Virus record (IMG/VR): IMGVR_UViG_3300037189_022865
Span: 26,597-90,596 of that record
Length of the DNA stretch: 64,000 nt
Direction: 5' to 3' (one strand)
Source: a virus
The notes beneath the pieces are model-generated. The model did no database searches and was not told where the DNA came from. It saw only the letters and a program-made list of their open reading frames with translations. Below, in pieces: positions 1-64,000 of this stretch (its first letter is position 1; each line of letters starts with the position of its first letter). Made by a program: the position numbers and the translations under genes.

Positions 1-2
1 TC

Positions 3-992
3 TTCGTTACGTTCTCCAAGAGTACCCCGGAGTTTGATGAAGAAATTTCCCTTGAAATCGGCGTCACGTACGTACTTATTGATCGTGTGGTAAACCCGGA
101 AGCTGAGTATCAACCCTATACTCTGATGGACACTCTCCCTGTTGCCGAGTCAATGGTGCTCTTCTACAAAAAAGAGTGTCATACAGAGTGCATCATGGGC
201 CTTATGTCGGACACTAAACAGATTCTGAGTAATTTGAAGCGGGTTGAGACAAAGGCACCATCTCGGCAGGGAAAAGTTCTTGTCCATCGCTGGGCTGACG
301 TAGGTCTTTCTTACAGTTACGAAAACTTCGTGGCGGTTCCTGAAGACTTCATCAAGATCGTGTACAATGGTACTCTGAAAGGCGTGAATGGTACATTCAA
401 ACCCAATGTACTGATCACTCGATTGGTAGAGCATTGGGCTGCAGCTGAAACTACAGCAAACCTGTTCATTCACGGCATGGCAGGCACTGGTAAATCAACT
501 CTTCTGAAGATTCTAGCCAATGCATGCTCTTCTTTAGAGAAGAAAGTGCACATAGTTATGATGGCTGGCAATCAGTCAGGCGTGATCACTTCAGCTTCTT
601 TCAGGAATGAGATCAATCGCCTTACCGCAGACGGAACTCCTGTTGTCATCTTTATCGACGAGATGGTTCCGACCAATCACCAAACGCTCGCAGCACTCAG
701 AAACATCCTTGATGGCACTGATCGACTTGACAAAACTGCGTTTGTAGTTTGCAGTAATGCTAAGCCAGAAGATTTCGGTGACGCATTTACCCGTGCGGGC
801 CGTTTCGATGTTGTCATCGAGACTCTGCCCTTCACTGACGAAGCCAGTGCACAAGCCTTGTACAACTATCTCAGGCAGGAAAACCCAAAGAAAGTTTGGG
901 CTCCTTTTGAGTGGAAAGAGAACTTGACTCTCAGCGGAGTAGCTCAGCTCGGTACGTGGAAGTCCTTGGCGGAAACTTTGACAGTACAATAA
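3..992 (+). CDS. AAA+ ATPase (5' truncated by window edge)
   Basis: Walker A GMAGTGKS, Walker B IFIDE, sensor CSN, arginine finger RAGRFD; frame open back to base 3. Confidence 0.85.
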   Translation, partial: FVTFSKSTPEFDEEISLEIGVTYVLIDRVVNPEAEYQPYTLMDTLPVAESMVLFYKKECHTECIMGLMSDTKQILSNLKRVETKAPSRQGKVLVHRWADVGLSYSYENFVAVPEDFIKIVYNGTLKGVNGTFKPNVLITRLVEHWAAAETTANLFIHGMAGTGKSTLLKILANACSSLEKKVHIVMMAGNQSGVITSASFRNEINRLTADGTPVVIFIDEMVPTNHQTLAALRNILDGTDRLDKTAFVVCSNAKPEDFGDAFTRAGRFDVVIETLPFTDEASAQALYNYLRQENPKKVWAPFEWKENLTLSGVAQLGTWKSLAETLTVQ

Positions 993-1012
993 ACCTGTAT
1001 TTCTCCAAACCA

Positions 1013-1047
1013 AGAGGGGTGTCGTAAAAGATGCCCCTCTAACTTTT
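1013..1047 (+). terminator. Probable intrinsic terminator
   Basis: Stem AGAGGGGTGTC / GATGCCCCTCT with 6-nt loop, then AACTTTT, just after a stop codon. Confidence 0.6.
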
Positions 1048-1052
1048 AAATT

Positions 1053-1712
1053 ATGAAAAGACTGATACGAGTCGGGGATTCAGTCATTATCGGTGGTGAT
1101 GGCGTAGTTACAAAAACCCGACATTTTAAAGGCTCAAGTGTAACCTACGATAAAGAAGTAGATCTTGTAGTAGGCGAACTTACAATAGTTTCTTATAACA
1201 TGCATTTACAAAGCGTAACAGCAGTTGATACTAACGGTGAGAAAGTAGAAATTCCTTTCAGCATTCAACCCCTTCGCATCGGTCCTTATGGCTTTGAGAG
1301 TTATTTACATCCAAGTATGCTAAAGTTTTCTCATTCAGGTTTTATAGAAGCTTTAAGTGATAATAATTTGTGTATACATAGAGTTACTGGTCAGAAGTGT
1401 AGACTAATCTTAGACTCTGACTTTATTAATACAGGTTCATTTAGACTAGAAGCCATAACTGGTCCTGAAAAAACATCTAGATCTTTTAAATCAGAGAAAT
1501 GGGATAGAAGAACTTTACGAGATTACTTGGATTCTATTAAAGGTAAAGTGATTAAGGGAAAAGCTAAAATAGGGTATTTAATCTACAAAGATGCTTGTCA
1601 TGAAAGCGTTCTAGTGAATCCCGGTGAAGATTTAGTTGTAGTACTCGTATTTGAAGACGGTACCGCAATGAGCCTCCCCTACAAAAACTTTCAATCGGTA
1701 AAATGGAAATAA
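1053..1712 (+). CDS. Hypothetical protein
   Basis: 219-aa ORF with A-rich upstream region; tiles with neighbours. Confidence 0.7.
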   Translation: MKRLIRVGDSVIIGGDGVVTKTRHFKGSSVTYDKEVDLVVGELTIVSYNMHLQSVTAVDTNGEKVEIPFSIQPLRIGPYGFESYLHPSMLKFSHSGFIEALSDNNLCIHRVTGQKCRLILDSDFINTGSFRLEAITGPEKTSRSFKSEKWDRRTLRDYLDSIKGKVIKGKAKIGYLIYKDACHESVLVNPGEDLVVVLVFEDGTAMSLPYKNFQSVKWK

Positions 1713-2236
1713 CCATCCATCACCCTTCAAGTAGTGGTGAAAAACGAATAAAGCGAATAGTTGGCGTAACGGACGCAATGTTAGACTATGGTCACGAGAT
1801 AAACGAGACAATAGTACCAGCTATTCGCATTGAATCTACTCAAGCGCGTCCGTACTATGTCTCTGGTATAGAGCTCACTGCTCTAGAGACGTTATTTATT
1901 TACATTAAAGCCAATATATCCCTCAATAAAAATACAGTGATACCTCTTGATGTTTTCGATCCGGATACAAATAAAGAGGTAAAGCCCATGAGTATTTCTC
2001 AATATCTTAACGCGATTAAGTGGCAAAGATTTTCTAGAACAGAGGCCTTTGCAATCTTTTGCACTGAAGACATCCGCTCAATGACACACGGTAAATTCAA
2101 TCCCGTTAAAAGAGCGGCTAGAGAAAGAAAAGAAACAATCATTGAACTGTGGAGACACCGTCTCCCAACAACTCAAGCAGATGTGTCTAAAAAAGAGTAT
2201 TTTACTGCTTTGCTCAGTGAGCATATTGTCCTGTAG
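1703..2236 (+). CDS. Hypothetical protein
   Basis: 177-aa ORF overlapping the previous gene by 10 nt. Confidence 0.7.
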   Translation: MEITIHHPSSSGEKRIKRIVGVTDAMLDYGHEINETIVPAIRIESTQARPYYVSGIELTALETLFIYIKANISLNKNTVIPLDVFDPDTNKEVKPMSISQYLNAIKWQRFSRTEAFAIFCTEDIRSMTHGKFNPVKRAARERKETIIELWRHRLPTTQADVSKKEYFTALLSEHIVL

Positions 2237-2597
2237 CGATGACGGAAAAGAATACGACCTAGCGTCGTTTGCCCCAGTACCACTGGATTCCGTTCAAGTC
2301 GCTCCCCAACCTGCGAGCCGCAATTTCACAATCTCTCCTCCAAGTATTGACGGTAAAAGCTGCAAAGAATACACGATGAGCATCCAGCTCTATGTCAAAC
2401 AAGACTCCGTGCGCAGCTACACACTCACCACCAGCTGTGGAAATCCTATCGCTAAGAAGGAATACAAAATTGAGCCTGGCGATACCAAAGAAAAGATCGC
2501 TAAAAGAGTCTCTAAAGACTTAGGCATTACCATCCCACCGTCAAGTATTTCCAACAAACTTCCGCTTAAAAGAGGCGAAAAAATCACATTTCAATGA
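2181..2597 (+). CDS. Putative lipoprotein with C-terminal LysM-like domain
   Basis: Signal and lipobox MCLKKSILLLCSVSILS-C-SDD; C-terminal YKIEPGDTKEKIAKR...LKRGEKI resembles LysM; ends at TGA in an ATGA overlap. Confidence 0.55.
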   Translation: MCLKKSILLLCSVSILSCSDDGKEYDLASFAPVPLDSVQVAPQPASRNFTISPPSIDGKSCKEYTMSIQLYVKQDSVRSYTLTTSCGNPIAKKEYKIEPGDTKEKIAKRVSKDLGITIPPSSISNKLPLKRGEKITFQ

Positions 2598-3040
2598 TGC
2601 AGTACTGGTTCACAAGTACATCTTCTTCTTGGGAAAAATCTCGCGCTGAGATAGAACTTGAGTTAGAGGACTATAATATCGAATTTAATAACAATAAAAA
2701 TTGCTCCAGAAAACAAACGAAGAAGCGTGACATTTTCAAAAAACGAAAGCACATCACCGACAAAGTAAAACAAAGAGTCGTTCAAGATGACACTATTCAA
2801 GACGTGGATTCTGCTGTTCTGGAAGCAATTATCTGGGGGGATCAATACCTCCGGTATAAACTTTCCCAAACCTATGGAAATAAACGAAAAAACGCTTCTG
2901 AAGTTAGGAGTCGATTCATTAAACAACGCCAGGGCGGAGGCCTTCCCGTTCCGGAATGGAGTTGGGAAGACGTACGTCGAAATCGAACTGTTCCTAACCA
3001 GCAAACTGGGAATAGCGATAGAAGAAGAGTTGTATTATAG
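2594..3040 (+). CDS. Hypothetical protein
   Basis: 148-aa ORF with ATGA start overlap; 3' end overlaps the next gene extensively. Confidence 0.5.
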   Translation: MMQYWFTSTSSSWEKSRAEIELELEDYNIEFNNNKNCSRKQTKKRDIFKKRKHITDKVKQRVVQDDTIQDVDSAVLEAIIWGDQYLRYKLSQTYGNKRKNASEVRSRFIKQRQGGGLPVPEWSWEDVRRNRTVPNQQTGNSDRRRVVL

Positions 3041-3233
3041 GAAAAATACTCCTAGGTACAAATTCACTTTCTACAAACCAAGTATCTTACACCTCATCCA
3101 AACTGACGGAACTAGGCAAGATGCTTACAAACGTGGAATCAAACGATGTTTTCTCCTTCTAAAAAGAATGCACAAAAAGCATTCATCGCAAACCCATACG
3201 GATTCCACCTCGCAGAGCACGTCTACAAAATAA
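2874..3233 (+). CDS. Hypothetical protein
   Basis: Likely start at ATG 2874 (MEINEK) within track ORF 2787-3233. Confidence 0.55.
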   Translation: MEINEKTLLKLGVDSLNNARAEAFPFRNGVGKTYVEIELFLTSKLGIAIEEELYYRKNTPRYKFTFYKPSILHLIQTDGTRQDAYKRGIKRCFLLLKRMHKKHSSQTHTDSTSQSTSTK

Positions 3234-3706
3234 GAATGTTGTTTTTGCGTTATGGTTGGCAAGTTCAACTTCTGGAAACAGAGACACGAACGTATCATCC
3301 GAATTGCGTGCTAATAATACCAGATACCGGTGGCATCAATACCAACGTGAGTTACTTCAAAACTCCCGCTCCAGGCATTCCGCCTCAAGATCAGGGCATA
3401 GAGTCCTTCCGGTTAAACAGTTTGCATTACTGGGTAAACAAAAAAGTGCCAATTATTGGCTTAGGTTACTCAGCTTTCCTTACCTTTGCAGAAGTTTGTG
3501 GAGGTAATCTGCTTTGCGGTTCTGACGGTCTATCCTTTATGCACCGAAAAGACGTGGATATTTACGAGACGAAATTCTTTGGCAAAAGAGCTGCTGGCTT
3601 TGTTGATTATCAAATTGACGAGAGTCTCATCAGCCTTGCCGAGTCCCTTCTTCCAAAGGAGGCACCGCCGGAGGACGAAGTATTGGTATCGGTGCCCATT
3701 TTATAA
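3146..3706 (+). CDS. Degenerate class I glutamine amidotransferase / peptidase C26-like protein
   Basis: LIIPDTGG..PPQDQGIE..KVPIIGLGYSA..GGNL follows the C26 layout, but the nucleophile Cys of GICRG is absent. Confidence 0.45.
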   Translation: MFSPSKKNAQKAFIANPYGFHLAEHVYKIRMLFLRYGWQVQLLETETRTYHPNCVLIIPDTGGINTNVSYFKTPAPGIPPQDQGIESFRLNSLHYWVNKKVPIIGLGYSAFLTFAEVCGGNLLCGSDGLSFMHRKDVDIYETKFFGKRAAGFVDYQIDESLISLAESLLPKEAPPEDEVLVSVPIL

Positions 3707-3708
3707 TA

Positions 3709-4020
3709 ATGGAAATTAATAAATCAATAGCTGTTTACGTTCGCGACCGAGTGTGAGTTTTGCGACGTAAAAAAGATCTTTTACCTTTAAATGTGAGTTA
3801 TACTGTTGACGGTCTTAAATGGACCGCAAACAAAATGGGGAAATCCCTGTTTTATAAGAATGCTCGTGTTTTCAAAGGTAGAATAATCTCAGAAGACGGA
3901 CCATTAGTTGAGAATCCAGATGTGTTCTATGAACCATTTGATGCGATAGATCACTATAATCTGGATCTGAGAAAAGCCGAACTAAGGAATTTAGATAAAG
4001 CATTAAAGATGCTATACTAA
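3709..4020 (+). CDS. Hypothetical protein (TGA=Trp at 3754)
   Basis: ATG 3709 follows the previous stop and is in frame with ORF 3760-4020 across one TGA. Confidence 0.65.
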
Positions 4021-4078
4021 ATAGGCTGCTTAGCCCCGATCTTAGAGAAGGGGTATTGTTACATTAAATGTATAAATT

Positions 4079-4684
4079 TTGGAAAATAATCGACTATACA
4101 AGGCCTTTATGGTAATCTCAACTATTATCGGGTTAGTTCTTACCTTAGGCTTGTTTCACAAAAACAACGATCTAAAAAAGGACTTTCTTGAAATAAAATC
4201 GCGTACTGATTCTATGGCCATAACCATAGATTCTATGCGGTTTGAGCTTAACAACCTTAGAGAAACCCACCCCTATCAAAACAAACGGTGGAAATCTAAG
4301 AGAACAGGTCTGTGTACCGAGGGCAATTTCTTTGGGTTTTTACTTTATACCCCAGTGGATACTAACATATCCTCTGAGTTCGCTATCGCTCTTTCTGATT
4401 GAAAGGGCCCAGTAGCTAAAGTAAATTCTGTGAGAAGGCACTCGAATTGTAAAAGTCAACATTACCACGGTAAAGCAATTGACTTAGCGTGGGATGAGAC
4501 TGTTATTGCCTTCTTACTATCCGAAGAAGGTAGGTCTTGGCTAAAAGAGCATGGGGTAACCTTCTATATAGAAGGCAAACCCGGGAGCAAAAAAGTACGT
4601 CGTTATCTTTACGATGAGGTTGCTTCTGAGTATGTATTCTTTAACCCCAATGCTAGCGGAGACCACATACATTTAAATATCTAA
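4079..4684 (+). CDS. Membrane-anchored peptidase M15-type peptidoglycan hydrolase (TGA=Trp at 4400)
   Basis: ORFs 4079-4402 and 4430-4684 are in frame; N-terminal TM plus coiled coil; catalytic NSVRR..SQHYHGKAID..DHIH. Confidence 0.8.
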
Positions 4685-4688
4685 TACT

Positions 4689-4718
4689 GATAGTGGGGGG
4701 AGAAATCCCCCCTTTATC
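4689..4718 (+). terminator. GC-rich hairpin, possible terminator
   Basis: GGGGGGA-GAAA-TCCCCCC then TTT, intergenic. Confidence 0.5.
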
Positions 4719-4729
4719 CATACTAAAAT

Positions 4730-4975
4730 ATGGAAGCTATCTTTTTTGTCCTCTTATCAACGATCGCAGGTTCGTTGTTTAAGCACTATCTGGAGCCCGT
4801 GGTGTTAAACAAAGCGGCTCATCTTTTCCCTCAATCTAATATCTTTAACACAAAACCAGAAACAAAAGTAGAACCTACGGAGTTTAATAACGTAAGGTTT
4901 AAGCGCACTATCAATGGATATACAACAATCTATGTTTCGAGTCCAACACGGACAGATACAACCTACGTCAGGTAA
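4730..4975 (+). CDS. Small membrane-associated hypothetical protein
   Basis: Hydrophobic N-terminus MEAIFFVLLSTIAGSLF. Confidence 0.5.
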   Translation: MEAIFFVLLSTIAGSLFKHYLEPVVLNKAAHLFPQSNIFNTKPETKVEPTEFNNVRFKRTINGYTTIYVSSPTRTDTTYVR

Positions 4976-6794
4976 AGAACTCACCAAAGAGATCAAGTCC
5001 TGAGACATAATAGCTTTAGATACAGAGGTAACTGGAGATTTTGATAATATCTTTGATAGAAGAATTGTCATGCTGCAGTTTGGTAACAAAGAAGTTCAGT
5101 ACATTATAGACACAAGGAAAGCGGACCCTACTAAGCTCCTCAAAGAATTATCCAAGAAAAAGATCATAGGTCACAACATTAAGTTCGACTACCAAGTTAT
5201 AAAGACTAACTATGGGATTGAGCTTGAAGATCTATTCGATACCATGCTTGCAGCACAAATACTGGAGTGTGGGATGGATGAGGAGAAGGGACATTTTACC
5301 CTAGAGCAAACCGCTAGACGCTACACAGGGTATCACTACTACTCCAATCAAGGTAACTTATTTATTCCAGCAGTTACCAAAAAGATAAGGAGTTCTTTTT
5401 CTAGTATAGGAGATAAACCGTTTGAGTTAGAGCAGCTCTATTATGGAGCTCTTGACGTTTCGGTTGCATATCTCTTGTATGAGAAACAGAAGATTCAGCT
5501 TGAGAAAAATGAGCTTGAGTCAACAGCAGAGCTAGAGTTCAACTTCGTGAAAGTTCTTGCTGATATGGAATTGAGTGGTGTATATCTCAACCAAAAACAG
5601 TGGTTAGAGAATTATCGCAACACACTACAACAAACCGAAGAATTGCGAAAGAAACTGGAGGAGTATCAACAACTAAACTGAAACTCCCACAAGCAGGTTT
5701 TACCTGTACTCAAAGAGCTTGGTGTTGACGTGTCGATTATAGACAAGAAAACAGGTGAGATAAAGGAGTCTGTATCTCGCGAAGTCTTAAAGAAGCAAAC
5801 AGCTAAGGCTGGTATTCTGAAGACTTATCTTGACTATAAGCTTTCCCAAAAGGAATCATCTACCTATGGTGAAAAGTTTTTAAGGCACGTCAACCCAACT
5901 TCTCAAAGAGTTCACTCTTCTTATATGCAAATTATGAGAACTGGAAGAACTTCTTCTACTTCCCCTAATTGTCAATCTATTAAGAGGGGATCTATATACC
6001 GATCAGCATTTCAAGCTGAAGAAGGTAATACCTTTGTAGGTGCAGACTTCTCTAATATAGAAGCAAGGATACTCGCTGATAAGTCTAATGACGAAAACTT
6101 TATTAACATCTTTATAAACAATGGTGATTACCATTTAGAAACTGCTAAGCTAGCTTTTGATAATCCTAATCTAACCAAAGGATCTGAAGAAAGACAGTTA
6201 GCAAAGACTATTAACTTCGCAATTGCTTTTGGTGCTGGAGCTAAGAAAGTATCAGAAGGTGCTGGAGTTACTTTACAGAAAGGAAAAGAACTATTAAATA
6301 AAGTTTATACTGCTTTCCCAAAACTTAGTCCTTACTTTATAGAGATGGGTAATCTCACAAGGGAAAGAGGATATGTTGTGTGTAATGAAGTATCAAAAAG
6401 AAGAAGTTATATACCGTTTTATAATGAATACTTAGAAGCTAAGAAACATTATAACTACTTTAAAGCAATGGGTTGGGATCCTCATCCTACTATTGCATCA
6501 GCATATAAAACTTGGGATTCTAAAATACAAAGATGGTCACAAAACTTGCCTGTCCAAGCTACCGCTGCTGACATAGCAAAAGCCACCTGTATAGAACTCA
6601 GAGAGAAGTCTAAAAAAATTCCATTCAATCTCGTTTTATTCGTACATGACGAAGTTGTAGTAGAGTGCGAAAAAGAACGCGCAAACACTATATCTAAGCT
6701 TATTGAAAAAACAGGATTAGAATGCTCGAAAAAATTCCTGAATCATTTAACAGTCCCTGCAGAAGCACACGTATCTTCGCAGTGGGAAAAGTAA
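4914..6794 (+). CDS. polA: Family A DNA polymerase with 3'-5' exonuclease, 626 aa (TGA=Trp at 5001, 5679)
   Basis: ExoI ALDTE, ExoII HNIKFD, ExoIII YGALD, LN[W]NSHKQV, motif A DFSNIE, motif B RQLAKTINF, motif C HDE; fragments share one frame. Confidence 0.95.
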
Positions 6795-6798
6795 AACC

Positions 6799-7896
6799 AT
6801 GAACGAAGCAACTTTCTTTTTCGTCGTCAGTATTGCGGCTTTGGTCGCAGCACTAGCGTTCTTCTTTTACCGAGCTAAGAAAGACCCAGAAAATAAAGGT
6901 CTAGAGCCCGGTGCTATTCTTATAAAATTCTTTATAAAGTATCCTCTAACGGTGTTTATTACGATGCAGTTGGTTGCCATGATTTCAGAGGCAGCTCTTC
7001 TTGCATCTATTCCAGAGACACTGCTGAATGTAAGTGCAAGTATGGCAACGCATATGTTTATTGCGTTAGTCGGTGCACTGGGTGCATTTATGTTAACAAA
7101 ATACTTGGGTTCTTTTGTCTCCGCTTTCTTTAGTAAAGAAAAGTTTCCAGTGAAGATTTCTGTTATCATGTTAACTTTATGTTTATCCATGATTTCTTTG
7201 GTCTTTACCTTGGGTTCCCCGGTATACAATCTCTATGCAATGGCATCAAGATTACACCAAGTTCCACAACTTGAACTCTATCTTACCAGTCTTCAAGTAG
7301 AGTATCTGAATATGGACCCAAGAGTACTTGCCAAACTCATGCAGATACACAAAGTTCCGCTAGACTATTCTCCATTTCAGGCACTTCATCCCGGCATTGT
7401 AACTTCACTTGCATTATCTACCGCTCACATTTTTATTACAGTGTGGGAGGTATTGGTATCTCTTTTGTACGCATTGAAGAATGACGGCATTCAGCACGCA
7501 ATTCTCGGCGACTTTGCGAATACTCCGCCTAGAAAAGAAGAGAAGAAAGAGGAAAAGAAGGAAGAGAAGAAGGAAGAGAAGAAGGAAGAAAAGAAAGAGG
7601 AGAAGAAAGAGGAAAACATTGATGCTACCAAAGTTAAGGACAAGGTACAAGAGCTTCTCAAAATTCACGGTATGACCGATCCAAAGAGGATTGAGGATAC
7701 AGCTCAGAAACTTGTTCCTTACATCTACAAACAGGCTGATGCTGGTTCAGTGAAGAAAGTCGCTGACCTTATGAACTTCATTCACAAGTATCGTGAGGCA
7801 GAGAAGAACAAACAAAACACTCAACCTATTAAGGATGAGATTCACGAACTCGTAAAGGGCCTGACTAACGGCAGTTTCACCTTACCAAAAAACTAA
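6799..7896 (+). CDS. Multi-pass membrane protein with (KKEE)n charged helix
   Basis: About five hydrophobic segments, KKEE repeat, ends PKN-TAA on a slippery heptamer. Confidence 0.8.
   Translation: MNEATFFFVVSIAALVAALAFFFYRAKKDPENKGLEPGAILIKFFIKYPLTVFITMQLVAMISEAALLASIPETLLNVSASMATHMFIALVGALGAFMLTKYLGSFVSAFFSKEKFPVKISVIMLTLCLSMISLVFTLGSPVYNLYAMASRLHQVPQLELYLTSLQVEYLNMDPRVLAKLMQIHKVPLDYSPFQALHPGIVTSLALSTAHIFITVWEVLVSLLYALKNDGIQHAILGDFANTPPRKEEKKEEKKEEKKEEKKEEKKEEKKEENIDATKVKDKVQELLKIHGMTDPKRIEDTAQKLVPYIYKQADAGSVKKVADLMNFIHKYREAEKNKQNTQPIKDEIHELVKGLTNGSFTLPKN
7531..7616 (+). repeat. 86-nt pure-purine tandem repeat encoding KKEE units
   Basis: Only A/G, 12-nt period with synonymous variation. 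Confidence 0.9.
7887..7893 (+). promoter_or_regulatory. Putative -1 ribosomal frameshift heptamer A_AAA_AAC
   Basis: X_XXY_YYZ heptamer in the correct phase just before TAA; the -1 frame is open to 8603. Confidence 0.7.
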
Positions 7897-8603
7897 CGGG
7901 CGTAACGTGTGACTATTGTAACAACACTAAAGTAAAATCGGTGTACGCTAATACAACTAATCCATGGAAAGATTTTTACCATGGGGACTGTAGAAGCTGC
8001 TTCGAGGTTAGGTGGCTAGACGCTGCGGGGATATGTGAGAAGTGTAATAGAGGCAATTCAAAACTCTCTTTACGTACTGTAAACATTTGCGATAGTTGTA
8101 TTACTGCAAATAAAATATCCCCAATATGCAAAAGATGTGCTTCAATCGTTGAAGAATATGCTGAAGGTACTACTGAATGTATACAGTGTGCTTACGGTAA
8201 AGACTTTAAACCTGATCCACAATACGCCACTGGTGTGTGTATACAATGCAAACGCGTTACGCACTTAGACGGTGATGAAACCTGCTTAAGCTGCCACATA
8301 ATAAATTCGGCGGCTAATGCGCAAAACAACGACTGGGGTAACCTAAAAAGATGCGGCTGTGGAGAAGTAATTCACAAGAAGCAAAAGGTATGTCCCAATT
8401 GTGCAAGCAAACCTGTAAATTTGCGTAAGGACAAGCTGTGTCACGGCTGTCAAACGCACTTCAAACCAATATCTATATACGACACCTTCTGCATACCTTG
8501 TAAAGAAAACATTCATCGAGGTGTGTGTACCTCTTGTAGAGAGCTTTCCAACTCTATGGACTCAAGGGGCTGGTGTTCTAAATGCCAATCATCTAATGGA
8601 TAA
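7893..8603 (+). CDS. Cys-rich multi Zn-ribbon domain, probably a frameshift extension of the 6799 gene
   Basis: 14 CxxC/CxC knuckles including CDYC, which lies upstream of the first usable start codon (GTG 7941). Confidence 0.75.
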   Translation, partial: LTGVTCDYCNNTKVKSVYANTTNPWKDFYHGDCRSCFEVRWLDAAGICEKCNRGNSKLSLRTVNICDSCITANKISPICKRCASIVEEYAEGTTECIQCAYGKDFKPDPQYATGVCIQCKRVTHLDGDETCLSCHIINSAANAQNNDWGNLKRCGCGEVIHKKQKVCPNCASKPVNLRKDKLCHGCQTHFKPISIYDTFCIPCKENIHRGVCTSCRELSNSMDSRGWCSKCQSSNG

Positions 8604-10592
8604 AAGAACTCAAATGCAGGAGGAAGCAGTTGCCTCCTGAAAACAAAACAATGGATGGGGTACCCTGTTGATATATACGGGCGGGGGGAAGACACGATGC
8701 GGCTTAATGGCTTACCAAGATTTAGGCAAGCCCAGAACATTAGTAGTCACCTCCCGCCTGCCCATTCTAAACCAATGGAAAGAGGTTATGACAGGAACTA
8801 ATATAAAGTTTATGTGTATCCAATCTGCTTACAAACATAAAGGATATTACGATTTAGTTATAATAGATGAGGTTCATAGATCTTTATCACCTAAATATAG
8901 GGAAGTATTTAGCGGCATAAAAGCTAAGCATTTAATGTGCTTAACAGCCACACTTCCAGAAGAAGCAGAGTATGTAGAGTTCTTAGCTAAAACTTGTCCA
9001 GTAATTTATGAGAAGAAGCTAAAAGATGCTTTAAAGGATGAGATGGTTCCTCAGTTTGAGATATATAACTTTTCAGTACCTCTACACAAAACTATATCTG
9101 GTAAGTACAAACTCTTTGACAATAAGTTTACGCAGTCAATGATAAAACTTACTAGAACTCTAATGGATAATCCTAAACTGAAATCAAAATACAAAAATGT
9201 TTTTGAGTTAGCTCAAGCTGCTCAGTGGGCTTCTTTTGATAAGGAGACACAAGGATTATGTAAATCTTATTGGGCTGGAATGACTATGCGAAAGCAGTTA
9301 GTTTATTCTAATCCGGCGAAGCTAAAAGCAATTCGAGATATACTAAACCACATGGGGATGAGTCGCAAGTGGATAATCTTTACTAAGTCCATCGCATTTG
9401 CTAAAAGTTTGCAAGAGTATTTAGGAGGTAACACTGCTATATACCACTCAAAACTAAAACCAATAGAAAGAGAATTAAACTTAATAGCATTTGAACAAAA
9501 TCAGTTTAATATTCTTATAGCAGTTGACGCTTTAAACGAGGGATTAAATGTCTCCCAAGTAGAAGCAGCTATTTGTGCTGCTGGCGTATCCACAGAGTTA
9601 ACAAATTCCCAGCAGTTGGGTCAGTAATTCGGCCCGTACCAAGTTAATTCGGTGAAGCCTAAGTCGAAAGATATGGTAATACCGAGCCAAGCAGGAAGAA
9701 ATTCCGGGCGTGTGTAGAGCACATCCCCTTTGTCGGGGAGTAGTGAAATATCTGATAAATATTTTGCGAAACACTTGGAATTTATCAAAAATTGTTGTAC
9801 ATTTGTATAATGGAAAATATAATATGGAAATCTATAGTAGGATCTTTACACTATTCAGTAAGTAATACTGGGTTAGTTAGGAGAGATTCTCATGAGAAAA
9901 TGCACAACATAAATAAAAAACCTTTCTTGACAAAAGAGAAAATATTAGCACCTAGCACAAATAACACTAAAGGGTATAAAAGGTTACTTATAAAATATCC
10001 ACAACGTATTAAAACTAAATCAGTTCACAGATTAGTGGCTGAAGCTTTTGTACCAAACTTGATGGCTAAACCTCAAGTAAATCATATTGATGGGGATATA
10101 TTAAATAATCACTGCTCTAATTTAGAGTGGGTAACTAATGATGAGAATGCTGAACACGCAGCAAGGACCAAAAAACGTAAGCACAAAAAAGGTTCTTCAG
10201 TTGTGTGGAGCAAACTTACTGAAAATGAAGTTGCACAAATACCAGAGTTATTACAAAAATTTAGTGTTGCTGAAATAGCTAAACAATTTAATGTTAGTAA
10301 ATCTCTTATTCACGAGATAATCGCTGGGAGGACTTGGAGGCACTTAAACCTCTTTGAGCCTAAAGCAAGAAAGTGTGAAAAGTATTTTGATAAATTAAGA
10401 TATGTGCCGACCACTGCTGAAAAGCAGGAAACTTCGTAGTCTAATCAACTACTATAAAGAAGTTTACAAAAGCGAATTATACGTCCTGAAAAAGGAAAAA
10501 AGCCCGTGTTTATTAATCTGTACACAGAAGGTACGGTTGAGAAAACTTGGGTAGAAAAGAAACTTAAATCAAGCGGATTAAAAAGCAGATGA
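8596..10592 (+). CDS. SF2 (DExH) helicase; exons 8596-9621 and 10473-10592 (to 10673 if the last TGA is read through); TGA=Trp at 8638
   Basis: Motif I TGGGKT, II DEVH, III TAT, V LNEGLNV; motif VI QQLG|RIIR is restored by splicing. Confidence 0.9.
9775..9805 (+). promoter_or_regulatory. Bacteroidota housekeeping-sigma-type promoter inside the intron
   Basis: TTG (9775) - 20 nt - TACATTTG (9798-9805) matches -33/-7 TAnnTTTG; ATG lies 4 nt downstream. Confidence 0.6.
9810..10439 (+). CDS. Intron-encoded HNH homing endonuclease (NUMOD4-HNH type)
   Basis: WKSI..YSVSNTG.VR; VHRLVAEAF; VNHIDGDILNNHCSNLEWVT; C-terminal HTH-like segment. Confidence 0.92.
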   Translation: MENIIWKSIVGSLHYSVSNTGLVRRDSHEKMHNINKKPFLTKEKILAPSTNNTKGYKRLLIKYPQRIKTKSVHRLVAEAFVPNLMAKPQVNHIDGDILNNHCSNLEWVTNDENAEHAARTKKRKHKKGSSVVWSKLTENEVAQIPELLQKFSVAEIAKQFNVSKSLIHEIIAGRTWRHLNLFEPKARKCEKYFDKLRYVPTTAEKQETS

Positions 10593-11743
10593 GCAAGCAC
10601 GGTGTACGACCTTCCGAAACAAGCATTACTAAGTTTATCCGAAGCAACAGAGTCTTCCTTCCCCCGAACATAGGTAAACATCTCAGGGGAGCTTCTTTGG
10701 AAGACTTTTGCCCTTTTTGTTTGGCTGAACATAATAACAACACAATATTCTATAGAAAGAAGATAAGCGAGCCTCTGAGCATTCTTCTTAATACATACTC
10801 TTGTGATATGTGCAACGAGGAGATAGAGAAGAAATCTTCTGATAAAAACATGGAGGATATGTTTGAGGAGTTCTCTGTTAGAGCTGGAGTTAAAGCCATA
10901 CAAAGAATAGACGGGGTTGTGCATGAGGCAAGTTTCCCTAATGACACTCATAAATTCTATAATCACTTAAACCCAGATAAAGAGCCTTTTAGGATTACCC
11001 CAGACTGCTGCTTGTTTTGTCAAGTTCATCTAGGCGCAGCAAAGAACGAACAAGTAGATCCACAAAAGAAGTTGTTTGTAGAGTACTTTATACCTGTTGG
11101 TATGGAGATGTATCATCTTGACGGCGGACAAGTAAAAGTCTGCAGATCTTGTGATCTAGTCATGACTTCTAAGCTAAGTGATACATACATTGCTCACCTA
11201 CTAACTTTCTCAGGTATAGATATCTGCAAAAGATGTGGCGATCAGTATTTTGTAAATAATAGCGAGGTAGATAGTCGCAATGCTTCTCAAACTTTTGGGA
11301 AACATATGTGCCCAGAATGTTGTTATAATAATCTACAATCAGAGGATAAGCTCATGTATGAGGGGGAAAACCTAATGGTTCCTTACTCAAATATAGTTAG
11401 AGACGAGTTCCATAAAATACAAAGATTCGTAGATGTTAATTGTTCTTACTGCTCTTCTCCAGTAGCTATTGACTTAACAATGCACCCTGAGGAAGTTATA
11501 AACAAGCATACAGAAACTAACTTAAAGTTTATTTGCGACGATTGTATCTTCAGAGAGACTGCTCCTATAAACGTCTTAGTAAAAGACGACATAATTACTA
11601 GAATCTTTAATATAAACGATAAATTCTACATTAAAAGAGTTACTACTAAAGGCAAGTTCCTAAACTTTGATACCTCTTTAAATGCAGAAGAAGTTTTAAA
11701 GTTTTTATTAGCTGAAGAAAATGAACAACTTACACTATACTAA
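10589..11743 (+). CDS. Zn-ribbon-rich hypothetical protein
   Basis: Eight CxxC motifs (CPFC, CDMC, CLFC, CRSC, CKRC, CPEC, CSYC, CDDC). Confidence 0.8.
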   Translation: MSKHGVRPSETSITKFIRSNRVFLPPNIGKHLRGASLEDFCPFCLAEHNNNTIFYRKKISEPLSILLNTYSCDMCNEEIEKKSSDKNMEDMFEEFSVRAGVKAIQRIDGVVHEASFPNDTHKFYNHLNPDKEPFRITPDCCLFCQVHLGAAKNEQVDPQKKLFVEYFIPVGMEMYHLDGGQVKVCRSCDLVMTSKLSDTYIAHLLTFSGIDICKRCGDQYFVNNSEVDSRNASQTFGKHMCPECCYNNLQSEDKLMYEGENLMVPYSNIVRDEFHKIQRFVDVNCSYCSSPVAIDLTMHPEEVINKHTETNLKFICDDCIFRETAPINVLVKDDIITRIFNINDKFYIKRVTTKGKFLNFDTSLNAEEVLKFLLAEENEQLTLY

Positions 11744-11976
11744 TGGAGGTATTAATAGAGGAATATGAGCACCATTCTAACGCGTATAGACTTGTCATTA
11801 AGCTCTTTACTAATGGTGAACAATTCTACTATATCTCTACTATCGACAAAAATGGCAAACTAATAATAAAGACAACGTCAAACAGAATGTCAAATATTTG
11901 GACGTTCTTGGAATCTTTTGATACTAGAGTATCAGACTTTTACAGTGCCTATGGTAATGAAGATGAAATCCGATAA
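11743..11976 (+). CDS. Hypothetical protein
   Basis: TAATG coupling to the previous gene. Confidence 0.65.
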   Translation: MEVLIEEYEHHSNAYRLVIKLFTNGEQFYYISTIDKNGKLIIKTTSNRMSNIWTFLESFDTRVSDFYSAYGNEDEIR

Positions 11977-12214
11977 TCAAAATATTTTGGCTACGATTGA
12001 CTTAGAGGACACCTCCAGTAGGAGTCCTGACAAATCCAGAATGGAAGCTGTTCTAATAGTTTATAAAACAAAATCTACAAAACGCACATCTTACGGCTCC
12101 TCAATAAGCTACAAGTATCGCAGATCTCAACACCGTATAAGAAAGAGCTTCGGTCCTTTTGTTACTTTTGTAGAGGCATTAGAAAAAGCTTTAATATACT
12201 GGTATGGCGCATAG
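11918..12214 (+). CDS. Hypothetical protein (true start probably a later ATG)
   Basis: Tiles between neighbours. Confidence 0.55.
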   Translation: MILEYQTFTVPMVMKMKSDNQNILATIDLEDTSSRSPDKSRMEAVLIVYKTKSTKRTSYGSSISYKYRRSQHRIRKSFGPFVTFVEALEKALIYWYGA

Positions 12215-12509
12215 AATCATTCAAATGTACTACGAGACTACTCATGGATTTTTAAATCTTTATATAGAGCTAAATAGTTACACTGAAGAGGACAAAATAA
12301 AGTCTAAATTTAAAGCTTCTATTGTCGTAAGAAATGACGAGAGAGTTGCCGAAGAAATTACTCTTAACCAAACTACTTGGAATTCTTCCTTTATGTCTAC
12401 TCTAGATGAGGGCATTCAACTTGCTTTTAAAGAAGGTGCGATAAAGCTACTCTTCTATAAAGAGCTAGAAGACTCTAACTACATTAACAGTCTTTTTTAT
12501 GAAAAATAA
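12204..12509 (+). CDS. Hypothetical protein
   Basis: 11-nt overlaps with both neighbours. Confidence 0.65.
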   Translation: MAHRIIQMYYETTHGFLNLYIELNSYTEEDKIKSKFKASIVVRNDERVAEEITLNQTTWNSSFMSTLDEGIQLAFKEGAIKLLFYKELEDSNYINSLFYEK

Positions 12510-13023
12510 AATGAGATTGCTTCACACGGAGGAATACGACGATTTCTATCTTCAAATATATTCCTATAAAGGCTTAGGCGCTCCAGAAGTGTTTACCTTT
12601 CACATAAGCTTCCAAAAGAGTAAGGGCAGAAGATTTATTCTACTCACATCTCTAAGATATAAATATGTAACTGATACCGTTGAACATGGTATTTATTTCT
12701 TTAAACAAATAGTGTCCTTCTTTGTCTCTTCAGAATTTAAGTCTATAGGCAAGTATGGTTACTTTCAATACGATGACTTTCATTTAAAATATATAAATGT
12801 TGCTATTAACTTCAAATACTGTGAGTGCCTTAGATTCGATGAAGTTTCCAATGAGGTGTTTAGTGGAGATGTATCTTATCTATACAAGCCAGAGGAACTA
12901 CCCTCAAGAAGTTCCAGAGCAAGATCTGAGTTTACTCAAAAGAATGGACCTAATTCAGATAGACGCTACAAACAAGATCCAGTTGTCAAATACTGGGCAA
13001 GCGTTTCTTTTGAACTACCTTAA
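12499..13023 (+). CDS. Hypothetical protein
   Basis: 174-aa ORF whose 3' part overlaps the next gene. Confidence 0.55.
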   Translation: MKNKMRLLHTEEYDDFYLQIYSYKGLGAPEVFTFHISFQKSKGRRFILLTSLRYKYVTDTVEHGIYFFKQIVSFFVSSEFKSIGKYGYFQYDDFHLKYINVAINFKYCECLRFDEVSNEVFSGDVSYLYKPEELPSRSSRARSEFTQKNGPNSDRRYKQDPVVKYWASVSFELP

Positions 13024-13360
13024 AGAAGATTTCGATTCAGACCTAAAGTATACCTCTGGGTTTGAGAAATTCTGGAAAACTTTTCCTGCTTCAGATAAGT
13101 GGGATAGGTTTCAAGAAAGCAGAAAGCTAAGGGTGAATAAGAAAGAGACGTTTGTCCAGTATCTAAAGGCTTTAAATAATGTAACTGAAGAGTATCTACA
13201 AAAATCAATAGAGACAGAGATTGCTAATAAGAAAGCTTCGTCTCCATTAGAGAATCCTTTTAAGTACATGAAGGCTTCTTATAACTGGCTAGCTAACGAA
13301 GAGTACAACAATGTTTCTTTTGAACAACAAAAAATAGTTTCAGACGACGACTTATTATAA
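12797..13360 (+). CDS. Putative replication initiator / helicase-loader-like protein
   Basis: FEKFWKTFP and KYMKASYNWL motifs typical of phage replication organisers; TAATG-coupled to dnaB. Confidence 0.55.
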   Translation: MLLLTSNTVSALDSMKFPMRCLVEMYLIYTSQRNYPQEVPEQDLSLLKRMDLIQIDATNKIQLSNTGQAFLLNYLKEDFDSDLKYTSGFEKFWKTFPASDKWDRFQESRKLRVNKKETFVQYLKALNNVTEEYLQKSIETEIANKKASSPLENPFKYMKASYNWLANEEYNNVSFEQQKIVSDDDLL

Positions 13361-14337
13361 TGGAATATAGACACATATCCTATGGGGTTGATTCGGCCCT
13401 TAACTATATAGACAAGAGGAGAAAGGGCGAAATTGTGTCGCTTAAAACTTCCTTTAAAAAACTAAACAAAGCTCTAATGGCTGGCATTGACTGGGGTAGA
13501 ATAATGACTATTGCAGGTCAGTCAGGAGCAGGTAAATCTACCATACTAGAACAATTTAAAAAAGATTTCTTAGACCTTAACGAAACTAAATTTGAGATTT
13601 TATCGTTTGACTTCGAGATGTTAGTAGAGGATCAGATAGCTAGGTATCTAGCGTCTGTAAGAAACAAAACTCTTAAAGATATTTATTCAGCAAATACTCC
13701 TTTAGAAGATATAGAGTATGAAGCTATCAAGAATGTACTTGACGAAAGAAAGAAATCACCTATATTCTATGTAGATAATGCTGGTACTTCTGAGCAGATA
13801 CAAAAAACTATTCTTACCTTTGCGCAAGAAAGAGATTTATTAAACAAAAACTATGGTTTGGTTGTTACTATTGACCACGTTCTATTGACTAAAGGAAAGA
13901 CGGGAGAACAAGAGAAAGCAACAGTAGACTCTCTAATGGAGATGTTGAATGATGTGAAGAAATACTTTGCGCATATTGGCCTTAAATGTTTGATCATTTG
14001 TCTAGGTCAGTTAAATAGAGAGATTGAAAAAATGGATAGGGTAGACAACCCTTTGTATCACTTCCCAAATAGGAATGATATCTTTGCTGCCTCATCAATA
14101 TATCACACATCAGATTACGTTATAATAACACATAGACCATCAACCGTATCTGGAATAAAAGAAGGTTACGGTCCCCCAAGAAAAAACCACCCCAAAGGAT
14201 TACCACTAAAGTATCCGGGGGATGAAACAAGAGACATGATTTACTGGCATATTATTAAGGAAAGATTTGGTAAGCCGGGGATTATAGCATTAGCCGAAGA
14301 CTTTAAATTTTCTAAACTAGAAGAAGTAGAACTATAA
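13360..14337 (+). CDS. dnaB: Replicative DnaB-like SF4 helicase
   Basis: GQSGAGKS, FDFEM, TIDH, QLNR, KERFG motifs. Confidence 0.9.
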   Translation: MEYRHISYGVDSALNYIDKRRKGEIVSLKTSFKKLNKALMAGIDWGRIMTIAGQSGAGKSTILEQFKKDFLDLNETKFEILSFDFEMLVEDQIARYLASVRNKTLKDIYSANTPLEDIEYEAIKNVLDERKKSPIFYVDNAGTSEQIQKTILTFAQERDLLNKNYGLVVTIDHVLLTKGKTGEQEKATVDSLMEMLNDVKKYFAHIGLKCLIICLGQLNREIEKMDRVDNPLYHFPNRNDIFAASSIYHTSDYVIITHRPSTVSGIKEGYGPPRKNHPKGLPLKYPGDETRDMIYWHIIKERFGKPGIIALAEDFKFSKLEEVEL

Positions 14338-15869
14338 TGAACTTAGTACAAATCTCCGGAATGCCTGCTACCGGAAAAACAACAGGCGCTAGATTCTTAG
14401 ACCCTAAGAAAACTTATTACATAGATGCAGACGGTAAGGGACTATCTTGGAAAGGATGAAAGTCAGACTATAATTCTGAGAATAAGAATTATGCCAAGAC
14501 AACAGACATACCAACTATCTACAAACTTATCAAAACAATTTCAGAGAGCAAGCCAGATATTAACTGTATTGTTATAGATACTATTAACGCCATTATGACC
14601 ACCGAAGAAATGGAGATCTTAGAGAATCCATCTAGAGATCAGTGGAAGGATCAATAGCTAGGTCCTGTACCTGTCTAATTGCTGGAAACTCCTTAGAGTT
14701 TATTATACTACAAAGCAGCTTTGAAATATAGGCAAACTTGAATGTTAAAAAATAATAAAATTGGACAATCAGCAGCGAAGCTCCGAACAGGAGAACGTTC
14801 AGAGATCATCCCTCCGAAGGGGAGTAGGGAAATTATTTATTCCCGAAATGGCAGGACTTCGTAGATGTGTATATTGTTTAATAGACAGTTCTAATAATAG
14901 AATTAGATATATTGGTAAAACAGAATGCGCGTTATCAAAAAGATTAAGAGAGCATTTGCAAGACTCTAGAAGACATAATACTAAAGTCAGTAGGTGAGTG
15001 CACAATAGAGTAGATAACGGATATGATATAATAATGCGCCCATTAATATGTGATGTAGATTTAAATGTGTGAGAAAAAAGATTTATAAAAATCTTTAAAC
15101 ATAAGAACTTTAAACTATTAAATATGACTGATGGGGGCGGCGGTGTTTTAGGCACAAAGCAAACTGAGGAAACAAAGATTAAAAAGTCTTTAGCTCTTTC
15201 GGGTAAAAAGAAAAGCCCAGAACACATAGACAAAATGAGAAAAGCTTTTTCAAAAACAGCATTTGTTTACAACGCTGTAAATGGTAAGTTTGTAGGGGAG
15301 TATAGCTCATTTAAGCAAGCCAGCAAAGATTTGATAGTTAATCATACAGGACTACTTCTTTCCGCTAAATACGGAAGACATGTAAAAAACTACAGAGCTT
15401 TTTATACATATCAAGGAAATGTAATTCCAGTAAAACCAAAATACTATAAGAAAACATCTATTGAGAAATATATAAACGAAGAAGATATGATCCAAGCCCC
15501 GTAGAAATATGGGGATTCTTGTTAGCGACCTCAGTGTGGAATCTTTACAAAATGATGCGCGAAATTAAGCGAGACGATCTTGTCGTATTCGTTATGGCGC
15601 ACTGTGAACCATACGATGTCAATGGCATCACGCATTACCGAACAATGACAAACGGTAAGAAGCTTTCTAAAATTAATCTAAATGCTTTTCTAGCATACAA
15701 TCTATATACTAAAGTAACTAAAACCCCTGATAATAAATTTACCTACGATCTAATAACACAGTCTGATGGGACAACTGAGGCGAGAAGTGTTATGGGTGTT
15801 TTTGATCCTAAGATTGAGAACAACCTTGAGGTAATAAGAAAATCAGTCCTTGAGGCTGAAATTGGTTAA
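14337..15869 (+). CDS. AAA_24 / Sak4-like ATPase; exons 14337-14651 and 15522-15869; TGA=Trp at 14457
   Basis: GMPATGKTT, IDADGKGLSWKG[W]K, IVIDTIN, spliced junction QWKD|LATSVW, VMAH; TAATG-coupled to dnaB. Confidence 0.85.
14652..15521 (+). mobile_element. Group I self-splicing intron in the Sak4-like gene
   Basis: P1 AGGAU/GUCCU with U-G wobble; IGS GCUAG pairs with 3' exon UUAGC; core TTGCTGGAAA..AATCAGCAG; P7 GATCAT(14804)/ATGATC(15487); terminal G. Confidence 0.92.
14848..15504 (+). CDS. Intron-encoded GIY-YIG homing endonuclease with NUMOD-like tail (TGA=Trp at 14995, 15070)
   Basis: CVYCL..RYIGKT..RLREH..[W]EKRF..LLNMTDGG; ORFs 14761-14997 and 15124-15504 share a frame. Confidence 0.88.
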
Positions 15870-15888
15870 CTAAAACAATATAATCACT

Positions 15889-16467
15889 ATGTATCAAGCA
15901 ACTATGTTCAAAGAAGAGTCTTACTCTGGTGGAGGCTCCAAAATCCCCGTAGGAATTCACACGGGAAATATCGTGTTTAACGGTCTATCCACTGACTCTA
16001 CATGAACTGATATAAACTTTTCGGAAGTAGCCACCGGAAAGGTAATTCATAAACGTCTCTTTGTACCAACTGGAGCTAATCCAAAAGAGGGAGAAAGCAT
16101 TCAGGATGCGTACAACAGGGAAGTAACTAAAAACCTCAAGCATATTGTGCACGTAATGACTGCACTGCTTGGAGATGAGGCTGTTGCCTCTTTCAGCGCC
16201 GAAGACTATAAGACCTTTGTTGCTAATGCCGCATCACTGCTTAATGAGCAAAAGGGTACCGCAGTAAACCTCAAAGTCGTTCCTGATTATAAGGAAAAGA
16301 TGTATCCAGAGCTCCCCTCATATGGTAATTATGTGGAGAAAGCAGGAGGAGTATCTCGTCTTTCCTTTTCCAAGAAAGAATTGGAGGCAATCAGCGAAAT
16401 GTCAGCAAATCGCGCTAAGAAAGATGACGGAGCAATGTCGCAAGAAGACGTAGACTCTCTCATTTAA
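15889..16467 (+). CDS. Putative ssDNA-binding protein (TGA=Trp at 16003)
   Basis: Follows the Sak4-like ATPase; IPVGIH N-terminal motif; acidic tail EDVDSLI; in frame with ORF 16147. Confidence 0.6.
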
Positions 16468-16472
16468 TGATT

Positions 16473-16505
16473 AGGGCGATAGGAGAAATCTTATCGCCCT
16501 TTTCT
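16473..16505 (+). terminator. Intrinsic terminator
   Basis: AGGGCGATAGGA-GAAA-TCTTATCGCCCT followed by TTTCT. Confidence 0.8.
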
Positions 16506-16551
16506 ATTTTACCTGGTGGGTAAAGAGTGGTTCGATTCCACTCATAAAAGC

Positions 16552-16818
16552 ATGAAGACTTTATCTGAATTCATTAACGGTGATCCAAAGAAGCTCGAAG
16601 AACTTCTGAAGGTCAACCCCACTATTGGGGATTCCATTATAATAGGAACCTTTAGCTGTACTTTTATAGACAGCTTAGGAGAGACTATAAAACTAACTAA
16701 ACACTGGTTTATGTTCACTCGCTACTTCCACTTAAATATGGAGTCTCAGGCAGAGTGTTTTGTTATAGACAAGTATAAGGCTGAAAAAATAATAAGAATA
16801 AGAGTACATAAAAAATGA
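16552..16818 (+). CDS. Hypothetical protein
   Basis: ATG 16552; ends at TGA in an ATGA overlap with the primase start. Confidence 0.6.
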   Translation: MKTLSEFINGDPKKLEELLKVNPTIGDSIIIGTFSCTFIDSLGETIKLTKHWFMFTRYFHLNMESQAECFVIDKYKAEKIIRIRVHKK

Positions 16819-17783
16819 AGGCAATCTACTACACTGCTGATTGAAAAACCTCAGTAAACCAAGAGGCAGCGTTTGAATACTACATGGGGCAAAAGATAGT
16901 TCTTGGCAAGCTATACAAATCCCCATTACGAGAGGACAAGAATCCAACAGCAGCATTCTTCTATTCAGAGAGAGGCACACTCTACTTTAATGATTTTGGT
17001 ATAGCGAAGATGTACTCCGTTATAGACTTTGTTAAAGCCAAATTCAATTTAAATTACGAGCAGGCGCTAACTAAGATGATTGCAGATCTTCCGTTAATGA
17101 AAGACGGAGAGGTTACTGTTAAGGAAAAGGAACAAGTGTCTTACTCATTTACAAGACTTCCTATTGAGGATGGCATGTATTACTGGGATAAGTACAAAAT
17201 TCCTAAGCATATAGTCGCAAAATACAGCTTTTTTGCTAAAAATATTTATAGAAACGAAGAGTATTGGGCACGCTCAACAAAGAACAATCCGATTTTTGTT
17301 TACAAATTTCCTTCGGGGAATATCAAAATCTATCGTCCGCTAAGTGTGGACAAGTCCAAAAAGTGGGGAGGAAATGCGAACACTAAAGATATAGGTGGTC
17401 TATTTCAACTTCCTCAAAAGGGAAGTGTTTTGTTTATAACATCTTCTATCAAGGACATAATGGTCTTAAGACAACATGGGTTTAATGCTGTTTGCTTTAA
17501 CGGAGAAGGATATGGGACCTCTGATAAAAGTTACTCAGAATTACAACCGTTCATCGTTGGGCTTAAGAAAAGATTTAAACATATAATACTGTTTCTAGAC
17601 AGTGACGACGCTGGCGTAAGTTATGCGATGAAACTGTCCAATAAAATTAAATGTAAATGAGTTTCTCTCCCCAGAGAAAAGGACATCTCCGACTTCCAAA
17701 AGAAGTACGGCGTGCACAAGACCTTCAAACAGATCAAGAAATTGATCAAAAAAACAACCACACATGATAATCTCCCATTTTAA
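16815..17783 (+). CDS. DNA primase, TOPRIM type (TGA=Trp at 16842, 17658)
   Basis: SPLREDKNPT..FNDFG N-domain; ITSSIKD; FLDSDDAG; KDISD appears only after TGA read-through. Confidence 0.88.
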
Positions 17784-18141
17784 ACGACTAGAGCTCGTTC
17801 TTATCTTCGGATTCTTTCTGATGCTCTCGTCTATCGCAATGTCCGTCGCAGTGATGGTAGATTTCTTCCAAGGAACTTCAGATAAACTGGATGTCCTCGT
17901 AAAAGACGCTTACTCTTCTAACACTACCTACGATGTGAATCTCATCGAGTATACCGATGGAAACGCGTACCACTACTGCATTCCAGCGGATCGTCAAACG
18001 GTTAAAGCGGGTATAGAAGAATTCAATATGCAGTGCGCGCTTGAATGCACAGAAAGCTGCCCAGATTCTATCAAGGTGATGCTGCTTGAAACAGTATTTG
18101 ATCAGCAACAAGTTCTAAAAGACACGATGATTTACAAATGA
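17764..18141 (+). CDS. Membrane-anchored hypothetical protein
   Basis: N-terminal TM; ends at TGA in an ATGA overlap with ung. Confidence 0.6.
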   Translation: MIISHFKRLELVLIFGFFLMLSSIAMSVAVMVDFFQGTSDKLDVLVKDAYSSNTTYDVNLIEYTDGNAYHYCIPADRQTVKAGIEEFNMQCALECTESCPDSIKVMLLETVFDQQQVLKDTMIYK

Positions 18142-18797
18142 ACCACAGGAATATGTCACCCCTAACTGGGGAAAGCTGGGTATGGCCATTAGGAGAGGCT
18201 TTCGATGTCTTCAAAAAAGACATCATCCCTTTTATAGTGGAGGAAGAGAAAACCAAAACAATCTACCCTGCAACACACACCGTTTTTCGGGCTTTTAAAG
18301 AGATCCCATTCGAAGATGTGCGTGTAGTTATACTAGGCATGGACCCCTATCATGACGGAAGTGCGACTGGAATTGCTTTTGATAACCCTAAGAATGGAAA
18401 AATCTCACCATCGCTGAGAAACATTCTTAAGGAAATCGAAGAAGATACCGGCAAACCTTCCATTGGGTTTGACAATTCCTCATCGTATCTCGAGCACCTG
18501 CCATCTCAAGGAGTACTTCTCCTCAATACCGCCCTAACAGTAGAAAAGGGCAACCCAGGAAGCCATTTGGATACTTGGAAATCATTTACCTATAATGTAA
18601 TCAAAGCTCTCTCTAAAAAGGAAAAACTAATTTGGGTACTTTGGGGCAAAAAAGCTCAGAAGTTTAAACCAAATATTAATCCTAAGCATATTATAATAGA
18701 GAGTGCGCATCCCTCTCCATTCAGTTATCGACTGTTTAAAGGATGTAAATGTTTCACCCAAGTCAACGATAAGCTGGCTAAACCCATTATTTGGTAA
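18138..18797 (+). CDS. ung: Uracil-DNA glycosylase family 1
   Basis: GMDPYH, SPSLRNI, GVLLLNTALTV, HPSPFS. Confidence 0.95.
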   Translation: MNHRNMSPLTGESWVWPLGEAFDVFKKDIIPFIVEEEKTKTIYPATHTVFRAFKEIPFEDVRVVILGMDPYHDGSATGIAFDNPKNGKISPSLRNILKEIEEDTGKPSIGFDNSSSYLEHLPSQGVLLLNTALTVEKGNPGSHLDTWKSFTYNVIKALSKKEKLIWVLWGKKAQKFKPNINPKHIIIESAHPSPFSYRLFKGCKCFTQVNDKLAKPIIW

Positions 18798-19549
18798 TGA
18801 ACTTCTTCTTAGATCCAACGACCCGCAACCAAGTCAAATCCGCTGGCAGCCGTTTCCTCACTCCACCGTATCCATGTTCAGCCTGCTTCAATGGCGTTAT
18901 GGAGACAAGGTTGATAAAGCCCGTGCACGTGAATCCTCCTGCAGCAGTTAAGCTGACTCAGGACAAGACACGGCTCATGCAGGCTCTCAACAGGAATGAG
19001 ATCCCAGTCCCCGATTTCTTCAGCGCCGATAAGTACTACAACAAGAAGACTGGCGATTTCCTTGCCGGTGTATTCCTTGACGACTTTTCGTTCGATGACT
19101 TCATGGCTGTGGTAGTGAATCACGGTTTCCAGATGGAAATTGATGATTTGGTAAGCGCAGTCCAAGCAATGACCGGAATGCAAAACAGCCTGCCCAGCGC
19201 AGTAGTTCAGCGGAGAAACAAAGGAGAAGTGACCGGCACCGTCACTGCAATCCCAAATGGCGGAAACAAACTGTTTGATGGTAAGAACACCATCACCAAT
19301 GGAATCCTTCGCGAAAATCTGCCCTCCTTCCTGAAGGATGATTACCGTGAAGAGATCCTCGACACAGTGAACAGGGCGATTGATCTTCTCGATCTGGATT
19401 ACGCAACTGCCACAGTGTCCATCAATACCGACAGCCATGAAGTGCTTGTTGTGGACATCAGCACCAACTTCGTGCCAGATGATGCCATCGCAATCCGATA
19501 TTACATGGATGAGCTGAACAAGGCCCAGTCAAACAAAAAGAAGAAATGA
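18797..19549 (+). CDS. Degenerate ATP-grasp-like protein
   Basis: VNPPAAVKLTQDKTRLMQALNRNEIPVP resembles a RimK-type N-domain; the C-terminal E-x-N site reads DIST. Confidence 0.5.
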   Translation: MNFFLDPTTRNQVKSAGSRFLTPPYPCSACFNGVMETRLIKPVHVNPPAAVKLTQDKTRLMQALNRNEIPVPDFFSADKYYNKKTGDFLAGVFLDDFSFDDFMAVVVNHGFQMEIDDLVSAVQAMTGMQNSLPSAVVQRRNKGEVTGTVTAIPNGGNKLFDGKNTITNGILRENLPSFLKDDYREEILDTVNRAIDLLDLDYATATVSINTDSHEVLVVDISTNFVPDDAIAIRYYMDELNKAQSNKKKK

Positions 19550-20013
19550 GAACCCGCAATAACCTCGAGGAATTCGCTTGAGAACAACTAACGAAGGAGG
19601 GGATAACTTTTGAGTACGAAAAGGAAATTGAGTTATTCCCTTCCTTTGTTTTTAAAGGAATTGACATCGAAAAGAGAAACAAACAACTTAAAGTAAAGAA
19701 CAACAAGTATCAAAATATTGTATATTCTCCAGACTTTAGCGGAAAGAATTGAGTAATTGAGACAAAGGGTCTTAGGAGGCCCGCATTTGACCTGAGATGA
19801 AAGATCTTTAAGTATACGATAAAGAATAAGGGGTGATTACTATTAATGCCTACAAACCAAAAAGAGGTGTTAGTATGTATAGATATATTAAAAAAGTGAA
19901 TAAAGAATGATAGAGAATGATCCGATAACAGAATATTACAAATCTCCGAGAATATCCAACTCCCTGCTAAAAGCAATCGCAAATCCAAGAATACTAAAAC
20001 TAAAGAAGGATAA
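19546..20013 (+). CDS. Holliday-junction resolvase-like PD-(D/E)xK endonuclease, absent from the ORF track (TGA at 19579, 19750, 19798, 19834, 19897, 19918; one of the last two may be the stop)
   Basis: LEEFA[W]EQL..FEYE..YSPDFSGKN[W]VIETKG..FDLR[W]KIF. Confidence 0.85.
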
Positions 20014-20920
20014 CCCAGAACTATTTGAAGATGACTCGGCTTCTTTAAGAATAGGCTCAGCAGTAGACTGTTTATTAACAGATCCTAAAGCCTGAGTTAG
20101 TAAGTTTAAAGTACTCGAAGTAAATAAGCCTTATGGCTTTATGGGCACATTTGTTTCTAACTTACCTAAGGGAATAACTAAAGACTCTCCTAAGGAAGAT
20201 TACATGAGTGCTTACTGAATGAGTGGTTATAAGATGAGTGCTGATTGGGTGATTAATAAGTTCTGAACTTCACCAGACGCTGTTGAATACTATAATACTT
20301 ATAAAGAAGATGGGTATACAATTTTATCTAAAGATGAATACGACTCAGCTAAAAAGGCTGTATCTTTAGTTATGGATTCACCCTACGCATTTTCATACTT
20401 TCAAAGAAATAAAATACATGAAGAATTACTTCACCAAGTACCTATATATTTTACTCTTAAAGATCATGAGTTTAAAGCTCTCTTGGATGGGATTAAGATC
20501 GACCACCAAGAAAAAACTATAGAGCCTTTTGATCTAAAAACAATAGGGAAATCTGTTTATGAATTCCCACTTAACTATATTCTATATGGCTACTACACAC
20601 AAGCTGCTTTATATGAGTATGCTTTAAAGACAAAAGAGTCTCCAGTGTATGATCTACTTCAAGAAGGTTATACTCTAAAGGACTTTATCTTTATAGTAGC
20701 TGAGACTAAAACCTCATCTTTTAATCCCGCTTTAATCTACACTACCTCTAAGGAGGAGAGAGAAGCTGGGTTTACTGGAGGTAACTTTAATAACAAATAC
20801 CATAAAGGGATTTACCAACTTCTTGAGGATTATCTTTGGCATGTGGAAACTGACCAATGAATATACCCTAGAGAAATCTATCAAAATGAAGGGAGGATAC
20901 CCCTTAAAGTATTCACCTAA
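19907..20920 (+). CDS. PD-(D/E)xK exonuclease (RecE/ExoVIII-like; TGA=Trp at 20093, 20216, 20264, 20858)
   Basis: ISNSLL..IGSAVDCLLT..KALLD..FDLKT..YYTQAALY; fragments in one frame. Confidence 0.85.
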
Positions 20921-20950
20921 TAAAACTTAAACAGTCTAAAAGGTAACTAT

Positions 20951-21568
20951 ATGACACATAATCACGCAGTAAGCACCTACTTTATTTCTCCAATCTTTGA
21001 ACTGCGCAAGAACGAACCCCTCAGCGTTTTTGATAAAGCCTTCTATACACAGACATATCTTGGTGACCATCAGCGTCCCGAGTATCGTAACTGAAAGGAA
21101 GGTAAGTATTTCATAATGGAGTACAACTCTAACATTCCTCAGGAACTTGTGGAGCACCTTAAATCAAATCCACATTTTAAAGAGCAGTATTCACCGCAGG
21201 ATGGAAGAATACTCTTTGTGTTCTCTACACCGGAAGAGGTAAGAGAGAACTTTGTCCTTAAAGTTATTGAGGGCAAATATTCTGAGGCAGATCGGAAAGT
21301 GGTAGACAAATACTTCCCTGATAATCCATCACACTCCCGCTACGGAAATAGGCTAGTTTTCCTAAAGAGCGATTTGTGGAAGCAAAGATGGGAGCGAGAG
21401 ATAGGAGTTGTGTTGCCTGATGGTGCGGAAGTATATAGCAAACCATTTCCACGTAATGAAGTATATGGATACTATAACGACAGTGTCGAACTGAATGAGA
21501 AGGTCGCAGATCAAACTACGATCGAATTGGACCTTTCTCACGAGGATTACGAACTGAAATCGGCTTAA
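20951..21568 (+). CDS. Hypothetical protein (TGA=Trp at 21092)
   Basis: ATG 20951 in frame with ORF 21116-21568. Confidence 0.7.
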
Positions 21569-21914
21569 GCTGATCGGGCGGTATGATAATCTCAAAGATC
21601 TATCGCTAAATGAACTCGGGTTAAGTGAAAAAGACCTCTATGAATTAGAGGAAGTAAGGAGGGATAAGAAGACGTTTATACTTAAATCAATTGAACGCTC
21701 TTCCCCTTCTTTCGGAAGATTCATGTCCCAGGCTTACATTTATTATGAGACCGCAAAAAGCAAGAATAAGAAAGCTTTTGAGTCGGAGACTAAGAGTACG
21801 GTTGTGAAAAGACTGACTAAAAAGATCCACAAACTAAACGCCGAAACGTCACGAGTGCAGGACATTATGTCCATAGTTGTCGATCTTTACTTATTCTCAA
21901 GGGCTAAAAATTAG
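21495..21914 (+). CDS. Hypothetical protein (TGA=Trp at 21555)
   Basis: The frame of ORF 21723 is open back to ATG 21495 across one TGA. Confidence 0.5.
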
Positions 21915-21946
21915 CCTGAAGCAAAAGTAGACTTATGAAAACAAAG

Positions 21947-21989
21947 AACCCCCACTCTCCATTACGGAGGGATGGGGGTTTTCTTTTTT
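21947..21989 (+). terminator. Intrinsic terminator
   Basis: AACCCCCACTCTCC / GGAGGGATGGGGGTT stem plus T-rich tract. Confidence 0.75.
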
Positions 21990-22015
21990 ATTAACATTCA
22001 CCAAACAAATTAACA

Positions 22016-22621
22016 ATGACCAAAAAGAAATTTCTTCTGGTTCCACTGGAGCAACTCCGCCCACTATTCTCCACAGAAGATGGCATCGACAACCGTCCCA
22101 TTGAAGAAACTGAGGACATGATTGACTGCTTTCCAATGCAGTATGATGATCAGGATTTCCTTCTGGTAGCAGAGCCTCTGTTCATCGAAATGCGCCGTCA
22201 ACTCACAGACATGAGGATCCCATACCAAATAGAGGGGTATTACCCAAAGTCTGTTGATCCGGCCAAATTCTCCGGCGCTACCCTCGCTTCAGACGAAACA
22301 AGGAAAAAGATCATCAAGTGCTGCTTTTCGTACCATGAAGAAACGCCTCAATCCCTGGCAGAGAAACTCATTGATCCGGGCTACTGCGCCTGCAAAGGGG
22401 AGTGCAACAACTGCAAGAATAAACCCATAGCTGAGCAGGAGATTGATAAGTTTATCGACGACTCTATCCTGACCATTATGACCATCACCGGTAAGAAGTC
22501 TCTCACCAAAGACGAGCAAGAACTGCTCAAGATCTTCTACAGTATCCTGCCGATCCGCTGGCAAGACAAGTACAACCAAAAAGTAACTGATCTACTGAAA
22601 GCCCTTAAAGGAGTTCAGTAA
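22016..22621 (+). CDS. Hypothetical protein with Cys cluster
   Basis: A-rich leader; CACKGECNNC. Confidence 0.75.
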   Translation: MTKKKFLLVPLEQLRPLFSTEDGIDNRPIEETEDMIDCFPMQYDDQDFLLVAEPLFIEMRRQLTDMRIPYQIEGYYPKSVDPAKFSGATLASDETRKKIIKCCFSYHEETPQSLAEKLIDPGYCACKGECNNCKNKPIAEQEIDKFIDDSILTIMTITGKKSLTKDEQELLKIFYSILPIRWQDKYNQKVTDLLKALKGVQ

Positions 22622-22671
22622 AAACAAAAACCCCCTGTCTTCTCTTGCGAGAGGGCAGGGGGATGTTTTTT
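22621..22671. terminator. Bidirectional terminator between the convergent arms
   Basis: A-tract, stem CCCCCTGTCTTCTC / GAGAGGGCAGGGGG, T-tract. Confidence 0.85.
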
Positions 22672-22683
22672 GAGTGACGCCCA

Positions 22684-25600
22684 CTATTTAAGTGGGTAGA
22701 TGCCATAAAGAAAACTTGGGTCTTCATCATTACCAAGTATCTGTTCTATTTGTGATCTAGAAGAATAACCGGGTGTGAGAGTTAAAAATCCTCTAAGGCC
22801 CTTAGGCCAACCTTGTTTATCCACTTCTCCAGACATACCTTCAGTAAGAAGCGCCCAAGTAGATTTACCTATTTTGTTTGCTACCTCCAAAGATACTACT
22901 GGTTTATCTGTTGCATCAAGAATATCTTTTAACGAAAGGAATCGAGACATATCTGTTACAATTCTTGCAGCAGATTTTCCTAATGGAGTCTTTTCTTCTT
23001 CATCATCAAATGCCCAAGAGTAAATGGCTAACATTGTTAACCACCATATAAGCGTGTTTATTAATGAAGACATAGCTCTAATTCTTGCATTTTTCAAAGT
23101 AGCTTCTCCAAGATCTCCTCCAGTCATGTAATCCATATGCTTTCCCTGAATAGCAGCAAACAAAGCAGCAAAGAATATCTTTATTTGTCCCTGAAGTATT
23201 TCGGAATGCCATTCATACATAGGCATACCATCTGGCTTCTTTCCAACTAAAACATATTTACCAATACTGCGATCTCTATACTTAGACCCGAATAAAACTT
23301 TAACATATTGGAATGCGTGTTTTTGAAATTGAGCTAAGAAGTCTCCCCATACAGAAGCTTCCATAGCGATTTTTTCATCTTTTCTGTAAGAGCCAGATAC
23401 TCTTTCGTGAGTTCTTTTAAGAGCCTTTATCTCCATTGCCGTAAGCTCTTTAAGTTCGGTAGTTGTTCCGTCGGAGTTTTCTACTACGCCGCGAACACCC
23501 ATGTTCCACCCACCTTTATCATCATGAGCATCCCAAAGGGATATTTTGTTTCCATCTTTATCTAATACTTTAGTTGATTTTAATAATCCAGCCAAATGCC
23601 AAAGGGATGAAAAATTTTCAAATAATGAATAAGCAGCATAAGCATTTTCTCCAAGACCTATTTTAGAGACAGCTTCCATTTTTTTAATATCCTCGTCGCT
23701 TATTACGTAGTTATCTGGCAACCAATTAATCGCTTTAGCAATATTCCATAATTTAGATTCCTCTGGTTTTCCCATAATTGCCTTAGCAATATAATCATTA
23801 AAAACTATTTTACCACCAACTAAATCTATTTGTCCTAGTTCTTCTACATCGACTCCATATATTTTAGACAGACCTTTTGTTACTATATTTTTAGTTGACT
23901 GGGATATTGTTTGTAATGTTACATATATACCATTTCTTATTGGGGAAATAACTTTAAATCCAAGTGTTAAAAAAGATACAGAAGTTCTTAGCCAACGAAC
24001 TATTTCGATTTCAGAGATTCTTACGTCGGTGCCTTCTTTTATACCTGTTACTTTTTCAGTTAACTTACCAGCTTTCCATCTTACTGCTCTGGTTAAAACT
24101 TTTTCAGTTTTTTGTCTTCCTAATATTTGAGTATATATTTCATCATCTAACCATTGAACTGTATTAGAATACCTAGCTTCTTCACCACTTTCCATAAGCT
24201 CTTCATCTAAAGCATTACGAACGCCCCTAGCTAGATCATAAAGAGGGTCCATTTCTTGCTTAGTTTTCATGGACATCATGAACATTTTGAAAGCGATTTG
24301 GCCGTTAAAGCTGTGGTTTTCTGCATCTACTATACCAGGAGAATCTGTATGTTTAAAGTATCTAAATTGTATTCCCTCAGATCCTCTACCATATTTATCT
24401 TCAAAGAAACCATTTAAGCTTCTTTTAAATTCTTCTCCAACAGTGGTTTTAAGACCCATTAATCCTGCTCCATAACCAGAAGTTTTTATTTCTTCCTCTC
24501 TAATTTCATTTATACTTTTAGGTATTCTAGGCATGAAATCTAGAGGCATTTCTTCTGGTAAACCTAAAGAACTGTATCTATAAATAGGTTGCCTAGTTAC
24601 TTCATCAAAACCAACTATTTCTTTAGCAAATTTATTATACTCCTCCTTCATTGTTTTATGAACGTAGTTTCTATAATCTTGCTCAGCTTTTGTCATTGGA
24701 ACTTCTTTACCATTCTTCACATAAGTATTCTTTGTGTTAAGGTAGTAACCAGTTCCGCCTATCTCATCTGACTTTCTCCACATAAACGCGTAAAAATCTC
24801 TAGTATCCATTTGTGTTTTAGAGGCAATAGCATTATGTGCGGCAACAACACCAGCAGCAAGAATTGGATTCCAAGTAGCCATAGAGGCGAAGTGAACCAT
24901 TTCAAGTCCTTTCAAAGCTGCTTTATTCATTTTGTCGTTAGGACCAACCCTTTCATTCACTAGCTTTAAAAACAAATTATCATGGTTTTCTTCCAAATTT
25001 TTTGAAAAAATATTGAGCCTTTGTTTTGCTTCTAATAATACTTTATGTAAAACTTGTATTCTTGGGTTATCTACATCAGAAAAGTTTTTAATTTTCCAGA
25101 AAAAACCTAAGTCTGGAGTTTTAGATTTAAGATCTATAGTGGGTTCTTTTTCTATCTCCAGTATTGCCTGTGAGTATTTTATACTTAAAGCTTTTTTTCT
25201 TGGGTCTCTTTCTACTTGTTCCTTAGAAGATCTTAAATAAAGATCTGACAATTTGTTTTTTAAATAAATAAGTTTTTCGTCTCTAGACAAATGAGATATT
25301 TCAGAATGTAAATCTATAAGTGATTGAGTTACTCCTTTGTAATTAGACAATTTAAACAATCCCTTTTTTTCCATTTCGTCATGGATTTTAGGGTGATTTG
25401 TTTTATAATAATTTTGTATGGTAAAAAGATATGGTTCTAAGTCTAGTTCCATGGCCGTAGGATTACCCATAGCATCTATAACCAACAATTTAATTGATCT
25501 AAATTTTAAATCTGGAAATTTTTCTTTAAGCATTACAGTTCTCAAAGCTTTTTCCAAATAAGCTCTGGATAATCTAGAGTCATTTATACCAAACTCTTCT

Positions 25601-27987
25601 CCATACTTTATCATTTGGTTGGTATTAGAATCTCTAGTTAACCAACCGGTTTTAAAATCTACAAAAGTAGCTTCCCCGTTTTGATGCACAAAAAGTCCGT
25701 CATATGTTGTAGCAAGTTTATTACCATCCTTATCTACCATTAAATCAGAAACTATTACACCTTCTGAAGAAACTTTGTCTCTTAGTCCTGGGGGTAGAGT
25801 ATTATCCAAGTCTACTATAACTCCCGCAGCTTCAAAAATTTTATCTAAATTATTTTTTATTCTTTTAATGCTGGGATGAGACTCTAATGAAATAAAATCT
25901 GCCTTAGTTGCTTTGGCATACTTAATAGCGTTTTGCTTAGCTTCTTCTTTCTTTTGTGGGTTTTGTTCTAAAACATATTGAAAATAAGCGTGAATTAACT
26001 TACCTTTATTTTTAAACTCATTTAATCTGGCTTCAATAGTTCTATACACATCTTGAAAAGTCAACCTTTCACCTTGTATAGTTATTGTTTCTTTTATTTC
26101 ATCTTCGTTTTTATCATAGATATTTACACCATTTCTAGCAAAAACTTTTTTCGCTTCATATTCAGCATCACTGTTAGAATAGCGTTTTTGCTTAGAAGAA
26201 AATTCTCCAACTTCCACATCCCCAACAAATGAAGTAATACGTTTAGCTTTTTCTCCAGTACTAATGTTTTCATAATATACAGAATTATCAAAAGAAGACC
26301 AGCCCTGTGCTTGTTTTTCTAACTCATTAATATAATCTATTTTAGGTTTCTTTTTAGCTCCAAGTCCATTGGCTACAGCTTCCTCGGCTTCATCTAATCT
26401 TTGATAAGCAGTTCTTATTACGTTATCAGAAATAGTCATACCCCTTTCAAAAGTATTTAAAACTTCTATTAGCGTTGAGGTAGCTGTCAAGGAATTTTTT
26501 AATCCTAAAAAGTTTCTAATATAATTTAAAAAGTATTTTAGATATAGATTATATTTATTACTTATAGCTTGCTCTCCTAAATACTGAACAACACTCTCTT
26601 CTCTATCCTCTATCCCATTGTTAACATAAGATTCTTTATAAAGAATTTCAAATGTTTGTGGAGAAGTTTGCATTAATGTAGATACAAATGGGTGATAATA
26701 TTCGTGAAGCGGAGTATCTTCGGTCGCATAAGCAACGTTAATTACTACTATCTTTTCTTTACCCCTGTTTACGTATTTACCTCTAAATTTTTGGTTTGGG
26801 TCATCTATTATTTGATACGGTATTGAAAATCTAGCAGAAAGCTCTTCTAATAAATTAGTTAACTTTGTACTAGCTTTTACCGGTAAGAAAACATTTTCAT
26901 TTGTTTCTGGAAATAAAGTAATTGTTTTTGGTGTAGAAACATTATTTTTTACATTGTTTTTTACAAATTCTTTAAAACCTGCGATGTCTTTATTAGAGCC
27001 AAGTATATGTATTTGATTTTTGTTTTTTACTATAAAGTTTCTACCTTCTTCAAATTCTTCTCCCCCAGGTCCAGCATCTTCAACTTGCGGCAATATAACA
27101 GAATCTCCTCCTAAAGAGTTTATGTACTCTAAAGCTACATCACCTTCACCACGAGTTCCTCCAGCAAATAGTTTAGTGTCTCCTACAACAGGATTTTCCA
27201 TATTAAGTATTACGGGAATATTTACACTAGCTCCTGTTTGAAAATATTTTTCTTTTTTAAGTAAACCTTCTAATTCTGGAAAACTTAAAACATACTCAAC
27301 TAACTTAACTACTTCTGAGTCAGTTAAATTAAACGATTTTTGTATATTATCTAGTAATTTATCTAAAAGAGTGTCGTCAGAACTTTTAGCAGCTACCCAA
27401 AGATTTGCTAAATCAATTGAAGAAAAAATATTAGCGACGTTAAAATCCCCAAAAAAGTAACCAGCTTGATTACTTTTATTATCTGTTATTTTTGTGGCTT
27501 TGTTTTTATCAAAATCTTGTGTTTTATACCAGTCCCCCAAAGTGCCATGGTACACCACATCCTGCATTTTACTTTGTGGAAAAATAGTATTTAGATATTG
27601 AGAGTACTGTTCTTTAGTTCCTACAGAAGCTAACTCCGGTGTTGTTTTAAATACATAATCTACACCTTCTTTTTTTTCTTGAGTAGCCATCATAGGACTT
27701 TCTACAATTACACTATCTCCTTCTAACCTAACGTTTAAACCATCAAATCTAGAATAAAAAATTCTAGCCATTAGTTCTTCTGAAAAAGTTGAACCCCCTA
27801 AAAAATCTGCATATTTAGTTCTAAAGAATACTGGGTTTCTTCGTATTGCAGTTAATATAGCATTGTAGACGGGTTCGTTAAACGAAGGAGTTACTGCTTC
27901 AGTATTATACAATACCAAAGCAGCTTCTTCTCCGTGCATTTCTACAAGCCTTCTCCACTCTTCTGAGTTTTTATTTGGACAGACCAT
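22684..27987 (-). CDS. Large polyvalent virion cargo protein (ART-like, HExxH and PD-(D/E)xK modules)
   Basis: Start MVCPNKNSEEW; VYHGT..GYFF..NQIHILG; LHEYYH; YDGLF..VDFKTG; C-terminal hydrophobic segments. Confidence 0.8.
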   Translation of the reverse strand: MVCPNKNSEEWRRLVEMHGEEAALVLYNTEAVTPSFNEPVYNAILTAIRRNPVFFRTKYADFLGGSTFSEELMARIFYSRFDGLNVRLEGDSVIVESPMMATQEKKEGVDYVFKTTPELASVGTKEQYSQYLNTIFPQSKMQDVVYHGTLGDWYKTQDFDKNKATKITDNKSNQAGYFFGDFNVANIFSSIDLANLWVAAKSSDDTLLDKLLDNIQKSFNLTDSEVVKLVEYVLSFPELEGLLKKEKYFQTGASVNIPVILNMENPVVGDTKLFAGGTRGEGDVALEYINSLGGDSVILPQVEDAGPGGEEFEEGRNFIVKNKNQIHILGSNKDIAGFKEFVKNNVKNNVSTPKTITLFPETNENVFLPVKASTKLTNLLEELSARFSIPYQIIDDPNQKFRGKYVNRGKEKIVVINVAYATEDTPLHEYYHPFVSTLMQTSPQTFEILYKESYVNNGIEDREESVVQYLGEQAISNKYNLYLKYFLNYIRNFLGLKNSLTATSTLIEVLNTFERGMTISDNVIRTAYQRLDEAEEAVANGLGAKKKPKIDYINELEKQAQGWSSFDNSVYYENISTGEKAKRITSFVGDVEVGEFSSKQKRYSNSDAEYEAKKVFARNGVNIYDKNEDEIKETITIQGERLTFQDVYRTIEARLNEFKNKGKLIHAYFQYVLEQNPQKKEEAKQNAIKYAKATKADFISLESHPSIKRIKNNLDKIFEAAGVIVDLDNTLPPGLRDKVSSEGVIVSDLMVDKDGNKLATTYDGLFVHQNGEATFVDFKTGWLTRDSNTNQMIKYGEEFGINDSRLSRAYLEKALRTVMLKEKFPDLKFRSIKLLVIDAMGNPTAMELDLEPYLFTIQNYYKTNHPKIHDEMEKKGLFKLSNYKGVTQSLIDLHSEISHLSRDEKLIYLKNKLSDLYLRSSKEQVERDPRKKALSIKYSQAILEIEKEPTIDLKSKTPDLGFFWKIKNFSDVDNPRIQVLHKVLLEAKQRLNIFSKNLEENHDNLFLKLVNERVGPNDKMNKAALKGLEMVHFASMATWNPILAAGVVAAHNAIASKTQMDTRDFYAFMWRKSDEIGGTGYYLNTKNTYVKNGKEVPMTKAEQDYRNYVHKTMKEEYNKFAKEIVGFDEVTRQPIYRYSSLGLPEEMPLDFMPRIPKSINEIREEEIKTSGYGAGLMGLKTTVGEEFKRSLNGFFEDKYGRGSEGIQFRYFKHTDSPGIVDAENHSFNGQIAFKMFMMSMKTKQEMDPLYDLARGVRNALDEELMESGEEARYSNTVQWLDDEIYTQILGRQKTEKVLTRAVRWKAGKLTEKVTGIKEGTDVRISEIEIVRWLRTSVSFLTLGFKVISPIRNGIYVTLQTISQSTKNIVTKGLSKIYGVDVEELGQIDLVGGKIVFNDYIAKAIMGKPEESKLWNIAKAINWLPDNYVISDEDIKKMEAVSKIGLGENAYAAYSLFENFSSLWHLAGLLKSTKVLDKDGNKISLWDAHDDKGGWNMGVRGVVENSDGTTTELKELTAMEIKALKRTHERVSGSYRKDEKIAMEASVWGDFLAQFQKHAFQYVKVLFGSKYRDRSIGKYVLVGKKPDGMPMYEWHSEILQGQIKIFFAALFAAIQGKHMDYMTGGDLGEATLKNARIRAMSSLINTLIWWLTMLAIYSWAFDDEEEKTPLGKSAARIVTDMSRFLSLKDILDATDKPVVSLEVANKIGKSTWALLTEGMSGEVDKQGWPKGLRGFLTLTPGYSSRSQIEQILGNDEDPSFLYGIYPLK

Positions 27988-30900
27988 TAGCACTTATTTT
28001 TTTGATTATAGACTTCTATAAAGTCTGCTGTTTTCATTCCTTTTTCTAATTCTTGTAAAAAGGTTTTGTCAAAAGTAAACATAGTTAAATTAGTTCCAGT
28101 ATTAGCCGATACAAAAGCATACAGCCCATTACCAAAATAAAGTATATCTCCCTCTTTCTTTTTAGCAAGCGGTCCTTGTGCAGGGGTATAAACTAAACCA
28201 CTTGCATCTTTAGTTAAACTAATATTTCCAACCATTTCAACGTCTAATTCGTTTTCTTTAATTGCTATAGTTAGCTCTGGCGATTTTTGTTGAACATTAG
28301 TTGGCGGAAGTATTCTGTCTATATAATTCAATTTATTATAAAATAAATCTACAAGACCTCTATTTAATATTTTATACCGTCTAACCGAATCAAAAACATC
28401 TTTAGTTATAACTATTGTTGCTCCATCTTTTACTTTTTCATTTAATATCACGGCAGTTTCATCTAGTATATCTTGTTGTTGCTGCTCAGTTAAATCTTTT
28501 GGTATGTTAAAAAATGGTAACTTTATAGAACGTTCTTCTTTAGGAGAAATAACAATAGTAGATGCTTCTAAATCTTTACTTGTTCTTTCTTTTCTAAAAT
28601 ATTCTGATACCGTATCAACTACAACGGTAGCGTTAACATCGGTGTTAAGAAACTTTTTAAAACCTTTTCTAACCCTTTCAATTAATTGAGTCGAGTACAT
28701 AGGTCTTTGTTCAGTTGCTCCTAAAATATAAGTAGTTACTCCCTCAGATTCTTGTATATCTTTAACGTAATAAGCAGTGGCTGTTGTTGGATCTACAGAA
28801 TATAAATCAATTGCTAACACACGATCAAATTTTTGTAAAGATAGTTTTTTCTTTTTTAATCTTATTTTACCCCCTTGAATAATGCTACTATTAACAAGTT
28901 TATAATCTCCAAGATTAAACAAGGCTTTTAAATCAAACGATTTATCTAAATCGAAAAGAGAAAAATTATAAGCACTAGGAGTTTTATCCCCTATTTTTAC
29001 ATAGTAGGACATACCACTTCCAGGAGTATCTACAAGCATAAACACACCTTGATCATAATAACTTATAAATCTAGGGGTAGATGCGTTCGGCGCTACCGGG
29101 AAAACTAAATCATAGTGTACAGTAGAAACAGTATCTTCTTCTTGAGATGATTGGTAGTTTGTACTTCCAGCATAAATAGTTTTTTTGATTTTAGTTTGCG
29201 GCACTGGAACTTTAACTGTAACTGGTTTTGCTTTTGGAAATCTACCAATAAGATCTGGTCTGGCCCTAACTAACTGATACAAAAACTTGTCTTTTATACT
29301 CAATAGGTTTGCGTCAGTAGTGTAAGAATCTTTTGGAATAACAGATTCCATGCGAGCAGCAAAAGCTTTAGCAAAAGCAAATCCCCATTCGGGAGGAAAT
29401 ATTAATGAAAAACCGGTTTTTTCATAGTACATACTATCGGTCATCAAAGAGTATTTAAATAAATCTAATGCCAATTGCTTGCCACTAATAAATTTTCCAT
29501 CTCCAATTGGAACTTCTTCTGTATTATACAACTTTTCAAATCCGTCCCTAATTCTTTCTATTACTTCATCATCATCTAATTTGTCAGCTACTATCATAGC
29601 TCTATTAACGCCATTATAACTACTAAATTCTAGTGAGTTTACAAATGAGTTGTCATCTAATTCATTGTGTACTTTAAATAAAGTGTTTACAAATTCTCTT
29701 TGCCAAGCTCTAGCATTTTCAGCGTTTCCTTCAACATAATTTGAAACTTCGACATCCCCTATTTTAAATTTAAGATTGGAAGTTAAAAACTTAATTAATT
29801 CTTTCGAAACTTCTCCAGCCTTGTCCATAGAGTCATACGCACTAAATAAGTTTGCTTCTTTAGTTATATTTTCTACAAATCTTTGAACTGTTGGTGAATA
29901 TATATTAAATATTTGCTCCAAAACATTTCTAAAAGTTATTGCTGTTCTGTAAAGCGCCTTAACGTGTGGCAAATTTAATATGGCGACATTAGAAAAAGCC
30001 GAAGAATTAGAAGGCTCAACTTTTCTGGATGTTGTTTTTCTTATTACGCGGTTAACATAGTTAGCTCTAATTTGATTGTTAGCTGTGTACATCATAGAGC
30101 TGAATTCTTTAACAAACTCTAAAGCTTCTTCTTTTTCTATACCAGTGATTCTGCCAACTATTCTTTCTGCAATGCTCTTGATTTCTCCTCTAGTTCCAGT
30201 GGCCTCCCCTTTAAAGTGAGCTAAACTTTCTATGTTATCTATAAGCGAAGTTATCTGCCACATTTTATTCGGCAAATAACGAAGGCCTTTGTATATCATT
30301 GATTGTTTAAATGTCTCTTGACCAAGAGGTATCATTGCTCGCATAGTTTCTAAAAGAAACAAATTGGCAATAAGAGTTTCAGCTTCTGACGCTTGTCCAG
30401 TGTAAACTTTTTCTAGAAGTTCATCAGTTAAACCTTTAGTACTTTTACCTTGTTGGCCGTACAAACCAAATAATATACTATTAAGAGGTAAAAAGCTTTG
30501 TCCAGATATTTTTGTTTCGGAGATTTGTACGTTATACTCATCTTTTAATATTCTAGCCACTTCAGGCCACAAGTCTTCATTACTTGCGTAAGTTTTATGC
30601 AAGTCTTTACTTATCTCCTCAATACTTTCTTGTGTCCATCTTTTTCCTTCACTGATCTTAGCTATTACTGGAGATTTAAACATCAAAGATACTGAATTAA
30701 GAGGTACCCCACTAGCAAGAAGCGTCAAAAATATATTAGCATTTGTGTTTGTAATGCCCAGCAAGTGAAGCTTTTGCATTTTAACGTTGTCAATAGCAAG
30801 GTTAATTAATGTATCTATGTCTTCGAACACATTAGTACCATCAAAAGCTATGCGTCTAAATGCATTTAAAGCTTTTCCATTTCATTTTATAAAAGAAGAA

Positions 30901-31496
30901 GAAACAACTTCATTAGCTCCCTTACCAGAAAAGATTTTCATATCCGAAAATTTTGGATTCTCCCTTCCTGTTATTCTTAAGTGAGGCATCTTTTCGATGA
31001 GCCTTTCGATAGTTGGAGCATCATTTTCTTGCATTAAAGTTTTTATCTCCGCACTATTAACAGACATTACAGTTTTAGTTCTGGTGTCTAATATTTCTGT
31101 TGGAGGAGTAGCGTCAAATATATAACCAAACACTTTAGAGAAGTTAGCTACTATACCAGTAAGAGCAATACCGGAATAAGTGTTGTATCTTATTTTTTCT
31201 TGTGTGGAGTAATCGGTAAGATTTCCTTTTGGATTAAGTGCTTCGTCAGCTTGTTTTTTAGTTACATAACCACTTACTTCCTTACCATTTTTCTTTATTT
31301 CTAACCGAGTTCACAACTCCATTATAGACTCGGTTTTATTTATAAAATCATACCTCTCAACTATCACAGAAGCTAGTGGAGAAGGGGATTCTACTCCTTC
31401 AAGTAAAACCCCCATTCCTTTTTCCAATAACATTTGCTTAAGTTCTTCTTTGGTATATTCTACATCATTTATTATATATTTACAAGTTACTGGCAT
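27987..31496 (-). CDS. Virion RNA polymerase, C-terminal subunit, 1169 aa (TGA=Trp at 31313, 30884)
   Basis: Three track ORFs in one frame; GIALTGIVAN and INLAIDNVK match post-catalytic motifs of crAss-type two-barrel RNAPs. Confidence 0.75.
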
Positions 31497-34400
31497 ATCT
31501 GTTTAATTAAACCACTTTCTTCAAGAGTTTGTAGGAACTTATCATCATCTAATTTTTCGCTAAGTTCTTTTTTAAGCTCAGATCTAAGAGTTATTATTTT
31601 ATCAAATGAAATAGGTGTAAGAAGATCTTTTCTATTTTTCATGTTCCTCATATTCGTAGAGAAATTATGAACAATAAAGTTTTTAGCAGCGTACTCAGCT
31701 ATATCGGAAAGACTTTGTAATATTTTTTCTTTATCTTCAATAGCATTTTCAATTGCTTCTTTTTGAAGTTCTGATGCTCCTTGTAACTGTTTAGTTAATG
31801 ATTCTAATTGTTTATTTACCTTTAATATGTGTTTATCTAAATACTCATATAGTTTGTAACCATCAAAATCAATTAATTCGTTATTTTTAAATCCATAAGG
31901 CTCATTAGCCTCAACTATTAATTTAGGATCATCTTGATGTTCTGGATCTATTCCTTTAATAAGTTCGTTTAAGTTTATAGTTTCATTTGGGTAATCTTTT
32001 CTAGCTACAAATAATGTATCAATATCGTAGTCAGATCCATGATAATAAACTATTAACGATGGGGCAATAATAACGTTTCCTTTAGAACCTGGTGGAACTG
32101 GATAAAAACCAACAACTTTAAGTGGAACTAAAGAGTGGTAGTTTGATGTGGGGATACGGAAACCAATTATACCGTCTTTAATTTGTTCCATATATGGTCT
32201 ATATGTTTCAGGTAGTATAACTTCGCAAAATCCGTTTTCGTCGCGCCATTTAAGATTACGCATTACCCCATCAATTTCTACCGGTCCCAAATCTGCTTGA
32301 AGAACAAGTTTAGAACCTGGGAATCTAAAGCCGGTAGTTGCTTTTGTAAATATTGAAGATAAATTGGAAAGTACTCTATCTCCAATCAAAGGCATGTCTA
32401 ATGGAACCTTATTTTTTCCTGTTCCTAAACTGAGCATTTCGTATACATCTCTTGCTCCCGGAAGTCCCTGAAGTAACGAGGTAAGCATCCTGCGTATTTT
32501 GTTTTCAGTGCCTTTTGTAACACCACCTTTTCTAGTAAGCCTTAGTTTTCTAGATAAACCTCTTAATCCATTTTCTATTATAAATGCGTTTGCTTTGTGC
32601 ATTTCAAAAGTTTCTGCTGTATTTTTACCATTGGTATTCATCATAGCAGTACCTTGAGACTTATTAGCAACGCTACCTTCAACGCTCTTTGCCGGATTTA
32701 ACTGGAAACGTAAGTTCTCATTATTAATATTAACAATAGCTTTCTCGTCTAAACTTGAAGCAATAATTCTACCAGTTTCGTCTAATTTAGCTTTTACAGC
32801 AGGGCTACCAATTTTAACAGCAGAAGCGAAAACCATTTGGTCTACCCCTTTTGCTCTCATGGCATCTGCATAAGAAGCTAGGTGAGGATATTGTTTTATT
32901 AACTCCGGAGTTAATACTTTAACAGAATATTTAATAGCTCTAGGAACTCCATTTTCTATGGAGAAATAAACAGGTTTTAATATGACGTCCGCTTTAGCGT
33001 CAAAACCATAAGCAGAGGCAAGTTTCTCGTAAAACTCCGGCAGCATAAATCCTTCAGCATCTGAAGCTTCATACTCTTGGTCATAAGAAGAAGCCAGCAT
33101 ATCGTGAAGTGTTGGGTCTACTACTCTCTTAAGATCTTCTACAACTAAAACTTTAGAGGTTTTTGGCATACCAAATTTCTCATCCACCAAAAGAGTATCT
33201 CCAGTAGCTGTTGCTATCTGGATACGTTTGGTTTGATCTTCTTTAGATTTATAAAAAGTTTCGTCTCCGTAAACTATTTGGGATAAAGAATATTGGTTGA
33301 TTACATAGTTGTAATAAAAATACTCTAGTCCTTTTTTTACAGCAGCATTTTTCTGTTTAAAAAATCTTTCTTTTTCTTGATCAGTTAAATTGTTATCCCA
33401 TTTAGGTATTGTTGCTAGTCCAAGCAAAGAAGATGCTTTACTAATTGCCCAAGTAGGTATCTGAACTTCTGGAGGAGAATTTAATTCTTCTTTAAAAGCT
33501 TCAAACAAACCGTTTTCCCCATTTACCATGTTAGCTACATGTTGTTTAACTGCTTTTAAAGCTTGCTGCTCGGTCATACTATCTACATTCCCACTTAATC
33601 CTGCAAATGTAAATTCTTTCCAACGCTCTCTATAAGTTTTAGAGTTATTAAGTTCGGGATGAACTAAACTTCCATCAGGATTTTTTGCATCTGGATCAGG
33701 TCTATTTTTTTGAGCTCGTATTATTTGTAATATGGCTTCATCAATAGTCTCTTGAGTTCTAAAGCTATTAACTAAAACAGCTTGAACGCTCGTACGGTTA
33801 GACGGAATTGGAAGAGCTTGATAATACTTACCTCCTCTATTTGCTAAAGTAACAAAAAAGTTTCCAGCAATATTTCTTTCTCTAAACTCTTTAAGATTTT
33901 CTTTTCTAAGAGTTTTAGCAAATTTAGAACCGTCTTTCCATTTAATAGAATCATGGTCCACAGTTTCAAATATGTCGTTCTTTTTTGTAAAGAAAATATT
34001 GTCTTTCAAAAACACATCATTACTAGAAATTTTACCATCTTTAAGTTCAAAAATAGATAACTTTTTAAATGGTAACTTTTCTTTAATTCTTTGGAATATA
34101 TTGAATACATCTGTTTGCCAAGATGCGTCTATCCAACCATATGCTTTTTTACCATCGCCTCTAGTGTAACTTCCGGATTCGGCTAACGTATAATGTGAAT
34201 TAATCATGTTAGCTATTTCGTCCAAAAGTCCGTATTCATTTTCAAGCAATTCTGTTCCCGTAATTCTATCTTCAGGATTATCGGATTCACTTTTTTGAGC
34301 TGCGTCTAAGGCTGCATTATATCTAGAAGATATGCCATCTATACTTTTACTAAGTCGTTCAAATACAGCTTCTTTTGAACTAACTGAAGCATCACCTAAT

Positions 34401-37400
34401 TTTTTAGTTACGCCTATGTCCTTTAAAAATGTATTAACAGCTTTAGTTTTATCCTCAATATTTTGACTGGCTTTTGCTTTTGCTATTTTTGTTTTTAAAT
34501 CCTGCGTAAATAAATCTCTTCTATTTTCATTAACGGCTTTTTGCACGTAATCATTAAAAGCAAACTCCACATTAGCTACAAAAGTTCTTTGTCCACCGCC
34601 ACTTCTTGCGATGTATCCAGACATTTTATAGACATACTTAAATCCTTTTTGCCAAACATATGGTTTAGATTTTCTAAGGGAACCAACAGAAGAAAGCAAT
34701 GATTTAATAAAATCTATGTCTTCGTACAAATAATAAACTTTAGCAACATTTTCTTTAGGTAAAGAAGTTATTTCTGCTATTTCATTAATTACATCATCTA
34801 CCTTTTTACCAGCCTCAATAACGAATTCTCTGTATCTAGTTGGATTACTTTCTAAATCATTTCTAGTTACTTGTGAAACATCTTCATTAAGGGTATCTAC
34901 TACTGCATAAATAAATTTATGGCTAGCGTCTTTTCTGAAAGAAATATTTTTGGGTAAATTTGGATCATTAAGCTTTTTCAAAATGTCAACAGCCATATTA
35001 GACATATAGTTATTAACAGCAACCTTAATGTTTGGTTTGTCTTTAATGTTGTAAGTAAAGGTTCTAGCCATTGCTTCTAGAGATTCTTTAAGGCTTCCCT
35101 TAGGTATTGAAGCAACTTTAGAAACAATGATTGTAAAAGCTGTGGATAAATCGGCGTAGTGTTTCTCGTTTTTAACAAAATACTCTATAGAAATCAAGCG
35201 TTGTTTAATAGATCCAGTAAGTTTAGTTTTAGGATCTACCAACATGCTGTCGTAAGTTTCATCAGAAATTCCAGCCATTTCATCATCTTCTTCCAATTCA
35301 GACATTTCATCTGCTGAAACTTCTTCTCCTCTTTCTAATCTAGCTGTTATGTCTTCCCTTAATATTCTAATTTCTTCTAACTTTCTATCTCTAATGTCTT
35401 TAAGAAACTCTATAAAATCAACCCTGTTATTTGCATCAGAAAAATAATCATTATTAAAATTATTTAAGAAATCTTTATTGTTAAGTGCTTTTGTTACGGC
35501 TCTTTTAACAGTATTAATTTGATCTGGAGTATAACCTTCTGGAAAATCTACAGCGTCCATATCTTTTACTGTTTGCAAATAAGCCATGGCGTCTACAGTT
35601 ATTTCAGCAAAAGATTTTACAGGAACATTTCCATTTTGCTCCGCCTTTCTTCTTTCTACTTGATCTCTAACTACTTTTTCTAATATAATATCTTTAACTA
35701 TTTTAAATTCATCATAGTTATCAAATACCGCTCTAACATTAACCGAAGATCTTTCTACAGATTCAAACCCCCTAACAGATTTATAAAACGTTTTATTTTC
35801 TATTAAGTTAAAAAATTCTTCTATAGAATTCATGTGGTTATAACTAAAGCCTAACAAACGCTTTAATTTTTCCCAAAGCCTAGACAATAATGACTTACGT
35901 TTGGTGACAACAAAATCTTCAAATTCTTCAGCAAGTGCTTCTTCTAAAGCCTCTGGACTTAGGTTTCCATACTTTTCTTGAGCTAAAGCTAAAGCTGCTA
36001 TTTGTTCAGAAGGTTTTAGGTATTCCCAAAATATTTTGTGAAATAATTCGTGCCTAACTACTTTTGAAGAAACGCCTCCAGAAGCAAGTTTAGCAAAGTG
36101 CAGTACGCCATTTTTATATAACCCCCAAACTTGTTTGCCTTGGTTATTAACAAGTTTACCATATTCAACTATATTAAAAAGTTCTCTTGGAGCATTTCCG
36201 GAAACAATTTCTCTTAACATAGAGAAAAAACTTCTAGGCGTATATCTATCTACAAGATTTTCCACTTCTTTCATACTAAGTGGGGTTCCTATATCTTCTG
36301 TTAAAAAACTTTTAGATCTACTCAGAGTTCCTTGTTTAATAACGTCTTTTAAAAATGATACCCAGTTATCATACGCGTCTTGGTTATTTATAAAGTCAAT
36401 TGCTAAATCGTCATCAATATTATACGCCTCTTGCATAATATCTGCAGCCTCAGCGTCTGCGTTATTGTTAATCCATTCTAACAAATTTTCAGCAAATCTA
36501 ACTACTTTATTTTCAGCAGCCGCCACTACTTGTTCTACTTTTTGTTCAATCTTATCGTCAGGAGTTTCTTCTATTACTGTATTAATATCTTCTGTTTTTA
36601 CAACTGTGTTATCAACTATATTAGTAAAAGCTGCGGCTAAGTTTATTTGATTATCCAAATGCTTTTGCCTAGCTTCTCTACCAAATTCACTTACACCTTT
36701 TAAATATTGACCATTTATGTTGCCGCCTTCTAAAAATGTGAAAATTAAACCATCAACAATCATTTGATAAATAATATCTTGCGGTAAACTTTCGTCAATT
36801 AAAAGAGGTCTATATGGTATCCCTAATTCGTCTGCAACTTCTTTATAAGCCGCGCTAATTTCGTTTATTCTAGGAATTATTTTAGAGACGTCTGTATTAT
36901 ATTTAACTACTAGTTGTAAAAATTCTTCTGCAAATCCAACCCCTCTATAATTATTTGCCCCGTAATTTTTTCTAACAAAACTTAGCAATGGAAACAAATC
37001 TTTGGGAGAAACAGCTGTAACTCCTAAAAGCTTAATTAAAACGGAAGCCCTTAAAAAAGGTGTTGGTATTGAAGCGTAAGGTTTAAGGTTATCTATTACA
37101 CCTACGGAATCAATTAAATCTTGTTTAACCATTTCCTTAGTAGTAGTTTTTATTCCTAGCCTACTTTGTACAGCTGAAAGTATTTTATTATTTACTTCCG
37201 TTTCGTAATACAACTTTTCTTTAGCGTTCTTTCTAAACTTTTCAAGAGCCTCTTCTAAAGTGTTACTTTTTAATGTGGATATAAATTCTGCTATTTCTTC
37301 CTGTGGAAACATTTCTTCTATAGTGTCGGCAGAAATAGTGTCTATTCCAGCAGCAACTAATAAAGCGTATTTTCTACTTCTTACAGTTTCAACTTGTTCA

Positions 37401-40400
37401 GTCGGAACAGCGTTTTTATTTTTAGCTACTATTATTCTAGTTTTATCTATTCTAGATAAATGACTCACAAATTGATTTACGGGTTGATTCTCAATGTTAG
37501 TATCCTTATTATTTACACTGTTAGGAGATGGGGTTCTTAATCCAAATCCTCCAGATATTTTGGTAAGATTACCATCGCTATCTTTAGACCCTATGAAAAT
37601 ATCAGATAAATCTTCACTAGTTAAAATATTAGAGTGAGGTATTTTTGTTGGATCAGATATAACATTAAGATAATTAACAATAGCTTTATATCTAGCTGAT
37701 TGCTCTAAGCCTCTTTGTTCTAAAGACGCCGCGTAAGTTCTTAATCTAGATTTCAAATCCTCTGAAATTAAAGGATTATTTGCTCCTCTGTTATCTCTTC
37801 TAATAAAAGTTATTGGCCCTAGTAATGTGGCAGCTTCAATACTTGTATTTGATTGTGTACCATTAGCTGTAGTTGTATAGTTGACTTTATAATTTCTAAG
37901 TAAAACTAGCTTACCAGCTCTCTCCCCTTGATCTATAGAAGCTACTAAGTTTTGAGATCCTATATCATTAAAAACACTTTGAGCAGCACCTTTAAAAGCC
38001 CTTGTGTCATGCTTCCATTTTCCTTTGTCGTCTTTAACTCTATTTAAATCGCCATGAATTAAAAAGTCAAGTTCTGAAGCAAGTTCTAATAGTTTTGGAT
38101 CAATGCTTTCTCTTTTTAAATCTGGAAAAAGATTTTTAAAACCTGCTTGTTTATTACTTAACAAAGTTATTGTTTTCATAGATTCATCGTGATGAGCATC
38201 TGAAAAAACTTTAACTAAAGTATGCATAGGAAAAAACTGCATGTTTTGATAAACAACAGGTTCCCCAGCTTTTATCTTTCTATAAACATCCGGTAAATAA
38301 GCGGATTTAAGTAAAAGATCTTCAAACTGTTTTAACTTATCTATAAAGTCGTAAAGCGGTTTGTATTTCTCGTCATTACTGTTAACTGGTTTTGTTGCTA
38401 ATTGTATGAACTGAGGTTTAACAACATTCCCAGTTTTTAACTTGATGTTTTGTATTATTAAATAAGGTACTCCAGGTCTAGGTAATTTACTTGCAGGTAT
38501 GTCTTTTCCAAATACTTTTCTTGCATCGTTTATACTTTTAAAAGCTATTATTTTACAATACCTAGAAAAGTTTTTAATAACTTCTTCAGCGTTTTCTAAA
38601 GCATCTCTCCCCCAAACTTGGTCTATATATTTTTCAAGTAGTGGTGCTCTAGAAATTTTACCGTCAGAATCTAGCATATCTGCTAAGTCTTCTTGTGGTT
38701 TACCATCGTATGTGTATTTTATACTTTGACTTCCTTCTTGTACGTACAATGTTTCGTGACCAGTAACTTGTCCATTTATTTTATAAATGTTATACAAGTT
38801 TGTATTTTGTAACGTAAATTCTGGAAGTTTCGAAGTATTTATACCAACATTTCTCTCGAAATCTCCAAGTTCTTTGTCGTTAATAACTCCAACAATTTGA
38901 TAGTAAGTGTTCCCGCTATCACTCCCTGTTATTTTTTTTACCAAAACAACACGCTTTGCCTCTTCTCCAGTAGCCTTTCTAGAATTATCTATAAACACCA
39001 TTAACTCATCTCCAATACTTAGTGGAGGTATACCGGAATCTTCGTTTCCTTCAAATATAGTAAAAGCTGGATTTTCTAAATTATACGGTTGAGACTTTTG
39101 AGAAACCCCTGTAGGTGGAGTACTGGGTGGTAAATTATTGTCAAAATTAATAACGACTGGTTCATTTATTACATGGAGTCCAGATTCTTCTTGTGGTTGT
39201 TGATCAAAACCCACTGAAGTTCCTTCGTTATCTGTGGCAGTTTTATTTTCTCCCGGAGCGTCTGGAGTTTCGTCTGGAGTTCTTTCTTCACTAGGTTTAA
39301 CTGACTCTTCTTTAGAGGCTGGTCTAGTAATATCAACAGAAACATTTCCAGTTATTTCTGAGAGTACTTTTATTTGCTCATCTAAGTTTTTTATAGCTTC
39401 TTCCGATAAATTATCTTTTTTAGGATAGGGGGCTACTTTAGGATCTACAAAATGTGTTGCTCCTTTAGTGTTAGCAAGCTGCGCATATGATGTTGCTCTT
39501 GAGGTTGCTGCATACATCCATTGGTTGTATATTGTTGGATTAGAAAAGTTTTTATTATCTTCAACAGATATATCAACGTATACCTCATCAACCGTGATTC
39601 CCATAGCACTTGGTGCTAAAAGAACGTCAGCGTCAGGTAATGCTTTTTTATACTGCTGTAATTTTTCTTCGTTACCAACAATAATAACTCTACTTCTTTG
39701 TGGATTAGCTGCCTTAGATTCTGCAAACTTTTTTACAATGCTTGTACCTGCTTCTGCATAAGTACCAAATATATTAATCATACTAACCGATGGGTCTAAA
39801 GAAGACGCAGTTGGTATTTGACTAATTGGCGTGTCAGATTTAAATGCATTTTGTAAATCAACAACTTCAGAAACACCAGAACGATACGTAGTAGATAGGG
39901 GTGTTATTTGTTTTAAATTTTGCGATAATGCTACAGAATGTCCTAAGGGATCTCCTTTAGGAGTTCTTTGTCCTTTTCTATATTCAGCTTTAACCTCTTC
40001 AGTTCCTTCATAATATTCTTGTTCAGTAGTAACAAAGTTTGCTATATAGTTATCATCTAAAGCTGGCTTAGATATATTTCCAGAAACAGGTTGATTAGGG
40101 TCGTATAAAAATAGATATTTAACTCTGTTACCTTTAGTTGTATTATTATACTTATTTACAGCTCTAACAAAATTGTTTATGTCCCCCCTATTTAAAGCCC
40201 CAGCTTCATCTACTATAATAAATTTTACTTTTGGGGACAATGTTCCGTTTTCTAATTCAGTGGTTAAATCCGTTATTTTCTTTGGATTATCTGGATGTCC
40301 CAATGATTCCGCAATATTTTTTGCAGCTTTATCATAAGCAGCCGCACTTGCAATTTCTTCATTAGCATACCCCATTACATATTTAAATAGTTTGGAAACT

Positions 40401-53400: not shown

Positions 53401-54710
53401 CTAGCTCCATCTGTAGTAACACCGTTCGTTCCTATTAACGGATTAGAACCAGTAATAGTTATATTAGCAGGTCTACCGGGAATGTGAAATACTGGAGATT
53501 CCGTTCCATCTCTAAAAACGTATACTATTCCTAAAGAATAAACTTCATCTTCCATTAAAGAGCCTTCGTCAAAGTAATAAACACCTTGCCTAGTTTTATT
53601 ATCTACTTCATCATATCCTGAAAGAGGTTTATAAAACTCTGTTTTTATCTTAGAAGCGTATCTTTGATACTTTGAGTAATCTCTATAATCTCCAGAAGTA
53701 TTTGCTAAAAACAGTCTATTAGTTTCAAACGTATGAGCTAATACCTTTTTAATCTTTATCTTGTCATTTAGTATATCATCTAACGCTGATTGATAAACAA
53801 CATCATTTGGATTACCAGTGTAAACAAAACTTTCTGTAGAACCATTCCAAGGCTGTGGTTGAAGAACATCTACAGCTGAGATATTACCTTCATCTGTTGT
53901 TCTTTTAATAACTGCTATTTGGTAGTAGTCAAATATATTATCAGTAGAACTTACTGTAAACTTTATTTGCTTTTGCTGAGGCTTAACGTAATAATCAGAG
54001 TTAATATCGTTTGAACCACCATCGTACATATTAACAGTACTATCGTCATCTAAGTAAGATTAAGTACCGTTTCCTATAACCACAGGTCTGGTAACATTTG
54101 TCCAGTTAGTGGAGTTATTATACTTATCTAAAAACCTAACTGCAAAGTAATACACACCTACTTCTAAAGCTCCAGCACTATTAGATTCTATAGCATCTAA
54201 AGTAATGTTAGGAATTGTATAATCTCTAGAGAATTCTATCTTTGGGCAAATTAAAGCCCCGTCTCCTAAATACTGGAATACATCAGTTATATTCATTACT
54301 CGATAATCATTGTAGTTATCTGTAAAGTATATATAACCATCACATCCGTTTCTTACTTTATATAAAGCGTTTATAGGATATTTATCAGAAAAGTTTAAGC
54401 AAGAAGCAATTACTATACTGGTGTATTGACAGTTAGAACCTGAATACTTTCCTATTTCATGTTGTCCTGCAGGATCGTATAAGAACACTATAACCTCATC
54501 AGTTTCAGTTAAAGCGTGTCCAATTACTTTTTTATTTACTGGAAAGTTTATACTGCAAGCAGAATTTCCAGCTTCGTTTGATATGGAAGGAAGTTCTCCA
54601 TCTTTAGTTTCTAATACAGCATTTAAGGCGAATCGGTAAGTTCCCTCTTCTTGAAACTTTGGATGAAGATCCGTATTTATACCTTTTGTAAATGTATTAG
54701 AATCCGACAT
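50457..54710 (-). CDS. Tail stabilisation/nozzle (muzzle) protein; TGA=Trp at 52868 and an in-frame TAA at 54062
   Basis: Three track ORFs in one frame; FTKGINTD..YRFALNA, EDEVYSLGIVYVF..SPVFHIPG, FTLSYS..WVSFHSYIP resemble crAss-like tail stabilisation proteins. Confidence 0.75.
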
Positions 54711-55398
54711 TTTCTTGATTGTTTAATGTTTGGAAAAGCTGTGAGTATCTATTACTTCTTGGAACTAAATGGTTATTGATATTCTTTATATTCTCAAGAC
54801 CATCTATTGTGGGAAGATTAAGATTCATAGACTTCTTAGATAATGTAGACCACATCTTTAAGTGAAATTGCATTCTACTTTCAGATCCTTCTTCCTTCAT
54901 CATGTACTTAGTCATCCAGTATTTATAAAGAACATAGTGTGTAAGAGCTTCTTTTAAAGTCTCATCATCAGGAATTAATAGATCCCCGTTCTCATCTACT
55001 GGATTAGCTAGATATGAAATAACAATAGTTCCTGTGCCCATGTTGGTAGTAACTACTCCAGAAGGAGATATAGAATACTCGTATTTACAAGTTGGACAAG
55101 GAACTAGCAATTTAAGATCACAAACACCATTATGGTAGGGGTTTGTTGTGGCACGCATTGGGTAGTATTTATTATCTATTTCTACTACTATTTGCGTTAT
55201 ATATTTTAAGTCGTTTGGTAGTGTGGTTTTATGTTCTTCAACTTCAAGTTTAGCGGTCTTCTGCTCAAACTTATTCTCTAAATTCATTTGTAAAAATCCT
55301 TTAGCGATATGCTCAAGCATTGTTGCTTCATCTCAATACTTTTCATCGAGTATCATTGCCAAACTAGCCAAGACTGATTTAATTGAAATAGTTTTCAT
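54697..55398 (-). CDS. Tail tubular/ring protein (TGA=Trp at 55335)
   Basis: ATG 55398 in frame; ISYLANPVDENGDLLIPDD motif; position before the nozzle gene. Confidence 0.7.
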
Positions 55399-55819
55399 TT
55401 TCTTCTCTATATTTATAAATATACCCTTCGTGCTTGATTAGTTGAGCTAGCTGTCTAGCTTTTTGTCTTTGTAGTTTAAACTTAAAAGTTCTTTTTAAAA
55501 AGAGTGGGGGGTTATTTCTAATCCATAAACTTTTAACAGTGTATCCTTCTGAATGATGGTTTCTATATTCATGTACAGATTGCGTATCATTAAAAGAAGT
55601 ATAGTCTACTTGTTTTCTTTTTTGTTGTCTTTTTATTAAACCAAGTACTCCTGCAGCAAAAGGAAACTTAAATACTTTTCCCTCAAATATTGCATTACAT
55701 AATAGGTTATGAAAAACTTTTAAAATCAGTCTAAATTCAGCAGCGGTAACTAAATCTTTATTTGGGTATTCATCGTATAAACTACGCCAGTTGGCCAGAT
55801 ACTTGATCGTCTTGGGCAT
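55379..55819 (-). CDS. IHF/HU-like DNA-binding protein of crAss-like phages
   Basis: Basic protein, EGKVFKFPFAAGVLGL..NHHSEGY..W..FKF; position among tail ring genes. Confidence 0.6.
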   Translation of the reverse strand: MPKTIKYLANWRSLYDEYPNKDLVTAAEFRLILKVFHNLLCNAIFEGKVFKFPFAAGVLGLIKRQQKRKQVDYTSFNDTQSVHEYRNHHSEGYTVKSLWIRNNPPLFLKRTFKFKLQRQKARQLAQLIKHEGYIYKYREENENYFN

Positions 55820-56489
55820 TATTCTCTCTATCTTTTGGTGGAAGTGAAATCGAAAATCTAATCAAATCTAAAGTCTTTCTGTAAACACCCTCTACCAAAT
55901 CTGGCTCAATTGGATATTCGTTATCAAATATATCTGAGCAAGTTGTAGAGGAAGTAGAAGTGCCGTTAGTAGAGTTACTACAATTAAGCTTATCTATTTC
56001 TGAGGGGTTTTCAAATAAAGAGTTTAGCAAAACTACTTCTAAATCAGTATTATTAATAATATACAAGTAATCGTTAAGTATAAACCAACCGGGCTTATCT
56101 GCTTTATTAGTAATAGAGTATTTAGAAAGTTTGTTTTTTAGTATGGATGTTTTCGGGATTACTTCACCGTTTAGAGTGGTTACTTTAATAAAGTCCCCAG
56201 AACGAGTGGTAAGGAATTTTGGTATTTTAATTTTGGATTTTAGCAGGGTACATCCTGCATTTGGGTAATCGCAACAGTTTGCGATAGAACCTTTTTCTAG
56301 TGGTACACAAAGTGTTTGAAAGCTTTGCTCAGATAAATATCTATACCGATCTGACTTTTGTTCTGTCAGGATAGCTCTTGATACATTAAGGAAATGAGCT
56401 ATTAATCTCAATGAGTATTGACTGTCATCTGATGCCACTCCTTTAGACAAAAGGTTGCGAATTGCATATGTATGTTCTAGTAGAGTCAT
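55782..56489 (-). CDS. Tail ring/structural protein
   Basis: QTLCVPLE..FILNDYLYI..LFENP..YPI motifs; synteny. Confidence 0.6.
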   Translation of the reverse strand: MTLLEHTYAIRNLLSKGVASDDSQYSLRLIAHFLNVSRAILTEQKSDRYRYLSEQSFQTLCVPLEKGSIANCCDYPNAGCTLLKSKIKIPKFLTTRSGDFIKVTTLNGEVIPKTSILKNKLSKYSITNKADKPGWFILNDYLYIINNTDLEVVLLNSLFENPSEIDKLNCSNSTNGTSTSSTTCSDIFDNEYPIEPDLVEGVYRKTLDLIRFSISLPPKDRENNAQDDQVSGQLA

Positions 56490-56494
56490 GGCAG

Positions 56495-56502
56495 TAAAAT
56501 TA
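56495..56502 (-). promoter_or_regulatory. Possible Bacteroidota -7 element (TAATTTTA) 5 nt before ATG
   Basis: Same geometry as the 9798 element, but a variant sequence and no clear -33. Confidence 0.3.
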
Positions 56503-56541
56503 CAAAATATTTGTATGCACTCGCATCTTTAAAATAAGAGG

Positions 56542-56976
56542 TTAGTTACTCTGTACAATAGATATAAATACCTTTTCTTTCTTTAATGCGTCTTGTATAA
56601 TTTTAATTAATTTACTAGTAGTACTTCTGGAATTTATGACCTTATTTCCTGACTTTTGTCCGGGAAGTAAACAGCCTGAAGAATCAGCTTCTGTATTTCC
56701 AGCATGGATTCTAATGCCTTCATACCCAGGCACATTTGTAAGTAGGGGTAATAACATTTTAAATCTTTCAGAAAAAGACATAACCACTTCATATCTTCCG
56801 TATGGTATTGCTGTTTCGTGTTTTACTTTCTTTGCTTTAACTTCTTCTACATTAGATTGGTGTAGGTTTCTGTCTCTGTCTTCCATTACATTTGAAAAGA
56901 AAACATTATTTACATAAAGATCAGAAATAGTGTACGGTGTATCCGCAATTTTAGGTCTAATTACTTTTATTTCCAT
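56542..56976 (-). CDS. DUF5675-family protein, putative lysin
   Basis: TAIPYGRY..VPGYEGIRIHAGNT..DSSGCLLPG; start revised to ATG 56976, downstream of the terminator. Confidence 0.75.
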   Translation of the reverse strand: MEIKVIRPKIADTPYTISDLYVNNVFFSNVMEDRDRNLHQSNVEEVKAKKVKHETAIPYGRYEVVMSFSERFKMLLPLLTNVPGYEGIRIHAGNTEADSSGCLLPGQKSGNKVINSRSTTSKLIKIIQDALKKEKVFISIVQSN

Positions 56977-56989
56977 AGCGTTTAAAATT

Positions 56990-57027
56990 AAAAAGGCCCG
57001 AAGGACACTGTGGTCTCTCCGAGCCTT
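56990..57027 (-). terminator. Intrinsic terminator
   Basis: Minus-strand AAGGCTCGGAGAGAC / GTCCTTCGGGCCTT stem followed by TTT. Confidence 0.75.
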
Positions 57028-57031
57028 GTTA

Positions 57032-58417
57032 TTATATTTCAATAGTTTTTTCTAAAACACATCCAGTATTAACTAATGTGAGTTTTGCTGTATATGTTCC
57101 TTGTACAGGGTTTGTTAGCGTAACAGATCCAGAACCAACTAAAGTTCCAGAAGGACTATACCAGCTAACAGAGTTAGTATAAGTGCTATTAACTGTGGGT
57201 ATTAAAGTGGTTTTGTAACAAGATAATATATTCTCTGTAAGTAGATTTTCATTCGTGGTAAAGACATCGTCTACTTTAGAGCTGTATTGTTGGGTTGGTT
57301 GCTGAAGAGTAATTTTATTCAAATCAGTTTCCCAATAATTAACATAAGGAGTTATGTAACCTTCTACTACAACATTAGATGTTTGAGCACAATTGTTAGT
57401 AAACGCATGAGAATCATATACTTTTGTAGAAGAGTGTCTCATATAAGTTGTGTGCCAAAGATCTTTATAGTAATCTCCGGGGAAAACTAACCTTACACTA
57501 CTTAAATCGTAAGGACTGTTTTGTGCCCAAGCTACAGATCTTAATCCCCACCAACTTGAAGTTGGGTTATGTTTAAATACAGTTTTAATGTACAAAACAT
57601 CTCCTACAACAGATACATCAAGTTTTATATTTAATTGGTTATTAAATCCTACAGAAGAACTATCAATTGCCCAAACAAAGTTCTCTATTTGCTTTTTTAA
57701 AGCGCTAGCTAAATTTGGACTACTTAAAAGTAGGTCTGCAGGAAGAGCAGCTGTACTACCAGGTCTAGCTGGCCATATGTTACTTGGAGAAATATCTACA
57801 TCTTGGTATTGAAGCGGTCCACCAAAAGCAGTTCCAGTAGCAGTTCCAACATTCCAAAGCCTAATAGATTGTATTGCCCAAGAACTTGTAGCACTATAGA
57901 AGTTGGATAATGGTGCACTTTGCAGTATACAATAAACTTCTGTTTTGTAAATATCCGAGCATACAGAAACACCATTAACTAATTTGCAACCACCAGCTAT
58001 CGAGTAACTATCCAAAACTTCACCATATCCATTTGATATAACAACATTGGCGGTAGAACTTAAAAGAGTAGAATTGTTATTAGTGTTAAAAACAAATTTA
58101 TTAGAGTAGTCATATTCGTTTTCTAAAATTACTGAATAATCTCCTCCAACATTTATTTGCTTTATACTCCAATCTGCCATCTCTTCACAAGTAGGATCTT
58201 GAGTACAATCTACTATAGTAACATTAAGATGATCTAACTGACAGATAAGATCATAATCAAGATCGCATCCAGATTCAGCAAGTTTCTTAAGATAAAACGC
58301 TTCTACTACTTTAGTTGAACAGCAATCTATATTGTATTTTTTACAGTTGTTATAGGCTACCAGCTCATTTACAAAGTTACACTGTGCAGCAGCAATTTGA
58401 GCAGGTGTTGGTGTCAT
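57032..58417 (-). CDS. Putative structural protein with Cys-rich N-terminus
   Basis: 461 aa; beta-rich, Ig-like C-terminus. Confidence 0.65.
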   Translation of the reverse strand: MTPTPAQIAAAQCNFVNELVAYNNCKKYNIDCCSTKVVEAFYLKKLAESGCDLDYDLICQLDHLNVTIVDCTQDPTCEEMADWSIKQINVGGDYSVILENEYDYSNKFVFNTNNNSTLLSSTANVVISNGYGEVLDSYSIAGGCKLVNGVSVCSDIYKTEVYCILQSAPLSNFYSATSSWAIQSIRLWNVGTATGTAFGGPLQYQDVDISPSNIWPARPGSTAALPADLLLSSPNLASALKKQIENFVWAIDSSSVGFNNQLNIKLDVSVVGDVLYIKTVFKHNPTSSWWGLRSVAWAQNSPYDLSSVRLVFPGDYYKDLWHTTYMRHSSTKVYDSHAFTNNCAQTSNVVVEGYITPYVNYWETDLNKITLQQPTQQYSSKVDDVFTTNENLLTENILSCYKTTLIPTVNSTYTNSVSWYSPSGTLVGSGSVTLTNPVQGTYTAKLTLVNTGCVLEKTIEI

Positions 58418-58835
58418 TTTCTTGTAGGTCGTTAAAGAGTGTTTCTAAAGTAGAGCAGTTGCAACTAACGCAATCTTGTCCTACCTTCAGAGCTTCGTAA
58501 GTAAGTACTTTATCTAAGTTCTTAGATGTATACCATGAAATCATATCGTCTGAGCACTTAGTGCTACAAAGACTTACCGCACAACCTCTATCTTCTTTAA
58601 CAGCACCGCCTAGTAGTGTGTTCCTAAAAAATATAGTATAAACACCATCTGTAAAAGTACCTGTCATGCCCACGTGCGTAGGAAGTATGTTAAAGGTAGA
58701 TATGTTAGTTGGTACGGTAACAGTGTGCTCAGTTCCTTTATAAATAACTTTTAATGTATTGGCTACATTTGTAATTAAAAGAATATCTGAGGTTACTGTT
58801 ATTTGTGAACAAGTACTGTTTAAAGTTATATTCAT
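58377..58835 (-). CDS. Putative structural protein
   Basis: FTDGVYTI motif and Cys-rich C-terminus. Confidence 0.6.
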   Translation of the reverse strand: MNITLNSTCSQITVTSDILLITNVANTLKVIYKGTEHTVTVPTNISTFNILPTHVGMTGTFTDGVYTIFFRNTLLGGAVKEDRGCAVSLCSTKCSDDMISWYTSKNLDKVLTYEALKVGQDCVSCNCSTLETLFNDLQENDTNTCSNCCCTV

Positions 58836-58836
58836 A

Positions 58837-59520
58837 TTAAATTATGTAATCGCTTATAGGCTTACCAAACAACTTAATTGTTTTAGCCCAAACTATTCCA
58901 TCTTCAGTAAGAGATCCGTCATTGTTAAAGTACTGGAGAACATCTGAATATTTGTTCACATACTCATAAACTGGTTGAGGTCTTACCAAAGAGTTTATTT
59001 CATTTTGTTTATTAGTAATCTCGTTGTTTTTGTAAACAATGCTATCTTCAACAATTGCTATTTCAGTATTCTTTTCAGTTATTTGTTGAAGCAGTGCAGT
59101 AGCTTCAGGAGTAGTTTTATCTTCTAATGCATCATATTGAGCTTGTAAAGCATTTACTTCATCTTGCAATAATACCTTTTGATTCTGAAGTCCAGTAAGC
59201 TCATCATTAAGAATAGCTAACTCATTAGTAAGTGTCTGCAAAGTTACTTCATATTGATTAATCTCATCTTGATTAATAACTACATCTGTTGGAAATCCTT
59301 GATCTGTAATAAGCCAAGTGTAAACATCCCATACAATACGTTGTGTAGCAAGATCAACTGTACTAACATTTACAGTCATTGTCTTTTCTCTAGGATTTGG
59401 TTTGATACTGTAAGTAAGTCCAAATACATCTTTTGAGAATTTCAAATAAGCTCCTGCTGGAAAATAAGATACGGAGGGCATTTCAAAATCCTCCTTAAAG
59501 TTAAATGTATATTCTGTCAT
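58837..59520 (-). CDS. Coiled-coil hypothetical protein
   Basis: Central heptad-rich segment of about 95 aa. Confidence 0.7.
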   Translation of the reverse strand: MTEYTFNFKEDFEMPSVSYFPAGAYLKFSKDVFGLTYSIKPNPREKTMTVNVSTVDLATQRIVWDVYTWLITDQGFPTDVVINQDEINQYEVTLQTLTNELAILNDELTGLQNQKVLLQDEVNALQAQYDALEDKTTPEATALLQQITEKNTEIAIVEDSIVYKNNEITNKQNEINSLVRPQPVYEYVNKYSDVLQYFNNDGSLTEDGIVWAKTIKLFGKPISDYII

Positions 59521-59535
59521 TTTGTTTAATTTTTG

Positions 59536-60222
59536 TTATAATCCAAATCTTGATTTTGTTGCGTTGTAATTTTGGAGGACTTCTGCGTCGGATAATGCGC
59601 GGTTGTAAAATAATGTTGTAAAAATTTTTCCACTAAAAAATTCTAAAGATTGTGCAGTACTTCCTACGTAAGCGTAAGTAGCTGAATTAAGGTTTCCAGT
59701 TTTAGAAGTACTTGTGCCAATACTACTTCCATTTACATACATTGATGTCACCGAACCATTGTAAGTTATTGTTAAATTATATGTTAGGTTGTTTGTTAGG
59801 CCGCCTAAATTTATAGCTGTTCCATTATAATTAATTCTTAAAGCAGCTGGCGCACTACCCAAAGTACCTATAAAAATTTTATATGGAGTTATTGATTGCC
59901 CAACAGCATTACCAATAAAAAAGAAACATCTATTTAAAGAATAGGCAGCATTAACCCAAGCAGACCATGTAAATGTATTTACATTTAAAGCATTTGATTG
60001 GACAATATTTACACTATCATTAGTCCCATCAAAAACAATACTCCCTCCATTTCCACTATCAAATGTTGGTCCATTAGTCAAAGTACCATTATTTCCATTA
60101 CCACTAAGGTCAGTCCAAACAGTTCCAGTACCGGGGTAAGATCTTTTCTGAGCAGCATCTAAATGTAAAACTAATCCATTAGTTATAATCTTGGGTGCGC
60201 TATCTATAATTCCTATATTCAT
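59536..60222 (-). CDS. LamG / concanavalin-A-like lectin domain protein
   Basis: GLVLHLDAA..SYPGTGTVWTDLSGNGN..FDGTND..YNRALSDAEVLQNY. Confidence 0.85.
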   Translation of the reverse strand: MNIGIIDSAPKIITNGLVLHLDAAQKRSYPGTGTVWTDLSGNGNNGTLTNGPTFDSGNGGSIVFDGTNDSVNIVQSNALNVNTFTWSAWVNAAYSLNRCFFFIGNAVGQSITPYKIFIGTLGSAPAALRINYNGTAINLGGLTNNLTYNLTITYNGSVTSMYVNGSSIGTSTSKTGNLNSATYAYVGSTAQSLEFFSGKIFTTLFYNRALSDAEVLQNYNATKSRFGL

Positions 60223-60226
60223 AATT

Positions 60227-61627
60227 TTAAGCGTTTAAGTTTCCAAATAGATACCACGTATTAGCATCTTTTTTAACTAATGTAACAGCACCATATTGAG
60301 TATTAATTTTAGTCCAACCATTTGCACTTTGTATTACAACAGTTCCATTGACAGGCGTAATAGTTGTTTGACCAGCATTTGCTTGTATGATAGTAATATT
60401 AGTACCTATTGGAAAGTTAGCTGTAGTATTTTCTGGAACAGTTAATGTGTTAGTAGTAGCTACATTCATCTCTACTATTTTATTAGCATCGGATAAAGCT
60501 AAAGTATAAGAAGCTGTTTTAACGTTTATTTCATTTATTAAGTTTCCTGTTATTGCACCATCATTTTTAATTCTAAACAATTCCGCAGAATCACTATTTT
60601 GTACCAAAACTGCACTAGTAGTACTTGAATTACCAGAACCTCTTACGTGTAAACGTGCGGTTGCGGCAACAACCCCGATAGAGAAATTACCATCGGAATT
60701 TATTCTCGCCCTTTCTGATTGCGCTCCACTTTTAAAAGTTGAGAACACAATTGCGCCTGAATTATCAACTCCATCGCGAGCAGCGCCAAAAGACGCTATG
60801 TCGTTTACTGTTGATCCAGACTTTATCTGAAATGAAAAAGATGGCCCTGCTCCATCACTGGGACTTGATGAATAAGATGCCCTTAATATGGCAGATCCAG
60901 CCAAAGAGGTTGTAAATGATGGGCTTCTCTCTAAAATAGCAACATCAGAAAAGTTTGAATAAGTCACATGGATTCTTCCTTCTGGAGTAGCAGTACCAAT
61001 ACCAACTTTACCATCATCACGAATCATTAATGTATTGCTATTTCCAGCTGAGTTTTGAAATTGGGCTGTCCATGTTGTAGATGTTGACCCGGCGCTCAAA
61101 ACCATTAAACGAGCATTTGATGTCGGTGATCCAATTAGTACGTTGCCATCTTGATTTATTCGCATTCTCTCCAATCGAGAAATCGTGCCATTTGCAACTG
61201 TTTCAAAAGTTAAATAAGATCCAGCGGCAGTTTGCGACCAGTTCTCTGATGCAAATCCGGCTATCAATGCTGAAAAGTTGCTCGTGCTTGATGCCCTAAG
61301 CCCTGCAAATAAAAATCCGCCAAGCCTTAAATTTGTAGTTGCGGTTATTCCAGCATTTTCAAGTGCGGCGAAAGCGCCATCTGTAATGCCCGTATTTGTA
61401 CCTCTAAAAAAAATAGCACCAGATGTCGAGGCTCCGTTATTTAATCCAGATATAGGTGCTGATGGTGTTGATGTTCCAACGCCAAGTCTTGAATTTGTAT
61501 TATCCCAAAATAAATTACTGCTCGCTCCAAATGCCCCGGCATTATTAAACTGCACTTCGCCAGCCGCCCCCGACCCGGAAATGCCCCCGCCCGATGACGA
61601 GGTGAAGTATGTGGTTATTTGTGCCAT
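60227..61627 (-). CDS. Tail fibre protein
   Basis: ERMRI..GNVLIG and GIGTATP repeats; C-terminal YTLALSD..FPIGT..WYLFGNL domain. Confidence 0.8.
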   Translation of the reverse strand: MAQITTYFTSSSGGGISGSGAAGEVQFNNAGAFGASSNLFWDNTNSRLGVGTSTPSAPISGLNNGASTSGAIFFRGTNTGITDGAFAALENAGITATTNLRLGGFLFAGLRASSTSNFSALIAGFASENWSQTAAGSYLTFETVANGTISRLERMRINQDGNVLIGSPTSNARLMVLSAGSTSTTWTAQFQNSAGNSNTLMIRDDGKVGIGTATPEGRIHVTYSNFSDVAILERSPSFTTSLAGSAILRASYSSSPSDGAGPSFSFQIKSGSTVNDIASFGAARDGVDNSGAIVFSTFKSGAQSERARINSDGNFSIGVVAATARLHVRGSGNSSTTSAVLVQNSDSAELFRIKNDGAITGNLINEINVKTASYTLALSDANKIVEMNVATTNTLTVPENTTANFPIGTNITIIQANAGQTTITPVNGTVVIQSANGWTKINTQYGAVTLVKKDANTWYLFGNLNA

Positions 61628-63399
61628 TTGAATTAGTTTTAGTTTATGATGAAAAAGCCGACCGACGTTTCAGCAGTCGCGGCGGAGCCCAGATTGATTG
61701 TGAAAGAGCCAGCGCCCGGAACTACGTTCTTTATGTATGCCGTTGTGTCGTTTGTGCGCACAGTCGCGAACACGATAGATGAAGTTGTACATAGTGCGTT
61801 AGTAACAGTTAGCTCCGAGGCCGCAGCCGCAAAGTTTACCGTTCCTGATGGCCTGTCTATTGTTACGGCTCCTGTTGTACCGGCGGGGGTATTGGTAGCA
61901 AAAAAATTGACCTTTGTATTATCCAGGATTTTTATTATTTCATTACCAGCGCTATTTCTAACAAGAAGTGCATTTGTTCCGGCCGTAGAACCCGATGATG
62001 TAACCCTAAGGCCGCCGGCGGTTGCCCCTGCGCTTTGAATGTCAAGCCTGTAATTTGTATCTGTTGGCGGATTGGTAGAGCCGGATATTAGCAGGTTTCT
62101 GGAGCTAAAATAGATAAGTCCATATGATGCTGCGTCATATTCAAGATTAAAGAATGTTCCATGATTGATAAGGTTAAGCCTGTTTAATCCGGTTGACCCG
62201 GTTCTGATAATTATACCTGGATTTCCTCCTGGAGTTTCATAGGCCACCGATCCGATAATCGTTGATGGAAGCGTACCAACATACCATGTCTGCTTTCCGG
62301 TTCTCTCAAGCCTTGTCCTTAATACGGAGTTATGCGTTACGTCAAGTAAATTTGATGTATTTGATAATGGAGTTTTTATATCAATATTTGCCGCTGGGAC
62401 TGATGTACTAACTCCAAGCCTTGCGTTGGCATTATCCCAAAATAAATTTGAACTTGCCCCAAATGCCCCCGCATTGTTAAACTGAACTTCGCCAGTAGAA
62501 CCAGCAGGTGTTCCACCGCCTCCACCACCAGAACCAAAGTCTACCCAAGTAGCGGCAGGAGTTTTACCTTGAAACGTACCTGTAGTAGGATTATATATAA
62601 TAATACCAGAAGAAGGGGATATCATAGCATCTCTATCGGTAGTATTAACAGCGGGTAACAACAAACCTTTAGTTGTACTATTAAGAGATAGAATAGCATT
62701 AGCATTAATAGAGTTAGTACCTATAGCAGTAGAACTTGTTGTATAAACACCAGTATTATCTACTGTCAATGTTTTAAGACCATCTAGACTTCCTAATACA
62801 CTATAACCACTATTGCTTACAAGTAAACCAGAATTAGTATTAGAATAATTTATAGCAATATTTTGTGAACCACTTAATTGTGCTTGGCCAGCGGTTATCT
62901 TGTTAAACGGTAATGTACTTACATCAAGTGTTCCAGTACTAGATAACGTTAAAGAAGATACTGTTAATGAAACTTTAAATAAATCCCCTTCATTTGTTAT
63001 TCCTAAAATACCACTTGCTGTAGTTGTAGTTGTGGGTATATTAGCTATTTTTAAAGTTCCATTTACAGTAACTATTGAACTAGTTAAAACAGTTGAGCTT
63101 GATGAAACAGCTAATCTATTTGCTATTTTTAAAGGTGTGTTTATATAATTATTATTAGCATAACTATTAAAATTTAGTTCACTAAGAAGATTATAACTAG
63201 TACCACCACCACCAAGAGATCCTTTTAGAGTATATTGTGTAATATTATATTGTCCTGTAGCATCTATATCAGTTGCTTTAAGTGACAAACTTGGGCTTGC
63301 ATTTCCAACAGGCGTAATTAAATTTAATGTTTGATTTAAATTATCCCAAGTAAAGTTAGAAGAAGCTCCTAAAGATCCACTGTTATTGTATTGTACTTC
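61499..63399 (-). repeat. Dispersed repeat of about 63 nt (61499-61561, 62431-62493, diverged 63340-63399)
   Basis: Encodes GEVQFNNAGAFGASSNLFWDN twice and TEVQYNNSGSLGASSNFTWDN once. Confidence 0.85.

Positions 63400-64000: not shown

Follow-up and report, generated by a model that had tools for sequence, protein, structure and literature searches.

A probable programmed -1 ribosomal frameshift that would join a phage membrane protein to a zinc-ribbon array within a replication gene block

In a 64,000-nucleotide stretch of viral DNA (positions 26,597 to 90,596 of IMG/VR record IMGVR_UViG_3300037189_022865, hereafter the window), a gene for a membrane protein is followed directly by a cysteine-rich open reading frame (ORF) that lacks an ATG start, and the question is how that second frame comes to be translated. 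The 365-amino-acid ORF (6799..7896, plus strand) ends in ACC TTA CCA AAA AAC TAA. The slippery heptamer A_AAA_AAC (7887..7893, plus strand) lies there in phase with the zero frame, across the codons CCA (7885-87), AAA (7888-90) and AAC (7891-93), and the zero-frame stop TAA (7894..7896, plus strand) stands immediately 3' of it, just as the first-pass annotation had claimed. A TAA at 7866..7868 (plus strand) closes the -1 frame upstream, so any shift is confined to 7869-7893. From 7869 the -1 frame is open to 8600 and stops at TAA 8601-03. Translated from the heptamer on, it reads KKLTGVTCDYC..., and the first ATG, GTG or TTG in it is the GTG at 7941..7943 (plus strand), 18 codons past the heptamer start, where the gene caller begins a 220-amino-acid protein. 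This GTG lies 3' of the conserved first cysteine knuckle, CDYC, and so both the missing ATG and the upstream position of that knuckle, noted in the first pass, are borne out. As a chance control, 79 stop-to-stop ORFs of at least 100 amino acids were taken from the window under code 11; a single one, ORF 6799..7896, has an X_XXY_YYZ that is in phase and falls within the final two codon positions.

We read the arrangement as a programmed -1 ribosomal frameshift that fuses the membrane protein to a zinc-ribbon array, at a probability of roughly 85% judged from sequence, because the signal, its phase and the start-less -1 ORF are all conserved in relatives. Ribosomes on the membrane-protein gene would reach A_AAA_AAC where it abuts TAA, and the majority would terminate and release the 365-amino-acid protein. 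A fraction would slip back one base, either by tandem slippage or by P-site slippage with the stop codon in the A site, and would go on in the -1 frame through ...TLPKN-LTGVTCDYC.... The long product, of about 601 amino acids, would run from the five transmembrane segments through the (KKEE)n spacer and the C-terminal domain to the seven zinc ribbons. The frameshift would set a fixed ratio between a bare anchor and an anchor carrying a binding module. The predicted products, of 365 and 601 amino acids (an extension of about 236 residues), agree with the isoforms of 365 and about 600 amino acids proposed earlier, which the conserved heptamer and phase support.

The -1 ORF, counted from the heptamer, has 238 codons plus TAA (7887..8603, plus strand) and would form a C-terminal extension of the membrane protein. 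It contains 28 cysteines arranged as 13 CxxC and one CxC, giving 14 knuckles, or about seven zinc ribbons, in agreement with the earlier count of 14 with CDYC included. The one CxC of the window is CxxC in distant relatives. An alignment of nine of these ORFs (eight lineages plus the predicted protein P0002) has 25 invariant columns, 22 of which are cysteine. The CDYC knuckle, encoded as TGT GAC TAT TGT in the window and as TGT GAT TAC TGC/TGT in lineages L008 and L009, differs by synonymous changes, and we take it to be kept as protein on that account, although it lies 5' of the GTG of the window.

DNA was available for nine lineages: the window together with L001 to L003, then L008, L009, L012, L013, L016, L017, L018/19 and L021/22. 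Across seven loci compared, with L021/22 left out, the identity of the membrane protein to that of the window falls from 54% to 27%. In all nine lineages an in-phase X_XXY_YYZ is found in the last sense codons of the membrane-protein gene, and in all nine the cysteine-rich ORF lies in the -1 frame, so the first-pass proposal to look for the heptamer and its phase in homologues returned a positive answer. The heptamer is A_AAA_AAC in six lineages, A_AAA_AAG in L013, A_AAC_CCT in L017 and G_GGA_AAC in L021/22, and the codon giving its first base may be CCA, TCA, GCA, ATA or AAG; pattern and phase therefore persist even though the bases themselves change. The zero-frame stop abuts the heptamer in six of the nine and comes one codon later in the other three. 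In L012 the -1 frame opens merely 3 nucleotides 5' of the heptamer, so that the window available for a shift there (7107-7116) is essentially the heptamer itself.

These comparisons bear on a competing explanation, that two separate proteins are made: translation of the cysteine-rich ORF would begin by itself, whether from GTG 7941, from some non-canonical codon or through re-initiation by ribosomes that have terminated at the adjacent stop, and the heptamer would be a by-product of a conserved Lys-Asn C terminus. Gene callers do predict stand-alone proteins (P0001, 220 amino acids; P0002, 180 amino acids), and Lys-rich C termini are common. However, conserved knuckles precede any ATG, GTG or TTG of the -1 frame in six of the nine lineages, the distance from heptamer to first start being 18 codons in the window, 91 in L012, 14 in L013, 16 in L016, 67 in L017 and 14 in L018. 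In L008 and L009 a GTG, and in L021/22 an ATG overlapping a double TAA, stands immediately before the first cysteine, so a separately initiated zinc-ribbon protein is possible in these three; the heptamer is retained in all of them. Across lineages no common near-cognate codon is visible after the stop. Moreover, the third base of the codon preceding Lys (in CCA, TCA and GCA) is retained, as is the use of AAA and AAC, whereas nearby Thr and Leu codons vary synonymously. Separate initiation is on this evidence highly unlikely.

C termini of the wider family, which comprises 90 representative clusters at 50% identity, were also compared. A C-terminal dipeptide encodable by XXY_YYZ occurs in 49 of 87 representatives, against a background of 10%, and a C-terminal Asn in 32 of 87; among close homologues with a complete C terminus, all ten end in KN. 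Judged from protein, 17 of the 87 have C termini with which no heptamer in the final three positions would be compatible. We looked for the DNA of members with such non-conforming ends (the P0044 type) and did not find it. The natural in-frame fusions that the first-pass annotation had suggested looking for did not come to light, either among longer proteins (1,950 candidates, none of which scored) or near 600 amino acids among the matches to the 90 representatives. This result is weak evidence, and it counts on the side of two separate proteins.

The same absence of an unsplit version among the 90 representative clusters speaks against an artefact or decay, in which a one-base indel in the A run, from assembly error or recent mutation, would have split a single gene. 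Such an origin would fit the tendency of homopolymer runs to gain or lose bases, and also the contiguity of the two ORFs. The run of six A, however, has the same length in three further assemblies of this phage type (L001 to L003), the arrangement is repeated in eight further lineages with different heptamers, and both ORFs are uninterrupted and constrained at the protein level, leaving the probability of an artefact close to negligible. The first-pass annotation had named two findings that would speak against the frameshift, an A run of another length and homologues with their own start and no slippery site; neither was seen.

A further route to the fused protein is transcriptional slippage, in which polymerase stutter on the six A residues adds one A and yields a fusion through ...PKK-LTGV... 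with no slip by the ribosome. Its product would be nearly identical to that of frameshifting, and a run of six A is present at the site in seven of the nine lineages. On the other hand, L017 (A_AAC_CCT) and L021/22 (G_GGA_AAC) have no six-base homopolymer and still keep X_XXY_YYZ in phase, and polymerase slippage does not require the identical phase seen in nine of nine lineages. Efficient bacterial transcriptional slippage needs about nine A/T, and we counted this need against the polymerase explanation. The hairpins found a few nucleotides downstream in four relatives (below) fit a ribosomal roadblock. Taken with its points in favor, slippage by the polymerase appears very improbable.

Frameshift sites of the tandem-slippage type are expected to have a stimulatory RNA structure about 5 to 9 nucleotides downstream, and in this respect the lineages vary. 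In the 100 nucleotides after the heptamer of the window there is no significant pseudoknot-free structure (z = -0.84; 38 of 200 shuffles fold as well), in agreement with the earlier remark that no strong downstream hairpin is present, and the consensus fold of the window clade reaches only -7.4 kcal/mol. Significant structure is likewise absent 3' of the heptamer in L008 (z = +0.42), L009 (-0.79), L016 (-0.77) and L021 (+0.86). Four relatives do have a hairpin there: L012 (z = -1.97), L017 (-2.04), L013 (-4.30) and L018 (-5.26), and for the last two none of 200 shuffles is as stable. In L012, L017 and L018 the stem starts 3 to 7 nucleotides past the heptamer; the L013 hairpin has weak outer pairs from about 2 nucleotides past it and a strong stem from about 21 nucleotides. 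Such hairpins would impede re-initiation rather than aid it, a further point against two separate proteins. An Rfam search over 6500-11000 gave no match.

The upstream gene encodes the membrane protein of 365 amino acids (6799..7896, plus strand), with five hydrophobic segments predicted to span the membrane (residues 1-27, 44-71, 80-104, 116-143 and 204-226). It also carries a charged spacer and, at its C terminus, a domain of about 90 amino acids ending in TLPKN. The (KKEE)n spacer described in the first pass is real: 27 consecutive Lys/Glu residues (7534..7614, plus strand; codons 246-272) come from a 12-nucleotide tandem repeat present in 6.4 copies at 7534-7610. Relatives have a charged spacer too, of differing length. 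Judging the predicted segments by eye with the positive-inside rule suggests that the N terminus is outside and the C terminus inside, which would make the long form a membrane anchor that bears its zinc-ribbon array on the cytoplasmic side. The protein has no PHROG or PADLOC family match, and its weak Pfam and NCBIfam matches (Serinc, MFS_1, HyoA) were taken as spurious. Serinc (PF03348) does score 26.5 bits in the window protein against a cutoff of 24, but just 1 of 60 family members matches it, and we judged the match compositional. An Atlas search with the membrane protein gave no usable match, and its own model is poor (pLDDT 0.57).

The cysteine-rich ORF resembles known double zinc ribbons and falls outside their family models. 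Pfam DZR (PF12773) matched five of nine members below threshold, at E values up to 0.1 (best 5.5e-5), and DZR_2 (PF18912) matched three of nine. Membership in PF12773 was rejected, the window scoring 14.1 bits (E 0.054) against a cutoff of 27.3, so the relation is one of resemblance only; beyond such sub-threshold matches the family searches gave nothing for this ORF. Paired CxxC knuckles and a ribbon-like spacing are shared with DZR and DZR_2, whereas the seven-ribbon layout of the window has no family model and no PDB relative by sequence; a PDB search with the zinc-ribbon profile returned chance-level matches only (E 0.19 or worse). An Atlas search with this ORF gave feature matches of double-zinc-ribbon type with scores of 0.81 to 0.87, which serve as leads only. 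By tblastn against GenBank phages, the cysteine-rich ORF, P0012, P0030, P0046 and P0044 found no match, and at the DNA level the region gave just one unrelated 44-nucleotide match to these phages.

The pair sits in a conserved gene block: polA, the membrane protein, the zinc-ribbon ORF, a helicase, and a further gene, CysB. This phage reads TGA as Trp, a point that the first pass had overlooked, and for that reason polA extends over 4914-6794 and the helicase begins at ATG 8596. The ATG of this SF2 (XPB/Rad25-like) helicase (8596..8598, plus strand) overlaps the stop of the cysteine-rich ORF, and the helicase is readable only with TGA as Trp (TGA 8638-40). PolA and the helicase each contain one to three in-frame TGA codons, and the membrane-protein gene with its zinc-ribbon extension and CysB contain none. 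Against GenBank phages, PolA gives full-length matches to crAss-like phages (IAS virus, cr108_1 and crAss001), at an identity of only 26%; in crAss001 the membrane and zinc-ribbon pair is absent after polA. CysB itself has one weak Pfam match, DUF7351, below the cutoff, and nothing else, and a relationship between it and the zinc-ribbon array was rejected (hhalign probability 0.8%). A 4,011-amino-acid protein had no PHROG or PDB match by sequence.

Since the gene lies within this conserved block, we offer, along the lines of the membrane tether or sensor for replication suggested in the first pass, the tentative possibility that the long form keeps DNA or some component of replication at the membrane. 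A more elaborate, and unlikely, proposal is a two-layer translational program for replication, in which the TGA-free membrane protein with its extension and CysB come first and PolA and the helicase later. The TGA-free proteins, makeable before TGA is decoded as Trp, would set up a site at the membrane, where the helicase or DNA could be captured by the zinc-ribbon array in a ratio that depends on how efficiently ribosomes slip. Given the overlap between the helicase ATG and the stop codon of the zinc-ribbon ORF, slipped ribosomes could also deliver translation of the helicase.

Several known systems share parts of this arrangement. Lambda G/GT uses the slippery site G_GGA_AAG, close to the G_GGA_AAC of L021/22. 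Lambda G/GT and other tail-assembly-chaperone frameshifts likewise show a conserved -1 shift near the end of a phage gene, by which a short form and one with a C-terminal extension are made in constant proportion; they differ in gene family, in module (tail there, replication here) and in protein type. In the tau/gamma system of Escherichia coli dnaX, A_AAA_AAG with a downstream hairpin directs a shift that truncates the protein. Shared with it are a replication-related operon, a heptamer of A_AAA_AAR/C type and, in L012, L013, L017 and L018, a stem-loop a few nucleotides downstream; the shift here would instead extend the protein by about 236 amino acids, and no Shine-Dalgarno-like stimulator is evident upstream. 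The proteins p16.7 and p1 of phi29 are membrane-anchored organizers of DNA replication; the phi29 case has one transmembrane segment and is not known to involve zinc ribbons or a frameshift. The analogy with p16.7 and p1 is functional only, in that a phage encodes, among its replication genes, a membrane protein whose binding domain faces the cytoplasm, and there is no sequence relationship.

The closest match in the signal itself is the insertion sequence IS1. As described in PMC12428005, its A6C motif AAAAAAC lies close to where insA ends, insB lacks a start codon, and the fusion is made only via slipping ribosomes. Here, as in IS1 insA/insAB', this same heptamer is found close to the 3' terminus of the first ORF, and the second ORF is start-less. 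In IS1 the product is a transposase, the system is regulatory and the stop is not directly adjacent, and a downstream pseudoknot is cited (PMC12428005); here the partners are a membrane protein and a zinc-ribbon tail encoded in the replication operon of a phage, and the window clade has no detectable structure. The paper also reports that AAAAAAC alone gives a very low frameshift rate in E. coli (PMC12428005), and this low rate was counted against the frameshift reading.

The mechanism is classic; the gene family and its replication-operon setting are new. In the parts of the SEA-PHAGES survey drawn on here (PMC10885494), tail assembly chaperones account for 2,397 of the 2,476 joined frameshift genes, and the words 'membrane' and 'zinc' do not occur, so that conserved phage frameshifts are annotated almost only in tail chaperone genes, whereas the one proposed here lies in a replication module. 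Our literature search found no description of this frameshift; the gene lists of PMC10885494 (79 'hypothetical') and the tables of crAss-like surveys could hold cases. The setting would be a large uncultured phage family with four heptamer types, in which a membrane protein is extended by a zinc-ribbon array. If the frameshift occurs, gene callers mis-annotate the locus as a truncated, separately started protein of 180 to 220 amino acids and miss up to 91 codons. A sequencing-run index lists eight runs containing at least half of the sampled words, labeled metagenome, freshwater or lake water, and one RNA run with a share of 0.08; from these index entries we draw no conclusion on habitat, expression or heterogeneity of the A run. 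For the recoding field, the lineages offer natural variants of the site, some followed by a hairpin and some not, some with the stop abutting the heptamer and some with it a codon later. The long form would be a concrete candidate for linking replication to the membrane in phages that may be crAss-like and that have Bacteroidota-type hosts.

The membrane-protein gene (6799 to 7896, 365 amino acids; here the TM gene) ends ACC TTA CCA AAA AAC TAA, so that a slippery heptamer, A_AAA_AAC (7887 to 7893), lies in phase with the gene and adjoins its stop codon, TAA (7894 to 7896). The -1 frame is shut upstream by a TAA at 7866 to 7868 and is then open to its terminal TAA at 8601 to 8603; translated from the heptamer it begins KKLTGVTCDYC and continues as a Cys-rich ORF with 28 Cys and 14 knuckles (13 CxxC pairs and one CxC pair). 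The first ATG, GTG, or TTG of this frame is a GTG at 7941, downstream of the first knuckle. Hydropathy scanning of the TM protein showed five hydrophobic segments (residues 1 to 27, 44 to 71, 80 to 104, 116 to 143, and 204 to 226), followed by 27 consecutive Lys or Glu residues, whose coding sequence is a 12-nt tandem repeat (7534 to 7610), and by a C-terminal domain of about 90 amino acids. The first-pass annotation had claimed a multi-TM protein with a KKEE spacer, an in-phase A_AAA_AAC before the stop, a -1 frame running without an ATG into the Cys-rich ORF, and 14 knuckles with the first one upstream of the GTG, and all of this was borne out. Neither ORF contains a TGA and both have TAA stops, so the finding is independent of the genetic code used. 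Of the window's stop-to-stop ORFs that reach 100 amino acids or more (79 under code 11), only the TM gene has a terminal in-phase heptamer. Taking TGA as sense adds five more matches, on four other ORFs (of 120), with -1 extensions of 10 to 67 amino acids, compared with 238 for the TM gene.

Conservation of the heptamer and of the -1 phase in homologues, proposed earlier as a check, was found in all nine lineages for which there is DNA, each having an in-phase X_XXY_YYZ at the end of the TM gene. There are four heptamer types. A_AAA_AAC is found in the window and L001 to L003, other assemblies of the same phage type (CCA AAA AAC TAA), and in the related loci L008 and L009 (CCA AAA AAC TAG), L012 (TCA AAA AAC TAG), and L016 and L018/19 (GCA AAA AAC GGA TAG). 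The others are A_AAA_AAG in L013 (TCA AAA AAG GCG TAG), A_AAC_CCT in L017 (ATA AAC CCT TAG), and G_GGA_AAC in L021/22 (AAG GGA AAC TAA TAA). The stop adjoins the heptamer in six lineages and lies one codon further in three. A Cys-rich -1 ORF is likewise present in all nine (roughly 135 to 359 amino acids, 8 to 19 CxxC), and when eight lineages are aligned with P0002, a Cys-rich homologue predicted as a stand-alone protein, 25 columns are invariant, of which 22 are Cys. A programmed ribosomal -1 frameshift would account for all nine lineages, and we put its probability at roughly 85%. Joining of the frames by a polymerase slipping on a homopolymer is very unlikely, since L017 and L021/22 have no homopolymer and such slippage would not keep the phase constant. 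That an indel artefact split one gene is ruled out by the conservation of the arrangement and deserves next to no weight.

Independent initiation of the Cys-rich ORF as a separate protein would be possible in three lineages, where a start stands directly before the first Cys (GTG in L008 and L009, ATG in L021/22). It cannot supply the conserved N-terminal knuckles of the other six, which precede the first canonical -1 start, and we consider it unlikely overall. In these six the start lies 18 (window), 91 (L012), 14 (L013), 16 (L016), 67 (L017), and 14 (L018) codons past the heptamer. L012, L016, L017, and L018 have in common, a few codons past the heptamer, the motif Cys(x4-5)Cys-x-[HF]-Y, which in L012 and L017 precedes any start by a long way. 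In the window, the CDYC codons that precede the GTG show synonymous differences from L008 and L009. The -1 frame of L012 is open from only 3 nt ahead of the heptamer, which leaves essentially the heptamer alone as a place to join the ORFs. The proposed frameshift resembles the documented bacterial case of IS1, in which a -1 frameshift on AAAAAAC near an ORF end leads into an ORF without a start; its efficiency is described as low in one account (PMC12428005).

No strong downstream hairpin had been seen at first pass, and for the 100 nt past the heptamer of the window, folding is indeed no more stable than in shuffled sequence (z = -0.84). By the same comparison L008, L009, L016, and L021 have no stable hairpin there, and four relatives do: L012 (z = -1.97), L017 (z = -2.04), L013 (z = -4.30), and L018 (z = -5.26). 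Its onset is at most about 7 nt past the heptamer in L012, L017, and L018; in L013 nothing but weak outer pairs forms at that distance, with the strong stem following about 21 nt downstream. For the window clade, stimulation may come from the adjoining stop codon alone.

Close relatives of the Cys-rich ORF are few: identity is 99% to three IMG/VR contigs and 69% to P0002. For the TM protein, a word-based search gave 11 matches, and searching 1.84 billion representatives with a profile gave 90, ranging from 226 to 441 amino acids after two giant proteins matching the charged part only and one 74-amino-acid fragment were left out. No TM-Zn fusion near 600 amino acids was found among the 90, nor any fusion among longer proteins searched with the Cys-rich profile. 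In an alignment, all 10 close TM homologues with a complete C terminus end in KN, including P0012 at 32% identity (...TLPSKSKN). As a proxy from protein sequence, a dipeptide encodable by XXY_YYZ stands at the very end of 49 of 87 TM-family representatives, one residue earlier in 16 further ones, two residues earlier in 5, and in none of these places in 17; within these proteins, such dipeptides have a background frequency of 10%. Of the 87 representatives, 32 terminate in Asn. Between the window and the three near-identical IMG/VR contigs (L001-L003/L004-L006), the zinc-ribbon ORF is 99% identical, the TM protein reportedly only 74% (best segment), and the whole 4.7-kb region 92.6% (DNA), so divergence is uneven within the gene pair.

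In the window, which is phage DNA, a replication arm lies on the plus strand and an arm of very large proteins on the minus strand. The order polA-TM-Zn-helicase is kept in 7/7 relatives compared, and CysB, a second Cys-rich protein gene (10589 to 11743; 384 amino acids, many CxxC pairs), comes next after the helicase in 6/6 whose contig reaches that far. CysB had no family match besides a weak, sub-cutoff one to Pfam DUF7351, and hhalign did not relate it to the zinc-ribbon array. The helicase ATG lies no more than 8 nt from the Zn ORF stop (-8 to +4 nt) in seven of eight lineages, overlapping or abutting it in the window (8596 to 8603), L008, L009, L012, L013, L016, and L017. This layout is one typically seen with translational coupling; the upstream ORF here would be reached only by frameshifting. 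Full-length PolA matches among GenBank phages were crAss-like phages, at only 26% identity, and crAss001 has no comparable gene pair downstream of its polA. In the window, some 840 nt of inserted sequence, within 9620 to 10470, break the helicase at motif VI, where ...QQLGQ runs into a stop. The insert carries an HNH/NUMOD4 endonuclease ORF (9792 to 10439) and matched no Rfam intron model; the helicase frame picks up again at 10467 to 10637, and the L008 gene is uninterrupted.

TGA is decoded as Trp in this phage. PolA is a single 626-amino-acid gene (4914 to 6794) only with two TGA codons as sense, one at 5001 to 5003, upstream of the DxE exonuclease motif, and one at 5679 to 5681, aligned with TGG in L008, L012, and L016. 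With TGA as Trp, the SF2 helicase begins at ATG 8596, overlapping the Cys-rich ORF stop, and has in-frame TGA codons at 8638 to 8640 and 10590 to 10592. Homology to L008 runs 15 residues past the latter, itself aligned with Trp, so the helicase does not end at this TGA, which overlaps the next gene's ATG (ATGA at 10589). In the aligned stretches of seven lineages (window 4914 to 11743, L008, L012, L013, L016, L017, and L018), PolA and helicase have 26 TGA among 94 Trp codons, and the TM, zinc-ribbon, and CysB genes have 0 among 64. This gene-selective use would fit expression of the latter three before TGA decoding is switched on.

No family model matched the TM or the Cys-rich part, the latter resembling double zinc ribbons below threshold. 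A Serinc match of the TM protein was spurious, with 1 of 60 family members matching. From the positive-inside rule, the TM protein C terminus and the zinc ribbons would be cytoplasmic. Quite tentatively, the product might be a membrane anchor bearing a zinc-ribbon module, in a ratio set by slipping, that holds a replication component or DNA. The mechanism is classic; the gene family and its replication-operon setting are new to print so far as targeted literature searches show, and those aimed at this case found no description of this frameshift. Annotated phage frameshifts are, according to the PRFect paper, overwhelmingly tail chaperones (PMC10885494). The TM gene of L009 has an in-frame TAG (788 to 790) at codon 72, a Gln position in relatives (ASI-Q-EKD). 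No other TAG falls inside the four genes on this contig (2.8 kb), and the one at codon 72 may be explained by a nonsense variant, by an error, or by amber suppression. L022 (JBKDBI010000286.1, 14.4 kb), of the G_GGA_AAC type, was binned into a Bacteroidota MAG, which hints at the host phylum or at a binning artefact.
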